Shown: positions 1-64,000 of the stretch, piece by piece
Position numbering within the stretch: the first letter of the stretch is position 1
How the letters are laid out: each line of letters starts with the position of its first letter
Assembly (NCBI GenBank): GCA_963664705.1
Contig: OY761556.1
Location: 6,784,001 to 6,848,000 of the forward strand
DNA length: 64,000 nt
Direction of reading: 5' to 3'
DNA from: Acidobacteriota bacterium
GTDB taxonomy: Bacteria > Acidobacteriota > UBA6911
Notes under the pieces: model-generated
What the model saw: only the letters and a program-made list of their open reading frames with translations
Database searches by the model: none
Told to the model about the DNA's origin: nothing
Translations under genes and position numbers: made by a program

Positions 1-646
1 TTAATGCCGTGGATTCGTCGACAGGAAGACTCATGGCCGCGACCTGGACCATCATCATTTCCGCGCCCGATATGCGGGGAGCATCATCCTTTCGAAGGCT
101 GTAGAGATCCCGCATTGCCTGCCGATTCTGGTTATGTTTATGGATGGATTCCGCAAGAGTCTGGTCGCTGATCCTGTTTCCGGTGAATTTTTCAAGGCTT
201 TGAATGAACAGCCGAAGGATATCATTCGTGAATTCGATCGATGGATCGTCTGTTACATGAGGGTAGTTTATAAAGTGCCAGTATTGGTAGCCCGCATCCT
301 GACTCCAGACATCAAAGGTCCTATCGATGCTGTCGCACTGATGCGATAAAACCATCCCATCGAGAAACGAGTATTTTCCTTTCAGTGCTGTGTCGAATGT
401 ATTCCGGACGAAAGGGCATACCATGGTTTCCATGTAGGCATCCGCTTTTGTGACCGGTTCCGATACATTGCCCTTCAGCCTGAGCGGAACTACCCCTGAC
501 GCGGTAAGGATTTCGACCGGGCAGAGCGCCGACAGATATCCGAGGACCTTCCTGCCGGATTCCTTCAATTCGCGAGCTCTCAACCCGTAGTTGGAGTAGT
601 ATTGCTCTGCTTTTGCCATTCCGCTTAAATGACTGTCTGCCATCAT
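1..646 (-). CDS. 2-hydroxyacyl-CoA dehydratase / benzoyl-CoA reductase subunit (BcrC/BzdN/HgdB family), runs off the window start
   Basis: Not in the ORF track because no stop lies in the window. Hand translation of the minus strand: MMADSHLSGMAKAEQYYSNYGLRARELKESGRKVLGYLSALCPVEILTASGVVPLRLKG...ADAYMETMVCPFVRNTFDTALKGKYSFLDGMVLSHQCDS. This matches the family N-terminus with its Fe-S Cys residues. A GAGGTG RBS precedes the ATG at 646. Confidence 0.8.
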   Translation of the reverse strand, partial: MMADSHLSGMAKAEQYYSNYGLRARELKESGRKVLGYLSALCPVEILTASGVVPLRLKGNVSEPVTKADAYMETMVCPFVRNTFDTALKGKYSFLDGMVLSHQCDSIDRTFDVWSQDAGYQYWHFINYPHVTDDPSIEFTNDILRLFIQSLEKFTGNRISDQTLAESIHKHNQNRQAMRDLYSLRKDDAPRISGAEMMMVQVAAMSLPVDESTAL

Positions 647-1003
647 CGCACCTCGCTGCTGATAAGTAATTCGCTTTATCGTGCCGGAAGCGACGAGAAT
701 AACACAAATGTTTGAATCCCGGGTATAAACAGTAAGCACAACCGGCATGTGTCACCGTGGGGCTGCTGAAGCAATAATGGCCTCGAATCTGCCACGAATT
801 TCATGCAACCCGCAGTTTGGGCCGGGTTTCCTGACTCTTCCGGCATTTCAAGCCTTGGAGCCTTAAAGATCGCGGCCATATAATGGGAAAAGCATCACGG
901 TGCTTCCCGATCTCTCATTCTGCTAAATAGATATTTCCGTGATGGATAGCACTCATTTTTGCCGAAATGTCTGAGAGGATCATGGTGTATGCGCCGAGGG
1001 ATC

Positions 1004-4000
1004 ATGGCCAAGAGGACTAAGGCAATCATTCTGGCTTTTCTGCTGCTGGGGACCGCGGCTGCTCTGCTGGTCTTTCGTGCGGAAAAGATCAGGGATCATT
1101 CTCAGCCGCAATCGCTGATCAGCATTCGCCGTTCAAACCTAACCTCCCTGATTGTCTATGATGGTCCCGACGAAGATAAATCCGAACTCATGACCTCGCG
1201 GTACATCGCGAATCTGCTGGGGCACTTTGGGATTAAGGCTGAAATAGTGGCCGCTACCCAATATGTTGCCGGGCAGGCCGGTTCCTTCAGCGCCACCTTT
1301 GTCATTGGTTCCGAGTACTACGGGGCCATGCCCGAGGTGCTGATTCAGGATATTGCCGCTTCCAGCAAGCCGGTGTGTTGGATCAATCGGAATATCGAGC
1401 AGCTGCTGGCTCTGCCGGGGATGAGAGAGAAGCTGGGTTTCCGTTTCGACGACTATGTGGAACTCGATGGGCCTGTCTCGGTGGCTTTCAAAGGGAAACT
1501 GCTGCCCAAAACGGAAGGGCTGATCAACCTTGTTTCCGTGCAGGATCGATCGAAAGCAGAAGTGCTGGCCGTTGCCCGGGCTTCGGATCAGTCCACTCCC
1601 TATGCCATCAAATCCGGCCAATTCTGGTATTTTGCAGACTCGATTTTTTCCTATACCGTGGAAGCCGACCGGTATCTGGTTTTTGCCGATGTTCTACATG
1701 ATATCCTGGGGCAGCCGCATAACGAGTCGCGATATGCTTTGGTACGGATCGAGGATGTGAATCCCGAGAGTTCCCCTGATCAGCTGCGTGGTGTCGCGGA
1801 TGTGCTGGCCTCCAGGCACATTCCTTTCCAGGTTTCGCTTATTCCTATTTACAAGAATCCGTCCCGCCGCGTGGAGACCTATCTCTCGGACCGGCCCCAG
1901 GTTGTTGAAGCGCTCCAATACATGGTGTCAAAGGGCGGCGCGATCATCCTGCATGGTGTGACCCACCAACTGCATGGCAATACCAGCGACGACTTCGAAT
2001 TCTGGGATTCGCTGGCGGATAAGCCCTCGCGCGACAGTTCGGGCGCCTCAATACTGCAGAAGCTGGAATTGGGAATGGACGAATGCTTTCGCGCGGGCCT
2101 GTTTCCGATTGCCTGGGAAACGCCACATTATGCGGCGTCGACGGTGCACTATCAGTCATTCCGCCAATTCTTCAGCCATGCCTATGACCGCAGGCTGGCG
2201 GCTGATAACAGGATGACCTTGCAGGAACTCCCGTATGAAACTGTGGATATCTATGGCCAGGCGATCATTCCGGAAAACCTCGGCTATGTGAATCTCGAGG
2301 CGCCCGACGCGACGGCCATTGTCGACGGAGCGGAGAGGATGCTGTGTGTGCGCGACGCGATTCCCTCGTTTTTCTTTCATCCATTTGTATCCACCGCGTA
2401 TCTCAAGACGGCCCTGGATGGAATCGTGCGGCAGGGATTTCGGTTTATTTCCGCGGAGGATTTCGGGTGCCGCGTCGCGGTCAACAATTATCTGGTCAGT
2501 ACCGTTCCCGGAACCTTCTCGCTTCCGGCCAATCAACCTTTCGCCCGCGTGGTCACCATTGATGCGAAAGGACAAACATCCGAAAAATATGAGCGCGTGA
2601 CGAAGGGGAAGGTTGTCGAAAGAAAAATCTCTCCGCCGCCCGGAGGACTCATTGCCATTCAGGATGTTCCGAAAGTGCCCGGACCCAAACCTCAGCCTTC
2701 TCTTGCGACTCGGTTGATGGCCTGGTGGAGCAATACCGATATCGAGTCGGTTCCCACGCCGCAACAGATCGCCAGGCGGGCAATGCTCCTGGTGGATTCC
2801 GGGTCCGGACTGGAACCCCGGGATACTCAAAGCTTTGAATCTTTTCTGCGCGTTTACGGGATCCGGTTTGAGCGCGTGTCGATAGCCGAATTCGAAAAAC
2901 AGGAACTGGGCGAGGACTGTGTTGTTTTTGTTCCGAACAGCATTGCCGGGATGCTCTCGAAGACAGGCCGGGAAAAATTGACAGGGTGGCTGCATGGTGG
3001 CGGGAGACTCGTGCTTGAAGGACGGAGTCGCCTTGCCGAGGAGATGGGGTTCAGCTACGAAAGACGGAAGCTGAATCTTGCAGATACAAAGGATGCGCTT
3101 TATCCCGATGTGGACATACATTGGAATCGCGTTGTTTCGATGGATCGATTTGAGCCGCCCCTGGTTTCGACAACGCTGGTGGAGGATAGCGAGAGCGGCA
3201 GGCCGGTTGCGGTGGCCTCCCGATATGGCGATGGACTGCTGATTTATCTTGGGGCGGAAATGGATCCGGAAACAGGGATGGGATACACCCGATACCCATA
3301 CCTCTTTCACCACCTGCGCAACCGAATGCGGCTGCTCTCGCCGGTTACGGCCAATGGAGTGGAATTCTACTTTGATCCCGGGTACCGTCAGCAGGCCCCT
3401 CTTGAAAAACTCATTACCTCGTGGCACGCGGATGGGATTCGAGCTGTTTATGCGGCCGCCTGGCATACTTACCCGAAATGGGAATACGACTATGACCTGT
3501 TGATTCGCCTGTGTCATGAACGCGGGATCGCCGTGTATGCATGGCTCGAATTGCCGCAGGTATCGGATCAAATGTGGCTGGCGCACCCGGAATGGCGTGA
3601 AAAGACGGTTACCGGCAAAGATGGGCAGGTGGGCTGGCGCAAGCAGATGAACCTTGCAAATAAAAAATGCCGGGCGGCAACGCTTGCCTTCATTGAGAAT
3701 TTGCTCGCGAAACATGATTGGGACGGTGTGAACATTGCAGAGGTGTCGTTTGACACCCGCGACGGACTTTTGGATCCTGATGGTTACGTGCCGATGAACA
3801 GGGATGTCCGGGATGAATTCCAGGCTCAATCCGGATTTGATCCAATTCTGCTTTTCGATAAGAGATCGGCATTTTCCTGGCAGAAGAACAATAAAGCGCT
3901 CGATCAATGGCAGCGATATCGAACACAGCTTTTGAGGCAATGGCTTGTCGATATCCTCGACCGCGTAAAAAGGGTTCGTGCCAGGCACAGTCTTGACTGC

Positions 4001-5092
4001 ATAGTTACATCCCTCGACAGCCTCCATACGCCTCGGATTACCGAGAAGACCGGTGCCGATACGCGCGATGTAGTGGCACTCATGGATTCCTTTGATTTTA
4101 CGCTGCAGATTGAAGATCCGATTGAAACCTGGGGAGCGTCCCCGAACCGCTACGACCGGTTTGCCGCAACCTATCGAAAACTGGTGAAGGATCCGCAGCG
4201 CCTGATGTTCGACATCAATGTCGTAACCGATCGGGAGAACGGGTTGGCTCCGACAAAACTGCCGGTAGGAACCGAAGTGGCTCTGGCGGTCTATTCGGCC
4301 GCGCAGGCAGGGAATGGAAGAGTTGCGGTTTATAGCGAGGCATCCCTGCAGCCCGAAGATCGGTCGCTTTTACAGTTCGTGCTGGGCAGTGCTGCCGACC
4401 TTTCCCTGAGACAGCAGGAAGCAATGGGCAAGGGGAGCACGGAGCGGCCATCGGTGGGAATCGCCGCGGAAAAGACGGTGCGTCTGTCGTTGGTGAATGA
4501 TGCCGGCGCGGACACACTCTATCTTGGGCCTGCCGGCGATTCCTCAAAAACCGGGACCAGCCTGGTGCGGGACCGCGAGAGCATGCTGTTGCTTGACGAT
4601 GAACCCTGGCAGTGTGGGAGGGAAGGTGAGGTTCTCATCCCTGCAGGTAAGCATGTTCTTGCCACGACAAAGCGTGACCGCGGGCTCGTGGATCAATTCG
4701 GGCTTGGGTTGTGGGTAAAAGATATCACGGCGGAGGTGGCCGGAGTTTCCCGGACCAACCTGGGAATCGCAATCGACTATGCGTCGCCCAGGAGAGCCTG
4801 GGCTGTCCTTACGCGTGAGCCGAATGCCGTGTACCTGGACGGGAAGCAACAGGCGAATCCGACCATCAACCGATATGGCAGTGAATTCCTCGTCCAGATC
4901 CCGTCGGGAAAGCACGTTGTTGAGATCAATGACGAGACGACGGCTTCCGTTGTCGTGGATGTGGCAAGTGCCGTTTCAGCGAAATCAGCAGTCTGGCTGG
5001 GTGGAAAGTTCGTTTTGTTCCTGGGAATTCTGTACGCGGTTGTGCGTACGCGACGCCTGATTCTGGTGCTGGCGGGCAAAGCAGGCCGTTAG
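1004..5092 (+). CDS. Large membrane-anchored polysaccharide-modifying protein: DUF2334/YdaL-like deacetylase fused to a glycoside-hydrolase-like TIM barrel
   Basis: N-terminal TM/signal segment. Deacetylase-type motifs RIEDV, HGVTH, WETPHY, FFFHP. The second half has GH-like motifs (AHPEWREK, WDGVNIAE) and a C-terminal TM. Start taken at MAKRTK (1004). Confidence 0.75.
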   Translation: MAKRTKAIILAFLLLGTAAALLVFRAEKIRDHSQPQSLISIRRSNLTSLIVYDGPDEDKSELMTSRYIANLLGHFGIKAEIVAATQYVAGQAGSFSATFVIGSEYYGAMPEVLIQDIAASSKPVCWINRNIEQLLALPGMREKLGFRFDDYVELDGPVSVAFKGKLLPKTEGLINLVSVQDRSKAEVLAVARASDQSTPYAIKSGQFWYFADSIFSYTVEADRYLVFADVLHDILGQPHNESRYALVRIEDVNPESSPDQLRGVADVLASRHIPFQVSLIPIYKNPSRRVETYLSDRPQVVEALQYMVSKGGAIILHGVTHQLHGNTSDDFEFWDSLADKPSRDSSGASILQKLELGMDECFRAGLFPIAWETPHYAASTVHYQSFRQFFSHAYDRRLAADNRMTLQELPYETVDIYGQAIIPENLGYVNLEAPDATAIVDGAERMLCVRDAIPSFFFHPFVSTAYLKTALDGIVRQGFRFISAEDFGCRVAVNNYLVSTVPGTFSLPANQPFARVVTIDAKGQTSEKYERVTKGKVVERKISPPPGGLIAIQDVPKVPGPKPQPSLATRLMAWWSNTDIESVPTPQQIARRAMLLVDSGSGLEPRDTQSFESFLRVYGIRFERVSIAEFEKQELGEDCVVFVPNSIAGMLSKTGREKLTGWLHGGGRLVLEGRSRLAEEMGFSYERRKLNLADTKDALYPDVDIHWNRVVSMDRFEPPLVSTTLVEDSESGRPVAVASRYGDGLLIYLGAEMDPETGMGYTRYPYLFHHLRNRMRLLSPVTANGVEFYFDPGYRQQAPLEKLITSWHADGIRAVYAAAWHTYPKWEYDYDLLIRLCHERGIAVYAWLELPQVSDQMWLAHPEWREKTVTGKDGQVGWRKQMNLANKKCRAATLAFIENLLAKHDWDGVNIAEVSFDTRDGLLDPDGYVPMNRDVRDEFQAQSGFDPILLFDKRSAFSWQKNNKALDQWQRYRTQLLRQWLVDILDRVKRVRARHSLDCIVTSLDSLHTPRITEKTGADTRDVVALMDSFDFTLQIEDPIETWGASPNRYDRFAATYRKLVKDPQRLMFDINVVTDRENGLAPTKLPVGTEVALAVYSAAQAGNGRVAVYSEASLQPEDRSLLQFVLGSAADLSLRQQEAMGKGSTERPSVGIAAEKTVRLSLVNDAGADTLYLGPAGDSSKTGTSLVRDRESMLLLDDEPWQCGREGEVLIPAGKHVLATTKRDRGLVDQFGLGLWVKDITAEVAGVSRTNLGIAIDYASPRRAWAVLTREPNAVYLDGKQQANPTINRYGSEFLVQIPSGKHVVEINDETTASVVVDVASAVSAKSAVWLGGKFVLFLGILYAVVRTRRLILVLAGKAGR

Positions 5093-5118
5093 GTTTCCCA
5101 GCCCTGCAGGCGCATTCA

Positions 5119-6390
5119 ATGAGGTTTCTGTTGAGTCAAGTATTTGTCGAAGCTCTTTTCGTGCTCAGCGTGATTCTGATCTGGTTCATGCTCGTCTACC
5201 AGTTCGTTCTCTTTGTCCTCGGCTTTCTGTATAGCCTGCGTGCCCGGCGCGACAAAGTGAGACTCTCGGTCGATGCCGGCGGCCTTCCCACGGTTTCGAT
5301 CCTGATTCCTGCCCACAATGAAGAGATGGTGCTCGACAATACTTTAAAGGCGATGACGTCCCTGAATTACCCGGCAGACCGCTTCGAAGTCATCGTGGTG
5401 AATGATGCCAGCAGCGATAAAACCGCCGAAATTGCCGATAGATGGGCTTCGGCTTATGCAAATGTGCGGGCCGTGCATTTGACCCAGGCTCAGCGTGTTG
5501 GCGGGAAAGCTGCGGCTTTGAATCGCGGCGTGACATACGCAAAATTCGAGAACATCGCCATCTATGATGCCGACAACACGCCGGAACCGGATGCCTTGAG
5601 GTATCTGGCGCTGCAGCTGAAAGCCCATCCTGACCTCGGCGCCGTCATCGGGACCTTTCGAACGGTAAACAGAAAAAGAAATCTGCTGACCAGGATGATC
5701 AACATTGAGGGACTTAGCTTTCAGTGGATTGTTCAGGCGGGCCGGTGGATGCTGATGCGGGTCTGTTCGTTGCCCGGAACAAACCTTGTAATCCGTCGCG
5801 TGCTGCTTGAATCGCTGGGCGGCTGGGATGAAAGCGCTTTAACGGAAGATGCAGAGCTGTCCATTCAGATTTATCAGGCAGGATACCAGATCAAATATGT
5901 TCCATACGCCGTCACCTGGGAGCAGGAACCGGAGCGGCTATCGACCTGGTTCCGACAGAGGGTGCGCTGGGTGCGCGGCAACAATTATGTTGTTGTGAAG
6001 CATGCCCGTGAATTGCTGAGGATGCGCCCGCGGAGACTAGGTGTCGAGTTGATGTATACCATGGCGCTCTACTATGTATTTTTCGCGGCCATCGTGCTTT
6101 CGGATATCTTCTTCATTCTGGGTTTGCTTGGGGTTTTTCGCATCGTTCTGCCTGGTCCCTATGACGAGGTCTGGATTTTAGCCTACCTTCTTTTTATCGG
6201 AGAAATCGTTCTGGCGCTCTCGAGAGAAAAAGGGGAGGATTCATTCCTCAATATCATTCTCGCCGCGCTTTCATATTTTACCTATTGTCAGCTTTGGATC
6301 CCGGTTGTGATCAAAGGCTTTTATGATGACTTTGTTCTCAGAAAGGCCCGGGTCTGGGCAAAAACCGAGAGATTCCAGGTCAACTCCTGA
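5119..6390 (+). CDS. Processive GT2 glycosyltransferase (YdaM/PgaC/IcaA-like polysaccharide synthase)
   Basis: Motifs IPAHNEE, VNDASSD, GGKAAALN, YDAD, TED and QRVRW (QxxRW); N- and C-terminal TM helices. Closely resembles Bacillus YdaM as recalled, including the C-terminal WxKTER. Confidence 0.9.
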   Translation: MRFLLSQVFVEALFVLSVILIWFMLVYQFVLFVLGFLYSLRARRDKVRLSVDAGGLPTVSILIPAHNEEMVLDNTLKAMTSLNYPADRFEVIVVNDASSDKTAEIADRWASAYANVRAVHLTQAQRVGGKAAALNRGVTYAKFENIAIYDADNTPEPDALRYLALQLKAHPDLGAVIGTFRTVNRKRNLLTRMINIEGLSFQWIVQAGRWMLMRVCSLPGTNLVIRRVLLESLGGWDESALTEDAELSIQIYQAGYQIKYVPYAVTWEQEPERLSTWFRQRVRWVRGNNYVVVKHARELLRMRPRRLGVELMYTMALYYVFFAAIVLSDIFFILGLLGVFRIVLPGPYDEVWILAYLLFIGEIVLALSREKGEDSFLNIILAALSYFTYCQLWIPVVIKGFYDDFVLRKARVWAKTERFQVNS

Positions 6391-6403
6391 AAGGATGATG
6401 GAC

Positions 6404-7180
6404 ATGGCGGATCGTGTGAGGCTCTTGTTGCTCTCTCTCCTGCTTTTGACTGCATTCACGGTCAACGTCGCCGCACAAATTTCCTCCGAGACCTTGACCG
6501 GCGCCTCTCCATGGCCCGTTTATGTATACGATACCGAAACCCTCGAGAAAGGGAATGTGATCCTTAGCGGCGTGGGCGGAATCGGTTTTCTCGCCGATGA
6601 CAGCAAGAGCTACTCGGTCTATTCAGGCCTGGATCTTGGGATAACGAACCGCTTTTTGGTTTCTGTCGCAGTTTCGGGTTCGGGTTCCGAAAGCAGCAGT
6701 TGGAAGATCGATAGCGGCGTTTTTCACGCAAAATACAAACTAATCGATCGGGATACTTTTGCTTTCGCCCTTGCCGGAAATCTCGAACGGCTTCCTTATA
6801 TGAAAGATGCGGGATATTCGGCCTACGACGGGCAGGTCATGGCTGTTGCGCAGAAGAGTATTGGGGGCTTTGCCGCCTATGGACAGATCGGCTACTCGAG
6901 CCGAAAACAGGCGTTCGAAGGTGCAGGAGCCCGGTACGACTTCTTCGGGAAGGCCATCGTTTCAGGCAACTTCTCCTATCGGCACGACGGGCAGTTTTAT
7001 GCGGGCATGCTGCCGGAGGATATCAGCGCCGTACGGGCAACTACCTATGCAACACTTTATGTTCCGATTGGCTCCCGCGTGGGATTGACCGGATCCGTCG
7101 GAAAGACACTGATGCCGATCAATCCCGCGGACTCCTCGATCATGTTTTGCACGTTTGGGCTGGGTGTAAGACTGCATTGA
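6404..7180 (+). CDS. Predicted outer-membrane beta-barrel protein
   Basis: Sec signal peptide (LLLLSLLLLTAFTVNVAA). Alternating aromatic/Gly beta-strand pattern; ends FGLGVRLH. Start could be 6395, 6398 or 6404. Confidence 0.6.
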   Translation: MADRVRLLLLSLLLLTAFTVNVAAQISSETLTGASPWPVYVYDTETLEKGNVILSGVGGIGFLADDSKSYSVYSGLDLGITNRFLVSVAVSGSGSESSSWKIDSGVFHAKYKLIDRDTFAFALAGNLERLPYMKDAGYSAYDGQVMAVAQKSIGGFAAYGQIGYSSRKQAFEGAGARYDFFGKAIVSGNFSYRHDGQFYAGMLPEDISAVRATTYATLYVPIGSRVGLTGSVGKTLMPINPADSSIMFCTFGLGVRLH

Positions 7181-7242
7181 TGTGAATGCTCCCGGTTTTA
7201 TGGCTGCCCGGGGCGCATGGCTCCGGCATGCGGCGAGATTGC

Positions 7243-8403
7243 ATGATGAAACCAATAAAGGTCTTTTCAGTGGTGGGGACGCGGCCCGAAGTCATCAAGA
7301 TGGCACCGGTGATACGGGTGCTCTCCAGGGATTCCCGTTTTGAGCATCGCGTGCTCGTCACCGCACAGCACCGCCAGATGCTGGACCAGATCCTCGCCGT
7401 GTTTTCCATTGTGCCGGATTTCGACCTGGGGCTGATGCGGCCGGATCAAAGCCTAGCCGGTTTTGCGTCGAGATCACTTTTGGCGCTCTCCGATCTATTT
7501 GCCCGCGAGAAGCCGAAATGCATCCTGGTGCAAGGGGACACCACTACTGTGATGACCGCAGCCCTCGCCGCTTTCTATAACGGTATTAAGGTGGGGCATG
7601 TGGAAGCCGGGTTGCGGTCGTTCGACCGGCTGAATCCCTTCCCGGAGGAAATTAATCGGAGAATTGCCGGCTGCATTGCGGATATTCACTTTGCTCCGAC
7701 AGAAGGCGCGCGCCAAAATCTTTTGAGGGAAGGGGTCCGGTCTGAGGACATCTTTGTCGCCGGAAATACCATTGTGGATGCTCTCCTGTCGGTTTCCCTC
7801 GAGAACTCCTTTGATACGGCTGCACTGTCCGGCATCGATTTCAGGTCCAACCGGGTTCTCCTGCTGACGGTCCACCGGCGCGAAAATCATGGAGATCGCC
7901 TGAAATCAATCTGCCGGGCAATAAAAAGCATCATCGCGAAATTCGACGACATCGTTATTGTCTATCCGGTTCATTTGAGTCCACACGTGCAAGGGCCCGT
8001 GCGTGAGGAGCTCGGGAAGGTCCCGCGGGTTTTGTTGGTCGACCCCCTTCCCTACGGAGACCTGCTCAGACTCCTGAAATGGTGTTATTTGGTTTTGACA
8101 GATTCCGGCGGCGTTCTGGAAGAGGCTCCATCCTTTCATAAACCCGCGCTGGTATTGCGCGAAGTCACCGAGCGGCCGGAGATTGTGGAGGCAGGGGGGG
8201 CGAAGGTGATTGGTTCGGAAGCGGGACGAATCCTGAGTGAAGTGTCTCTTCTGCTGAATGATCGCGCTGAATATGAACGAATGAGCCGTGTGCCAAATCC
8301 GTTCGGAGATGGGCATGCGGCGGAGCGGATTGTTGAAGCGGTCGCACAACGATTTCGGGCTGATGATCAGGCTGCGGGATCGGGCGGGCTATTACCTGAA
8401 TAA
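7243..8403 (+). CDS. wecB: UDP-N-acetylglucosamine 2-epimerase (non-hydrolysing)
   Basis: Motifs GTRPEVIKMAP, QHRQMLDQ, VQGDT, HVEAGLRS, PFPEEINR, HRREN, TDSGG, NPFGDG. Confidence 0.95.
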   Translation: MMKPIKVFSVVGTRPEVIKMAPVIRVLSRDSRFEHRVLVTAQHRQMLDQILAVFSIVPDFDLGLMRPDQSLAGFASRSLLALSDLFAREKPKCILVQGDTTTVMTAALAAFYNGIKVGHVEAGLRSFDRLNPFPEEINRRIAGCIADIHFAPTEGARQNLLREGVRSEDIFVAGNTIVDALLSVSLENSFDTAALSGIDFRSNRVLLLTVHRRENHGDRLKSICRAIKSIIAKFDDIVIVYPVHLSPHVQGPVREELGKVPRVLLVDPLPYGDLLRLLKWCYLVLTDSGGVLEEAPSFHKPALVLREVTERPEIVEAGGAKVIGSEAGRILSEVSLLLNDRAEYERMSRVPNPFGDGHAAERIVEAVAQRFRADDQAAGSGGLLPE

Positions 8404-8482
8404 TTTTGGAACCCCCAGCCGGAGGGGGCGTAATAGATAGTGCGTCACGACTGATTATTCCTCCTGAATGGAATTCCCGTTA

Positions 8483-8511
8483 TGGGGGCAGAAATAGCGA
8501 TTCTGCCCCCA
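8483..8511. terminator. Hairpin between convergent wecB and esterase genes
   Basis: TGGGGGCAGAA-N7-TTCTGCCCCCA perfect 11-bp inverted repeat. Confidence 0.55.
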
Positions 8512-8528
8512 CTTTCTGCCCCTGATAA

Positions 8529-9813
<1,285 letters not shown>

Positions 9814-9887
9814 CTACTGATTTACACAGTCGAGCAATACAATACCCGAAAAATGATCCAAGCTCTCCCATTTTTTGAGAAGCATAA

Positions 9888-9930
9888 TTTCGGATTCCAG
9901 ATTCCGGATTCCAGATTTCGGATTCCAGAT
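9888..9930. repeat. Tandem heptamer array (TTYCRGA)n
   Basis: TTTCGGA TTCCAGA TTCCGGA TTCCAGA TTTCGGA TTCCAGA in the intergenic region. Confidence 0.85.
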
Positions 9931-10006
9931 CCATACGATGGCTATTTCCGTTTCCAGTGTATACTGCGGTCCAACGCCATTATTTATATCCGGAGGTCTG
10001 TTGTCT

Positions 10007-11350
10007 ATGAAGCGTGCTTCGACCCTGGTTTCTCCAATACCTGAGGTTCAGGCTCCACCCTATCCCTCTGCCAGTTACGCATGGTACGTCGTCATCGTTC
10101 TTTATCTGGTCTATACATTCTCTTTTGTGGACCGGTCCATCACGATGTATCTCGTCGGGCCTATTCGCAGGGAATTCGCCATCAATGATTTTCAATTCAG
10201 CTTGATGCAGGGGATGGCATTTTCGCTCTTTTTTACGGTTATGGGGATCCCGGTCGGGCGTCTTGCTGACAGCAAAAGCCGCCGGATCCTGATTTTGGTG
10301 GGCGTTGCGGTGTGGAGCACCATGACAATTCTCTGCGGCAAGGCGGGCAATTATTGGGAGCTGTTTTTTGCTCGAATGGGGGTCGGGGTTGGGGAGGCGT
10401 GCCTGGCTCCTTGTGCTTACTCCATGATCTCCGATTATTTTCCCAGGGAAAAGCGAAGCCTCCCGATGAACATGTATTCTGCCAGTATTATGCTTGGTTC
10501 CGGGCTGGCCAATGTATTTGGCGGACTGGTTTCACAGTTTGCCTTGAACGGCGGATCCAGAACGATTTTCCTGATGGGCGAATTGAAACCCTGGCAGCTG
10601 TCCTTTGTGCTGGTCGGGCTGCCGGGGGCGTTGATGCTTTTGCTGATCGCGACCATCAAGGAGCCCTACAGACGCGAAAAACGCGGCGAAGCCAATGTGA
10701 CGGCCACGATTGCCCATCTGCGGATGCATTGGAAGACCTATGCATCGCTGATTGGCGGGACCACATTCGGCGCCATGACGAATGGGGCAATTTTGGGCTG
10801 GGTGCCCGCCTGGTTTGAGCGCAGGTTTGGGTGGCACCAGGCACAGGTAGGACCATATCTGGGTTTGGTCGTCTTTGTATTTGGAACGGCCGGCCTGAGT
10901 TTAGCCGGATATTTGTCCGGTAGATTGATCCGTTCGGGAAAGAAGGCTGTCTACATCAAACTGATGATCGCTTCCGAGTGCCTCGTCCTGATTCCTCTGA
11001 TTCTGGCTCACCTGGTCGATGAGCCCTATTGGGTCCTCTGCTGTATCGGCGCAATCATTTTCTTTACCGGTTTTCCCTCCGGCCTCGGACCTGCAACGCT
11101 GCAGTGGATCACGCCCAATGAGATGCGCGGCCAGATTACCGCTGCGTATCTGTTCGTGCTGAGTCTGATTTCCGGAACCGCTACTCCGGCCGCCGTGGGC
11201 TACCTTACATCCTATTACTTTATGGATGATAAGGCGGTTCGATCGTCCGCGGTCCTTGTTGGATCCGTTGCCGCCGTGCTTGGCGTAGTCTCTCTGCTCA
11301 TTGGTTTGCGTTCCTATGAGCGCAGCGCGGAGGCAGCCGGCAAAGCCTGA
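10007..11350 (+). CDS. MFS transporter (Spinster-like)
   Basis: About 12 TM segments; motifs FSFVDR, GRLADSKSRR, ARMGVGVGEA. GGAGG RBS before the ATG at 10007. Confidence 0.9.
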   Translation: MKRASTLVSPIPEVQAPPYPSASYAWYVVIVLYLVYTFSFVDRSITMYLVGPIRREFAINDFQFSLMQGMAFSLFFTVMGIPVGRLADSKSRRILILVGVAVWSTMTILCGKAGNYWELFFARMGVGVGEACLAPCAYSMISDYFPREKRSLPMNMYSASIMLGSGLANVFGGLVSQFALNGGSRTIFLMGELKPWQLSFVLVGLPGALMLLLIATIKEPYRREKRGEANVTATIAHLRMHWKTYASLIGGTTFGAMTNGAILGWVPAWFERRFGWHQAQVGPYLGLVVFVFGTAGLSLAGYLSGRLIRSGKKAVYIKLMIASECLVLIPLILAHLVDEPYWVLCCIGAIIFFTGFPSGLGPATLQWITPNEMRGQITAAYLFVLSLISGTATPAAVGYLTSYYFMDDKAVRSSAVLVGSVAAVLGVVSLLIGLRSYERSAEAAGKA

Positions 11351-11450
11351 TCTGCGTCGAAGTCTCTGGGATAAAAAGGGATTATTTATTCAACTTCGGG
11401 GCCATCCGATCCTTTTGCTGCTATTATTCCCACTGGATCGGGGAGGTGAC

Positions 11451-13364
11451 GTGAGCTTCGTATATCGTGGTGTCTTCTTTTTGCTTTTTATCCTGTCGGG
11501 GGGTGCTGTCCGGGCTCAGAACCATACTCCTCTTGATCCCGAACTGCTGGCGGAGACACTTGCAGAGGATGACAGGAATACAGATTACGACCGGCGCGAG
11601 GAAATGATTCCGATGCGCGACGGCGTACATCTCTTCACGATCATCCTGATCCCACGAACAAATGACCCGATGCCGATCATGCTGACTCGGACGCCCTATG
11701 GAGCATCGAAACGCACGCCTCCCGAGAAGGGACCGCGATTGAAGGATGCGCTGCCGGTGGGAGACGATATGTTTGCGGAAGCCAACTACATCCGCGTTTT
11801 TCAGGATGTTCGAGGCAAGTACCGATCGGAAGGCCACTATCAGATGACCATGCCTTTGCAAGGTCCGCTGAACACATCCGGTGTCGATCACTCTACCGAT
11901 ACCTATGATACGATCGACTGGCTCGTCAAAAATGTACCCAAAAATAATGGCCGTGTTGGAATGATGGGTACCTCCTACGATGGTTTCCTGGTATTGATGG
12001 GACTCGTCAATCCGCACCCGGCGCTCAAAGCGGCCGTGCCCATCAATCCCATGGTCGATACCTGGATGGGGGACGACTGGTTTCACCATGGCGCCTTCCG
12101 GCAGATGATGATGGAGTTTATCTACAACCAGGACTTGCCGCACGATCCCGTTGCCATGGGCGAACGCGATGACGACTATGATTTCTATCTGAAGAGCGGA
12201 TCGGCAGGAGAAATCGGCCGGCGCAGGGGATTGGATCGTGTGAGTTTCTGGAATAGCCTGCTGGCGCATCCTGCGTACGATTCATTCTGGCAGCTTCAGG
12301 CGCTCGACCGGATTCTGGCGCGCCAACCTCTCAAAGTGCCGACTCTGTACATCCATGGATTGTGGGACCAGGAAGATATCTATGGAGCCGTTGCAGCCTA
12401 CGAAGCGACAGAACCCAAAGATCGCGCGAATGACATGAACTTTCTTGCCATTGGACCGTGGGCTCACGGAGGGTCCAACCTGGATGGAAGCTTTTTGGGC
12501 GCGTTCAGATTTGACGGGGATACCGCCCTGTACTTTCGTCGGCAGCACCTGTTGCCGTTTTTAAATGAACACCTTCGGGAGGGGGCGCCCAGGGCGAACA
12601 CGCCTCCGGTATTGGCCTATGAAACTGGGACCAATAGCTGGCACCGCTATGATGCATGGCCGCGCAGTTGCGAGTCGTCGTGCCCCAATCCAATGAAAAA
12701 GCTCTTCCTCAAGCCGGGGCTGAAACTCGGATATGACGCTTCCGCCCAGGGGGCTGCGTATGCGGAATATACTTCTGATCCGGCGCACCCGGTTTTGTAC
12801 AGTCCGCGTCCTATCAAGCCTGTGTATTCCGAAGGGTCCACCTGGGGCGGGTGGCTGGTTCAGGATCAACGGAACGTGTCCGATCGACGGGACGTCCTGA
12901 CCTATCAATCGGAGGTCCTGACCGAACCGGTTGCTGTGAGCGGTCAGCCGATTGCCAATCTGTTTGCCTCCACCAGTGGGACCGACTCCGATTTTGTGGT
13001 AAAGCTGATCGATGTGTATCCGGATAAGGATCCAGACCAGGAGTTGCGCGGATATGAGTTGATGGTATCGGCGGATATTTTTCGTGGCCGATATCGCAAT
13101 GACCCGGCCGTTCCTGCGCCGATTACTGCCGGGAAGGTGGAAAGCTATCGATGGAATCTTCCGGCTGTTTCCCACACCTTCCTTCCGGGCCATCGGATGA
13201 TGGTCCAGATCCAGTCAACCTGGTTTCCCCTGTATGATCGCAATCCACAGACCTTTGTGGATAATATTTTCTGGGCCAAGCCGGAAGACTATAAAAAGGC
13301 CACGCAGCGCATCTATCAGACCGGCGACCAGGCCAGTTTCATTGAGATGCCGGTAGTCAAATAG
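11451..13364 (+). CDS. CocE/NonD family hydrolase (alpha-amino acid ester hydrolase / glutaryl-7-ACA acylase-like)
   Basis: Motifs IPMRDGV, LTRTPY, QDVRGKYRSEG, GTSYDG nucleophile, GPWAHG, STWFPLYDRNPQ. Signal peptide; GTG start after GGGAGG. Confidence 0.92.
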   Translation: MSFVYRGVFFLLFILSGGAVRAQNHTPLDPELLAETLAEDDRNTDYDRREEMIPMRDGVHLFTIILIPRTNDPMPIMLTRTPYGASKRTPPEKGPRLKDALPVGDDMFAEANYIRVFQDVRGKYRSEGHYQMTMPLQGPLNTSGVDHSTDTYDTIDWLVKNVPKNNGRVGMMGTSYDGFLVLMGLVNPHPALKAAVPINPMVDTWMGDDWFHHGAFRQMMMEFIYNQDLPHDPVAMGERDDDYDFYLKSGSAGEIGRRRGLDRVSFWNSLLAHPAYDSFWQLQALDRILARQPLKVPTLYIHGLWDQEDIYGAVAAYEATEPKDRANDMNFLAIGPWAHGGSNLDGSFLGAFRFDGDTALYFRRQHLLPFLNEHLREGAPRANTPPVLAYETGTNSWHRYDAWPRSCESSCPNPMKKLFLKPGLKLGYDASAQGAAYAEYTSDPAHPVLYSPRPIKPVYSEGSTWGGWLVQDQRNVSDRRDVLTYQSEVLTEPVAVSGQPIANLFASTSGTDSDFVVKLIDVYPDKDPDQELRGYELMVSADIFRGRYRNDPAVPAPITAGKVESYRWNLPAVSHTFLPGHRMMVQIQSTWFPLYDRNPQTFVDNIFWAKPEDYKKATQRIYQTGDQASFIEMPVVK

Positions 13365-13395
13365 AACCTGATTTGACCGGGCGAGCCATTCTCTC

Positions 13396-13483
13396 GCCCC
13401 TGCCGAGGCTCCATCTTTCCTGATCTTATTCCAGGAGTTCGCTGCGCTCTTCCCTGGCTATTTTCTGGCGCGCCTTAGGCGCT
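13396..13483. repeat. REP-like palindromic unit
   Basis: CCAGGAGTTCGCTGCGCTCTTCCCTGGCTA hairpin of the same family as those near 23.1, 31.6 and 53.8 kb; lies between convergent genes. Confidence 0.65.
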
Positions 13484-13518
13484 TTGCTGGCTGCTGAGGA
13501 TTCCGGACTCCAGATAGG

Positions 13519-14700
13519 CTAATTGGGGATCAGGACCGCTTCCTTCGCTTCCACCTTCAGGGGCACGTTGCCTGAGAGGGACTGAACTTTTTGCATCAGT
13601 TTGGCCCCTTCTCCGGATCCGGGATCCAGCAACTGAACGTCATTTTGATTGTCGCGCGTGAGCGGTACCAGGGATACACGAACGACTTTTTTCCTGTCCA
13701 CAACCACATGAGCGGCCAGGCCCTCTTTATTGGGGGTCATCCTTATCCAATCCATGGCAAAGTTGCCCAGGCAGTACATAACGGGCTTGCCCTTATAGAC
13801 CTCAATGCCCTGCAAGACATGCGACCCATGTCCGTACACAATGTCCGCCCCGGCATCGATGGCCTCATGCGCCAGGGTCTTCTGGTAGGCTTCGGTCTGC
13901 GAAAACTGAGGGCCCAGCGGAATAGGCGAGTACAGTGACGCGGCATCCGTGCTTCCTTCTTTGGCGGCGGTCTTCGGTCTTGTTTCCGCGGCAATTTCCG
14001 GAGGAAGTGCGCGGCCCATGCCGTCGCGGTTGTGATTGGAGACAACCAGGATATCGACCAGCGGTCGAAGCCGGCGAATATCCTCCCGCATCCGGTCCAA
14101 ATCCGATTTGTCGATGGTCGTTCCGTCCAGGGACAGCACGCGGGCAATGCCAGGCCGTGTTGCCGTAGCGATCTGCTGATCCTGGGCATACCATTTCGCG
14201 CTGTACTGGAGGAATCCGACTTTGACTCCCCTGGCTTCGAGAATAGCGGGTTTGTGCGCCTGATCAAGGTTTGCGCCGGCACCTGTATGGGCAATGCCGT
14301 TGGCATCGAGCAGCGCGATGTTCTTCATGATCGCTTCCGGCCCATAGGCAACATTGTTGGCGAGGCCGACTCCTCGGATGTTGCCGCTTTTCAACGCCTG
14401 TACCGCCTCGGGACCGATATGGATCCAACCGGTTTTGTCCGGGATATCTTTGTCCGGCCCTTCCGATTTCACCATCAATCCTTCCAGGTTTCCATATACG
14501 AGATCCGCGTCCCGGAGAGTTGCCTGAACATAGCGGAACGCTTCGGAGGGATTGGCTCGCTTCTCAATATTGATGTCACCCAACAGAAGCATGGTAACGG
14601 GGTTTTTCAAACCGGTGGTCTTCCAGGGCCAGGATTTATCTTCGGCGTAAAGCCCGCACAGAATGCATGATAGCAATAGTACCAGCGCTAATCTTTTCAT
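13519..14700 (-). CDS. CapA/PGA_cap family metallophosphoesterase-fold protein
   Basis: Motifs LLGDIN, GNLEG, LANN, AIDAGADIVYGHGSHVLQGIEVYKGKPVMYCLGNF. Signal peptide MKRLALV. Confidence 0.88.
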   Translation of the reverse strand: MKRLALVLLLSCILCGLYAEDKSWPWKTTGLKNPVTMLLLGDINIEKRANPSEAFRYVQATLRDADLVYGNLEGLMVKSEGPDKDIPDKTGWIHIGPEAVQALKSGNIRGVGLANNVAYGPEAIMKNIALLDANGIAHTGAGANLDQAHKPAILEARGVKVGFLQYSAKWYAQDQQIATATRPGIARVLSLDGTTIDKSDLDRMREDIRRLRPLVDILVVSNHNRDGMGRALPPEIAAETRPKTAAKEGSTDAASLYSPIPLGPQFSQTEAYQKTLAHEAIDAGADIVYGHGSHVLQGIEVYKGKPVMYCLGNFAMDWIRMTPNKEGLAAHVVVDRKKVVRVSLVPLTRDNQNDVQLLDPGSGEGAKLMQKVQSLSGNVPLKVEAKEAVLIPN

Positions 14701-14951
14701 CCAGCCTCCCGTCCGCCGGAATGGCGGATATGTATGCAACCGATGCTTTGCAGGTTGGCTATACTATGAACTCCGTTTGGTTTACATGCAAGATCGCCAT
14801 TGCAGGCTTTGGCCCTTCGACCGTCTGCTTGAAACCTGCAGGCCATCCTTTACGTATTGCTTGAAGAATTTTGGATTGCGTGAAATATTCCAAGCCATGC
14901 GGACAATCCGTAGCGGCTTCCAATTCACGATTCCCAGCGGAGGGATAAACA

Positions 14952-15791
14952 ATGGAAGTATTCAATGAAGGTGGCAAGCGTATCCAGGTGAGTTCCGGGT
15001 CGATTTTTCGAGGTTTCGGATTTTTTGTGGCTTTGATCGTTATCGTTATTCTTGTCTTTTCCTCCATAGCGAAAGTGCCCTCCGGCCACGTTGGCGTGCT
15101 CACGCTTTTTGGGCGAGTGACGGGCGAGGTACTGTCCGAAGGGATTCACCTGGTCAATCCCTTCAAGTCGAATAACGAAATGACAATCCGTACCCAGGAA
15201 ATCAAAGAATCAGCCAGCGTACCTTCGAGCGAAGGTCTGGTGATGAATCTGGATACTTCCCTGATTTTCCACCTGAATTCCGAGAGAGCTGCGGAAGTCT
15301 TTCAGAAGATAGGGCCGAATTACGCCGAAGTTCTTATTGAGCCGAATCTGCGTGCGGCGATTCGCGAGGCCACGGCCGCGCACACAGCCAACGCCCTGTA
15401 TACCGGCGAACGGGAAATGGTTGCGAAACAGATTCACACTCTCTTGTCCACTCTCCTGAGCCGTCGCGGCTTTATAATTGAAAGCATTCTATTGCGGGAT
15501 ATTCAGCTTCCGTCAACGCTCAAGGCTTCGATTGAAGCCAAGCAGCAGGCGGAGCAGGAAGCGCTTGCCATGAGCTTCCGTTTGCAGAAGGAAAAGCAGG
15601 AGGCCGAACGCAAGCGCATCGAGGCGCAGGGGATTCGTGACTTCCAGCAGATTGTTGCCCAGGGAATCAGCACGCAGTTGCTGGAATGGAAAGGAATCGA
15701 GGCAACCGAGAATCTCGCGAAGAGTCCCAATGCCAAGGTCGTTGTTATCGGGAACAACAAAAACGGCCTTCCGCTGATCCTCGGTCAGTAA
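14952..15791 (+). CDS. SPFH/prohibitin (band 7) family protein
   Basis: N-terminal TM, VPSGHVGV, EGIHLVNPF, coiled coil AIEAKQQAEQEA...EAERKRIEAQG. Confidence 0.92.
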   Translation: MEVFNEGGKRIQVSSGSIFRGFGFFVALIVIVILVFSSIAKVPSGHVGVLTLFGRVTGEVLSEGIHLVNPFKSNNEMTIRTQEIKESASVPSSEGLVMNLDTSLIFHLNSERAAEVFQKIGPNYAEVLIEPNLRAAIREATAAHTANALYTGEREMVAKQIHTLLSTLLSRRGFIIESILLRDIQLPSTLKASIEAKQQAEQEALAMSFRLQKEKQEAERKRIEAQGIRDFQQIVAQGISTQLLEWKGIEATENLAKSPNAKVVVIGNNKNGLPLILGQ

Positions 15792-15806
15792 TTTCAGATT
15801 TGTACA

Positions 15807-15851
15807 AACTCATGAAATTCGCGACGCTTTTTGCCGCGAATTTCATGAGTT
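15807..15851. terminator. Probable bidirectional terminator hairpin
   Basis: AACTCATGAAATTCGCG ... CGCGAATTTCATGAGTT perfect 17-bp stem between convergent genes. Confidence 0.75.
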
Positions 15852-15862
15852 AAGCAAAGCAT

Positions 15863-18637
15863 CTACTCCTGCACCTGCCGGATTTCGTATCCGAGCTTTT
15901 TTATCTCCGGCTCAATCTTCGCTTTGTCCCCGACAACAATAATGACCATGGCCTGTGGAGCCAGGTGGGTTTCGGCCGCTCGCTGAACTGCCGTTCCGTC
16001 CACTGACTGGAGCTTGGAGGGCAACGTGCTGTAGTAATCCAGCGGGAATCCATATATAAACAGATCCGCGAGCGATCCGGCACTCTGCTGTGCGGTTTCA
16101 AACATGGAAATCAGAGATCGCTCACGCGTCTCCTTTGCCATGCGGAGCTCTTCAGCGGTTGGAAGGGATGTGCGCATCTTTTCGACTTCACCGAGAGCTT
16201 CCTTGATGGACGCAGCGGTAGCATCCGTGCGGACCATGGAGGTAATCGCAAAAGGACCATACCCGCGCCGGTAGCTGAACCGGGAACGAGCCCCGTAGGT
16301 GAAACCATGCACCTCACGCAAATTGAGATTGATGCGCGAAGAGAACAGTCCGCCCAGAATTTCGTTCATAACCGATACGGGAACATAGTCCGGATTGCTT
16401 CTTTCTATCCCCATCTGTCCGATGCGCAGCGCGCTCTGAGGGGCGCCGGGCCTGTCGATGATGAAGACCTGGCGGGTCAGATTCGATTTGGCTTTGGGCG
16501 ATTCCACCTTTTTCCCGCTTGCCTTCCAATTGCCAAAATATTTTTCAGCCATCGTTCGCAGTTGAGATTCCGTGATGTTTCCCGCAACGACGAGAACTGA
16601 GTTTTGCGGGCCGAATCCGTCATAAAAATTGACCAGATCCTCCCGTTTTATGTCCTTGATGGATGCTTCCGTACCGGTGTCCAGGAATCCATATGGGCTC
16701 TTGCTGCCGTAGACCTCCCGGAGAAACACCTTCGCGGCTACGGTAGAGGGATCGTCCGCTTCCTGCATCAGAGACACAAGGCGGAGCTGCCGGACCCGCT
16801 GGACTTCGCCGTCTCTGAAGGCAGGATGCAGCAGGGCATCGGAAACGAGATCGAACATCTTTTCGGATGTCCACGACAGGCCGGTCGCGTTGATATAGAC
16901 GCTGTCCGGTGAAGAGTCCGAACTCACGCTGGCGCCGATCTGCGCGATGTCGTCCGCCATCTGCAAGGCACCGCGCTTCTCCGTGCCTTCGGTCAGCATG
17001 GAAGCGGCAAAGGACGCAAGGCCTGGTTTGTCGGCAGGATTGGCTTCACTGCCGCGCAGGACCGCCAGCCGGGCGGTCAGAACCGGAAGATTGCTTTGCT
17101 GCAAAAGCATGACCGTCAGACCATTTGCCAGTTTGAATTCTGTGGGAACCGGCAGTTTGGGTTGTTTCTCCACAGCGGGCTTGGGCGGGTTTGCGCGCCA
17201 CTCGTCATTGCCGGGTCCGCCGGGCATTGCCTGGGATGTGGCCGTCCCTCTGCTGCGTTTCGGGACATCCTGGATGACTTTTTCCCCAGGGACTCCATAG
17301 ATTACCACGCGGGAATTGGGGGTCAGCGTCTCGGCAAATTTCTGCACTCCAACAGGAGTAACATCGTCATACCGTTTGAGGTCCTTGGGGAGATATCCCG
17401 GATCTCCAAGATAATGGTTGTATTGATTCAACAGATCCGCCACGCCGCCGAATCCGCCCAATCTCTGGAGGCCGAGAATCATCCGCGCCTGGATGGTATT
17501 GCGGGCGCGCTCCATTTCAGCGGAGCTGGGGGGTGCTTTCTGGGCGGCAGCCAGTTCTTCGTTGATCGCCTTTTCGAGGTCTTCAAGCTTTACGCCCGGC
17601 TTGGCCGTGACAACGATGGAGAACATGGACCCAAGCATTTGCGATTGCTGGTTGACAGAAACGTCCTGCGCAATCTGCTTCTCATAAACCAGTTTCTTAT
17701 ACAGCCGGCTGGACTCTCCTCCTCCGAGTATCCGGGCGAGAATATCCGCGTCCGCATCCCCCGCCGTATAGAACTTTGGGGAGTGCCAGGCCATCATCAG
17801 CCTCGGCAAAGTGATCTTGTCGGTTGTTGTAACGCGTATTTCCTTGGTGATCGTCGGAACCGCGATGCTGACTTTTTCAGGAGCCGGTCCAGCAGGGATC
17901 GGCCCGAAGTACTTTTCCACAAGCCCCTTGATCGTTTTCGGATCGTAATCACCAACAATGGCGATAGTGGCGTTATTCGGCGCATAGTACATTTTGAAAA
18001 AGTCGCGCACATCGTTGAGTTCGGCTGCCTCAATATCCGCGTGCGACCCGATCACGGCTCCATAATAAGGATGCGGCTTCGGGAACATCTGATGCCATAG
18101 CTCTTCCTCGACGAGGCTGTACGGCTCGCTCTCCCCCTGTCGCCTTTCATTTCGTACTACATCGCGCTGATTCTCCAGCTTCTTTTCATCCAATTTGTCC
18201 AGCAGCCACCCCATGCGGTCGGACTCGAGCCACAAGGCCAGTTCCAGTTGATTGGACGGCATGGTTTCAAAATAGTTGGTGCGATCAAAATCGGTTGAAC
18301 CGTTGATCAGCGTTGCCCCAGCGGATTCCAGTACCTGGAAGGGCCTGTCCCCCGCATGCTTGGATCCTTGAAACATCATGTGCTCAAACAAATGAGCGAA
18401 TCCCGTGCGTCCGGGCTTTTCGTAAGCGGGACCCACGTGATACCAAAGGTCGACAGCCACCAGAGGTAAACGATGATCTTCACTCAGGATCACTTCGAGT
18501 CCGTTGCCAAGTTTGAATTTTTCATATTTTATGGCTGGGAACTGCTGCCTTGTCTGGGCAAATCCCGGCACAAGGAATGCAAATATCATCAATAATGTCA
18601 GGACGAAAATTCCACGTATACGCAAGTCTGATCTCAT
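15863..18637 (-). CDS. M16 family zinc protease (fused two-half, PqqL-like)
   Basis: Inverted zinc motif HLFEH; NGSTDFDRTNYF; second half LGGLFSSRINLNLRE. Signal peptide. Confidence 0.93.
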   Translation of the reverse strand: MRSDLRIRGIFVLTLLMIFAFLVPGFAQTRQQFPAIKYEKFKLGNGLEVILSEDHRLPLVAVDLWYHVGPAYEKPGRTGFAHLFEHMMFQGSKHAGDRPFQVLESAGATLINGSTDFDRTNYFETMPSNQLELALWLESDRMGWLLDKLDEKKLENQRDVVRNERRQGESEPYSLVEEELWHQMFPKPHPYYGAVIGSHADIEAAELNDVRDFFKMYYAPNNATIAIVGDYDPKTIKGLVEKYFGPIPAGPAPEKVSIAVPTITKEIRVTTTDKITLPRLMMAWHSPKFYTAGDADADILARILGGGESSRLYKKLVYEKQIAQDVSVNQQSQMLGSMFSIVVTAKPGVKLEDLEKAINEELAAAQKAPPSSAEMERARNTIQARMILGLQRLGGFGGVADLLNQYNHYLGDPGYLPKDLKRYDDVTPVGVQKFAETLTPNSRVVIYGVPGEKVIQDVPKRSRGTATSQAMPGGPGNDEWRANPPKPAVEKQPKLPVPTEFKLANGLTVMLLQQSNLPVLTARLAVLRGSEANPADKPGLASFAASMLTEGTEKRGALQMADDIAQIGASVSSDSSPDSVYINATGLSWTSEKMFDLVSDALLHPAFRDGEVQRVRQLRLVSLMQEADDPSTVAAKVFLREVYGSKSPYGFLDTGTEASIKDIKREDLVNFYDGFGPQNSVLVVAGNITESQLRTMAEKYFGNWKASGKKVESPKAKSNLTRQVFIIDRPGAPQSALRIGQMGIERSNPDYVPVSVMNEILGGLFSSRINLNLREVHGFTYGARSRFSYRRGYGPFAITSMVRTDATAASIKEALGEVEKMRTSLPTAEELRMAKETRERSLISMFETAQQSAGSLADLFIYGFPLDYYSTLPSKLQSVDGTAVQRAAETHLAPQAMVIIVVGDKAKIEPEIKKLGYEIRQVQE

Positions 18638-18725
18638 ACTATAGTCTCCTCAGCTGTAGTAAGTTTGCTATCAAAGCGACAAAAAAGCTATGGCGGATTG
18701 GACTTTGAATACAAGGGAGGGTGCG

Positions 18726-19046
18726 ATGAGGAAAACGGTTGTGACATGTGTTGTGATCTGCCTGCTGGCGGGCTTATCCGTGAGCGCCTGGGCGGATGGT
18801 GCCAAGAATCTATCTACAAAAAACACGACTCCGGCGGCGGTTGCCAAACCTGCAGAGTTGATGGATATCAATTCCGCTTCAAAAGATGACCTGCAGAAGC
18901 TGCCGGGCATCGGGGCTGCTTATTCGCAAAAGATCATCACCGGACGGCCCTACGCAAGAAAAGATGAGCTGGTATCGAAGCAGATCATCCCGCAGGCGAC
19001 TTACGACAAGATCAAAGAATTGATTATTGCCAAACAGAAGAAGTAG
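18726..19046 (+). CDS. ComEA-like helix-hairpin-helix DNA-binding protein
   Basis: Signal peptide; [34 protein letters not shown]. Confidence 0.88.
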
Positions 19047-19121
19047 AGGCGTTGAGTGCCATTCGGAAAATTCGCGGCCAAAAAGTCATGGCGTTTCGCG
19101 AATGGCACTCAATGGGATCCT

Positions 19122-20159
19122 CTATCGTGACAGGCTGGCAAGCAGAGGCGCCGGGTTGTTTTGAAGGAATGTCCGGTAGCTCTCATCGGCTGCCTTCTGT
19201 TTGCCGCAGCTTCTCAGCGCAATCGAGAGATAAAGATCCCGGTTTGGGAAACGGTTTGGGGGTGTTTTCTTCAGATGCTGCAGCGCATCCTTGCTTTCCC
19301 CTTTCCGCAGTTCCATGGTGCCGAGGATGTAGTTGCCCAGGTTTGATTCATAGCCGTGCGCATAGGCTTTAGTCAGAATTGTGTAGCTTTCCTCATAATG
19401 CAGCTGCATCCACTTTGCCAACCCCAGGTTCCCAAGTATTTCGAATTTGTAGGGAGCTTCGTCCGATGCCTTCTGGAACCAGGAGACGGCTTCGTCCACA
19501 TCCTTTTTGTGGAGGGCGATAATCCCAAGGTTGTTCGCAACCGACGGATCCGATGGTGTGATTTGCATTGCTTCTACCAGGAGTTTTTCAGCGCTTTCGT
19601 AGTCTCTTCCCGCCAGGGCTCGGTTTGCCTGCTGTTGTAATTGCGCCGATTGCTTCTGCACGTCAAACGCCAGTTCCGAGGCATTTACCGTTACCCCCGG
19701 AGTCCGGTTGGCAAGGTTGCCGCTTTTATCCATCCGGATTTCCAGCCGAGAGTTTATATCCGGCAACAGATTCACCCTCCTCGTCTTGTATCCGGTGGCC
19801 CGCACCGTGATAACGGGCAGAATATTGCGTCCAAGGTCGTGGCACGGGATCGCCGCTGATCCCAGCGAATCTGTAGTAAGCTCAAGATCCTGGTTCTCGG
19901 TAGTGATACCGGCTCCCATAATGGCTATGCCCGCGATATCCGTAACTGTTAGCCTGACGTCCCGGCAAGGATTTCCAGGTACGCTGCTGAATTGCGAACG
20001 GTCCGGTGGAGAGTCCCATTGCGCAACCAATGGAGTCCCGGCGAATATCAGCCACACCAGTCCCAAAGTGAATTTCCCGTATCGTGACACTGACAGCCTC
20101 CTTCCTACATTAGGCCGAATTGTGCAGGGGAGGGGAATGCTTGCCTGAATGAGTCCCAA
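19122..20159 (-). CDS. Tetratricopeptide repeat protein with N-terminal carboxypeptidase-regulatory-like beta domain (start uncertain)
   Basis: Signal-like hydrophobic stretch, TTDSLG...ITVRATGY, then TPR-type helices (VANNLGII, ILGNLGLA). Confidence 0.7.
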   Translation of the reverse strand: MGLIQASIPLPCTIRPNVGRRLSVSRYGKFTLGLVWLIFAGTPLVAQWDSPPDRSQFSSVPGNPCRDVRLTVTDIAGIAIMGAGITTENQDLELTTDSLGSAAIPCHDLGRNILPVITVRATGYKTRRVNLLPDINSRLEIRMDKSGNLANRTPGVTVNASELAFDVQKQSAQLQQQANRALAGRDYESAEKLLVEAMQITPSDPSVANNLGIIALHKKDVDEAVSWFQKASDEAPYKFEILGNLGLAKWMQLHYEESYTILTKAYAHGYESNLGNYILGTMELRKGESKDALQHLKKTPPNRFPNRDLYLSIALRSCGKQKAADESYRTFLQNNPAPLLASLSR

Positions 20160-20518
20160 ACTTCAAATGGGGCCAGTCGCCAAAGTGAGTTATTACCGGC
20201 TCAGGGATGCCGGCGGCGATTTGACTAGAAGGTGTGCAATTTGCGGACCATCATGGAGTGAAGTATCATAACTCTTGTATGTATATGAAAATAATTGATA
20301 ACTGGCTACGGCAATTCCATGGTCGTTGCAGAGAATCGGCCGACAGACTCGGGAATCGGGAATTATTTCCTCGATCCCGAGAGCTTCAGGATTTCAGATT
20401 TCAAATATCCGACTCCAGTTTGGCCGAGGTCGCAGCAGTGGCCTGGTGCATGGGCAGAGAGACTTTTGGGGTGTAAGATTATTTTCTTGAATGAGCCCAA
20501 GGCTCACAGGGAGGTGCA

Positions 20519-21484
20519 ATGTCCTATCTCAAAGATCCACTCACATGGTTATACCCGCCGATCGATTGCCGCCGGGCGGGACGTCTCAAGGTCAGCGGCA
20601 TTCACGAGATCTATTATGAGGAGAGCGGGAACCCGAAAGGAAAGCCGGCTGTATTCCTGCATGGTGGCCCCGGTGGCGGGTCGGATCCCAAGCAGCGGCG
20701 ATTTTTCAACCCCGACAAATACCGGATCATTCTCTTTGACCAGCGTGGCTGTGGGCAGAGCACTCCCTATGCCAGCCTGGATGAAAACACCACCTGGGAT
20801 CTCGTGGCCGATACTGAAAAGCTGCGGGTGCATCTTGGCATTGAAAAATGGCAGGTTTTTGGCGGGAGTTGGGGCTCCACGCTGGCGCTGGCCTATGCCG
20901 AGAAGCACCCCGAGCGAGTCACGGAACTCGTGCTGCGCGGTATTTTCCTTCTTCGAAAGCAGGAGATAGACTGGTTCTATCAGCGCGGAGCTTCGATCCT
21001 GTATCCGGACGCCTGGGAGTCCTATGTCGGTCACATTCCCGAAGAGGAGAGATCCGATCTTCTGGCAGCCTACCATCGGCGCCTAACCAGTCCGGATGCC
21101 GAGGTGCGTCTCGCAGCGGCCAGAATCTGGAGCGGCTGGGAAGGGAGAACCTCCAAGCTCATTCCTGAAGAGGATTTTGTCGGCCATTTCGAGGCAGACG
21201 AGTTTGCACTCGCTTTTGCCCGGATAGAGGCTCATTATTTCGCGAACCGCGGATTTTTTGATACGGATGACCAGCTTCTTCGGGACGCTTCGCGCATCCG
21301 GCATATCCCCGGGGTTATCGTGCAGGGACGCTATGATGTCGTCTGTCCGATGGAAAGCGCGTGGGCGCTGCACCGCGCCTGGCCTGAAGCGGATATGATT
21401 ATTACGCCGGACAGCGGGCATAGCGCCTTTGAACCGCCGAACAGCCGTGCCCTCGTGGCAGCGACGGATAAGTTCGCGGGATAG
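20519..21484 (+). CDS. pip: Proline iminopeptidase
   Basis: Motifs FLHGGPGGG, FDQRGCG, FGGSWGSTL, LRGIF, QGRYDVVCP, GHSA. Confidence 0.95.
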   Translation: MSYLKDPLTWLYPPIDCRRAGRLKVSGIHEIYYEESGNPKGKPAVFLHGGPGGGSDPKQRRFFNPDKYRIILFDQRGCGQSTPYASLDENTTWDLVADTEKLRVHLGIEKWQVFGGSWGSTLALAYAEKHPERVTELVLRGIFLLRKQEIDWFYQRGASILYPDAWESYVGHIPEEERSDLLAAYHRRLTSPDAEVRLAAARIWSGWEGRTSKLIPEEDFVGHFEADEFALAFARIEAHYFANRGFFDTDDQLLRDASRIRHIPGVIVQGRYDVVCPMESAWALHRAWPEADMIITPDSGHSAFEPPNSRALVAATDKFAG

Positions 21485-21544
21485 TCCTGCCGGCGTGCGG
21501 CAAAGGACCAATACAGATCAGTCATCTGCTTGAGCGGAGATTTC

Positions 21545-22171
21545 ATGGGGGATAGACCGCATCGGATACTGGAGTGGGCTCGCGAAGTTCAGGCTTTGGC
21601 GCAAACGGGAAACCACTATGCCATGGATGATTTTCAGCGCGATCGATGCCGCAGGCTGATGGAAATCGCGGCAGAGATGATCAGCGGGCAATCGGACATT
21701 GACTATCTGCCGCTCGCTGGCGCATTCAAAGCGCAGATCGGATATGCGACGCCCAAAATAGACGTTCGGGCTGCAGTTTTTCGCGGAGCCGATCTTCTGC
21801 TGGTCCGTGAAAGGCTTGATGGTGGCTGGACGATGCCGGGCGGCTGGGCGGATGTAGGGGACACTCCGTCAAAAGCCGCAGAGCGGGAGGTTTGGGAAGA
21901 GGCCGGATTCCATGTCCGGGCGCGCAAGGTCATCGGTGTCTATGATGCCAACCGGGTGAACCCACTGGAAGTCTTCCACGCCTTCAAGATTGTCTTTTTA
22001 TGCGACCTCATCGATGGGGAACCGACAACCAGCGCGGAAACTTCGGAGGTGGAGTTCTTTGCGGAGCATGCCATCCCCCGCAATTTCTCAGGGGAGCGTA
22101 CAACGGCGCGCCACATCCGCGATGTATTTGCCGCTTTGCGAAACCCTGAGGGTCCCACCGTTTTCGACTAG
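21545..22171 (+). CDS. NUDIX hydrolase with N-terminal helical domain (ADP-ribose pyrophosphatase-like)
   Basis: QALAQTG, GYATPKIDVR, Nudix box GGWADVGDTPSKAAEREVWEEAG. Confidence 0.9.
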   Translation: MGDRPHRILEWAREVQALAQTGNHYAMDDFQRDRCRRLMEIAAEMISGQSDIDYLPLAGAFKAQIGYATPKIDVRAAVFRGADLLLVRERLDGGWTMPGGWADVGDTPSKAAEREVWEEAGFHVRARKVIGVYDANRVNPLEVFHAFKIVFLCDLIDGEPTTSAETSEVEFFAEHAIPRNFSGERTTARHIRDVFAALRNPEGPTVFD

Positions 22172-22261
22172 GAAATTTCGGGGGTGACGCGGTTCTTCGC
22201 ACGCCGCTGGAGCGAATGCCCGGCGGCGCTCCCTGCATTTCTATTTTCAGGAATAGTTCAA

Positions 22262-22999
22262 ATGTCCGAATTCTCAATTATTCGAAGCGAATTGCAGGCA
22301 GTAGCGGATCTGGAAAAGGCGAAGATACTCGCCCGTTTTTTTAAGACGGGGCCGGGAGATTATGGGGAAGGAGACCGGTTCCTCGGCATTGTGGTTCCGA
22401 AGACGAGAAAGGTTGCCAAAGCTCATGTCAACGCGGCCGCGAAGGATATCCTCCGGCTGCTTCGGTCTCCCTATCATGAGGAGCGGCTGACCGCTCTTTT
22501 GATTCTGGTCGAGCAGTATCGGCGTGGGGATCCGGCTCGAAAGAAATCGATTTATGACCTGTATCTTGCCAATACCGCATCCATCAACAATTGGGACCTT
22601 GTCGATCTTACGGCACCGAATATCGTTGGATGTCAATTGCACGGGAAAGCGTGCGGGGAACTGACGCGCCTGGCGCTTTCGAGCGATCTCTGGGAGCGGC
22701 GTATTGCCATGCTGGCAACCTATTATTTCATCCGCCTCGGCGAGAGTGGAGAGGCTTTGCGGATAGCGAAAATGCTGCTGTCCGATAAGGAGGACCTGAT
22801 TCACAAGGCTGTGGGATGGATGCTGCGCGAGGTTGGCAAGAGATGCTCCAGGGAAACGGAAAGCGTTTTCCTGGACAAGCATGCGGCTACGATGCCGCGC
22901 ACGATGCTTCGCTATGCGATTGAGCACTTCCCGGAACCGCTGCGGAAGAAATACATGTCGATGCGGACAACCCGGAGCGCCGCCGGGCGCTTAATGTAG
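22262..22999 (+). CDS. DNA alkylation repair protein (AlkD-like)
   Basis: Motifs FFKTGPGDYGEGDRFLG, NNWDLVD, IHKAVGWMLRE, MPRTMLRYAIE. Confidence 0.9.
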   Translation: MSEFSIIRSELQAVADLEKAKILARFFKTGPGDYGEGDRFLGIVVPKTRKVAKAHVNAAAKDILRLLRSPYHEERLTALLILVEQYRRGDPARKKSIYDLYLANTASINNWDLVDLTAPNIVGCQLHGKACGELTRLALSSDLWERRIAMLATYYFIRLGESGEALRIAKMLLSDKEDLIHKAVGWMLREVGKRCSRETESVFLDKHAATMPRTMLRYAIEHFPEPLRKKYMSMRTTRSAAGRLM

Positions 23000-23074
23000 C
23001 AACGAAGCTTTTGGCACTGGGACCGCCGCCGTCTCGCCTAATACCATTTATTTTATTTCGGACGTTTTTCTTTC

Positions 23075-23535
23075 GCCCCTTCGGGGCTGGTTTATGGGCT
23101 AATCCAATCCAGGGGTTCGCTGCGCTCACCCCTGGCTACTTGCTTTCGGCCCTCCGGGCCTGTTGCCTCTCTCGCGTCGCAGAACTCAGAACAATTACTC
23201 TGTGGCATCAGTGCCATGCACGCAGCAGTGAGCCCCGGCCTAATATCAATAGCCGTGAAAGGAGTTTTTTGGGAATTGCGCGCTGGGAGCACCGCCGTCC
23301 CGGCTGATGCTGCATACTATTTCGCAATCAAATCAGCCCCGGCAGGGGCGATCAGAAAGTATCCAGGGGTGAAGTGCAGCGAACCCCTGGTAAAGATAAG
23401 CGCGAGAAAGAGCCCTGTAAGGGGCGAAACACCGGATTTTTTAGGCCTGCCTGGACTGACGCGCATGCAGCCTTGCTTGTTTACCTCGAAACGCGGAAAC
23501 CTGCAAATACGATGCGGTATTGGGCGCTCCGGCAG
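23075..23535. repeat. Cluster of REP-like palindromes in inverted arrangement
   Basis: CCAGGGGTTCGCTGCGCTCACCCCTGGCTA near 23110, its inverse TCCAGGGGTGAAGTGCAGCGAACCCCTGG near 23362, GCCCC-N3/4-GGGGC minihairpins, and a GGGAGCACCGCCGTCCCGGC unit. Confidence 0.75.
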
Positions 23536-23979
23536 CTAAGAAAAGATTTCCTTTAACTTCTGCCGGCGGAATTCGAATATCCTCTCAACGTTGCGGGCAA
23601 CCATCAATCTCTGGATAAGCCAGCCGCCCGGCACCATATAGTCCACGTGATCCTTCACCATCGTGCCGCCGTCTATTTCCGCAAAAGTATGCTCGTGCTT
23701 CCATAGCCGGTAGGGGCCGCGGATCTGTTCATCCACAAACCGGAGCGGGGGCTCCCACGCGGAGATCTCACTGCGCCACAAAAAAGGGAAGCCGTGCAGG
23801 CGCAGGCGGTAGTCGATGAGCGCGCCCCTGCGCATTTCAAAGGGAGGCCTGGTTTGTATTTCAAAGTTCAGCCAGGGTGGGGTAATGGCTTCGAGATTCG
23901 AGGGATCGGAAAAAAAGAGAAATACTTCCTTCAGGGGATGATTCAGCTGCAATGCGGAATCCAGTGTGAAGATTTTCAT
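23536..23979 (-). CDS. SRPBCC/START-fold protein
   Basis: FFSDPSNLEAITPPWL, WRSEI, FVDEQIRGPYRLWKHEH. Confidence 0.88.
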   Translation of the reverse strand: MKIFTLDSALQLNHPLKEVFLFFSDPSNLEAITPPWLNFEIQTRPPFEMRRGALIDYRLRLHGFPFLWRSEISAWEPPLRFVDEQIRGPYRLWKHEHTFAEIDGGTMVKDHVDYMVPGGWLIQRLMVARNVERIFEFRRQKLKEIFS

Positions 23980-24047
23980 GGCCGGCTTATGAGTGTTCAC
24001 AGGGAGCCCCGTTGTTGCATCGGCGCTCCCTGCATTTTCAGAACGCG

Positions 24048-25922
24048 CTAATTGGCCGCCAGAGGATTGGCCGGGAGATTCCAGCCGGGCTTCACGCCCG
24101 CGGCGGCATTCTGTTCGTCGAGATACTTCTTGAGCGGCGCAAAGTATTCGAGCAGCGCCTGAGCGTCGATTTTGTCCTCTCCGGTCAGGGCTTTGAGTGC
24201 CTCCGGCCACGGACGGCTCAGACCCATTTGGAGCATGGCATCCAATTTGGCTCCGGCCTGCTTGTTGTCGTAAAACGAGCAGCGATGCAATGGTCCTTTG
24301 TAGCCGGCTTCATTGCACATGGCCCGATAGAATTGAAACTGAAGGATGTGCGCCAGGAAGTAGCGCGTGTATGGAACATTTGCCGGGACATGGTATTTGG
24401 CTCCCGGATCGAAATCCTTCTCGGATCGGGCGACCGACGGGGCGACGCCCTGATACTTCTCTCTCAATTGCCACCAGCCCTTGTTGTAATCGGCCGGCTT
24501 CAGCGAGCCGTCCATAACCTTCCATCTCCACTGATCGATCATAAGTCCGAACGGCAGGAATGCGATTTTGTCCAGCGCCCGGCGCAGGAGGAGGGCTGTG
24601 TCATCGGAATTTGGAACCGTTGCCAGCAGTCCCACTTTCTGCAGGTAGGCGGGTGTGATCGAGAGCGCAATCGTATCTCCAATCGCCTCATGGAACCCAT
24701 CGTTGGCTCCACCCTGGAAGAGGAAGGGCTGATTTTCGTAAGCCCGCTGATACATGTTGTGTCCGAGTTCGTGATGAACCGTAACAAAATCCTCGTCCCG
24801 GATCTGGATGCACATCTTCAGCCGCAGGTCGTCCTTGTTGTCGATATCCCAAGCGCTGGCGTGGCATACGACTTCGCGGTCGCGCGGTTTCGTAAACAGG
24901 GAGCGTTCCCAGAATGTTTGTGGGAGCGGTGCAAAGCCGAGAGATTTGAAGAAACTCTCTCCATAGCGGACCATGGCCAGCTCATCAATCTTTTTTTCCT
25001 TTAAGATGCCTGTCAGGTCGTAGCCTGCATTGGCACCTTCAACCGCAACGAGCGGATAAATGTTGCTCCACTCCTGAGCCCAGGGATTCCCGAGCAGGTC
25101 CGAGCGGATCAGCCCCTCTTTGGTCACGGCATCATTGCCGTATTGTTTCGAAATGCGCGTACGAACATAGGCGTGCAGCGATTCATACAGCGGGCGAACC
25201 TGGTTCCATAGCCGCTCCACGTCGGCGGAAAACTGTTCCGGCGTCATGTCGTAATTTGATCTCCACATGGCGCCCATATCTTTAAACCCCAGTTCCTGCG
25301 CTCCCTTGTTCTGCAATTGAATAAACCGGGTATATTTTTCGCGAAGGGGTGCCCCAACCGCATTCCATGCGGTCCAGATTTCCTTCATTTCCTGCGGATC
25401 CCGGCTGGAAGCCAGAATCTGTTCGACTTCACCGATCGGGAGGCACTTGCCGGCGAATTTGCCCGACGGCGGGCAGGCCTTACCCTTGCCATACTCCGCT
25501 TCAAGGTTTGTGCCCAGCTTGGCCATTTCTTCCCGGTCCTTGGGATTGCTTAGAGAGAAAAGAGAAAGCTTCAGGAGCTTGAATTTGCGCTCCAGTACTG
25601 GAGGCAGCTTCATTCCGTCAAAGCGCTTTACCTCTCTGGCCAGCCTGGTTTGCGCTTCGATGTAATCCTGGTTTGCCTGTGAAGCGATCGCCTCGGTATC
25701 ATCGGTGATAAAGTTGGCCTGCACCCAGGCTGCGCGCGATGCTTTCACTGCCAGGTCGTCCAGCATTTTTTCCGTGTCTGCAATGAATTTTTCCGCTTCG
25801 GCCACTGTCGGGGCTGCTTTTGGCGTGGCTTTCTGGAAAGCGCCGCGCGACAGCTGTGCCGTGGAAAGGATGGCCATTGCCGAAAGGATCAGTATGAAAT
25901 TCAGATGTTTACGTTTTTGCAT
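24048..25922 (-). CDS. Peptidase M2 (ACE-like peptidyl-dipeptidase A)
   Basis: CHASAW, HHELGH zinc motif, GANDGFHEAIGD, FDPGAKYHV, YTRYF. Signal peptide. Confidence 0.95.
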   Translation of the reverse strand: MQKRKHLNFILILSAMAILSTAQLSRGAFQKATPKAAPTVAEAEKFIADTEKMLDDLAVKASRAAWVQANFITDDTEAIASQANQDYIEAQTRLAREVKRFDGMKLPPVLERKFKLLKLSLFSLSNPKDREEMAKLGTNLEAEYGKGKACPPSGKFAGKCLPIGEVEQILASSRDPQEMKEIWTAWNAVGAPLREKYTRFIQLQNKGAQELGFKDMGAMWRSNYDMTPEQFSADVERLWNQVRPLYESLHAYVRTRISKQYGNDAVTKEGLIRSDLLGNPWAQEWSNIYPLVAVEGANAGYDLTGILKEKKIDELAMVRYGESFFKSLGFAPLPQTFWERSLFTKPRDREVVCHASAWDIDNKDDLRLKMCIQIRDEDFVTVHHELGHNMYQRAYENQPFLFQGGANDGFHEAIGDTIALSITPAYLQKVGLLATVPNSDDTALLLRRALDKIAFLPFGLMIDQWRWKVMDGSLKPADYNKGWWQLREKYQGVAPSVARSEKDFDPGAKYHVPANVPYTRYFLAHILQFQFYRAMCNEAGYKGPLHRCSFYDNKQAGAKLDAMLQMGLSRPWPEALKALTGEDKIDAQALLEYFAPLKKYLDEQNAAAGVKPGWNLPANPLAAN

Positions 25923-26133
25923 ATTCGTGCCTCCGGTCTCACCGGAATATATTAGACCTGGACCGGGCGGTCGCCAATGGGATTCAAACGGTGTTTGCCG
26001 CGCCGGAAGGTTCCTTGGCCGTGTCCTGCCGGTCCGTAGATGGTGGAAAGTTCGTGCTTTTTCCGGAATAGATGCTTAAATAATGCAGCCGCCGGATGAA
26101 GCGAAATATTATGGATCGGCGCGGTGTAAAGGC

Positions 26134-26859
26134 ATGAAATCCAAAACTTCAATGACCCTGGATCGAGTACTGTCCCGCTACGGGCTGTCTTCCCGTACCG
26201 AGGCACGCCAGGCAATTCTGGGAGGCCGCGTCAAGATAAACGGGCGCGTAGTGCGTGACCCGGATAAATGGACGGACCCCAAAATCGATGCCATCCACCT
26301 GGATGGCAAACGGGTGCGGCAGGCTCACAAGACATATATTCTCTTCTACAAGCCCAAAGGTGTGATTACCAGCCACGGCGATCCCAGCGGAAGAAAAACG
26401 GTATATGACTGCCTCGGCCCGGAAGTGCCCTGGGTTGTTCCTGTCGGGCGGTTGGATAAGGATACCTCGGGGTTGCTCCTACTGACCAACGACACTGATT
26501 TTGCCAATCACGTTACGGACCCTGCCTCCCAGGTTCGCAAGACCTACATCGTCAAGGCGAATATGATCGTCAGCGATGAGATCATTGACAAACTCGCGCA
26601 AGGGCTGACTCTGAAGCGTGGCGACCGGGCCGAACCGGAGAGCGTGCGTCGTATTGAAGATCGCGGAAAATACAGCTGGCTCGAAATTATCCTGACCGAA
26701 GGCAAGAATCGCGAAGTCCGCAGGCTTCTGGAGGCGGTGGAACTCAAAGCGCTCAAGCTCGTCCGGACCCGGATCGGTCCCTGCACGATGGAAGGTCTCC
26801 AGGTGGGGAAGTGGCGCAATCTTCTACGATCCGAAATTCCGCTTTTTTACAAATCTTAG
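26134..26859 (+). CDS. rRNA pseudouridine synthase (RsuA/RluB family)
   Basis: S4 domain, YKPKG, GRLDKDTSGLLLLTND, EGKNREVRR. Confidence 0.93.
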   Translation: MKSKTSMTLDRVLSRYGLSSRTEARQAILGGRVKINGRVVRDPDKWTDPKIDAIHLDGKRVRQAHKTYILFYKPKGVITSHGDPSGRKTVYDCLGPEVPWVVPVGRLDKDTSGLLLLTNDTDFANHVTDPASQVRKTYIVKANMIVSDEIIDKLAQGLTLKRGDRAEPESVRRIEDRGKYSWLEIILTEGKNREVRRLLEAVELKALKLVRTRIGPCTMEGLQVGKWRNLLRSEIPLFYKS

Positions 26860-26952
26860 CTGCACCGGTTTTGGCGTCTTCGCGCGTAATCAGGATTTGT
26901 GGCAAAGGATGTGCGCGCCAGCCTCAAGTCTCACGATGGAATCGAGGGTATC

Positions 26953-28275
26953 ATGCTGGAACGGCTGTTCAAACTGCAGGAAAACCGTACTGATCTGAAG
27001 ACGGAGGTCATGGCCGGGGTTACGACCTTTATGACCCTTTCCTACATTATTTTTGTCCAGCCCACCGTGCTCTCCGCCTGCGGCATGGATTTTGGCGCCG
27101 TTCTGGTGGCCACCTGCGTTTCCAGCGCTATCGCGACATTCCTGATGGGTGTCTATGCCAACTATCCGATCGCTCTTGCGCCGGGGATGGGGCAGAATTT
27201 CTTTTTTGCCTACACGGTTGTGCTCAAAATGGGGATCCCTTGGGAGAAGGCGCTGGGAGCGGTTTTTATCTCCGGCGCGCTGTTTCTTCTGCTCTCTTTC
27301 TTCGGATTCCGCGAAAAACTGATCGATGGAATGCCGGATTCGCTCAAGGAGGCCATCGCCGTCGGCATCGGGCTATTCATTGCGATGATCGGTTTTCAAT
27401 GGTCGGGTATCGTCGTCGGTTCGCCTGGAACGCTGGTGAGCATCGGTTCTCTGCACAGCGCGCCTGTGCTGCTTTCCGTTCTCGGCCTGCTGCTGACGGT
27501 CGTTCTGGTGGCAGCACGCATCCGCGGCGCCCTGCTGTGGGGCATCCTGGTAACGGCGTTGGCCGGATTGCCTTTGGGAGTTGTGAAATATCATGGAATT
27601 ATCGGCCCCGTGCCGTCCATCACGCCGTCGTTTCTGAAACTGGATATCCCGGGAGCCTTTGATATCGGCCTGGTCAGCGTCATTTTCATTTTCTTCTTCC
27701 TCGCCCTTTTCGATTCAGTGGGGACGCTGATCGGAGTCAGCAGCCAGGCGGGCCTGCTGGTCGATGGAAAGCTCCGCCGCGCCCGCCAGGCCCTATCCGC
27801 GGATGCCTTCGGATCCGTTGCCGGGGCGATGATGGGAACCTCTACTGTAACGGCATATGTCGAAAGCGCCGCCGGTGTCGCGGAAGGTGGCCGGACCGGG
27901 CTCTCGAATATGGTGACGGGCCTTTTGATGCTGGCTTCCCTGTTTTTCTATCCCCTCTCCCGAATGGTGGGGGATGGGTTCAAACTGGCAAGCGGATTCC
28001 AGATTTACCCCGTGGTTGCACCCGCGCTGATTGTGGTAGGGAGCATGATGCTTGCCAATGTTCGGCGTATTCGCTGGGAGGACGCCACGGAAGCCATCCC
28101 GGCTTTTTTGACCATCGCCGTTATGCCATTTACCTTCAGCATCACGGAAGGGATTGCGTTCGGGTTCATTTCCTATGCGCTTGTGAAACTGGTCAGCGGG
28201 CGGGGAAAGGAAGTTCCGGGTCTGGTGTATTTCTTTGCCGTACTATTTGTAATTCGGTATGTGTATCTGCAGTAG
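26953..28275 (+). CDS. NCS2/AzgA family purine permease
   Basis: EVMAGVTTF, APGMG, GTSTVTAYVESAAGVAEGGRTG, MPFTFSI. Confidence 0.93.
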   Translation: MLERLFKLQENRTDLKTEVMAGVTTFMTLSYIIFVQPTVLSACGMDFGAVLVATCVSSAIATFLMGVYANYPIALAPGMGQNFFFAYTVVLKMGIPWEKALGAVFISGALFLLLSFFGFREKLIDGMPDSLKEAIAVGIGLFIAMIGFQWSGIVVGSPGTLVSIGSLHSAPVLLSVLGLLLTVVLVAARIRGALLWGILVTALAGLPLGVVKYHGIIGPVPSITPSFLKLDIPGAFDIGLVSVIFIFFFLALFDSVGTLIGVSSQAGLLVDGKLRRARQALSADAFGSVAGAMMGTSTVTAYVESAAGVAEGGRTGLSNMVTGLLMLASLFFYPLSRMVGDGFKLASGFQIYPVVAPALIVVGSMMLANVRRIRWEDATEAIPAFLTIAVMPFTFSITEGIAFGFISYALVKLVSGRGKEVPGLVYFFAVLFVIRYVYLQ

Positions 28276-28290
28276 TCCGCAGCTGGCGCC

Positions 28291-28350
28291 GAGATTCAAA
28301 ACTCCAGATTCCCGATAATCCGGAATCCGGAATCCGAAATCGAGAATCCC
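28291..28350. repeat. Degenerate inverted heptamer arrays between convergent genes
   Basis: ...CTCCAGA TTCCCGA TAA TCCGGAA TCCGGAA TCCGAAA TCGAGAA... Confidence 0.65.
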
Positions 28351-28354
28351 AAAC

Positions 28355-29137
28355 CTAATCCGATACAAAAACCTTGCTGCAGGTAAAAACGACGGGAGAA
28401 GTAACCGCCTGTCCGTTTTCGCTTGCCGGCCGGAAACGCGCGGATGCTATCAACCACTTGAAATTGGTCAGCATCGTCTGGTCGTAAGGATGCTCAAGAA
28501 CGGTTTCGACTTTGGCGGCTCCGTTGCGGTCCACGGTAGCGACTACAGAAAAAGTGTCTTCTTCCCCAACTCTGGAAATGCTTTGTCCATATTCCACAAG
28601 ATACAGGGGATTAATCGCGGCAGGTGCACTTCGGCTCTGCAGCGAAGGGGACATTCCGAGTTTCTTCGTCAAGGATCGGCTTACGTTGTTCCGGTAGGCA
28701 GGCTGCTGGCCGAGGCAGTAATATGCCGGCGTGATGGAAGCGCGCTGCGTATCCTGAGCTTCCACAGCCAGGTATGGAGTAATCGCCGTGGGGACCAGGA
28801 GAAAGAACAAGGAGGCAAGCAGCGTTCCCACTGCTCTTGTTGCATACCACATCCCTTCGGTTGTGCGGATTATGGACCAGTAGCGTTCCAGCTCATTTCG
28901 TACACGCACACGCCAAGGCTCTTCTGCCAGCCGGTATCGCACGAGGCGGTGCAGAAATTCCGGGGCCTCGACTCCGCTCATGGACCGCAGCTTGCGCTGC
29001 AGAGTCGAAAGCGTGTCGAATTCTTTCCGGCACCGAATGCACTGCCCCAAGTGCTGATTGACTTGGACTGCCGTATCGTCATCCAGGACACCGTCCAGGA
29101 ACTCCGATAGCAATGGTAAAACCTTGTTACATAACAT
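28355..29137 (-). CDS. zf-HC2 anti-sigma factor with TM and C-terminal TonB-C-like domain
   Basis: LSEFLDG...HLGQCIRC (HxxxCxxC); one TM; C-terminal VVATVDRNG...ARFRPASENGQAV. Confidence 0.8.
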   Translation of the reverse strand: MLCNKVLPLLSEFLDGVLDDDTAVQVNQHLGQCIRCRKEFDTLSTLQRKLRSMSGVEAPEFLHRLVRYRLAEEPWRVRVRNELERYWSIIRTTEGMWYATRAVGTLLASLFFLLVPTAITPYLAVEAQDTQRASITPAYYCLGQQPAYRNNVSRSLTKKLGMSPSLQSRSAPAAINPLYLVEYGQSISRVGEEDTFSVVATVDRNGAAKVETVLEHPYDQTMLTNFKWLIASARFRPASENGQAVTSPVVFTCSKVFVSD

Positions 29138-29155
29138 GGCGGCCTCTAGTTCAGC

Positions 29156-29770
29156 TCATCGCTCCTTAAAGTGTCGCTTCAGCGTTTCTCGCCCTCGGGC
29201 AATCCGCGATTTTACGGTACCGAGGGAAATCTGCATCGATTCTGCAATCTCCTCATAAGAGAGCCCTTCAATATCCCGCATCACCACGGCAATTCTCTGC
29301 TGCAATGGCAATTGGAGAAGCAAGCGCTCTATTTCCGCATGCTCTTCCTGGATCAGGAGAGCTTCTTCGGGGCTCTGGTTGTCCGACTTCATATGACAGA
29401 AGAGCTCCCGATCGGGATTATTGGCCAGGTGCTCTTCCAGGGATACCGTCCCCCGGCGCCTCAAACGGTTCCACCAGCGGAACCGGTTTGCCGCCCGGTT
29501 GACAGCAATGCAGTAAATCCATGTTTTTAAAGAGGATTCACCGCGGAAGGAATCCATTTTTCTGAAGATCGTCAGGAACACCTCCTGCGAAACATCCAGG
29601 GCTTCCTCCCGGTCTCCCAAAATATGAAACACTAATCCGAACACCATCGAGTTGTAACGCTCGAATAGTTCGTCAAAGGTCAGTCCGATCCTTCTGTCAA
29701 CACTATCCAGAGTTGACCTTTGTGTTACCGCACTGTCTTCTTTTGCCAGCGCCAGTTCATCCGGATACAT
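29156..29770 (-). CDS. ECF sigma factor (RpoE/SigW-like)
   Basis: DVSQEVF, FRGESSLKTWIY, EGLSYEEIAESMQISLGTVKSRIARGR. Confidence 0.93.
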   Translation of the reverse strand: MYPDELALAKEDSAVTQRSTLDSVDRRIGLTFDELFERYNSMVFGLVFHILGDREEALDVSQEVFLTIFRKMDSFRGESSLKTWIYCIAVNRAANRFRWWNRLRRRGTVSLEEHLANNPDRELFCHMKSDNQSPEEALLIQEEHAEIERLLLQLPLQQRIAVVMRDIEGLSYEEIAESMQISLGTVKSRIARGRETLKRHFKER

Positions 29771-29812
29771 AACCTATCCACGTCTGCGCCTGAACGTAAC
29801 ACATGCCTAACG

Positions 29813-29842
29813 TTTGAGACATCCTTCAGGAAAAAAAGTTCC
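29813..29842 (-). promoter_or_regulatory. Sigma-E-type promoter, probably autoregulatory
   Basis: Minus strand GGAACTT-N16-TCTCA about 45 bp upstream of the ECF gene, close to the RpoE consensus. Confidence 0.65.
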
Positions 29843-29858
29843 AATTATCTAGAAATAC

Positions 29859-30242
29859 CTACAGAGCCGGGTGTTCTCCGGCCTTGTTCACGGCATCTTC
29901 CGGAAAACCGATGGATTCGCGCAAGACTCGTGGTTTTTCCGGTTTTTCAATGGCCAGAAGCTGGTTAAGCTCATCGGAACTCAAGAGTTGCACCTTTTCC
30001 AGGTATTCTGAGATTCGTAGAAGCCTTTCCATTTTGGAGCTTTTATCCGGAGCTGCAGAGATGACAGCTTGAAAGCGTTCTCGCAAAGAATTGGAATCTA
30101 TTCCTGAAGGGGATTTTTGCAGCAAGGACTGTTCCACAACAAAGTAAATCAGCGAAGGAGAATAGTGCTTTGCCGCTCCGTAACAAATCGACGCCATGAC
30201 AAAAAGCGAACCAAGAACGACAGATCGCTTTTGAATCGTCAT
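29859..30242 (-). CDS. Hypothetical protein with N-terminal TM
   Basis: MTIQKRSVVLGSLFVMASICY..., preceded by a GGAGG RBS. Confidence 0.55.
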   Translation of the reverse strand: MTIQKRSVVLGSLFVMASICYGAAKHYSPSLIYFVVEQSLLQKSPSGIDSNSLRERFQAVISAAPDKSSKMERLLRISEYLEKVQLLSSDELNQLLAIEKPEKPRVLRESIGFPEDAVNKAGEHPAL

Positions 30243-30440
30243 ACAGGTGCCGACCTCCGCCAGAAGTATACCAGATGCAGGGGATTGGATACAGGATTGG
30301 CATTTCCGGGCGGCCGATCCGGGGTATTGCAGGTGGGGAGGTGAGATAACGAGGCACTGAAAACTGGGAATCCTTGCATCCGGCCTCCCGCATCCTGTAT
30401 TCTGCAACTGTATCCAAGGAAACCAGCAGGAGTGCGTCAA

Positions 30441-31448
30441 ATGGCTTGTCCTCAATGCCAGAGCAATGAGATCAGCCCGGAGGGCTCATGCCTGATCTGC
30501 GGCTACAAGATCGATGCCAAACCCACGGAACCAAAAGAAGAAGCGGACCCTCAGCCGGAGGCTGGGCCTTCGGGGGCGATAGAAGTCAATTATGCCGAAG
30601 GAGAACCGGCTGCCGGGAAAAGCGAGGTCCCGCCGTGGAGGCAGCAGCTCTCGCAGAGATTGCATGAGATAAAGCAGAAGAGAGAATCAATGGCGGCCTC
30701 TGCTCCTGTCGAAAGAAAGCCGGCACCAGCGCCGGCTCCCCCGATGAAATCCCTGGAAAGCATGAATTCCCTGCAGGAGCGGTTGAAGCGCGTGCCGGTG
30801 CGCAAGCCGCAGGTGCCGGTTATTCCATTACCCCGGCAGCGAAAACTGGAGCCGCTGCCCGAGCCAGCTCCCCGGCCGGCCCCTCAGCCATCCTCCAAAC
30901 CGGCGGATGTGCAGGAAATCAGGAATCTGATCGATAGCGCCGTATCCAAGCAGGCTCCCACGGCTCCTGCCCGACCTGAGCTTGTTTCGGTTATAGCAAG
31001 CGGACCCGCACCGGCGTCAGCGCCGGCGTTGGAACCCTCGGAAGGGAAGCTGATTTTCCTCTCACGGACCCTTGCGGGGCTGGTGGATTTGATCGTGGTG
31101 GTGCTCTGCACGGGCGGATTCATTATCGCGGCCGATTATTTTTCCGGGATTATCGAGCTGGATCACCTGAGCCTGGCGCTGTTTGCTGTCGTATTCCTCA
31201 TGGTATTTTTTGTGTATTCGCTTTTCTTTCTTTCGGCCACAAACCAGACAATCGGCATGATGATTACCGATCTTCGGGTGGTTGCAGGCAGTGAAACGCG
31301 TCCGTCGATCCGGCAACTCCTGGGCCGGTGCAGTGCTTTCCTCCTTTCTCTTCTTTGTGCCGGGATTGGGCTTTTCCTGGGACTTTTTGACCGAGACAGC
31401 CTGTGTTTTCACGACCGTGTTTCGGGCACACATGTTGTGAGGATCTGA
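30441..31448 (+). CDS. RDD family membrane protein with N-terminal zinc ribbon and Pro-rich linker
   Basis: CPQC...CLIC; RTLAGLVD; QTIGM; FHDRVSGTHVV. Confidence 0.85.
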   Translation: MACPQCQSNEISPEGSCLICGYKIDAKPTEPKEEADPQPEAGPSGAIEVNYAEGEPAAGKSEVPPWRQQLSQRLHEIKQKRESMAASAPVERKPAPAPAPPMKSLESMNSLQERLKRVPVRKPQVPVIPLPRQRKLEPLPEPAPRPAPQPSSKPADVQEIRNLIDSAVSKQAPTAPARPELVSVIASGPAPASAPALEPSEGKLIFLSRTLAGLVDLIVVVLCTGGFIIAADYFSGIIELDHLSLALFAVVFLMVFFVYSLFFLSATNQTIGMMITDLRVVAGSETRPSIRQLLGRCSAFLLSLLCAGIGLFLGLFDRDSLCFHDRVSGTHVVRI

Positions 31449-31470
31449 CCACCCTGCAGGCAAGACACAC

Positions 31471-31858
31471 CGAGAGCGCCGCCGTCCCGGCGAATGCCGC
31501 ATGATATTTGCGCTAGGCCCTGCGACGCAACTGAAGCGACAGGCCCAGAGGGCCGAGAGATCGTAGCCGGGGGTGAAGCGCAGCGAACCCCCGGTAGCGA
31601 TAAGGGGGAGAGAGAGCCCCGGCCAGGGGCGAAAGATCAGCATTCTGCCGCCCCGTCAGGGCTTGATACAGGACTAATTCAATCCGGGGGTTCGCAAAAA
31701 GCGCTCACCCCCGGCTGCGTTCTGGCCGCCCCGCTGGGGCTGGGAAGCCTCGTGCTTCCGGCTTCCTTGGGCAAATAATATGCGGCATTGGCCGTCCCGG
31801 CGGCAAAAGGCATAGCCGCTTGCATGGCGCCGATGCCGCCGGGACGGCCGCGCTCCCA
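31471..31858. repeat. Nested REP-like palindrome cluster
   Basis: Outer GAGAGCGCCGCCGTCCCGGCG ... GCCGGGACGGCCGCGCTCCC encloses the inner pair GTAGCCGGGGGTGAAGCGCAGCGAACCCCCGG and CCGGGGGTTCGC...CACCCCCGGCT. Confidence 0.8.
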
Positions 31859-31867
31859 ATGTCTGAA

Positions 31868-33139
31868 TCAGAATCCCTTTACCTGGGGGGCGTAGGACGC
31901 CGGCAGGCCAAGGACAAATCGCACATTGGCACCCTCATGGCGGATCGCTTCAATGGCATTGTCGTGTTGCAGCGAAAACCCCGCGGGAGTTTCCTCGGAT
32001 TTGGGAATATTCGGATATTTCAGCTGCAGCCAGACCTGCATGGCCTGGTAAAACTCTGCCGCTTCCTCGGGGTTGTCCCATACTGTATTCACCAGTACGG
32101 CATTCTTACCTTCTCCATTTTCGAGCAGCACAACCTGATCTCCGCCCCAGCCCGCGGCCGACCTTCGGGATCGCTCTTCGGACAGGTGCAGATTCAAAAT
32201 GAGATTGAGCGAAAACTCGCCCAGCACGTTTTTGTAGGCGACTTTCCAGTCGCTGCCGAGCCTCGGTACGAGTGCTTCCGCGTCCACCTGCTTGGGTTCA
32301 TCTTTGGAAACAAAATATTTCTCGGGGTGCAGGATTTGTTCAGTGGATGACGGCAGGTCCTTGTAAATCCCGTTAATAAATTCCCAGGAGCCATTGCGCG
32401 CCCAGGCTTTCTGCATAAAAGCGGCGCCATAGGCGTAGGGGAAGAACATTGATTCCTGCAGGAAAGGCGGGGCGGATTTAAATACGGGGAACTGGGATTG
32501 CATGCCGGCCAGGAGGGTTCGCATGGCCAAGGCCAAGTCCGGCAATTGGGCGAAGGTCCTCTTAGCCGGCTCCAGTGTGTAGTTGAGCATCACGACCGTA
32601 GCATCGCCTTCCAGCAAGGCCTGGTGCGCCATGGATCTGTCGCCATTGTCAATCTTGCGGTCTTCCTTGAGAACCTTGGCTACCTCGAAGTACTGGTCTT
32701 GCAGTGCATGGTCCAGTTCATGCACCATGACGGGCTTCTGTTCCGCGGCTGAAAGCCAGGATGCGATAAAAAAGGTCTTCTTGTCCGCGTCGTAGAAGCC
32801 CGCGATCTGTTCCGAATACAGCTTCAAGACGAAACCTTTGTAATCGATGGTGGCCGGGATGGCTCCAAGGATTCGAAGCAGGGTGCCCTCCTTCTGCAAC
32901 TCGCTTTCGTTGTAATTCTCCCGAACCTGCTCATTTAGGTATTGAGAGATCTCTTCCCGATTCTTGACGCCGCGTTCAATAGGAGCTTTCGGTTGCAGTC
33001 CGCGAATGCGCGCGGTGACCTGTACCATCTCGTCCGCCGTCTTAAGAAGGTCAGCCGGACTGATTTCCTGGACCAGGGCTAAAGCACTCCCGCTCAGCCC
33101 GATGATTATCGCCAAATACAGAGCCCATCGAATGCGCAT
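31868..33139 (-). CDS. Secreted putative zinc metallopeptidase-like protein
   Basis: Signal peptide; IAGFYD; HELDH (HExxH) followed by ALLEGDAT; FPYAYG. Confidence 0.7.
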   Translation of the reverse strand: MRIRWALYLAIIIGLSGSALALVQEISPADLLKTADEMVQVTARIRGLQPKAPIERGVKNREEISQYLNEQVRENYNESELQKEGTLLRILGAIPATIDYKGFVLKLYSEQIAGFYDADKKTFFIASWLSAAEQKPVMVHELDHALQDQYFEVAKVLKEDRKIDNGDRSMAHQALLEGDATVVMLNYTLEPAKRTFAQLPDLALAMRTLLAGMQSQFPVFKSAPPFLQESMFFPYAYGAAFMQKAWARNGSWEFINGIYKDLPSSTEQILHPEKYFVSKDEPKQVDAEALVPRLGSDWKVAYKNVLGEFSLNLILNLHLSEERSRRSAAGWGGDQVVLLENGEGKNAVLVNTVWDNPEEAAEFYQAMQVWLQLKYPNIPKSEETPAGFSLQHDNAIEAIRHEGANVRFVLGLPASYAPQVKGF

Positions 33140-33323
33140 GTCGATCTCCCATCGATCAAGTTAAACGTCCGCATGATAATAGTCGAACCATCCGTTAATT
33201 GTCAGCATTTCAAAAACTGTTGCCTGGCCAGGAAACCGGGAGAACCGGCTTTTCGCGGGGTGGCAACCTCGAAAGATTGAAGCGATTGATTTTCCAGGTC
33301 GGCCGATGCTACAGTTAACCCAT

Positions 33324-33674
33324 ATGAATCCGCTTATCCCGTTGTGCGTCATGGCAGTTTTGGTCGGCTCTGTCGCCGTGATGTTTATTCTTGCGTCCAT
33401 CTTCCTGGGCCCAAAGAAAAGACATCCGGTTAAAGACACGCCATTTGAGTGCGGCTTTCCGTCCGATGGATACAAGGGATCCATGCCGGTGCGGTTCTAC
33501 ATCATCGCGATGCTTTTCATCATATTTGACGTAGAACTGGCGTTTTTGTTCCCATGGGCTGTCGTTTTCCGCTCTCTCGGGCTGTTTGGATTATTGGAAA
33601 TGTTCATCTTCTTTATCGTCGTGGGCGTTGGCTTCGTCTACGCATGGAAGATCGGTGCACTGGAATGGGAATAG
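33324..33674 (+). CDS. nuoA: NADH-quinone oxidoreductase subunit A
   Basis: PFECG, FYIIAMLFIIFDVE, FPWAV, GALEWE. Confidence 0.95.
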   Translation: MNPLIPLCVMAVLVGSVAVMFILASIFLGPKKRHPVKDTPFECGFPSDGYKGSMPVRFYIIAMLFIIFDVELAFLFPWAVVFRSLGLFGLLEMFIFFIVVGVGFVYAWKIGALEWE

Positions 33675-34171
33675 AAAATACCGCTGGCGATACTCCCGAT
33701 TTCTGCCTCCGGCTTTTACAGGAAAATCTTCCGGATGCAGTCCTGGAGACGATGTTGCCTCAAGGGGATCCTACGGCAGTCATTCGTCCGGATTCTCTGT
33801 TGAAGGTCGTGGAATTCCTTAAAACCGATTCGCGGCTTTTATTCAACGTCCTGATCGACATCACGGCTGTTGACTACCTGGAACGGAATCCCCGGTTCGA
33901 TGTCGTTTACCAGTTCCTTTCGCTCCCCTTCAACCGCCGCGTGCGATTGAAGATTGCGGTGGGCGGGCCTCAACCGGTGCTGGATTCCATAACCGCGCTA
34001 TGGGGCGCCGCCAACTGGCTGGAACGTGAGGTCTGGGACATGTTTGGCATCCGGTTTGCCGGCCATCCGGACTTGAAGCGCATTCTCATGTATGAAGAGT
34101 TCGAGGGGCATCCCTTACGCAAAGATTATCCCATCAACCAACGGCAACCGCGAATTGGGCCGAAAGTCTGA
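33665..34171 (+). CDS. nuoC: NADH-quinone oxidoreductase subunit C
   Basis: DITAVDY, ANWLEREVWDMFGIRFAGHPDLKRIL, GHPLRKDYP. Confidence 0.93.
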   Translation: MGIENTAGDTPDFCLRLLQENLPDAVLETMLPQGDPTAVIRPDSLLKVVEFLKTDSRLLFNVLIDITAVDYLERNPRFDVVYQFLSLPFNRRVRLKIAVGGPQPVLDSITALWGAANWLEREVWDMFGIRFAGHPDLKRILMYEEFEGHPLRKDYPINQRQPRIGPKV

Positions 34172-34178
34172 GGTGACC

Positions 34179-35780
34179 GTGGCCGAAACTGTAGAGCTTA
34201 CCATCGACGATCAGAAGGTTCAGGTGCCGAAAGGAACGCTGATTATTGAAGCGGCCAAAACGATCGGAATCCGGATCCCGCATTATTGCTACCACCCGGG
34301 GCTTTCGGTTGTGGGCAGTTGCCGCATGTGCCTGGTCGAAATCGAGAAGAACCCCAAACCGCAGCCGTCGTGTGCAACGCCCGTGGCGCCGGGAATGGTT
34401 GTCCGGACCAAGACGCCGGAAACACTAAAAAATCGGCGCTATGTGCTGGAGTTTCTGCTCTCGAACCACCCGCTGGACTGTCCTGTGTGCGATCAGGCCG
34501 GCGAATGCGAACTTCAGAATTACTATATGGAGCATGGGCTGTACGATGCGCGGTTTGACGAAAATAAGACCAAGCGCAAGAAAGCCCGCCCCATCGGCCC
34601 CTATGTGATGCTGGACCAGGAGCGATGCGTCCTGTGCACCCGATGCGTCCGGTTTACACGAGAGATAACCAAGACGGGAGAATTGGGCGTTATCGACCGC
34701 GGGCATCGAAGCGAAATCGATGTGCTGCCCGGGTTTGAGCTGAACAATCCCTATTCCGCCAACGTGATCGATATATGCCCGGTGGGAGCTCTGACCTGCC
34801 GCGACTTCAGGTTCAAATGCAGAGTCTGGTTTCTGGGGAGCGCTCCCTCTATTTGCCCCGGCTGCAGCCGCGGCTGCAATATCGACATCCACTTCAATGA
34901 GCGCTTCAACCCGCGCTATCACGACCAGAGAGTTCACCGCCTGAAGCCCCGGTTCAACCAAGAGGTCAACCAGTACTGGATCTGTGATGCCGGTCGCTAC
35001 TCCTATCATTCCATTGATGCCGCAAACCGCCTTCGCGCACCTCGCGTCAAACAGGGAGATCAGTTTGTGGAAATCTCATGGACGGAGGCGATTAAAACCG
35101 CTGCCGACGCAATAAGACAGGCCGGATCCAAAAACATTGCATTGCTGGTTTCTCCTCAATTGAGCAATGAAGAATTGTTCCGCATCCGACAGCTCTTCAA
35201 GGACGGTCTTGGCATCGAGACGATTGAAAGCCAGGTTCCCAATAAAGAGCCGGTCTATTCGGACGATTTCCTGATTACGGCAGACAAGAATCCGAATTCC
35301 CGCGGCGCGGCGGTTCTTTTCGGCGCAGGGTCGGGCGTGGACCGGCTCCTTCAGCAATGCGCCGCCGGCCAGTTCCAGGTGCTTTTTGTTTTTCAGCACG
35401 ACCTTATGGTCGGATACGATTCGGCTCGCGTGCGCGAAGCGCTGAGCAAAGTGAACTGCGTGATTTTTCAGGGTTCGTGGGATCAGCCGACCGCACAGCT
35501 TGCGAGCCTGCAACTCCCTTCGGCCGTTTATGCCGAAAAGGAGGGGACTTTTACTAACGTACAGGGAAGGGTGCAGCGGTTCCGTCCCGCCGTTCCTCCA
35601 ATGGGCGAGTCTTTGCCGGATCTGGAAATTGTGGCAAAGCTGGCTGCCGAGCTCGGGATTCCTCTGTCAGGTGCGTCAGCGGAAGAGGTGTTCCTGGAAA
35701 TCGGAAAAACGTACAGCGCCTTTGCTGGCATGACATGGCAGACGGTGGGCGCAAGTGGTCAGTTGTTGCAGGTCCTTTAA
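34179..35780 (+). CDS. nuoG: NADH-quinone oxidoreductase subunit G (short form)
   Basis: Fe-S motifs CYHP...SCRMC, HPLDCPVCDQAGEC, CVLCTRC...CPVGAL, CPGCSRGC...ICDAGR; C-terminal EKEGTFTN. Confidence 0.88.
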   Translation: MAETVELTIDDQKVQVPKGTLIIEAAKTIGIRIPHYCYHPGLSVVGSCRMCLVEIEKNPKPQPSCATPVAPGMVVRTKTPETLKNRRYVLEFLLSNHPLDCPVCDQAGECELQNYYMEHGLYDARFDENKTKRKKARPIGPYVMLDQERCVLCTRCVRFTREITKTGELGVIDRGHRSEIDVLPGFELNNPYSANVIDICPVGALTCRDFRFKCRVWFLGSAPSICPGCSRGCNIDIHFNERFNPRYHDQRVHRLKPRFNQEVNQYWICDAGRYSYHSIDAANRLRAPRVKQGDQFVEISWTEAIKTAADAIRQAGSKNIALLVSPQLSNEELFRIRQLFKDGLGIETIESQVPNKEPVYSDDFLITADKNPNSRGAAVLFGAGSGVDRLLQQCAAGQFQVLFVFQHDLMVGYDSARVREALSKVNCVIFQGSWDQPTAQLASLQLPSAVYAEKEGTFTNVQGRVQRFRPAVPPMGESLPDLEIVAKLAAELGIPLSGASAEEVFLEIGKTYSAFAGMTWQTVGASGQLLQVL

Positions 35781-35825
35781 GTCGTGGAGCCGTAGCGGTT
35801 CTCACGAGGTGCCGGGGATAACGAT

Positions 35826-36911
35826 ATGTGGCTTGATGTGCTCATTGCGTTGATCAAAGCGCTCTTCTTCCTGTCCTGTGTGCTGACGCTGACCTCACTG
35901 CTGACATGGATGGAACGAAAGCAGTCTGCCGTCATGCAGGACCGGCTTGGTGCCAACCGCGCCAGGATACTGGGCATTCAAGGATTCGGGTTGCCGCATA
36001 TCGTGTCGGATGCCCTGAAGATGTTTTTTAAGGAAGACTATGTGCCGCCCGGCGGGGATCGGATTCTTCACACCGCCGCCCCGATGGTTGCGCTTTTCTT
36101 CGCCCTCATGACTTTTGCCGCGATACCCTTCGGCGATACCCTTCAGATTGCCGGCCACCGAATTGATTTGCAGGTCCTTCCCTTGAATGTCGGCCTCCTG
36201 TTTGTTTTTGCCATGATGTCGCTCGGCATATACGGTACCTTCCTGGCCGGCTTCGCCTCGGACAATAAATATGCATTTCTCGGAGGACTGCGCGCTTCCA
36301 GCCAGATGATCAGCTACGAGATCACCATGGGAGCCACGCTGGTCGGACTCCTCATGATTTTTGGAAGTCTTGACCTGGCGGAATTGAATCGGGCGCAAGG
36401 CGGCCTGCTCTGGGGCTGGCTTCCGAAATGGGGGATATTCCTGCAACCGGTCGGGTTCCTGCTGTTCGTCGCCGCCGGAATGGCCGAAACAAAGCGTATC
36501 CCTTTTGATCTGCCGGAAGGAGAATCGGAAATCATCGGGTATTTCGTCGAATACAGCAGTATGAAGTTCGGCGCGTTTTTCATGGCGGACTTTATCGAGA
36601 CGATTCTCATTGCGGCGATGATCACCACGCTGTTTTTTGGCGGCTGGCAGATTCCCTATCTGCAGCCGGACGGTTTTCACCTGCCCTGGGGCTCATTCCA
36701 CGCACTCCCGCATCTCCTGGTTGCGTTGCTTCAGATGGCAGCCTTTGGCCTCAAGGTTTTCTTCTTCTGCTGGTTCCTGCTGCTGATCCGGTGGACACTT
36801 CCGCGCTTCCGCTATGATCAGCTGATGCGGCTGGGATGGAAGTTCATGCTGCCGATTTCGGTTCTGAATATCTTCGTTACTGCCGTGATCCTTGTATTGA
36901 TGAAGAAGTGA
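35826..36911 (+). CDS. nuoH: NADH-quinone oxidoreductase subunit H
   Basis: ERK...QDRLGANR, QMISYE, PFDLPEGESE, RWTLPRFRYDQLM. Confidence 0.95.
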   Translation: MWLDVLIALIKALFFLSCVLTLTSLLTWMERKQSAVMQDRLGANRARILGIQGFGLPHIVSDALKMFFKEDYVPPGGDRILHTAAPMVALFFALMTFAAIPFGDTLQIAGHRIDLQVLPLNVGLLFVFAMMSLGIYGTFLAGFASDNKYAFLGGLRASSQMISYEITMGATLVGLLMIFGSLDLAELNRAQGGLLWGWLPKWGIFLQPVGFLLFVAAGMAETKRIPFDLPEGESEIIGYFVEYSSMKFGAFFMADFIETILIAAMITTLFFGGWQIPYLQPDGFHLPWGSFHALPHLLVALLQMAAFGLKVFFFCWFLLLIRWTLPRFRYDQLMRLGWKFMLPISVLNIFVTAVILVLMKK

Positions 36912-36946
36912 TTTCGGATTCCAGATTTTAGATTCCGGATTCCAGA
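36912..36946 (+). repeat. Heptamer array, left arm (5 x TTYYRGA)
   Basis: TTTCGGA TTCCAGA TTTTAGA TTCCGGA TTCCAGA directly after the nuoH stop. Confidence 0.9.
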
Positions 36947-37193
36947 TGGCATCTGACCTTGGGCCGGAGACCCGATAGGGAATAGACAGGGGCGAGCGCA
37001 GCGAATCCCCGGCCATTTTCTGGCGCGCCTATGATTGTGCAACATGGCCTGTTCAGGTAAAAAGGAAAAGAAAAACTTGGAGTTTGGGTGTGGAAACCCG
37101 GAAGGAGCCCGGAGGGCGACCGAAGGGTTTCTACTCCCAAACTCCAAGCGCGGATGCACTCGGATAGCACAGTCCTACATATTGAAGGCGCCC

Positions 37194-38012
37194 ATGATCA
37201 ATAACACCAACCTTTCTCACTGGAACAGACTCCAAGCGAAGAGCCTTGACGCTCAATTTGTTAATGAGATGATTACCGGCCTTAACTGCTCTCCTTTCGA
37301 GGCGGAAGCTATTGTAGAGAAAGTTCATGAGGTTTACGTGCCGCTGTTTCAGACGGCGCAGGGACTTAAGCCGGGTCAGATTCAAGTGGCCGTGATCGAT
37401 GCTTCGGTAGCGCCTAATGTGCCACTGGCAAAAGCCAAGCAGAGACTGGTAACCCTGACCCTTCATGCAGGTACCGAAGATATCGAGACTCGAAAAAGGG
37501 GATCCGTACCAGCTCTTCGTCAGAAACGATTGTGCCGCATGTGCCAAGAAGCATTTCAGCAAGGGGGATTGTTGACCTTGGAGGATTTGGCCAATCTGTT
37601 CAATTGCGGCGTCCGCACTCTGGTGAACGACCTGGCGGCCTTGCGCAAACAGAGCATTGTGCCTCCTCTGCGCTCTACGACCAAGGATATGGGCCGCGCC
37701 ATCACCCATCGCCAACTGATTATCACGCTCTGGATGCAAGGGCTTGAGTACTCCGAAATCGCCCGTAAGACCAATCACACCATCGACTCCGTAGCCAACT
37801 ACGTGGATAAGTTTAAACGCTGTGCAGCCCTGTTTGTTTCTGGATTTGACGTGGATACAGTTGCTCTGATGGTAAAGCTTTCAACGCCTCTGACCAAGGA
37901 ATTTCAGCGTATCCACTCCGCTTGCCACGGGACTCCTCACCGTCTTCGGGAATTGGAAGATTTCCTCAAAAAAAACCGCATACCAAGCCTGCGCGGGAGG
38001 AAACGGTCATGA
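37194..38012 (+). CDS. DUF1670-like protein, paralog A
   Basis: LKPGQ, VTLTL, RMCQEAFQQGGLLTLEDLA, HTH-like GVRTLVNDL, DMGRAITHR, EIARKTNHTIDSVANY. Confidence 0.75.
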   Translation: MINNTNLSHWNRLQAKSLDAQFVNEMITGLNCSPFEAEAIVEKVHEVYVPLFQTAQGLKPGQIQVAVIDASVAPNVPLAKAKQRLVTLTLHAGTEDIETRKRGSVPALRQKRLCRMCQEAFQQGGLLTLEDLANLFNCGVRTLVNDLAALRKQSIVPPLRSTTKDMGRAITHRQLIITLWMQGLEYSEIARKTNHTIDSVANYVDKFKRCAALFVSGFDVDTVALMVKLSTPLTKEFQRIHSACHGTPHRLRELEDFLKKNRIPSLRGRKRS

Positions 38013-38794
38013 TTGCCCAATCTGAGGCTCAAAAACAATTCGGCTCTGCGCGGAAGCGCTTCCTGCAGTCTTCTATTGAAAATTTTCTGGACCAGGAGTT
38101 CCCTCGCACCTTCGGACCAGTAATTCGCGAGAAAATGGCAGAAAAGATTGTGGCGCTTGTCGACCAACAACTACCTCCCAAGGATCATCTGCGCCCTGGA
38201 CAGTGTGTTTGGAATGCCGTATCCATTGCGACCCGGCCTGACAGCCCCAACTGTCGTCTTGTCCCCATAGTCTTGACGCTTGTGGATTCTTCGGATGCCG
38301 AGCAACTGGCTCGCGGAACACCCATGTCCAGAATCGCCCAAACGTCCATCGCTCGGATTTGCCGTGAAGCCTTTGAACAAGGAGCCTTGCTCTCGATGCG
38401 CGATATTGGCCTCTTAGTCTGGCGAGATAACGCCCACATCTCGCAGGTCCGGAAAAAGTGGGAGGCTGAACAGCAAACATCGTTGCCTCATGTCGGAACT
38501 ATTCAAGATTTCGGCTCATGCATCACTCATAAGTCGGTCATTGTGCGCAAGGTTGTTTATGAAGGGAAAGATCCCCGTCGTGCTGCAGATGAAACCAAGC
38601 ACTCGCAGAGAGCCGTCGATCGTTACCTAAAAGACTTTCATCGAGTAAGAACGTGCTTCGAACATATCCAAGATGTTGAATTCGTTATCAAAACAACAGG
38701 TCTATCCAGGCAGCTGGTAAACCAATATGTCAGAATCATCATGGAAAATGAGAAAACGTTTCCTAAAGAGAACTTGACAGGCAAGATTGCTTAA
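38009..38794 (+). CDS. DUF1670-like protein, paralog B (ATGA-coupled to paralog A)
   Basis: LRPGQ, IVLTL, RICREAFEQGALLSMRDIG, DFGSCITHK, ETKHSQRAVDRY; colinear with paralog A. Confidence 0.75.
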   Translation: MIAQSEAQKQFGSARKRFLQSSIENFLDQEFPRTFGPVIREKMAEKIVALVDQQLPPKDHLRPGQCVWNAVSIATRPDSPNCRLVPIVLTLVDSSDAEQLARGTPMSRIAQTSIARICREAFEQGALLSMRDIGLLVWRDNAHISQVRKKWEAEQQTSLPHVGTIQDFGSCITHKSVIVRKVVYEGKDPRRAADETKHSQRAVDRYLKDFHRVRTCFEHIQDVEFVIKTTGLSRQLVNQYVRIIMENEKTFPKENLTGKIA

Positions 38795-38891
38795 ACTTCG
38801 GCGCTTTGCTCGCCGTTGGTTTGACTGGTTTGGGAAAAATACAATGCCAATTCCGGCAATGCCGGTAAATAGCGGATCCAGTCGTGGCACA

Positions 38892-38927
38892 TCCGAAAAT
38901 CCGGAATCTGGAATCTGGAATCTGGAA
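38892..38927 (-). repeat. Heptamer array, right arm (inverted relative to 36912-36946)
   Basis: TCCGAAA A TCCGGAA TCTGGAA TCTGGAA TCTGGAA, next to the stop of the convergent gene. Confidence 0.9.
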
Positions 38928-38929
38928 TT

Positions 38930-41644
38930 TTACCTGACCATTTTTTCAATGGCTTCCCTGAGTCGCAGCGTATCCTGCAGATAGGGATCTGCCGCATCAT
39001 CCGTCGATGGATGGATCGGTGGGCCGAAGGTAATCCTTACTTTGTGCGGCCGTATCCGCGCGCTGTCTCGCGGCCAGACATAATGGGTGCCCTGGATCGC
39101 TGTTGGCACAAGAGGGACTGACAGTTCTCTCGACAGTATGGCCGCGCCCTTTTTGAATTCCTGCAAAGTTTCATCGTATGACCGCCCGCCTTCGGGGAAA
39201 ATGCAGAGAATGCGTCCGCTTCTCAATCCATAGGCTCCTGCTTTCATGGCGCGCAGCAGATGCGCGTCCGGATCCACAGGAATGATATTGGTGATGCGGG
39301 CCACCAGTTTCATAAGCCGGCTGGTGAACATGGCGCTATAGCCGACGAAAAACATGCTTCGAAACACCCGGAACGGGAGGACGGAGATCAATACGAATGC
39401 ATCGAGGTAGCTTTGGTGATTAGGGCAAACCAGGTAAGGGCCTTTCGGCGGCAGTTGCGAAAGCCCGCGCACCTCGAGTCTCAGAAAGGTCTTGAACAGG
39501 AGGAAATAGAATAATCGTGCCAGCAGGTATTTGAACAGCGATACGAGCAGGCCGGAGGGCTGGAACGGTGCGGTCTCTGATTTGCCGAGCGAATCTTCGG
39601 ACAGGATCTTTTTCCAGCTCTGTCGATCCTGGGATCCGCCGGGCGCGATGACGCCGGCCTGGCGTTCGAGTTTTGTGATCAAATCCCTTATCGTGAGGAT
39701 GTCTGCGCCAAAATCGTCCGACAGCTGAAAATTGAGTGTCTGCTCGAGACTGGCGAGGAGTTCCACTTTCTCCATGGAGTCAAACCCCAGATCCAGTTCC
39801 AGGTTCATGTTCGGCTCGATCTGCACATCGCGATGATAGGTCTCGCGAATGCACTGAATGACTTCCTGTCCGACTGCGGAAGTCATCCGTTCCATGTCCT
39901 GCCGGCTGGCTGATGTCGGGGGCGGGGCGATTCCCGAGGATGAAAGCTGACCACTCTCCACCAGTTTTTTCAGTTCGAGCCGTTTGATTTTTCGGGTCGT
40001 GGTGCGCAGCAGAGGATCGCTTTGAACCTGGTAGCTCATGAGGCGTTTGTATTTCGGGAGCTGATTCGACAGTCCCGCGATCTCGTCGCGAATTGCTTCC
40101 CGTGTATTGGCAATTTTCCTGGATTTCAAATAATCAAAATTGGGGACGACGATGGCGTGAAGCCGCTCTCCGCGCTCCTGGGCGCTGGATACGCCGATTA
40201 CCGCAATCTCCTGAATGCAGGGGGATTGCGTATAATGCGCCTCGAGTTCGTCCGGGTAGATGTTTTTTCCGTTGGGGAGTACGATCACTTCCTTTTTTCG
40301 GCCAGTGACGAAAATATTTCCCTTTGCGTCGATGCGTCCCAGGTCGCCAGAGTGAAACCATCCATCCTTCATTGCTTCGTTGGTAGCCGCCTGGTTTTTG
40401 TAATACCCTCGCATGACCATCGGACCGCGTATCACAATTTCGCCAGTCCCGGTTTCGTCGGGTGAGATGATTTTTACTTCGGTCCCGGGCAGTGCCGGCC
40501 CCACCGATCCCACCATGTTATTTTCCACTCGCGTGACGGCGCATGCCCCGGTGGTTTCGGTCAATCCGTAGCCCTGAAGAATTGTGAAGCCCATGTCATG
40601 GAAGTCCTGGGCAACCCGTGGGTCGAATGCGGACCCGCCGCTGACGAAAAGGCGGAGCCTGGGGCCGAAGCTGTGGTGGATTTTGGCAAACAGGAGCCGG
40701 CCCAGGTTGATTCGGAGAAAGCGCATGCTGAATCTGTTCAGGCGCAGCATGCCTTTGTAGAGTTTGCGAACCCGTGGAGGCTGTTTCGCAAGCTCCTCTT
40801 CAATCCTGTTGTGAAACAGGTAGAAGAATTGCGGGACGGTGGCCAGAATGCTGATGCCGGCTTCCTCGAGCGCCTGGAGAATCTCGGAACGCTTCAGCGT
40901 GTCCGCGAAAACAACCTGTCCGCCGTGGTAGAGCGGTACCAGCACGTTGATCACCGAGGCCAGTACGTGTTGAAGCGGGAGCAGGCAAAGCAGCGCATCG
41001 TGTTGATCCACGCGGATGGCCCGGAAGATGGACTGCAGTTCTCCCATGATGTTGGACTGCGTCAGCATCACGCCCTTCGGATTTCCGGTTGTTCCGGAGG
41101 TGTAAATAATGGTGACCGTGTCTGCGGGCTGGACTTCCGGGAGCGCGGGAGGGGCGTTGAGCCCGGATGCCCAGTCGATGAGTCCGGCGAGTTCTGATCG
41201 AGCGTCCCGGTCTCCGGCTACGGGATCAAAGGAAATAACGCGTCGCGGAGGACGGGAATCCTTCAGCGCTTCATGGAGCTTGGCCGCAAGGGATCCGCTG
41301 ACAAAGACGACATGCGTTTCCGAATCATCCAGCAGACGCCTCCACTCCGCCGGGGAGATCTGGGTGTCAAGCGGAACGGCCACCATGCCCGACAGATAGA
41401 TTCCGAGGTAGGCAATTACCCATTCCGGGCGATTTTCGGACTGGATGGCCACGCGACTGCCGAGTTTCAGATCCAGTGCCAGCAATCCCTGTGCGACCGA
41501 CAGGGCTTGCCGGTGTGCTTCCTTGTAGGAGACCGTCGGATAGCCTTGTGGAGTTTTCAGCCGGAAGGCAATTCGGTCCGGAAACTGCAGGACGATTTTC
41601 TCAAATTGCTCGTTAAAGGTTCGTGGAGCGTCTTGTGCCTTCAA
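38930..41644 (-). CDS. Long-chain acyl-CoA synthetase fused to ACP and a PlsC-type acyltransferase
   Basis: YTSGTTGNPKG, GYGLTET, SGDLG; phosphopantetheine site LGFDSM; NHQSYLD and FPEG. Confidence 0.9.
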   Translation of the reverse strand: MKAQDAPRTFNEQFEKIVLQFPDRIAFRLKTPQGYPTVSYKEAHRQALSVAQGLLALDLKLGSRVAIQSENRPEWVIAYLGIYLSGMVAVPLDTQISPAEWRRLLDDSETHVVFVSGSLAAKLHEALKDSRPPRRVISFDPVAGDRDARSELAGLIDWASGLNAPPALPEVQPADTVTIIYTSGTTGNPKGVMLTQSNIMGELQSIFRAIRVDQHDALLCLLPLQHVLASVINVLVPLYHGGQVVFADTLKRSEILQALEEAGISILATVPQFFYLFHNRIEEELAKQPPRVRKLYKGMLRLNRFSMRFLRINLGRLLFAKIHHSFGPRLRLFVSGGSAFDPRVAQDFHDMGFTILQGYGLTETTGACAVTRVENNMVGSVGPALPGTEVKIISPDETGTGEIVIRGPMVMRGYYKNQAATNEAMKDGWFHSGDLGRIDAKGNIFVTGRKKEVIVLPNGKNIYPDELEAHYTQSPCIQEIAVIGVSSAQERGERLHAIVVPNFDYLKSRKIANTREAIRDEIAGLSNQLPKYKRLMSYQVQSDPLLRTTTRKIKRLELKKLVESGQLSSSGIAPPPTSASRQDMERMTSAVGQEVIQCIRETYHRDVQIEPNMNLELDLGFDSMEKVELLASLEQTLNFQLSDDFGADILTIRDLITKLERQAGVIAPGGSQDRQSWKKILSEDSLGKSETAPFQPSGLLVSLFKYLLARLFYFLLFKTFLRLEVRGLSQLPPKGPYLVCPNHQSYLDAFVLISVLPFRVFRSMFFVGYSAMFTSRLMKLVARITNIIPVDPDAHLLRAMKAGAYGLRSGRILCIFPEGGRSYDETLQEFKKGAAILSRELSVPLVPTAIQGTHYVWPRDSARIRPHKVRITFGPPIHPSTDDAADPYLQDTLRLREAIEKMVR

Positions 41645-41694
41645 TTGAACTCACATTTTCTGCGGAAACCTGCCACGACTCTTGTGAATTGCCG

Positions 41695-42174
41695 CTACTC
41701 GTCGAGTTCCCGCAGTTCCTTTTCGATGATGTCATCATAGCGGGACTCCGGCCCTGGCAACGGCGCGGGGGCCGCCGGCGCGGGCGCCGGGGATTTTAAT
41801 TTCTTCAAAAGCAGAAAGAGGATCCACAATCCTATCGGCAGTGCCGCCCAGGGAAGAAGGTAGACAAGCGTGTTGAAACCCTTGGCTCTCGGCGTTGCGA
41901 GGATGCGTTCGCCGTAGCGCGCCACGAAGACATTCAGAATTTCATCGCGGCTCTTACCGGAGGCGACCATGCTGGCCACTTCAGTGCGAATCTGCTGGGC
42001 AACTTCCGAATCGTGCTCCGAGACGGGCTGGGACCAGCAGCACGGGGCGATCAGTTGATCTTCGATGGCTCGTACCTCATCGACAGCCTTTGCCATGCAC
42101 GGAGCCAGGGCCAGCGCGAACATGGCCAAACCCCAAAATGTGACGATTCTTGGTAGACTGGTCTGATACTTCAT
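41695..42174 (-). CDS. ccmH: Cytochrome c biogenesis protein CcmH/CcmL-like
   Basis: LIAPCCWSQ redox-site variant; FVARYGERILATP; C-terminal TM. Confidence 0.8.
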   Translation of the reverse strand: MKYQTSLPRIVTFWGLAMFALALAPCMAKAVDEVRAIEDQLIAPCCWSQPVSEHDSEVAQQIRTEVASMVASGKSRDEILNVFVARYGERILATPRAKGFNTLVYLLPWAALPIGLWILFLLLKKLKSPAPAPAAPAPLPGPESRYDDIIEKELRELDE

Positions 42175-42183
42175 TGCAACGTG

Positions 42184-42693
42184 TTACTCCTTTTTCGTGA
42201 AACGCCACCTGCAATAGCCATCCCCGACCGCATCGGGCGGACAAGCGAGGCATTCGGTTTCGATCGCCGGATCGATTGTTCTCGCGAATCCGGGAAAATG
42301 GATGATGGCAACCTGTTTGCAGGGGAAGTCCTGCAGTCCTTTGCGGCGCCGGGCGAGCTGAACCCTGCATTCAACCATGTGCAGTTCCAGCGTATCCTTG
42401 GCCGTCCAGACAACGGACTGTTTGTTGGCGAGGGCATACATCCTCAATTTCAGCGCTGATTCCAGAGCGGTAAGCCCGCCATTATCCGGCAATCCGAATG
42501 CTTCCTTGATGCGGGATGCCTCGATGGGAGCAAAGCGCTCCCAGGCCGCGGCATCCAGCTGCATAGCCGTTTCAAGATCATACTTTTCTTCTGCCGCCAG
42601 GAACCAGCAACCATCATGGGCCGACCAGTTTTTAGCGTACACTTCCAACAGCTTCAGGAGTTCCTGGCGCGACAGGTCCGAAATTTCCAGCAT
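42184..42693 (-). CDS. DUF6125-like protein (V4R/ThiS-oxidase-like, Cys-rich C-terminus)
   Basis: KNWSAHDGCWF, CRVQLARRRKGL, FPCK, CLACPPD, CRWRF. Confidence 0.7.
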   Translation of the reverse strand: MLEISDLSRQELLKLLEVYAKNWSAHDGCWFLAAEEKYDLETAMQLDAAAWERFAPIEASRIKEAFGLPDNGGLTALESALKLRMYALANKQSVVWTAKDTLELHMVECRVQLARRRKGLQDFPCKQVAIIHFPGFARTIDPAIETECLACPPDAVGDGYCRWRFTKKE

Positions 42694-42749
42694 GTATATA
42701 ACCTCACCTCTACGAGTTTACCTTGAAAAGCGGGGGGAGTCACCCCTCT

Positions 42750-42890
42750 GCTGCAGACCGCAGCGCCAGTGTCCCGGCTGATTGCCGCATGGGTCGGGAG
42801 AAACGATCGGACCCTTTAGGCCGGTTGACGTACTCGCGCCACAAGCCTCGAACAAAAACGATGCGCCATCCGGCGCTCCCGGCAGACGTT
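42750..42890. repeat. Degenerate REP-like inverted pair
   Basis: CGCCAGTGTCCCGGCTG ... CCGGCGCTCCCGGCAGAC resembles the outer REP units at 23.3, 31.5 and 53.6 kb. Confidence 0.45.
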
Positions 42891-42918
42891 CAGCCTCATC
42901 CGTGTAAAGCCCCTGCGT

Positions 42919-45504
42919 CTAGCTGATGGGCCAGAGTTCATCCGGAGTTCTCAGGCGCGGTACATTGGTGGCTGCGTCCGGAGATGAAGGCTGGCCCGGG
43001 CGCGACGTCCAGACATCGGGCGTCTTGGGCAGGACCGGTTTTGCCTGGATAGCCTCTTTCGCTTCCTTTGGATTTGACCCGCCTCCCGAACCGGCGCTGC
43101 CGCCGCTATTGATATATACCATCGTGCCCGATATGGAGACGCCGGCGGAGCCGATGTCCACGAAGTTGCCGCCCACTTTAAGACTGATCTGAGCCCCGGC
43201 CTCCAGAATGATTTTTGTGCCGGCCTTCAGGTGAATATCTCCCGCAGACAGTGCATGACTTCCGGTGACGCTTTCCTGCTGATTGCCTTTGATGATCAGG
43301 TTCTGGTCGAGCTTGATTCTCTCATAGCGGTCTCCTTCAACGACATGGTGGCAGTCTCCCCCCACCGTTTCCCGCTTATCGCCTGTGATTGATAAATCCA
43401 GGCTTCCTGGCCCAGGATCGTAGGGATCGGCGCCGCGAACATAATTCTGCCGGCTGCCTCCGATCAGGAGTTCCATTTTTCCGGCGACATGCTCAAAGTG
43501 ATCCCGCAGAGTAACGGCATGCTTGTCTCTGCAGACTGCTTCGAACTGGTCGCCCTGCATCACCTTCTTGTCCGGATCGATCATTCCCACCACGATGTGG
43601 CGCTCGTTGCCGATCCATTCCTTGTCGTCATGCCGGATCAGGCTGTCTCTATCGCGTTGGGCGTGCCAGAAGATCTGCTCTTTGTCCTTCCGGTCGTTGA
43701 AGCGGAGTTCGTTGAATCCCTCGCCATTCTGGGTGCTGCACGTCTTGATACCGCTCACAGTCGGGTCATGAGGCAGTTCATTATCCGGCCCATCGCCGAT
43801 ATAGGGCGGCATTTGTTCGTAGTTGTACACGCTCCCGATAATGATCGGGCGATCAGGGTCGCCTTCCAGGAACGCAACCACGACCTCTTGTCCAATGCGG
43901 GGCCAGAAGTAGGCTCCCCAGCGCTTGCCGGCCCATATTTGCGCCACGCGGATCCAGCAGCTTGCATTTTCCGGATGCGGGAGCGCGTCGCGGTCCCAGT
44001 GAAACTGCACTCTCACGCGACCGTATTTATCCACCCAGATTTCTTCTTTTTGTTTGCCGACAACGGTTGCGGTCTGGAGTCCATGAATCACCGCCCTGGC
44101 GGTCTTGCGCGGCGGGCGATAGGTCCAGCTTGCCGGGATGCAGGTGAATTTGTTTTTATACGGGCCGCCCTTCTGGGCGACCGCTTCGTTTTCTTCGCTG
44201 GATCGATAGTTGGCGGCTTGAACGATGGAATGCTCTACGGAAGTCAGGATGTAGCGCCCATTTGTCGGCTTGTGCTTGTGTTCGGTCATATCGAAATAGA
44301 ATCCGGCGGAAAACGCTCCTTCCCGGGAGATACCGCTAATGATCCAATGCGGCGTTTCTTCACTCTCCATATACACGCGAACCTGCTTCTTGCCTTCCTG
44401 TTCAACCTGGTCGAGCCTTGCGGCGGGCTTGTTGCAGAATTTTGCATAGTCGCCGGGGTAGTCGTAAATCTCCAACTTGTCTTTGTCGCCTACCGTAACG
44501 CGCGTCAGTTCGGAGACCTCCAGGGTTTTGCGGGGCATTTCAAAATGTCGATCGCGCAGAGTGACGCGGCCGGGCCGGATTTGCTGCAGCACCTGAAATA
44601 CCTTGACGCCGTGTTGTTCAGGCATCTTACGCTGAATGGCTTTGATAAGCTGGGTAATGATGGTTTCCAGAATAAACTGTACGCCGCCAAAGAGCCCCGT
44701 CGTGAGTGTTTTCAGTACGCCATCCTTCAGTGTGGACAGGACGTCCGTCTCCGCTTGCTTGACCGTGCTTTTGCCTTCGTTCTGGAGCAGGCCGAGCCCC
44801 TTGGTGGCGGCCTTGATAACGAGGCTGTCCTCCGGCGGCTGCCATTGTTCTCCTTCGTCTCCGAAGAATGGAGCTTTGCTGTCGATCGGGCAGGGAGCGT
44901 GAGCCGCGGCGGCGTCGCCGAAAATCAACGTATGCTTGCCCTGTTCATGTTTGAAATAATAAAAGATGCCTTCCTCTTCCATAAGGCGGGAGACGAAGGC
45001 AAGGTCTGTTTCGCGGTATTGGACGCAATAATCGCGGGTGCGGTACTGGCCGGCGCTGGTCTTATCGTGATAGGCGACAAATCCCGGGTATTCGCTTTTC
45101 CAGAAATCGAATATACGTTTGATGATGTCGACCGCTGTCAGATCCTGAAAGATGCGGCAATTGGCGCGGTGGGACAGCAGGGCCAGCCAGGGAACCAATT
45201 CGAGGCTGTAAAAAGCGTTGTCGCTCTCATGTTTTGTTTTGCCGAAACGATCGACGATGCCGTGGAAGTATCGAATATTGCGCTTTCCCTGGTCGCTGTC
45301 ATCATACAGCTCCAGTCCGACCGTGACCCCTTTGCCGATGATGTTGTTCGGGTCGATCGCCTTATTTTCGGATCGCGCATCGATTTGAAATCGGTAGATA
45401 TCCGAAATGGTTTCCACCCCGGTGAACTCGTTGATCAGCAGCACGTTTTCGCCCAGGGGCGTTTCAAGTTCGAGAATTCGGTCCTTTTGCTTTGTGTCGT
45501 ACAT
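42919..45504 (-). CDS. vgrG: Type VI secretion spike protein VgrG/TssI (orphan)
   Basis: RIFQ, YCVQYRETDLAFVSRLMEEEGIFYYF, YDYPG, DKYGRVRVQFHWDR, PRIGQEVVVAFLEGDPDRP, NELRF; gp5-like repeats. Confidence 0.95.
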   Translation of the reverse strand: MYDTKQKDRILELETPLGENVLLINEFTGVETISDIYRFQIDARSENKAIDPNNIIGKGVTVGLELYDDSDQGKRNIRYFHGIVDRFGKTKHESDNAFYSLELVPWLALLSHRANCRIFQDLTAVDIIKRIFDFWKSEYPGFVAYHDKTSAGQYRTRDYCVQYRETDLAFVSRLMEEEGIFYYFKHEQGKHTLIFGDAAAAHAPCPIDSKAPFFGDEGEQWQPPEDSLVIKAATKGLGLLQNEGKSTVKQAETDVLSTLKDGVLKTLTTGLFGGVQFILETIITQLIKAIQRKMPEQHGVKVFQVLQQIRPGRVTLRDRHFEMPRKTLEVSELTRVTVGDKDKLEIYDYPGDYAKFCNKPAARLDQVEQEGKKQVRVYMESEETPHWIISGISREGAFSAGFYFDMTEHKHKPTNGRYILTSVEHSIVQAANYRSSEENEAVAQKGGPYKNKFTCIPASWTYRPPRKTARAVIHGLQTATVVGKQKEEIWVDKYGRVRVQFHWDRDALPHPENASCWIRVAQIWAGKRWGAYFWPRIGQEVVVAFLEGDPDRPIIIGSVYNYEQMPPYIGDGPDNELPHDPTVSGIKTCSTQNGEGFNELRFNDRKDKEQIFWHAQRDRDSLIRHDDKEWIGNERHIVVGMIDPDKKVMQGDQFEAVCRDKHAVTLRDHFEHVAGKMELLIGGSRQNYVRGADPYDPGPGSLDLSITGDKRETVGGDCHHVVEGDRYERIKLDQNLIIKGNQQESVTGSHALSAGDIHLKAGTKIILEAGAQISLKVGGNFVDIGSAGVSISGTMVYINSGGSAGSGGGSNPKEAKEAIQAKPVLPKTPDVWTSRPGQPSSPDAATNVPRLRTPDELWPIS

Positions 45505-45840
45505 GCGCGCCGCCTTTCCACCATATAGGACTGGGATGCCGACGATTAAGACACGGACCGGTCTTCCGCATCAAGCATAAATTGGACCTTCATCCCGCTC
45601 GAATGAAAATGGTGTGCAAACCGAATCATGCCTGGTCGTTTGGATAAGGAGATCATTCTCCTCCTGGTCATTTCCTACTCCTTGTTTTATTGATTTGGCC
45701 TGTTGGAGTTTTTCTAAAATCAAAATTGTTAACTGGTTCGTATAGAAAGTGGGTTTTCGGTGAAGCGTTGGCTGTTTTATGAAGAGAAGTTGACGAACAT
45801 CCTTTTGGGATCGTAGATGACCGATAAGCGGAGATCGAGA

Positions 45841-46101
45841 ATGAAACGCAACCACATCGCCCCTCTGTTGCTTCTTTTGATTGCCGTACTGTTAGCCTCC
45901 AGCATCGTTATTTCTCTTTTACGACCGGTTGGAGCACGCGCCGAAACATATCAGTACAAAGTGGAGCCGATGATCGCTCCTTCCTCCGCAAGCGAGATGG
46001 AACTCCAAATAAGGAAACATGCCGAGAAGGGATGGGAGCTTCTGGCGGTCCATTCGCCTGCCAGTCACGGAGGGCAAATTTATATGATTTTCAAGAAATA
46101 G
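45841..46101 (+). CDS. Small exported/membrane protein, DUF4177-like
   Basis: N-terminal hydrophobic segment; YQYKV...KGWELLAV...MIFKK. Confidence 0.65.
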   Translation: MKRNHIAPLLLLLIAVLLASSIVISLLRPVGARAETYQYKVEPMIAPSSASEMELQIRKHAEKGWELLAVHSPASHGGQIYMIFKK

Positions 46102-46212
46102 CTCGGGCTGTCCGGTAGACAAAACGAAACGGCTGCTGGTTTTGGAGGGTAGTTCATCTATGCCGATTTGCCTTTCCAGGACACCGTTTCAGGGGAGCTT
46201 CGTGGAAATGCT

Positions 46213-47544
46213 TCACCTGTCCACAGAAGGCCCCCACGCCGGAGCGCTATTCTTTCCTCGATTGGTGATCATGCGAATCTCAGGGGAATCCGCTCCAACC
46301 TGCATGATGTAGATCTGGCTGCTGCCGGTTCGATCTGATTCGAAAGCGATATGACGGCTATCCGGAGCCCACGAGGGATTCACATTATTTCCGGACAAGC
46401 TGGTTAACTGACTGATTCTGCCGCTGCTCACCTCCGCGAGGTAGATGTCAAACAGTCCTGTTCTTCGAGGTTTCCAGTGAAACGCGACCCACTTGCCGTC
46501 CGGAGCCCACGATGGTGAATCGGCTTCGCCACGCTCCTTCAACAAACGCCTGACATTTGTGCCATCGGCATCGCATATGTAGAGCTGGAGAGAATCGTCT
46601 TCACGTTTGGAAGCAAATGCAATCTGTCTGCCTGAAGGAGCCCAGGTTGGAGATGTGTCATCCGCGGGATTGTTTGTGATATTTGTTTGGTCTGATCCAT
46701 CCAATTTCGAAACATAGATGTCCAAACCATGCTGCGGAGTTCTCAGTGCGAACGCAATGCGGGTTCCATCGGGTGAAAAAGACGGCGTTGATGCGGTGCT
46801 ATTGAAAGTTGGAAATGGAAGGCGAGCCCCGTCTACAAAGGAATAAATATTAAGCTCCCATGGATGAGAACGATCGCTTATGAATGCAATTTTCGAATTG
46901 TCCCAAGACCAGGCCGGGAACAAGTTCATCGCGCCATTGTTGATGAACGCCCTGGGGCCATGCCCATCATAATCCATTGTGTGAATTTCCTTTTGGGCGC
47001 CGTGCTGAGACGTGAATGCTATTTTGGTCGATGCAATGCCACGGGAGGCTCCTGCGGTGAGAATGAAAACCAACTCGTCTGCCCAGCGGTGCGCAACAGC
47101 GCGAATGTCTCCGGATATTTCACGCTCGAATCCCAAAGCATGCCGCTTCATATCCACAAGCTGAAAATGGACCGATACAGTTTCCTTATTTATCTGCTTG
47201 AGGGTTCCCGCGCTGAGATAGCTGACCTTCAAATCGCGCCACGCATCGTAGCCCACATCTCGCCAATTTCCGATGATTTGTGGCGGATAAAAGCTCCTGC
47301 CCGGAAGCGCGAAATATCCTGAAAACTTGAGGTCGTCCCATAGCACCTGATTCAGCATTTCCGAGAGCGCTGCGGACTCCGTCGTTGGCGGAAGGCTCAC
47401 AATATCGGGCAGTGCAAGCACAATATCTTCTTGCGGAGTAGGTCGGATGAGCACACGCGACTCTTGACCGGGCACTATGGATACAATGCATAGCGTTAGC
47501 AGGGAGAGGCAGGTCAGTAATCTAATCAGCATGTGGTTTCTCAC
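46213..47544 (-). CDS. tolB: TolB-like protein (N-terminal domain plus PD40 beta-propeller)
   Basis: DDLKFSGYF, AHRWADE, TKIAF, MDYDG; repeated P(S/A/T)W(S/A)PDG..IAF units. Confidence 0.8.
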   Translation of the reverse strand: MRNHMLIRLLTCLSLLTLCIVSIVPGQESRVLIRPTPQEDIVLALPDIVSLPPTTESAALSEMLNQVLWDDLKFSGYFALPGRSFYPPQIIGNWRDVGYDAWRDLKVSYLSAGTLKQINKETVSVHFQLVDMKRHALGFEREISGDIRAVAHRWADELVFILTAGASRGIASTKIAFTSQHGAQKEIHTMDYDGHGPRAFINNGAMNLFPAWSWDNSKIAFISDRSHPWELNIYSFVDGARLPFPTFNSTASTPSFSPDGTRIAFALRTPQHGLDIYVSKLDGSDQTNITNNPADDTSPTWAPSGRQIAFASKREDDSLQLYICDADGTNVRRLLKERGEADSPSWAPDGKWVAFHWKPRRTGLFDIYLAEVSSGRISQLTSLSGNNVNPSWAPDSRHIAFESDRTGSSQIYIMQVGADSPEIRMITNRGKNSAPAWGPSVDR

Positions 47545-47634
47545 GAGCAGGAGCCGGATTTATTCGCGCATTATATCCTCAACAGAAAACGACAGAGCTT
47601 GCTGGCGCACAAAGCAAGTTGCTGCCGGGGCCCT

Positions 47635-48150
47635 TCAGCGCATCAGGTCGAGGGGTTGGGGAAGCGTGGCCAGGAGTTCAAGCGAGAAATCCGCGTCGAT
47701 GTGGAAGAAGACCATGCGTGTAAGCCTGTCGGATCTATTCTCCCAGGCATGATTGGTTCCACGCTGAACAACCAGGTCCCCCTGCTTGAGGACAACTTCG
47801 CTGTCCTCAAGAATGAGGACGATTTCGCCCTCAATGACCACGGCATAATCGAGCGTCTTGGTACGATGCATCGCCGTACGTTTGCCGCCGTCCTTGGCAG
47901 GGTAAACATCCAGGATCCGAATAAGGTGCCCCGTGGCCGGCATGATTGTGAATGCTTTTTCGGTCGGCTCAAGGTCCGGCACAGACGTGAGCATTGGAAC
48001 CGGATTGGAGTCTCCCCACATTTCAAAGAAATCGGTGCCGATCGCCGAAACTTTCATCTCATGGTTTTGCGGAGGCAGGCCATCGGATATGACAATTGAC
48101 TTTCCATTTTCGTCATGACCCGTTACCACTCGTCTGGGGAAAACTTTCAT
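47635..48150 (-). CDS. Cupin domain protein
   Basis: RRVVTGHDENGKS, MHRTKTLDY, GDLVVQRGTNHAWENRS. Confidence 0.88.
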   Translation of the reverse strand: MKVFPRRVVTGHDENGKSIVISDGLPPQNHEMKVSAIGTDFFEMWGDSNPVPMLTSVPDLEPTEKAFTIMPATGHLIRILDVYPAKDGGKRTAMHRTKTLDYAVVIEGEIVLILEDSEVVLKQGDLVVQRGTNHAWENRSDRLTRMVFFHIDADFSLELLATLPQPLDLMR

Positions 48151-48253
48151 CGAAATCTCCTTTTTGATTTTGTTTCTTTGGCAGCTAATGCCTTGCCTGG
48201 GATTCCGCCAACGCATTTGTTGGGACTGAGCCTTGGATAGCGAAGGTCAAACT

Positions 48254-48835
48254 CTATTCGGGACGCGGAGAGAGGTTTCGACTTCGCATTTCCTCGGAAT
48301 AGGCGCGCTTCATGCGCGCTACCCGGTCAAGCAACCCGGCGCAGAAGACTCTCGGGTCGAGAACTTTTAACGCTTCATTCGACAAAATCGCCAGTTGGGC
48401 TCGCCATTCGGATTCGTATTCCTCGTTGACAACATCCCGGTCGAGGATGGCGGCAGCGTGCGGCCCATACATTGTAGGGACCATTACTCCCACGAGTTCC
48501 TTCCCCGATTCCTCGTCTTCCGTCGTCTTCATTTCATTGGGAATACCGAAGACTTCCAGTGCGGCCCGCGATTTTGCGATCTTTTCCGCAGCCCCGCCTC
48601 CGGGTACGTCCACGAACGAGCAAATACAAATGCCTCCGTTCGACCAGTCCGGCTTTACATCGTAATCCGCTATGGGTCCAGCCGCGGGGGATGGCTCGTG
48701 CAATCCTCGATCGGCTACTTCGGTATCGTAGGCCCCCTGCGCTGCCCTGGTCAGCTCATCGCGATCAATAGCGAGCAGTTCATCGTCAGATAAAGAAGCG
48801 TAATGGCGCTTTAGTTCGCGGAAACTGATCTCCAT
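48254..48835 (-). CDS. Hypothetical protein
   Basis: MEISFRELKRHYASLSDDELL...; GGAGG RBS; internal repeat LSDDEL/LSNEAL with E..RGL/E..RNL. Confidence 0.6.
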   Translation of the reverse strand: MEISFRELKRHYASLSDDELLAIDRDELTRAAQGAYDTEVADRGLHEPSPAAGPIADYDVKPDWSNGGICICSFVDVPGGGAAEKIAKSRAALEVFGIPNEMKTTEDEESGKELVGVMVPTMYGPHAAAILDRDVVNEEYESEWRAQLAILSNEALKVLDPRVFCAGLLDRVARMKRAYSEEMRSRNLSPRPE

Positions 48836-49082
48836 AGATCCTCCAGAAAGGCAAAACGGATTTGCGGATTCCAAACCAGTGGAATTCGCGAAATTCGTGG
48901 CGCTTTGTGATTCCAATACTCTTCTGGAGTGACAGCCTAATACAAAACGGGTGCAAAAATGCAGAAATTTGCAGGAAGCTCTCGCTTCAAAATGATAGGG
49001 GGGCGATGTTCGGAAAAGGGCCGTCATGGATCGGGGCATTTGCCCGGAGCCATGACGGTCCTTGGTTGTATTGCAGATTTCC

Positions 49083-50177
49083 CTAACTTACCTTCTCCAG
49101 GACATAGTAGTGCGGCGGCAGATGAAAATAGATGGTGTCTCCCGACTTCCATTCGAAGAAGAGATATTTTGTGCCTTTCAATTCTCTGAGTATGTATTTA
49201 CAGGCCGTATGGTCTCCGCCTTTATTCAATACGACCCCTTTGGTCCACGACAGCCACCGCCTCGGAGCATCGACATTTCGCCTCCCTTCGGGGTTGTCTA
49301 AGACCATTTTCATCTTTCCGGCATCCAGGAAGGTCATTTCTTCCAGAAATAAAGGGACGCTCATTGCGCGTTTGCCGGGAATAAACTGTTCGGGACTTTT
49401 TACAAAATCCACAGATTTCCATCTGCCAATGAGATCCGGATCATTTTCGAACGGCAGGTTAATATTGTCGACTGTCCGGTTCTTCTCGAGAATGGTTACC
49501 GGCACGGCTATCAAAAGGGTCAACGCCAGGAGTGTGCAGAATGCGACGCAGTACAAACGTCGGTTCGACGATTCCGCCGTGACAGCGTCTTCCTTAGGCA
49601 ACTTCGTCCTGGCATAGATTCTCAGAGTTGAACTGAAGACGATATTGTAAAGAAGCACTGCCATCAGGATAACTGCTATCTTGGCAAATTCGTTGAAATA
49701 GCCTGCAAATAGGACAAAAAGCAGACCGCTTACGATTAAGGAAAATACCAGGGTCCAATTGGCAACCCTTTGAAATTTCCTCCTCATGGAAGGAGTTTTG
49801 CGGCACACGGCAATGCTCAGAAAAATGGAAGCAGTGAAGGCAATAATTGAGATGGATCCCATGAAAGCCATGAACATGACCGGGCTCGAGCTCAAAATTC
49901 CAATCAATATCCCCGCGGCCAGCGCAATGGCGGCCAGAATGATCGTTTTTTCAAGAATGTTTTTCTTTATTCGATGAATCAATTGAACGGGTACGGTGTC
50001 AATCGGGCTTTCTCCTTTTCCGGAATTCGCGAATACCAGATTATTCTTCAGTCCGGCCAGGGTTTGTCTGCAGTCCTCGCAGTTTTCAATATGTTTTGCG
50101 ACCAGGTCATTGCTGGGCTCGCTCGTTAATTGCTCGATGTACATCGGGATTAAATCCTTGATAACACGGCAGTCCAT
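49083..50177 (-). CDS. zf-HC2 anti-sigma factor with multiple TMs and an extracytoplasmic domain
   Basis: MDCRVIKDLIPMY...HIENCEDC; about 5 TMs; TAATG coupling to the upstream sigma gene. Confidence 0.85.
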   Translation of the reverse strand: MDCRVIKDLIPMYIEQLTSEPSNDLVAKHIENCEDCRQTLAGLKNNLVFANSGKGESPIDTVPVQLIHRIKKNILEKTIILAAIALAAGILIGILSSSPVMFMAFMGSISIIAFTASIFLSIAVCRKTPSMRRKFQRVANWTLVFSLIVSGLLFVLFAGYFNEFAKIAVILMAVLLYNIVFSSTLRIYARTKLPKEDAVTAESSNRRLYCVAFCTLLALTLLIAVPVTILEKNRTVDNINLPFENDPDLIGRWKSVDFVKSPEQFIPGKRAMSVPLFLEEMTFLDAGKMKMVLDNPEGRRNVDAPRRWLSWTKGVVLNKGGDHTACKYILRELKGTKYLFFEWKSGDTIYFHLPPHYYVLEKVS

Positions 50178-50680
50178 TATGGCACCTCACTAAGATCGTC
50201 GGATAAGAAGGCCCGTAATTGCAGTTTTGCGCGATAAAAGGTGGTTCTTGCCCATCCTTCGCTTCGGCTGAACAGTTCTCCCACTTCCTTGAAACTCAAC
50301 TCATTGAAAACGTGCAAATAGATAATTTCCCTGGATGGCGTGCTTAATTTGCTGAGGGCCGCTGCCAAATTCGAATTTTGCTCCGCCTCAAGAATGGCTG
50401 CTTCCAATAGCTCCGGCGACGCCACATTTTCAAGGTCATCAAGAGAGGTCATCCGTCCCTTGCGGGATTTGGATACGTGTTTGAGATAAACGTTTTTTGC
50501 AATTTGGTACAACCACGTGGAGACCTTTGAATTCCCTTTGAACCGGAAAATGGAGTCGATCGCCTGATAGAAGGTTTCCTGCAGGAGTTCTTCCGCCAAC
50601 TGTCTGTCTCCGCTCAGACAGACCAGATATCGAAACAGCCGTTTGGCATATTGACGGTACAGCTCCTCGAAATCCTCCAA
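50177..50680 (-). CDS. ECF sigma factor
   Basis: FEELYRQY, AEELLQETF, STWLYQIAKN, LSFKEVG, WARTTFYRAK. Confidence 0.92.
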   Translation of the reverse strand: MEDFEELYRQYAKRLFRYLVCLSGDRQLAEELLQETFYQAIDSIFRFKGNSKVSTWLYQIAKNVYLKHVSKSRKGRMTSLDDLENVASPELLEAAILEAEQNSNLAAALSKLSTPSREIIYLHVFNELSFKEVGELFSRSEGWARTTFYRAKLQLRAFLSDDLSEVP

Positions 50681-50705
50681 ACAATCACCCCCTGTCCGTT
50701 ACATG

Positions 50706-50732
50706 AGTACTCGGCAAGGCTATTTCGTTACA
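50706..50732 (-). promoter_or_regulatory. Candidate ECF autoregulatory promoter
   Basis: Minus strand TGTAAC-N16-GTACT just upstream of the ECF gene. Confidence 0.4.
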
Positions 50733-50771
50733 AAAAAAGTAATGCGGCGCGATCGGTATCTTTAGCCTTTG

Positions 50772-50801
50772 TTGACATTACTATGGGGACGAAACTATAG
50801 T
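50772..50801 (+). promoter_or_regulatory. Sigma-70 promoter
   Basis: TTGACA-N18-TATAGT ending about 23 bp before the transporter ATG. Confidence 0.55.
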
Positions 50802-50824
50802 CGAATTTTTGACTGGAAGCCCTG

Positions 50825-52213
50825 ATGAAAAAATCCAAAATGTTCGGTTTGTGTCTCGCGGTACTGGTAGGTGTTGCCATCTTGCTTTTGCCTGCTCCCT
50901 CCGGAATGTCCGACCCGGCAAAATCAATGCTGGCTGTTGCCGCCTTTACCATCATGCTCTGGTTGTTTCAGGTAATGAACAACGCGGTGGCTTCCATCCT
51001 GATGATGGGGTTTATGGTTTTGTTGGGCGCCAAACCGCAGCTCGTATTAAGCGGATTTGCCAGCCCCTCATTCTGGATCCTTCTGTGCGTGCTTTACTAT
51101 GGATGCGCCATGGACCGAACCGGTCTGGCACATCGGCTGTCTTATTATGTCTTATCACTTTTTCCCGGGACGTACACCGGAATACTCTCTGCCTTCTTTG
51201 TGATCGGCCTGGTGCTGGCATTCGGAATCCCGTCCATGACGGTACGTACCGCCATCATGGTGCCGATCGCCTGGGCACTGGTGCAATCGCTGGATATTCC
51301 GGCGCGCAGCCGGGGATCCGCCCTGATCATGCTGACTTCCATTGAAATGGCGGTCTTGCCAGGATGCGCTATTCTCTATGGTTCGCTGTTTGGTCCTGTG
51401 GTGGATTCCGTATTCCAGGCGAAGCATCTTCCTTTGAGCTGGCTTGGATATGCAAAGGTTTTGACAGTTCCTACTCTCATTCTTTGTGTATTTGTCCTGA
51501 TCATCAACCCGCTCATAATGCGGCCTGAAAAGAGGCTTCAATCATCGCCAGCCTTTGCCAAAGAAAGGCTGAAGGCGCTTGGCTCCATCAAACGCGAAGA
51601 GCTTATCACGATGGCCATTGTTGCTGTCTCCATTGCCTATTGGGCGACGGATCGAATCCATCACATGCCCAGCTTCCTGATAGGCATGTTTGGCCTGGCG
51701 GTATTTGCCCTGACCGGAATCATTAAGGATCCGGATATAGGTGGGGGCGTTTCCTGGACGCTGCTCATTTTTATCGGCGGCGTTTTTGGCCTGGCGAATA
51801 TCATCCAGGATTACAAAATTACCGAATGGCTCTCTGCGACTTTTCTGCCGATAGCGCAAAAACTGGCGTTCAGCCCCATCTTGCTGTTTATCGTAATGGC
51901 TTTGGCCTTTTTTCTGATGCGGTTTCTGGATCCGACCGGATTCATCGCAATTCCCGTGCTCTTTCTGCCGGTGTCGGACATGATGATGGCTGCAGGAATA
52001 CCACCGCTTGTCCTAACCGCGCCGCTGATTCTTTCGATAGGCCCCTTCTGGCTTTCGCACCAGAATTTTTGGATAGCCATGGGGGAGGGGATGACGTCCA
52101 ATCAGGCCTTCAGCGCCGGACAGCGCGTCAGCCTCGCCAACGTGTATGGTCTTACCGTTTTGATCTCGATCGTTGTGAGTGTCGGCTATTGGAAGCTGAT
52201 CGGCCTTCTGTAG
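50825..52213 (+). CDS. SLC13/DASS family anion permease
   Basis: Multi-TM; LSGFAS, TGLAHRL, IPSMTVR, YWKLIGL ending. Confidence 0.85.
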   Translation: MKKSKMFGLCLAVLVGVAILLLPAPSGMSDPAKSMLAVAAFTIMLWLFQVMNNAVASILMMGFMVLLGAKPQLVLSGFASPSFWILLCVLYYGCAMDRTGLAHRLSYYVLSLFPGTYTGILSAFFVIGLVLAFGIPSMTVRTAIMVPIAWALVQSLDIPARSRGSALIMLTSIEMAVLPGCAILYGSLFGPVVDSVFQAKHLPLSWLGYAKVLTVPTLILCVFVLIINPLIMRPEKRLQSSPAFAKERLKALGSIKREELITMAIVAVSIAYWATDRIHHMPSFLIGMFGLAVFALTGIIKDPDIGGGVSWTLLIFIGGVFGLANIIQDYKITEWLSATFLPIAQKLAFSPILLFIVMALAFFLMRFLDPTGFIAIPVLFLPVSDMMMAAGIPPLVLTAPLILSIGPFWLSHQNFWIAMGEGMTSNQAFSAGQRVSLANVYGLTVLISIVVSVGYWKLIGLL

Positions 52214-52447
52214 GGAGTGCGCGGATCAAAGGTCAAGATGCACGGCGGCGCTAACGCGCATGTATTCTTCCTGAAGTTTATCCCGCAATGAACAATTCTT
52301 GTTTGGAGCGAGCAATACTTTCGCCCCTGTCTATTTCCTAACGGGCCTCCGGCCCTTTTAAATCGAAGCCAATTTAGACCGGCCTGACGTTCATAGCTCC
52401 AGAAGCCATTCTGCGTCGATTGACGCTTCCACAAAAAATGTGTTCAA

Positions 52448-52489
52448 TACCTAGCCGTGCTATGTAATAATACATAGCGCATCTATGTA
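52448..52489. promoter_or_regulatory. Tandem palindromic operators, probably PadR sites
   Basis: TACCTAG-N5-CTATGTA (52448-52466) and TACATAG-N5-CTATGTA (52471-52489), just upstream of padR. Confidence 0.75.
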
Positions 52490-52508
52490 ACAATTCTGGA
52501 GGCTAGTC

Positions 52509-52847
52509 ATGATCTCGAAAGAACTGGTGGCCGCTTCAGCAAAGCCCTTGATCCTCTCAATCCTGGCTGGAGGTGAGAGCTATGGATATGAGCTCATACA
52601 GCGCGTGCGACTTCTTTCGGACGGAGAGGTGAATTGGAAGGATGGGATGCTCTATCCGGTCCTTCACCGTCTGGAAAACCAGGGATTAATCCGTTCGGAA
52701 TGGCGTTGCAGCGAGTCCGAGCGCAAACGCAAATACTATTTGATTACGCAGAAGGGCAAAAAGGTTCTTAAGGCGGAAAAGGCTCAATGGGAACGCGTCA
52801 ATTCCACTCTGAATAAATCCTGGGAGGTGAAATTATGCCAATCGTAG
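52509..52847 (+). CDS. PadR family transcriptional regulator
   Basis: SYGYELIQ, GMLYPVLHRLE, RKRKYYLIT. Confidence 0.93.
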   Translation: MISKELVAASAKPLILSILAGGESYGYELIQRVRLLSDGEVNWKDGMLYPVLHRLENQGLIRSEWRCSESERKRKYYLITQKGKKVLKAEKAQWERVNSTLNKSWEVKLCQS

Positions 52848-53557
52848 ACAAGCGCATTCAGGAATGGCGTTGGAGCTTGCAGCAGAGGGATGTATTTAAG
52901 CCTGAAGATCTGGACGAGCTGGAAAGCCACCTCAAGGATGAAATCGGTTTGCTGCAAAAGGCCGGATTAACGGAGGAGGAATCCTTTTGGGTAGCAGCCC
53001 GGAGAGTGGGGGAAGGGAAAGAGCTGGTCGAGGAATACCGGAAAATTAATCCGGGCATGATTTGGAAGCAGCGGATTTTCTGGATGCTGGGTGGATATTT
53101 TCTGATCAATCTCTTCCTTTTGCTGAATGATATTGCTCAGACCGCTTATCTATTCCTGGTCCCCTGGGGTACCGTGCAATCGTTCTTTTGGGGGGCTGAC
53201 CTGCGAATTCCCGTGATTCCCTGCATCCTGGGAATTCTGTTTTTCGGGATTGTTTATTTTTGGCTTACGAGAAGGCGTTCTCAATTCAGCCACGGGTTGC
53301 AACCTATCCATGTAAACCGCAGGTGGAAAGCAATTGGCATAGTCATGCTTGTGGCTGCCCTTTCCGCCTCGATGGTTGCCTGCTGGGTTTGGTTGACATT
53401 ATTCATCCGAACGATCTCTCCCCAATTGCTTGCTCAAATCAGCGCAACCAATAGCCTTTTTGCTCTGATTTTCAAGCTGCTGATTGCCATGATTTTTGTA
53501 CGCCTGGCAATAGGGTTTCTGCTACAAGGGGAAAAGGGAGAGACTGAATCGGAATAG
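52835..53557 (+). CDS. Membrane protein with N-terminal HAAS/permease-prefix domain (PadR partner)
   Basis: LDELESHLKDEI...GLTEEESFWVAARRVG, then about 4 TMs. Confidence 0.8.
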   Translation: MPIVDKRIQEWRWSLQQRDVFKPEDLDELESHLKDEIGLLQKAGLTEEESFWVAARRVGEGKELVEEYRKINPGMIWKQRIFWMLGGYFLINLFLLLNDIAQTAYLFLVPWGTVQSFFWGADLRIPVIPCILGILFFGIVYFWLTRRRSQFSHGLQPIHVNRRWKAIGIVMLVAALSASMVACWVWLTLFIRTISPQLLAQISATNSLFALIFKLLIAMIFVRLAIGFLLQGEKGETESE

Positions 53558-53616
53558 GGAATAATGTTTTTGGGATGTAATGAAAGCTTCTCCGCAGCCA
53601 AGTTGCTGAGCCCCAC

Positions 53617-53980
53617 TGGGAGCACCGGCGCTCCAGGCTAATGTTGCATATTATTTGCCCGAGGAAGCTGGAAGCGCGATGCATCTCAGCCCCAGCGGGG
53701 CGGTCAGAAAGTAGCCGGGGGTGAAGCGCAGCGAACCCCCGGCCAGCATGAAATTTAAAGGAGCCCCGGAGGGGGCGAAAGATATTTCCGTTCATCCACA
53801 TGATCTAAAGCTGAACATTGGAGAGGGGCTCACCGTTTCTGGCGCCCTGCCAGGGCTCTTTCTCGCGCTTATCTTTACCGGGGGTTCGCTGCGCTTCGCC
53901 CCCGGCTACGATCTTTCGGCCCTCCAGGCCTGGACAAAACCGAAGTTTGAGTTTTGAGACAGCCTCGCCGGCTCTCCCAG
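53617..53980. repeat. Nested REP-like palindrome cluster
   Basis: GTAGCCGGGGGTGAAGCGCAGCGAACCCCCGG (53711-53742) and a near-perfect inverse (53878-53909), inside outer CTGGGAGCACCGGCG ... CGCCGGCTCTCCCAG. Confidence 0.85.
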
Positions 53981-54008
53981 TGAAGAGCTTCGTCGCTTAA
54001 CTCCGGAT

Positions 54009-54692
54009 CTATTCTTTACCGGGCAGCTTTAAGGCATCGAATTTTCGTTCGATCCGATCCAGGCGATCTCGATATTCTGCGGTATCGTTGAAATAGGCTG
54101 CATTCCACCGCATCATTTGAATCGAAGAGTCCGGGACATAGTTGTCCGGCAAACAGCGTTCCAGCAGGGCTTCAGCAAGATAGTATTCCCGCAAGGTGTC
54201 GTGGATATTCACAATTTCCTCAGCTACATTGATATTCGGAAATAATACATAGCCATCCGCATCCGCGTGAGGATGATCCGGGACGTAGCGTTTGACTGGA
54301 GGTGCATTGTCGCTCACAACGGAGGCGTTCCCATTTTTGTCAATCAGGATATCTTTTTTTCGATAGGGCGCTACACCGGCGGGCCATGAGTTCCTGGCAT
54401 TGACCACATTTCCCACGATCAGTTCCATCCGCATCTTCATAATATTAAGAAACTTGATAACCAGGGGGACGGTTTCCGGCGTGCCATGCACATATATGCG
54501 CAACAATCCGTTCGAATCTGTTTCCAGTTTTGCGCCGCGGCTTCGAAGAAACTCCAAAAACAAGGTATCCTTTACCTGACTTTCAATCATTGTGTAGTAT
54601 CTGGAACGATCGCGTCCAAAAACATAATCCTGCCCTTGAAGAGCCAAAAACAGGAACATAAGCGACGTCAGCCAAAGCATAGTTCTCTTCAT
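54009..54692 (-). CDS. FlgC-like (flagellar rod) domain protein with N-terminal signal peptide
   Basis: RMELIVGNVVNA...PYRKK...YVPDHPHADADGYVLFPNINVAEEIV matches FlgC signature segments; leader MKRTMLWLTSLMFLFLALQG. Confidence 0.7.
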   Translation of the reverse strand: MKRTMLWLTSLMFLFLALQGQDYVFGRDRSRYYTMIESQVKDTLFLEFLRSRGAKLETDSNGLLRIYVHGTPETVPLVIKFLNIMKMRMELIVGNVVNARNSWPAGVAPYRKKDILIDKNGNASVVSDNAPPVKRYVPDHPHADADGYVLFPNINVAEEIVNIHDTLREYYLAEALLERCLPDNYVPDSSIQMMRWNAAYFNDTAEYRDRLDRIERKFDALKLPGKE

Positions 54693-54912
54693 AGTCCCTC
54701 AATTGGTTTTATTGGCCCCCCCTAAAAGCGTGTGCCATCTGTCCGATGTGCAATCGCTGTGCCAGGGAGTAAGGGCAATTGTGCGACTAGATAAATTAAG
54801 TGATTTCAACCAGATACGGACCAAAAGGGCCCGCCTTCCGCTCTTGGCCCGGATAAACAACAGTCAATGTGTTGACAGTCAGGCGGCAAGCGTTTTGAAG
54901 TTTTTATATTTG

Positions 54913-55173
54913 AACCGCGAAGACCGCGAAGATTTTTGGGCTCATTTTGCTGCTGGGCAATGAGATAGTGTGATGGATAGGAAAGAGGTTGCGAATCATA
55001 TTGTCGATTCAGCGGTGGCAATCCATACAGCGAGAGAATTGCAGGAGTCCGTTTATCAGCGGCGCCTATTATATGAAGCAGCAAGGATGGAATCCAGCGT
55101 ATGATCTGGCGAAAACGATAACCATAAAACCTGCAAAAATATTTTCCTTGCGGTCTTCGAGGTCTTTGCGGTT
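54913..55173 (+). pseudogene. Truncated GxxExxY-family remnant flanked by inverted (ACCGCGAAG)n-type repeats
   Basis: 54973-55104 translates MDRKEVANHIVDSAVAIHTARELQESVYQRRLLYEAARMESSV*. Flanks AACCGCGAAGACCGCGAAGA and CTTGCGGTCTTCGAGGTCTTTGCGGTT. Confidence 0.6.
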
Positions 55174-55445
55174 AATGGGGTTACTATTTCGGTCAAGCCA
55201 GGTAAAAGCTATTTTTTGCTTTTTCCCCAGCGCGCTATGGCTGCCTTTAGGGTTATTGCTCTCCCTCTTCTTTGCAGGAGCTTCTCGTTTCCTTTTTTCC
55301 AGCCTTTAAGATCGGTAAGCCTGCCTACCACCAGATTCCTGGAATGGTTCCCGGCTGAGGAAGTCGGCGGCTCATCCAAATCGTCTTCGCGTCTTTCCAT
55401 TTTCTTGCCGTTTGAGAGAGATGCGCCTGGCTTGGCTATCCCTAT

Positions 55446-55775
55446 CTATTGTGATGGCTCGCGTCCGAGTCCGAAAATGGTTTGCGCGGCTGCCGGCTGC
55501 TTCCTGTAAAGCAATGCAGCCAGGAACGATCCAAATGTAAAACCAATCGCCATCCTGATGAGGATCTCGCACAGCATCGATATCGCATCGGTGCTCGATC
55601 GCCAGAAACTCGAAGTGCCGACCAGATTGACCGCGCTAATGGCCAGGCAAAGCCCCACACAAATCGAACTGATCCAGATCTTCCTGGATCCGCGCCCGTG
55701 AGCACCGGCAACAGCCGGGATGTAACACGCGAGAAGACCAAGCACAAAGCCGAATGCTTTCATGAATCCTGCCAT
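55446..55775 (-). CDS. Small membrane protein (about 3 TM)
   Basis: Hydrophobic segments; GGAGGG RBS upstream. Confidence 0.6.
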   Translation of the reverse strand: MAGFMKAFGFVLGLLACYIPAVAGAHGRGSRKIWISSICVGLCLAISAVNLVGTSSFWRSSTDAISMLCEILIRMAIGFTFGSFLAALLYRKQPAAAQTIFGLGREPSQ

Positions 55776-56051
55776 GAGCCCTCCGTGAGCATGCTGGTGT
55801 GAATAAACCTTATCGTTTTAATATGGCAAATTGTTATAATATATATTGCAAAAGGTTATAGGTGTCAACTGAAATATGCTTTCTGGAGTTCATGATCGGC
55901 AGGATAGGTTTGCGGAATCCTCCGGCCTCCCAGACTCAATGGCCAAACAGCCGGTTTTCCCTTGACAGGGTAGAGCCTCCGGTTGCCTTATAATGCCAGT
56001 CCCAAAAATCTCAACCGAATGTTTTCTTATCCAATATGAAAGGGTATCGGA

Positions 56052-57098
56052 ATGAAATTCAGACAATTGAGCATTACACTCATACTGCTTGCATCCCTTA
56101 TCCTGCTGGGAGCCTGTGGTCCTCAGGCGAAACAGGAATCTGCGCCGAACGCTCCGGCAAAGCCGGCCATTACCCTGGATCGACAGGCCCTTGTCGACAT
56201 GATGGGCAAATATCTGGCTGCATTGGTGAAACATGACCCCGCGGCCGTGCCATTTGCGGAGAAGGTGAAGTTTACGGAGAACACCGCGGAGATACCTGTA
56301 GGCAAAGGGCTGTGGGTCACCACAACCAGCGGTCCCCTGGAGTTCCAGATCTATGCCGCCGATCCTGTCGCGCAACAGGTGGCCGGCCTGGTAATGATGA
56401 AGGAAGTCAACAAGGACATCCTGTTGGGCGTGCGGCTTAAATTGGTGGACGGCAAGATTACCGAAGCCGAACACCATGCAATTCGTGATCTGGGCACGAG
56501 TCCCATGGGTGCCAGTGCCCTGAAAAACCTGAAGACCGCACGGCCCGGTCTGATTGAGGATGTGCCGGCGGCGGAACGGAGCCCTCGCGATCTGCTGATC
56601 AAGAACGGGCTTGCCTATTATGATGCGCTCACCGGAGAAGACGGCAAGCTGGTACCTTTTGCGGATGAATGTGAGCGTCACGAGAACGGCGCTTTGACCG
56701 CAGGCGGAAAACCTGAGGCCAGTTCAGCGACTGCCCCGGCCGATCCCCAATTTGCGGAAATGATGAAGGCTATGGCGGCAGCAGGCCCGGTTCCCAATAC
56801 CTGTGAAGCACAAATGAGCACCGGCCAGTTTTCCTACATTACGGAAATCCGGAACCGCCGCGTGCTGATCGGCGATGAACAGAAGGGCCTCGCCGTTGGA
56901 TTTTCAATGTTCTATCACGACAGCTCTCTGAAGGAGTACAAGTACAAAGGCTCCAAAGGGGAGAAGATGCTTCCTTCCTGGCAGGGAACCTTTAACATGG
57001 CCGGCATGCACGTCTTCAAGATCAAAAACGGTAAGATGTACGATATCGAAGCAACCGGCATCGTTCTGCCCTACGGCAACAAATCCGGGTGGGAATAG
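56052..57098 (+). CDS. Lipoprotein of an uncharacterised family with duplicated NTF2/SnoaL-like domains
   Basis: Lipobox LLGAC; YLAALVKHD...KFTEN...GKGLW; CERHENG; FKIKNGKM. Homologous to 63107-64000. Confidence 0.7.
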   Translation: MKFRQLSITLILLASLILLGACGPQAKQESAPNAPAKPAITLDRQALVDMMGKYLAALVKHDPAAVPFAEKVKFTENTAEIPVGKGLWVTTTSGPLEFQIYAADPVAQQVAGLVMMKEVNKDILLGVRLKLVDGKITEAEHHAIRDLGTSPMGASALKNLKTARPGLIEDVPAAERSPRDLLIKNGLAYYDALTGEDGKLVPFADECERHENGALTAGGKPEASSATAPADPQFAEMMKAMAAAGPVPNTCEAQMSTGQFSYITEIRNRRVLIGDEQKGLAVGFSMFYHDSSLKEYKYKGSKGEKMLPSWQGTFNMAGMHVFKIKNGKMYDIEATGIVLPYGNKSGWE

Positions 57099-57278
57099 AT
57101 CGTCGCATTTGGCCGCCGTCAGCGGGCTAATGACGGATTGCTTTTCTGCGGACAACGATAAAGGGCGGCGGTTGGCCCGGTTGCAATGGGCCGGCCGCAG
57201 GCAAGGCCAGGCGGCCTTGCCTGCGGCCGCAATTCCATCCTTCATCAGATAGACTGCTGTCGACGCGGAGGTTCGCTC

Positions 57279-58856
57279 ATGATTGCCAATACGGTTGGCC
57301 TGTCCGCAGGATTCAATCTGGGTTGTATCTTTATCTTTCTCCTCTTCTCTTTGGTATCGGGATTGCCGGATTCTGTTTCTGCCCAGGTCAGCGCGGAAAA
57401 GGAAACGGCTGCCGCCCTTGCCAGGATTGAGAAGCTCAACCCTCTTCTCCATGCCGTAATCGCAGTAGACCCGGAAGCACTGGAACAGGCCCGCGCGCTG
57501 GACCGGGCCAGCAAAGTACCTGGGCCCTTGTTCGGTGTTACCATTTTAGTTAAGGACAACATCGAGACGAAGGGCAAGCTGCCTACTACCGCAGGGAGCC
57601 TCGCGCTGCAGCACAATGTCACTGGACGTGATGCGCCAGTCGTAGGACGCCTGCGCTCGGCGGATGCCATTATTTTGGGGAAGACCAACCTTTCTGAATG
57701 GGCGAATATTCGGTCGAATGCATCGATTTCAGGTTGGAGTGCAGTGGGAGGGCAGACACGCAATCCACATGCCCTCGATCGCAATCCCTGTGGCTCTTCG
57801 TCCGGCTCGGCGGTGGCTGTCGCATCTGGAATGGTCGCGGCGGCTATTGGCACGGAAACGGATGGATCGATCACCTGTCCGGCGGCCATCAATGGAATCG
57901 TCGGATTGAAGCCTACGGTTGGCCTTGTCAGCCGCTCGCATATTGTTCCGATCAGCCACAGCCAGGACACCGCGGGCCCCATGACCAAGGATGTCAGGAC
58001 GGCGGCTCGTGTGCTTGCGGCGATGGCTGGAGGCGACTCGGATGATGCTGCAACAAAGGATGCGGATGTCCGCAAGGAAAACTATGTCGCGGCGCTGGAT
58101 GTGGATGCGCCAAAGGGTAAGCGGATTGGAGTGCTTCGCTTTGCGGCTGGTTGGTCGGCGCCGGTGGACGTGTTGTTCGAGAAGGCCCTGGAAGTTTTGA
58201 AAGCCAAGGGCGCTACGCTTGTGGACATTAAGGAATTTGGAGATCGGCAGCGCATCATGGATGAGGAGCTTAAGGTGCTCCTTACCGAGTTCAAGGCGGA
58301 TCTGAACTCCTATTTGGCCACAACTCCGCCTGCGGTAAAGGCGCGGACTCTGGCTCAAATCATTGCCTTCAACAGAGAAAATGCACACGCGGAAATGACT
58401 CTCTTCGGGCAGGAAATGTTTGAGCAGGCGGATGCGACGAAGGGGCTCAATGACCCGAATTATAAAGCGGCGCGTGCCCTGTCCTACCAGCTTGCGGGTC
58501 CCGGCGGCATCGATCGCATGCTTGCGGCCAATGATGTCGTTGCATTGGTTTTTCCCACGATGCCTCCGGCATGGAAGATCGATGCGGCAAATGGCGACAA
58601 TGTACCCAATGCTCCGATAGCAGGCTATCTCGCGGCTGTTGCCGGCTATCCGCATCTGACCGTGCCGATGGGTGAGGTCAGGCACCTGCCCGTTGGGCTC
58701 TCGTTTGTTGGCCCGGCTTGGAGCGAGGCACGCCTTTTGGGACTGGGCTATGCCTACGAACAGGCGGCCAGGATTAGTTTGATCCCGACCTTCATGCCGT
58801 CGATTGAAGATTCCTCCGAGATTTCAAAGCATCTCCAGCCGGCGGCAAAGCACTGA
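57279..58856 (+). CDS. Amidase signature family protein
   Basis: VKDNI, GKTNLSEWAN, GSSSGS, GTETDGSI, GLKPTVG. Confidence 0.93.
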   Translation: MIANTVGLSAGFNLGCIFIFLLFSLVSGLPDSVSAQVSAEKETAAALARIEKLNPLLHAVIAVDPEALEQARALDRASKVPGPLFGVTILVKDNIETKGKLPTTAGSLALQHNVTGRDAPVVGRLRSADAIILGKTNLSEWANIRSNASISGWSAVGGQTRNPHALDRNPCGSSSGSAVAVASGMVAAAIGTETDGSITCPAAINGIVGLKPTVGLVSRSHIVPISHSQDTAGPMTKDVRTAARVLAAMAGGDSDDAATKDADVRKENYVAALDVDAPKGKRIGVLRFAAGWSAPVDVLFEKALEVLKAKGATLVDIKEFGDRQRIMDEELKVLLTEFKADLNSYLATTPPAVKARTLAQIIAFNRENAHAEMTLFGQEMFEQADATKGLNDPNYKAARALSYQLAGPGGIDRMLAANDVVALVFPTMPPAWKIDAANGDNVPNAPIAGYLAAVAGYPHLTVPMGEVRHLPVGLSFVGPAWSEARLLGLGYAYEQAARISLIPTFMPSIEDSSEISKHLQPAAKH

Positions 58857-58961
58857 TAGAAGCGGCTATTCGGGCCAACGCCGCCAATTATTTGCGGAAT
58901 TGGCCCTAGGGAAGCGGCTAAGCTCTTGCCGGCGAGACGGCGCTCCCGGTGCGCTCCGGCT

Positions 58962-59297
58962 TCAGTCTGCGGCATTCGCCGGAACGCTCATTTCCTCTTT
59001 CAACTCGTAATGCTGCGATCGCAGGTCAAAATGGGACAGCAATGCTCTCGCTTTTTCCGGTACGACTGCAGCTTCGTAATCCGCGCCGGCAAACGCCTGA
59101 ATTGCATCGAGTGAGTCAAAATACATGATGGTTATGAATTCCACCTCGTCGCCAATGGGGCGACGCAGCAGTTGTATGTTTTTAAAGCCTCGGATTTGTC
59201 GATTGTTAATGCCGACAAAAATTTCCGCCTTGAGTAACCGCTCATATCCATCTGCATTGTCGAAGCTGGTCCATCCGTGCCAGATCCGCACTATCAT
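58962..59297 (-). CDS. ABM/dimeric alpha-beta barrel protein
   Basis: MIVRIWHGWT, FAGADYEAAVVPEKARALL; AAGGAG RBS. Confidence 0.85.
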   Translation of the reverse strand: MIVRIWHGWTSFDNADGYERLLKAEIFVGINNRQIRGFKNIQLLRRPIGDEVEFITIMYFDSLDAIQAFAGADYEAAVVPEKARALLSHFDLRSQHYELKEEMSVPANAAD

Positions 59298-59454
59298 ACC
59301 GGTATACTCCTTTCTCATCTTTCCGCTGCTCGTTATTGAGTGGTGAATGGAGGACACTCTATGCCGGGGAACTATCGTCCGGCAAGGAGAACCTGCCGGA
59401 TGGAAGCTGCACGGGCATTGCCTCAGCGGTTTCGGATTGGGATGCAGCCCGCGT

Positions 59455-60315
59455 TCATGAGATGACGTTTGTCCCCATTGGACCAAAGCCGCGTGTTGCT
59501 TGAATTTGCAGCATCTCCGGCGAGTACTGGCCGTCCGGGCCATGAATAATCAAGGCCGGTTCCTCAACGGAGGGTCCGGAGCCATGAAGGCTGGCGCAAT
59601 AGAGTGAAAACAGGGGTGGTTTTGATCGCGTAGGAACGACGTCCCGATAGGAATCGATATGAAATCCTTCCCGAGTCACGAGGTCGAGCCCGCGTTGCTT
59701 TTGGCGATGCGGAAAACAGTAAATGAAAAGGCCATCGTCTTGCAGGCACCGCCTGACTGTCCGCGCATAGTCTCCCACATGCCCCCGCAGCTCAAATCGC
59801 GCACAGGCCTTTTGAGTATCTTCGGGAAGTTGACCGGCGTGACGAGGAAAATAGGGAGGACTTCCGGTGACAAGATGGAAGAGCGTATCGGCGGCGAACT
59901 CGCGCAAATCGCCATGAATTGCAGTTGCACGGGAAGTCAGACGGTTGCATTCAAGATTCGCCTGCAGCAATGCATAACTGGCATCGTAGGCTTCAATGCA
60001 TGTCAGCGTCGCCTGCTCGGAAAGGCCCCACAGGACGATCATTCCCACCGTGCCGACGCCGGATCCCAGGTCGAGATAGCGCGTGGCGCCGGGACATTTT
60101 TGCAGCGCGTACCAAGCGGTCAGCGCATCGTCGATGGAGTGACGATGTCCGCGCAGCCGCTGAAATATGCGCAGGGGCCCGGTCAGTCCGCTGATGGTCA
60201 GCGGTTCCCCCAGGTGTTTTTCCAGGGCGGCTTGTTGCGCGAGAAAGGTCTGCTGAATTGCCGTGACATCGGCAGTCGGCAAGGTTTTCGATTCGGCAAT
60301 CCGGCTCATCTGCAT
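59455..60315 (-). CDS. SAM-dependent methyltransferase, tRNA1(Val) A37 N6-MTase (YfiC/TrmN6)-like
   Basis: GHRHSIDD, LDLGSGVG, GSPPYF, ARFE, YSPEM. Confidence 0.8.
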   Translation of the reverse strand: MQMSRIAESKTLPTADVTAIQQTFLAQQAALEKHLGEPLTISGLTGPLRIFQRLRGHRHSIDDALTAWYALQKCPGATRYLDLGSGVGTVGMIVLWGLSEQATLTCIEAYDASYALLQANLECNRLTSRATAIHGDLREFAADTLFHLVTGSPPYFPRHAGQLPEDTQKACARFELRGHVGDYARTVRRCLQDDGLFIYCFPHRQKQRGLDLVTREGFHIDSYRDVVPTRSKPPLFSLYCASLHGSGPSVEEPALIIHGPDGQYSPEMLQIQATRGFGPMGTNVIS

Positions 60316-60725
60316 TTTGAGGTGTCCTGCAGACCTTGTATCGCTTTTGGAAGTCCGAAGGATTTTTCGAGGCTGCGATAGACATGGCCTGCATCAATCA
60401 ACTTCTTACGACCTGCACAGTTCATTAACGATGGATGTTCATTTTAGGTGCGTAAATTGCCAAAACCCAGAAATCCAGCCGCCAGTATAGCAAAATGAGG
60501 GGGCGCTCTGTGCAAGGCTATTTGACTGGCTGGAGGGTTCTGATGTCGCAATGAGAGCAATCTTCCTGTTGCCAGGGCATTGTTTTGGTGTATTGACAGC
60601 CCGGATGATGTAGCGATATTTATAAGGACGGGTTGCGAACCTGTCACTCATGGGATAGGGAAGTCCATGCAGGCTCACAGCGAATCGTTGGCAAAGCATC
60701 GAACCAAACAACATGAGGTATCGTT

Positions 60726-61097
60726 ATGATCCCGGAAAAACTGCTGGAAATCATGAAACAGGATGGTGTTGTTGCTATCGCGACCTTAGGAGAGGATGGT
60801 CCGCATCTGGTCAACACCTGGAATAGCTACATCCGAATATCGACGGATGGGCGATTGTTTATTCCCGCAGGCTACATGCATAAAACAGAGGCTAACATTG
60901 CCTATAATCCCAATTTGCTGATTACCATGGGAAGCAGCAAGGTCAAGGGCTTGCATGGGGCAGGCGCCGGCTTTTTGATCAAAGGCAAAGGGAGCTTCAT
61001 TACCTCCGGACCTGATTTCGATTTCATGAAAGAAAAATTCAATTGGCTGCGAGCCACCCTGGCCGTGACTATCGATTCCGCCACTCAGACCTGGTGA
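60726..61097 (+). CDS. FMN-binding split-barrel protein (pyridoxamine 5'-phosphate oxidase-like)
   Basis: GVVAIAT, PHLVNTWNSY, PAGYMHKTE, GSSKVKG, GFLIKG. Confidence 0.88.
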   Translation: MIPEKLLEIMKQDGVVAIATLGEDGPHLVNTWNSYIRISTDGRLFIPAGYMHKTEANIAYNPNLLITMGSSKVKGLHGAGAGFLIKGKGSFITSGPDFDFMKEKFNWLRATLAVTIDSATQTW

Positions 61098-61114
61098 GAG
61101 ATGTCGTGATCACT

Positions 61115-61774
61115 CTATTTGATGATCAGGCCCAGCAGTCGTGCCAAATCTATCGCTTGCGCTGCATTGACAATGGCTCCTCGTAGATCCTCCGGCCGGA
61201 CGGAAGCACCCTCGATCTCGGCTCCCCGCAGGTCCGTTCCTTTGAGTTTGGCTCGACTAAGGTCCGCACGACGAAGCATGGCGTTCGTGAACAATGCGCC
61301 CTCAAGATCGGCTCCGCGGAGATCGGCGTCCCCCAGGTTGCACGATTTGAATTCAGAATTGCGGACTTGCCCATCGATGAATTGTGCATAACGCAAATCG
61401 CTGTTTTCCACCAATACGTCTTCCCAGCGACATTCAATGGCTCTCATCCCTGTCATACGGCAGTCGATGAGTTCAACTCGAGCCGCTTCAAAGCCCTGCA
61501 AAATGGAATTGGATAGATCGCACTTAACCAGCCGGACATCATGCAGCCGGGATTTGATAATCCGGCAGTTTGCGAAGGAGACATGCTCGAAAACCGAACT
61601 CAAGGCTATCAAAGAGGGGATTTTTCTGCCGGAACAGTCCAACTCCTGAAGGAGGCATTCCTCAATCAGTTCGCCGGCAAACAGCCTTTCGGTCTCGACG
61701 GTCGCCAAATCATCTCTCTCGGGGATGTTCTTGGGTGCGGTCCGGTGAAACGATTCCTCTTTTCGATGTTTCAT
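61115..61774 (-). CDS. Pentapeptide repeat protein
   Basis: Repeats ADLRG, ADLEG, AMLRR, ADLSR, AKLKG, TDLRG. Confidence 0.9.
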   Translation of the reverse strand: MKHRKEESFHRTAPKNIPERDDLATVETERLFAGELIEECLLQELDCSGRKIPSLIALSSVFEHVSFANCRIIKSRLHDVRLVKCDLSNSILQGFEAARVELIDCRMTGMRAIECRWEDVLVENSDLRYAQFIDGQVRNSEFKSCNLGDADLRGADLEGALFTNAMLRRADLSRAKLKGTDLRGAEIEGASVRPEDLRGAIVNAAQAIDLARLLGLIIK

Positions 61775-61882
61775 AAAACTCGATTATATTCTGGAATTTT
61801 GCAATTTACCTATCGTGTTTATCGGAGGCAGGACGATTGATCGCCGCCGTTGCCGAACAGGAAGAGACCGCATTGAGCCCGC

Positions 61883-62437
61883 TTAGTCATAAGGGTTGAG
61901 CAACTGTTCGATCGACACCGGCTTTTGATTCTGGCGCATCCCCTCCTCGATCATCTTTCGGGTTGCGTCGTCCAGATTGAAGAAGTTGACCAGCTGCAGT
62001 GTCAGATCAACCGGTTCAATCTCAGCGCCGGCGCATTGGATCTCCCATTTGGAGACCACCAGGGTTACTCCCGCTTTTTGCGCCACCGGTGAAAGTTTGT
62101 CCTTCAAAGCCTCCAGGACATTCGGGATCGAGAGGTTTCCGAAAACCTGCTGGTGCATGAGATTTTGGAAGGCCGGTCCCATGGCTTCGAGGGCTTTCAG
62201 CTTTTTTTCATCATTGGCCTCGCGGGCCTTCTGCTGTTCGAGATTCAGATTTCCCATGAAATCCCGGACCTTTTTCATGTTGTCCGCCCGGTAGTATGCC
62301 AGCGCGACGAATCGTGAATCGTAGGTTCCGATGCGAATCTTGGATTGAGCCTCCGCCGCATTCACTCTCTTCTCCGATATTGCGGCGAACATTAAACCAA
62401 TCATCAGCATTGCCACGAGCTGCCTGTTTCTTTTCAT
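61883..62437 (-). CDS. Exported protein with Skp/OmpH-like features
   Basis: Signal peptide; IRIGTYD strand; helical middle; VAQKAGVTLVV...VDLT..LV C-terminal pattern. Confidence 0.5.
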   Translation of the reverse strand: MKRNRQLVAMLMIGLMFAAISEKRVNAAEAQSKIRIGTYDSRFVALAYYRADNMKKVRDFMGNLNLEQQKAREANDEKKLKALEAMGPAFQNLMHQQVFGNLSIPNVLEALKDKLSPVAQKAGVTLVVSKWEIQCAGAEIEPVDLTLQLVNFFNLDDATRKMIEEGMRQNQKPVSIEQLLNPYD

Positions 62438-62546
62438 CCGGTTTCTCCTTTTCGCGTTTCATTCCCAGCCGCCAACCTGGCCAGGGAATGTCTGCAGCAC
62501 AATAAGCCCTCGGGCCTTTCTATCGCCTGCCCGCCCCCACCAAATT

Positions 62547-62562
62547 AGCAAGATATGTGCCA
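62547..62562 (-). promoter_or_regulatory. Sigma-54 (-24/-12) promoter
   Basis: Minus strand TGGCAC-ATATC-TTGCT matches the TGGCAC-N5-TTGCW consensus. Confidence 0.75.
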
Positions 62563-62624
62563 ACGCGCTTTTTGTTGAGAACAATGAGGTTGGCCCGATT
62601 TGGTCGCGGGGCTTTGGTGACGCC

Positions 62625-62662
62625 TGTGCAATATGTGTCCGGGCCTGTGCATTTAGTGTACA
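62625..62662. promoter_or_regulatory. Candidate tandem enhancer (bEBP) sites
   Basis: TGTGCA-N5-TGTCCG and TGTGCA-N5-TGTACA, starts 21 bp apart, upstream of the sigma-54 promoter. Confidence 0.55.
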
Positions 62663-63106
62663 TGCTGCTTTGGAATTCCTCGATCCGCAGGAACGCCGGG
62701 AGTCCTATGCAGCACATATAAAGATAATACCAATTGGCAAAGGTCCGTTGGGTGGCTAAAGGGCAAAGCCCCGCCTATTTTTGTTGTCATTTGACCGTCC
62801 TCTGCCAATTACATTTGTCACCCCAGGGCTTGCAACAAGCGCAACCGTTCCTGGCGAGGCTCGTGTACCGATCCGCAGAGAGATATATGTGAAGATAGGC
62901 TGCATTGATAAGAATTTCCTATCGAATAGATGGATGGAGCACTCTGCAAGCTCGGCATATCATGGATCGTGAGTAACCATGCAAATGGCGCTCCTAAAAG
63001 CTGGTTATGGAAATCAGATAAACAGAGGCATTATCTCTTCTCTGTTTCACATACTTGCAACGCCTTGTTGCGTGAGTGCCTTCGATATGAGTTTTGGTTC
63101 CGGTCT

Positions 63107-64000
63107 TTACTTTGGGAGAGGATCAGATGATGGCCAAAACCGCGCGGTTGATATCGGCAGGGGATGAAAGAAAGCGTTAATGGAATGAATCTGTCCCCCC
63201 CATACTTTAAAAGCTTCATAGGTTACAAGTGAATTTCCTTGCCCGTAGGCGTCACCAGTGTGCCCAAAGTTCATCCACAAAAGTACTACTCCGTTTTGTT
63301 CATCCACGGATGCAACGCTGGCAATAATGCCCGGATGCAGAGTGATTCTCTGGGAATACATGCCGCAATCGGGACGGCCGCATCCCACGCCCGCTGTAAT
63401 CACGCCGTTTTCAACGCGATAGATTTCCGGAGCAAAGGGAGTTCCGGCATCTGAGAAATTACCGATGCGCAGGCCTTCGGTATAGGTCAGCGCAGTTTTG
63501 ATCATCGATTCTCTTGACTGTCTTTTGGCAGGAGGCACGGGATCATTCATTCCCATGATAGGTTTTCCCAACTCCCTCGGGGGGAATTTTGAGTCGGGCG
63601 TGATTCGCTGAACCAATGTCTCAATGCCGGCGATCCTCTTTCCTTTGAGATAAAGCAGCACAGAATAAAGAACCTGGTTTTTGTCTTCGTAGACTAATAT
63701 GTGCGTGGCAGCGATCTGCCTTTTTGCATCCAAATAATCCTGCCGGAATTGCCCTTTTGCAGTCACTGTTTTCCAAAGACCCTCACCCAAATCAATTTCC
63801 TTTCCATCCTCGGTAAAGCGAAATTTGTCGGTCAATAGGAACTTTGAATGATCGTGTGCCACAAGCGCATCAATATACAGTGTTATCATGCCAGTCATAC
63901 AGGTGCGATTGCAGGATTCCACCGCGGCCGATGTCTGCGACACGCCTGCCGGAATTGCTATAACGAACATGGCAGCAACGATTATTGATATAGAAAAATT
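63107..64000 (-). CDS. Secreted protein homologous to 56052-57098, 5' end beyond the window
   Basis: CNRTCM...YIDALVAHD...RFTED...GEGLWKT; YRVENG; EAFKVWGGQIHSINA. The frame stays open to the window end. Confidence 0.7.
   Translation of the reverse strand, partial: NFSISIIVAAMFVIAIPAGVSQTSAAVESCNRTCMTGMITLYIDALVAHDHSKFLLTDKFRFTEDGKEIDLGEGLWKTVTAKGQFRQDYLDAKRQIAATHILVYEDKNQVLYSVLLYLKGKRIAGIETLVQRITPDSKFPPRELGKPIMGMNDPVPPAKRQSRESMIKTALTYTEGLRIGNFSDAGTPFAPEIYRVENGVITAGVGCGRPDCGMYSQRITLHPGIIASVASVDEQNGVVLLWMNFGHTGDAYGQGNSLVTYEAFKVWGGQIHSINAFFHPLPISTARFWPSSDPLPK

Follow-up and report, generated by a model that had tools for sequence, protein, structure and literature searches.

A recently active insertion sequence at the three-nucleotide centre of GC-rich palindromes, with a DUF1670 protein pair as its likely recombinase

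The stretch of DNA analysed here (the window, 64,000 nucleotides) is part of a 6.89-Mb genome assembled as a single contig. It contains two adjacent genes, ORF A and ORF B, which overlap at an ATGA and encode paralogous proteins (~27% identity; profile match 100%). Both are members of DUF1670 (PF07900), a Pfam family without an assigned function, with scores of 137.8 and 149.5 bits against a cut-off of 25 (E values of 4e-40 and 1e-43). The pair is preceded by a non-coding region containing a long hairpin, is bracketed by short palindromic boxes, and lies among host repeats, one of which bears a GC-rich palindrome and is taken here, by resemblance, to be of the REP type (Table 1). Read from their translations, the genes to the left (33306-36911, + strand) form a partial NADH-dehydrogenase-like cluster, while an ORF to the right (42919-45504, - strand) is VgrG-like.

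Table 1. Features of the DUF1670 locus, in window coordinates.
Feature	Position	Strand	Basis or remark
Mobile element	37030..38796	+	Three identical copies, different flanks; ~3x-depth contig
Last element base, C38796	38796		Repeat of target base C37029; three-copy comparison
Left target arm GCGCC (host)	37025..37029	+	Copy comparison
Target spacer TTC (host)	38797-38799	+	Differs among copies: TTC, TCC, TCT
Right target arm GGCGC (host)	38800-38804	+	Nine genomic matches cover the rebuilt empty site
-10 hexamer TATGAT of predicted junction promoter	37030..37035	+	Sequence; first 3 nt are the central core of the element
Left subterminal 12-bp imperfect palindromic box, predicted DUF1670 binding site	37038..37049	.	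Kept in relatives
Long hairpin in 5' non-coding region	37076..37148	.	Apex C-GNA-G mini-hairpin conserved
ORF A, DUF1670, 272 aa	37194..38012	+	Near-invariant residues: R160, H195, Y203 (99%) and R109, R115, H172 (97%) in 99 sequences
ORF B, DUF1670, 261 aa	38009..38794	+	R116, D167, H174, K175, H198, Y206 invariant in 90 sequences
-35 hexamer TTGACA	38774..38779	+	Sequence; 17 bp to the -10 after end joining
Right subterminal 12-bp imperfect palindromic box	38780..38791	.	Kept in relatives
Host REP-type repeat unit left of target, outside element	36961..37012	.	Dozens of genomic copies
Host repeat linker holding the right TGGCA, outside element	38805..38891	.
Host heptamer array, not target	36912..36946	+	One of 68 arrays of at least three copies in the genome
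Host inverted heptamer array, not target	38892..38927	-

A BLAST search of the genome, a check proposed by the first-pass annotation of this DNA, revealed two further copies of the locus. The three copies (at 6600672, 6821030 and 6862865 of contig G000:C1) are identical over 1,767 bp, all differences lie outside this interval, and the flanks are unrelated. This comparison sets the left end at 37030, in agreement with an early caveat that it might lie near 37031, and replaces an initial estimate of ~1.93 kb for the length of the element. The only ORFs between the ends are the two DUF1670 genes, as had been noticed from the start. In four runs of one sample the element collapsed to one 1,773-nt contig at ~3x flank depth, and each of the three flanks was present; the assembly may itself derive from these runs, which show only that the copies are not an assembly slip. 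Contigs of relatives from two other studies (X8 and X16) end at the same element ends and have different flanks. No mini-copies of the element were found in this genome. The locus displays the general hallmarks of an insertion sequence, namely identical copies, sharp ends, differing flanks and empty sites, and it is almost certainly a real, recently active mobile element with these ends. The three copies share one orientation and are confined to 265 kb, despite 37 empty oriented sites genome-wide, of which 17 are on the leading and 20 on the lagging replication side; it is possible that this clustering reflects local hopping.

Removal of the element together with one repeated C rebuilds the target GCGCC-TTC-GGCGC; at the other two copies, TCC and TCT separate identical arms. 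A single base is all that is repeated at the two ends of the element. The rebuilt empty site is covered end to end by nine BLAST matches in the genome, which contains 54 GCGCC-N3-GGCGC sites against 18.8 expected; with other spacers the same arms occur at 15 to 26 sites (spacers of 1, 2 and 4-9) or 46 (spacer of 0). The 37 empty oriented sites have the form GCGCC-TYY-GGCGC. The left neighbour gene was matched in 22 of 29 genus relatives, and in 14 of these 22 the right neighbour gene lies no more than 1.5 kb further on, too close to accommodate the element; judged by this spacing, the orthologous locus is empty in those 14 relatives. An IS110-family element present in 11 copies (e.g. ORFs at 1470537 (+) and 6558018 (-)) targets the same family of host repeats. 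Its insertion point is a GTAG-like repeat foot, ~8-10 nt from the palindrome split by the DUF1670 element, and its ends are unrelated to those of the latter.

The first-pass annotation had placed a 1.93-kb insertion in the loop of a heptamer hairpin, with TGGCA as the duplicated target. The underlying letters were read correctly: five TTYYRGA heptamers on the left, TGGCA at both 36947-36951 and 38885-38889, and five inverted heptamers on the right, with one extra A. The target, however, is the three-nucleotide centre of the GC-rich REP-type palindrome, ~80 bp further in. The right TGGCA belongs to a host linker and recurs in four of eight other linker copies among the matches listed, none of which is followed by a heptamer array, and the other two copies of the element have neither TGGCA ends nor heptamers. 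Moreover, instead of an uninterrupted loop of ~7 nt, the heptamer arrays at this locus in three genus relatives flank a spacer of ~80-110 nt. On the evidence of the other copies, the linker copies and the empty loci of relatives, the heptamer hairpin is scenery rather than target, and insertion into its loop with TGGCA duplication is almost certainly wrong, despite the presence of TGGCA at both claimed places. A TGGCA circle junction, predicted on the same basis, is unsupported. In several genus relatives (L092, L094 and L096) a variable spacer lies between inverted heptamer arrays where nuoH-like and AMP-binding genes meet.

The pair belongs to a large family. A DUF1670 profile search returned 1,734 clusters at 50% identity; close homologues are many, most of them on contigs of 1-3 kb, as would be expected of repeats that break assemblies. 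A scan of a genome collection yielded 54 DUF1670 loci whose titles include Bacteroidota, Acidobacteriota, Desulfobacterales, Acidimicrobiia, Planctomycetia, Lentisphaerae and two archaeal orders. ORFs A and B occur together in 45 of the 54 loci, while six of the remainder are cut by contig ends and three are broken. Together with the three identical copies and the empty locus in relatives, this bears out the initial view of an autonomous-looking, repeat-targeting element. No full-length match was found among 40 relatives (three were partial), and the spread is patchy: 1 of 400 genomes in the phylum and, for three other groups with the central genomes counted, 2 of 201, 3 of 301 and 13 of 301, numbers that underestimate the element where assemblies are fragmented. 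It was not found among the plasmids, phages and viral contigs searched. The dN/dS ratio was 0.04-0.19 in 18 of 20 comparisons (the other two were saturated), which shows that purifying selection acts on both DUF1670 proteins. Called elements measure 1.65-1.93 kb, which leaves no space for another enzyme gene.

The ends and the target rule were compared across relatives. Motif searches placed both ends in 39 of 57 loci, to which L123 was added; 35 of these loci had 10-nt flanks, and omission of L038 and L058, whose right ends are doubtful, left 33 for analysis. The loci have conserved ends and palindromic targets, as an examination of other DUF1670 pairs, suggested at the outset, was meant to reveal. 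In the 33 rebuilt targets, which are not independent as they include related elements and the three copies in this genome, the arms pair at 178 of 264 positions, compared with a mean of 113 and a maximum of 143 when flanks were shuffled among loci; none of 10,000 shuffles reached 178. Pairing peaks sharply at a spacer of 3 nt (153 of 198 positions, vs 53-97 for spacers of 0-2 and 4-7). The palindromes at L014, L017, L020 and L032 are poor, and a 4-nt spacer fits L034, L054 and L055. Close relatives use different arm sequences. In all 33 loci the element ends in the same base that stands immediately left of the insertion (26 C, 7 T), the ends being called by ungapped motifs of which the flanking CC and C are part; the omitted L038 breaks this rule. 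The first spacer base matches the first base of the element in 27 of 33 loci, the second in 7 and the third in 13, and these matches point to a shared core of C plus a preferred T. The first triplet of the element is TAT or TAC in 29 loci; the four atypical triplets may have been carried in from earlier targets. The target spacer, in contrast, takes 18 values over the 33 loci and always stays on the right, the reciprocal product occurring in none of them.

Joining of the element ends brings together a 12-bp box, 5 nt, a 3-nt core, 5 nt and a second 12-bp box, and this geometry is found in 37 loci, in which the boxes are palindromic and match each other. The original statement that terminal inverted repeats are lacking is therefore only partly right, since these boxes are subterminal, imperfect palindromes. 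The donor junction and the target are both two-fold symmetric about three bases, and in donor and target alike the top-strand crossover lies at the 5' edge of the three core bases. The stop codon of ORF B falls inside the terminal 5 nt of the element. Joining of the ends of the element in the window also creates a TTGACA-17-TATGAT promoter sequence; across the 33 loci the joined-end -35 and -10 each match at least five of six positions in 17 and are weaker in 16, while in the inserted state none of the 33 exceeds 3 of 6 at the -10 slot (range 0-3). Signs of a further promoter within the left end were inconsistent across 44 loci. The junction promoter and the two-fold symmetry of the joined ends make a circular intermediate quite probable, as predicted from the sequence. 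The proposed search for a circle junction gave no end joint in the contigs of seven runs, contigs being prone to drop rare forms, and the sole match in a metagenome scan for the joined-ends pattern, which returned none of this subfamily, was a tandem join rather than a circle. L066 (~790-715, - strand) contains a ~56-nt unit that carries both end motifs but no gene and is directly adjoined by another left end; this locus is a tandem of non-autonomous units, followed by what is presumably an IS3-like orfA fragment.

In the searches described here the two proteins match no known transposase or recombinase. Structural models (pLDDT 84 and 87, local values; pTM 0.51 and 0.64, so that domain packing is not confident) predict an N-terminal helical part with a β-hairpin, a winged helix at ~104-166 and two helix-turn-helix (HTH) units. 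Foldseek returned no match at E 0.001 against the PDB and viral models; the best structural matches (Z 6.6 and 6.3) are to small HTH proteins, and no transposase or recombinase catalytic domain appears among the fold matches listed. Sequence searches of the PDB found nothing for one search and two HTH regulators for the other, and an atlas search gave DUF1670 clusters plus weak HTH leads only. Neither ORF has a Pfam or NCBIfam match to a DEDD (RuvC-like) recombinase or a Y1/HUH domain, nor a Pfam match to a DDE domain, and DEDD was also absent among the best 25 of 71 families listed for 99 A proteins. The early remark that the pair lacks known transposase motifs was thus borne out by family searches. 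An H..G..H..Y spacing suggested homology to tyrosine recombinases, which was set aside for want of profile or Pfam support: against a profile built from 20 tyrosine recombinases of this genome, hhalign probability was <1%, like that of reversed controls. Fusion of A and B by a -1 frameshift at an A-run near 37969 was also rejected, as the run is not conserved and the A-B spacing varies among relatives.

The lengths of the called elements and the selection acting on both proteins direct attention to the pair itself, and it is likely that the DUF1670 proteins are the catalyst. Their conserved Arg/His/His/Tyr set may reflect tyrosine chemistry, an assignment that is kept tentative, at somewhat below even, because the Tyr occupies an HTH slot that often carries a structural aromatic residue: weak structural matches (Z 5.3-5.4) place it in the recognition-helix slot of a resolvase/sigma-4-like HTH, where an aromatic residue can be structural. 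A control for the frequency of His and Tyr in ordinary HTH slots comprised four matches, too few to be informative. The same residues would also fit a His/Asp metal site. Fused A+B proteins of ~530 aa (P0258 and P0260) hint that A and B may form a heteromer. Whether DUF1670 represents a new class of protein-only recombinase is finely balanced; such a class would combine winged-helix and HTH units, its own His/Arg/Tyr active site, an A-B heteromer and two-fold symmetric sites around a 3-bp core, with palindromic symmetry, instead of a guide RNA or a set sequence, deciding the choice of target. Proteins of ~930 aa (P0244, P0246, P0248 and P0249) each contain three matched DUF1670 stretches and keep a D.G...H..H..Y motif in one or two of the repeats.

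The reading that we favour, with moderate confidence, is that of an insertion sequence that enters the three-nucleotide centre of GC-rich palindromes, the DUF1670 pair acting as the likely joint recombinase on the predicted circular intermediate. In this model A and B would bind the element at its two 12-bp palindromic boxes and close it into a double-stranded circle, in which the junction promoter would drive a burst of A and B; as the boxes overlap the promoter, the two proteins would also repress it. The complex would then read the target as a symmetric site, consisting of a C-rich arm, a 3-nt spacer and a G-rich arm, without a guide RNA. The top strand would be exchanged at the 5' edge of the 3-nt core in both partners, a match of one or two bases being enough, perhaps via a tyrosine-DNA link formed by Y203/Y206 with the conserved Arg, His, His and Lys. 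Full exchange of both strands over a mismatched 3-nt core would be expected to leave the reciprocal product in about half of the daughters, and its absence from the 33 loci suggests that exchange is probably limited to one strand, with copying or repair of the other. Completion of the other strand by replication or repair would leave the target spacer on the right.

The most substantial alternative, although an unlikely one, is that the pair only binds or bridges the ends and the target, while a host or co-resident enzyme (a Xer-type recombinase, a topoisomerase, a REP-associated Y1 transposase or a resident IS110) does the cutting. Both proteins are predicted to consist mostly of HTH units, and the genome offers 27 tyrosine-recombinase matches, a single Y1 gene and the 11 copies of IS110 within the repeat family that the element targets. 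The IS110 element, however, shares no end sequence with the DUF1670 element and enters the foot of the repeat rather than its apex; the same ends and cut rule are found across many phyla and archaea; and invariant His, Asp, Lys and Arg residues would exceed the usual needs of DNA binding. Less likely still is a single-strand route of the IS200/IS605 type, in which the top strand is peeled off into a single-stranded circle and pasted into a hairpin extruded at the replication fork. Top-strand products alone are seen, and the targets form hairpins closed by a loop of 3 nt. A C-GNA-G loop, which is a stable motif of single-stranded DNA, caps the internal hairpin of those elements that have one, and all three copies in this genome have their coding strand on the leading-strand side. 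Against this, orientation relative to local GC skew, which is a rough guide, is split 6 to 7 in 13 other loci and does not support a consistent replication-strand bias; the proteins have no HUH family match; and the junction promoter that is conserved is double-stranded.

Selection of the target by a guide RNA from the 5' non-coding region, as in IS110/IS1111, is very improbable, even though the layout of subterminal boxes, junction promoter, C(T) core, REP targets and a structured non-coding region resembles that of IS1111. The non-coding region is short (69-112 nt), and its long hairpin is present in 29 of 46 loci, hence missing in many relatives, and is inverted in L042. The region and its own target have 22 6-mers in common, vs 24.2 in shuffles (n=30), arm sequences differ between close relatives, and no DEDD domain was found. 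An Rfam search of the region gave one weak, chance-level match. The hairpin stems are unrelated in sequence and occur in either arm order around the one conserved C-GNA-G apex, and the hairpin may be a separate single-stranded DNA module carried by many elements. For the preferred reading, in which A and B are the recombinase, the target would be recognized by its symmetry.

Among known systems the DUF1670 element would, by analogy, work most like IS1111. Circle-junction promoters are established for IS110/IS1111, and the IS1111 group (ISEc11; also IS621) has 11-13-bp subterminal inverted boxes and REP targets (PMC11187229, PMC11208160). The element shares with IS1111 the subterminal boxes, abutted ends that form a promoter (here predicted), a short core, site-specific insertion and REP targets, and its end extensions are of 8 and 5 nt (repeated base counted) vs 7 and 3 nt. 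Unlike IS110/IS1111, it has two HTH-rich paralogues in place of one enzyme and no DEDD recombinase, and, in contrast to IS1111, it shows no indication of a guide RNA and has a target set by two-fold symmetry about 3 nt. Transposons with tyrosine recombinases, such as Tn916, Tn554 and RIT, have a core of 6-8 nt. With these and with the strand-biased circularizing elements (SE) the DUF1670 element has in common symmetric sites around a short overlap that does not need to match, more than one recombinase-like gene, an apparent one-strand bias and a set of residues similar to R..H..H..Y; it differs from tyrosine recombinases in its 3-nt core and the lack of a profile match. SE have four core genes and a median length of 15.7 kb (PMC10214605), whereas the present element is 1.8 kb long and has no cargo, only two DUF1670 ORFs and none of the intA, tfp, intB and srap core. 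Hairpin-like targets, almost no duplication and a one-strand product are features in common with IS200/IS605 and REP-associated Y1 elements, but there is no HUH match and the ends are palindromic boxes rather than hairpins. IS608-type transposition is reported to target the lagging strand (PMC6006769). Unlike two-ORF elements of the IS3 type, the DUF1670 element has no conserved -1 frameshift fusing its ORFs and no DDE match. Rep-Arvir has, by its description, an unrelated fold (PMC13107129).

Neither DUF1670 nor PF07900 appears in the literature searched, which lay mostly outside subscription papers, ISfinder and supplements, and nothing similar emerged from a broader search by title or abstract start. 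The element represents a recently active insertion-sequence family not found in that literature, and in the tests made its enzyme falls into no known class. To our knowledge prokaryotic transposition has been credited to a few chemistries, those of DDE, DEDD and HUH enzymes and of tyrosine and serine recombinases; the DUF1670 family spans bacteria and archaea, yet fits none of them by these tests. A role in recombination would give a function to an unannotated Pfam family, and with the ends, cut point and target rule defined, the proposals can be tested directly in a construct of 2 kb. An integrase of this kind, compact, palindrome-reading and nearly scar-free, could also serve as a tool.

Other DUF1670 subfamilies differ in their ends. 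A related subfamily (L115 and L125-L127, in the class of G442, the class with 13 matched genomes among 301) shows inverted ends and a 3' non-coding region that are both longer, and its sites are not obviously palindromes. The DUF1670 pair at L133 (~330-2000), which likewise belongs to a subfamily other than that of the present element and has different ends from it, lies at the end of a repeat inside an apparent CRISPR array.
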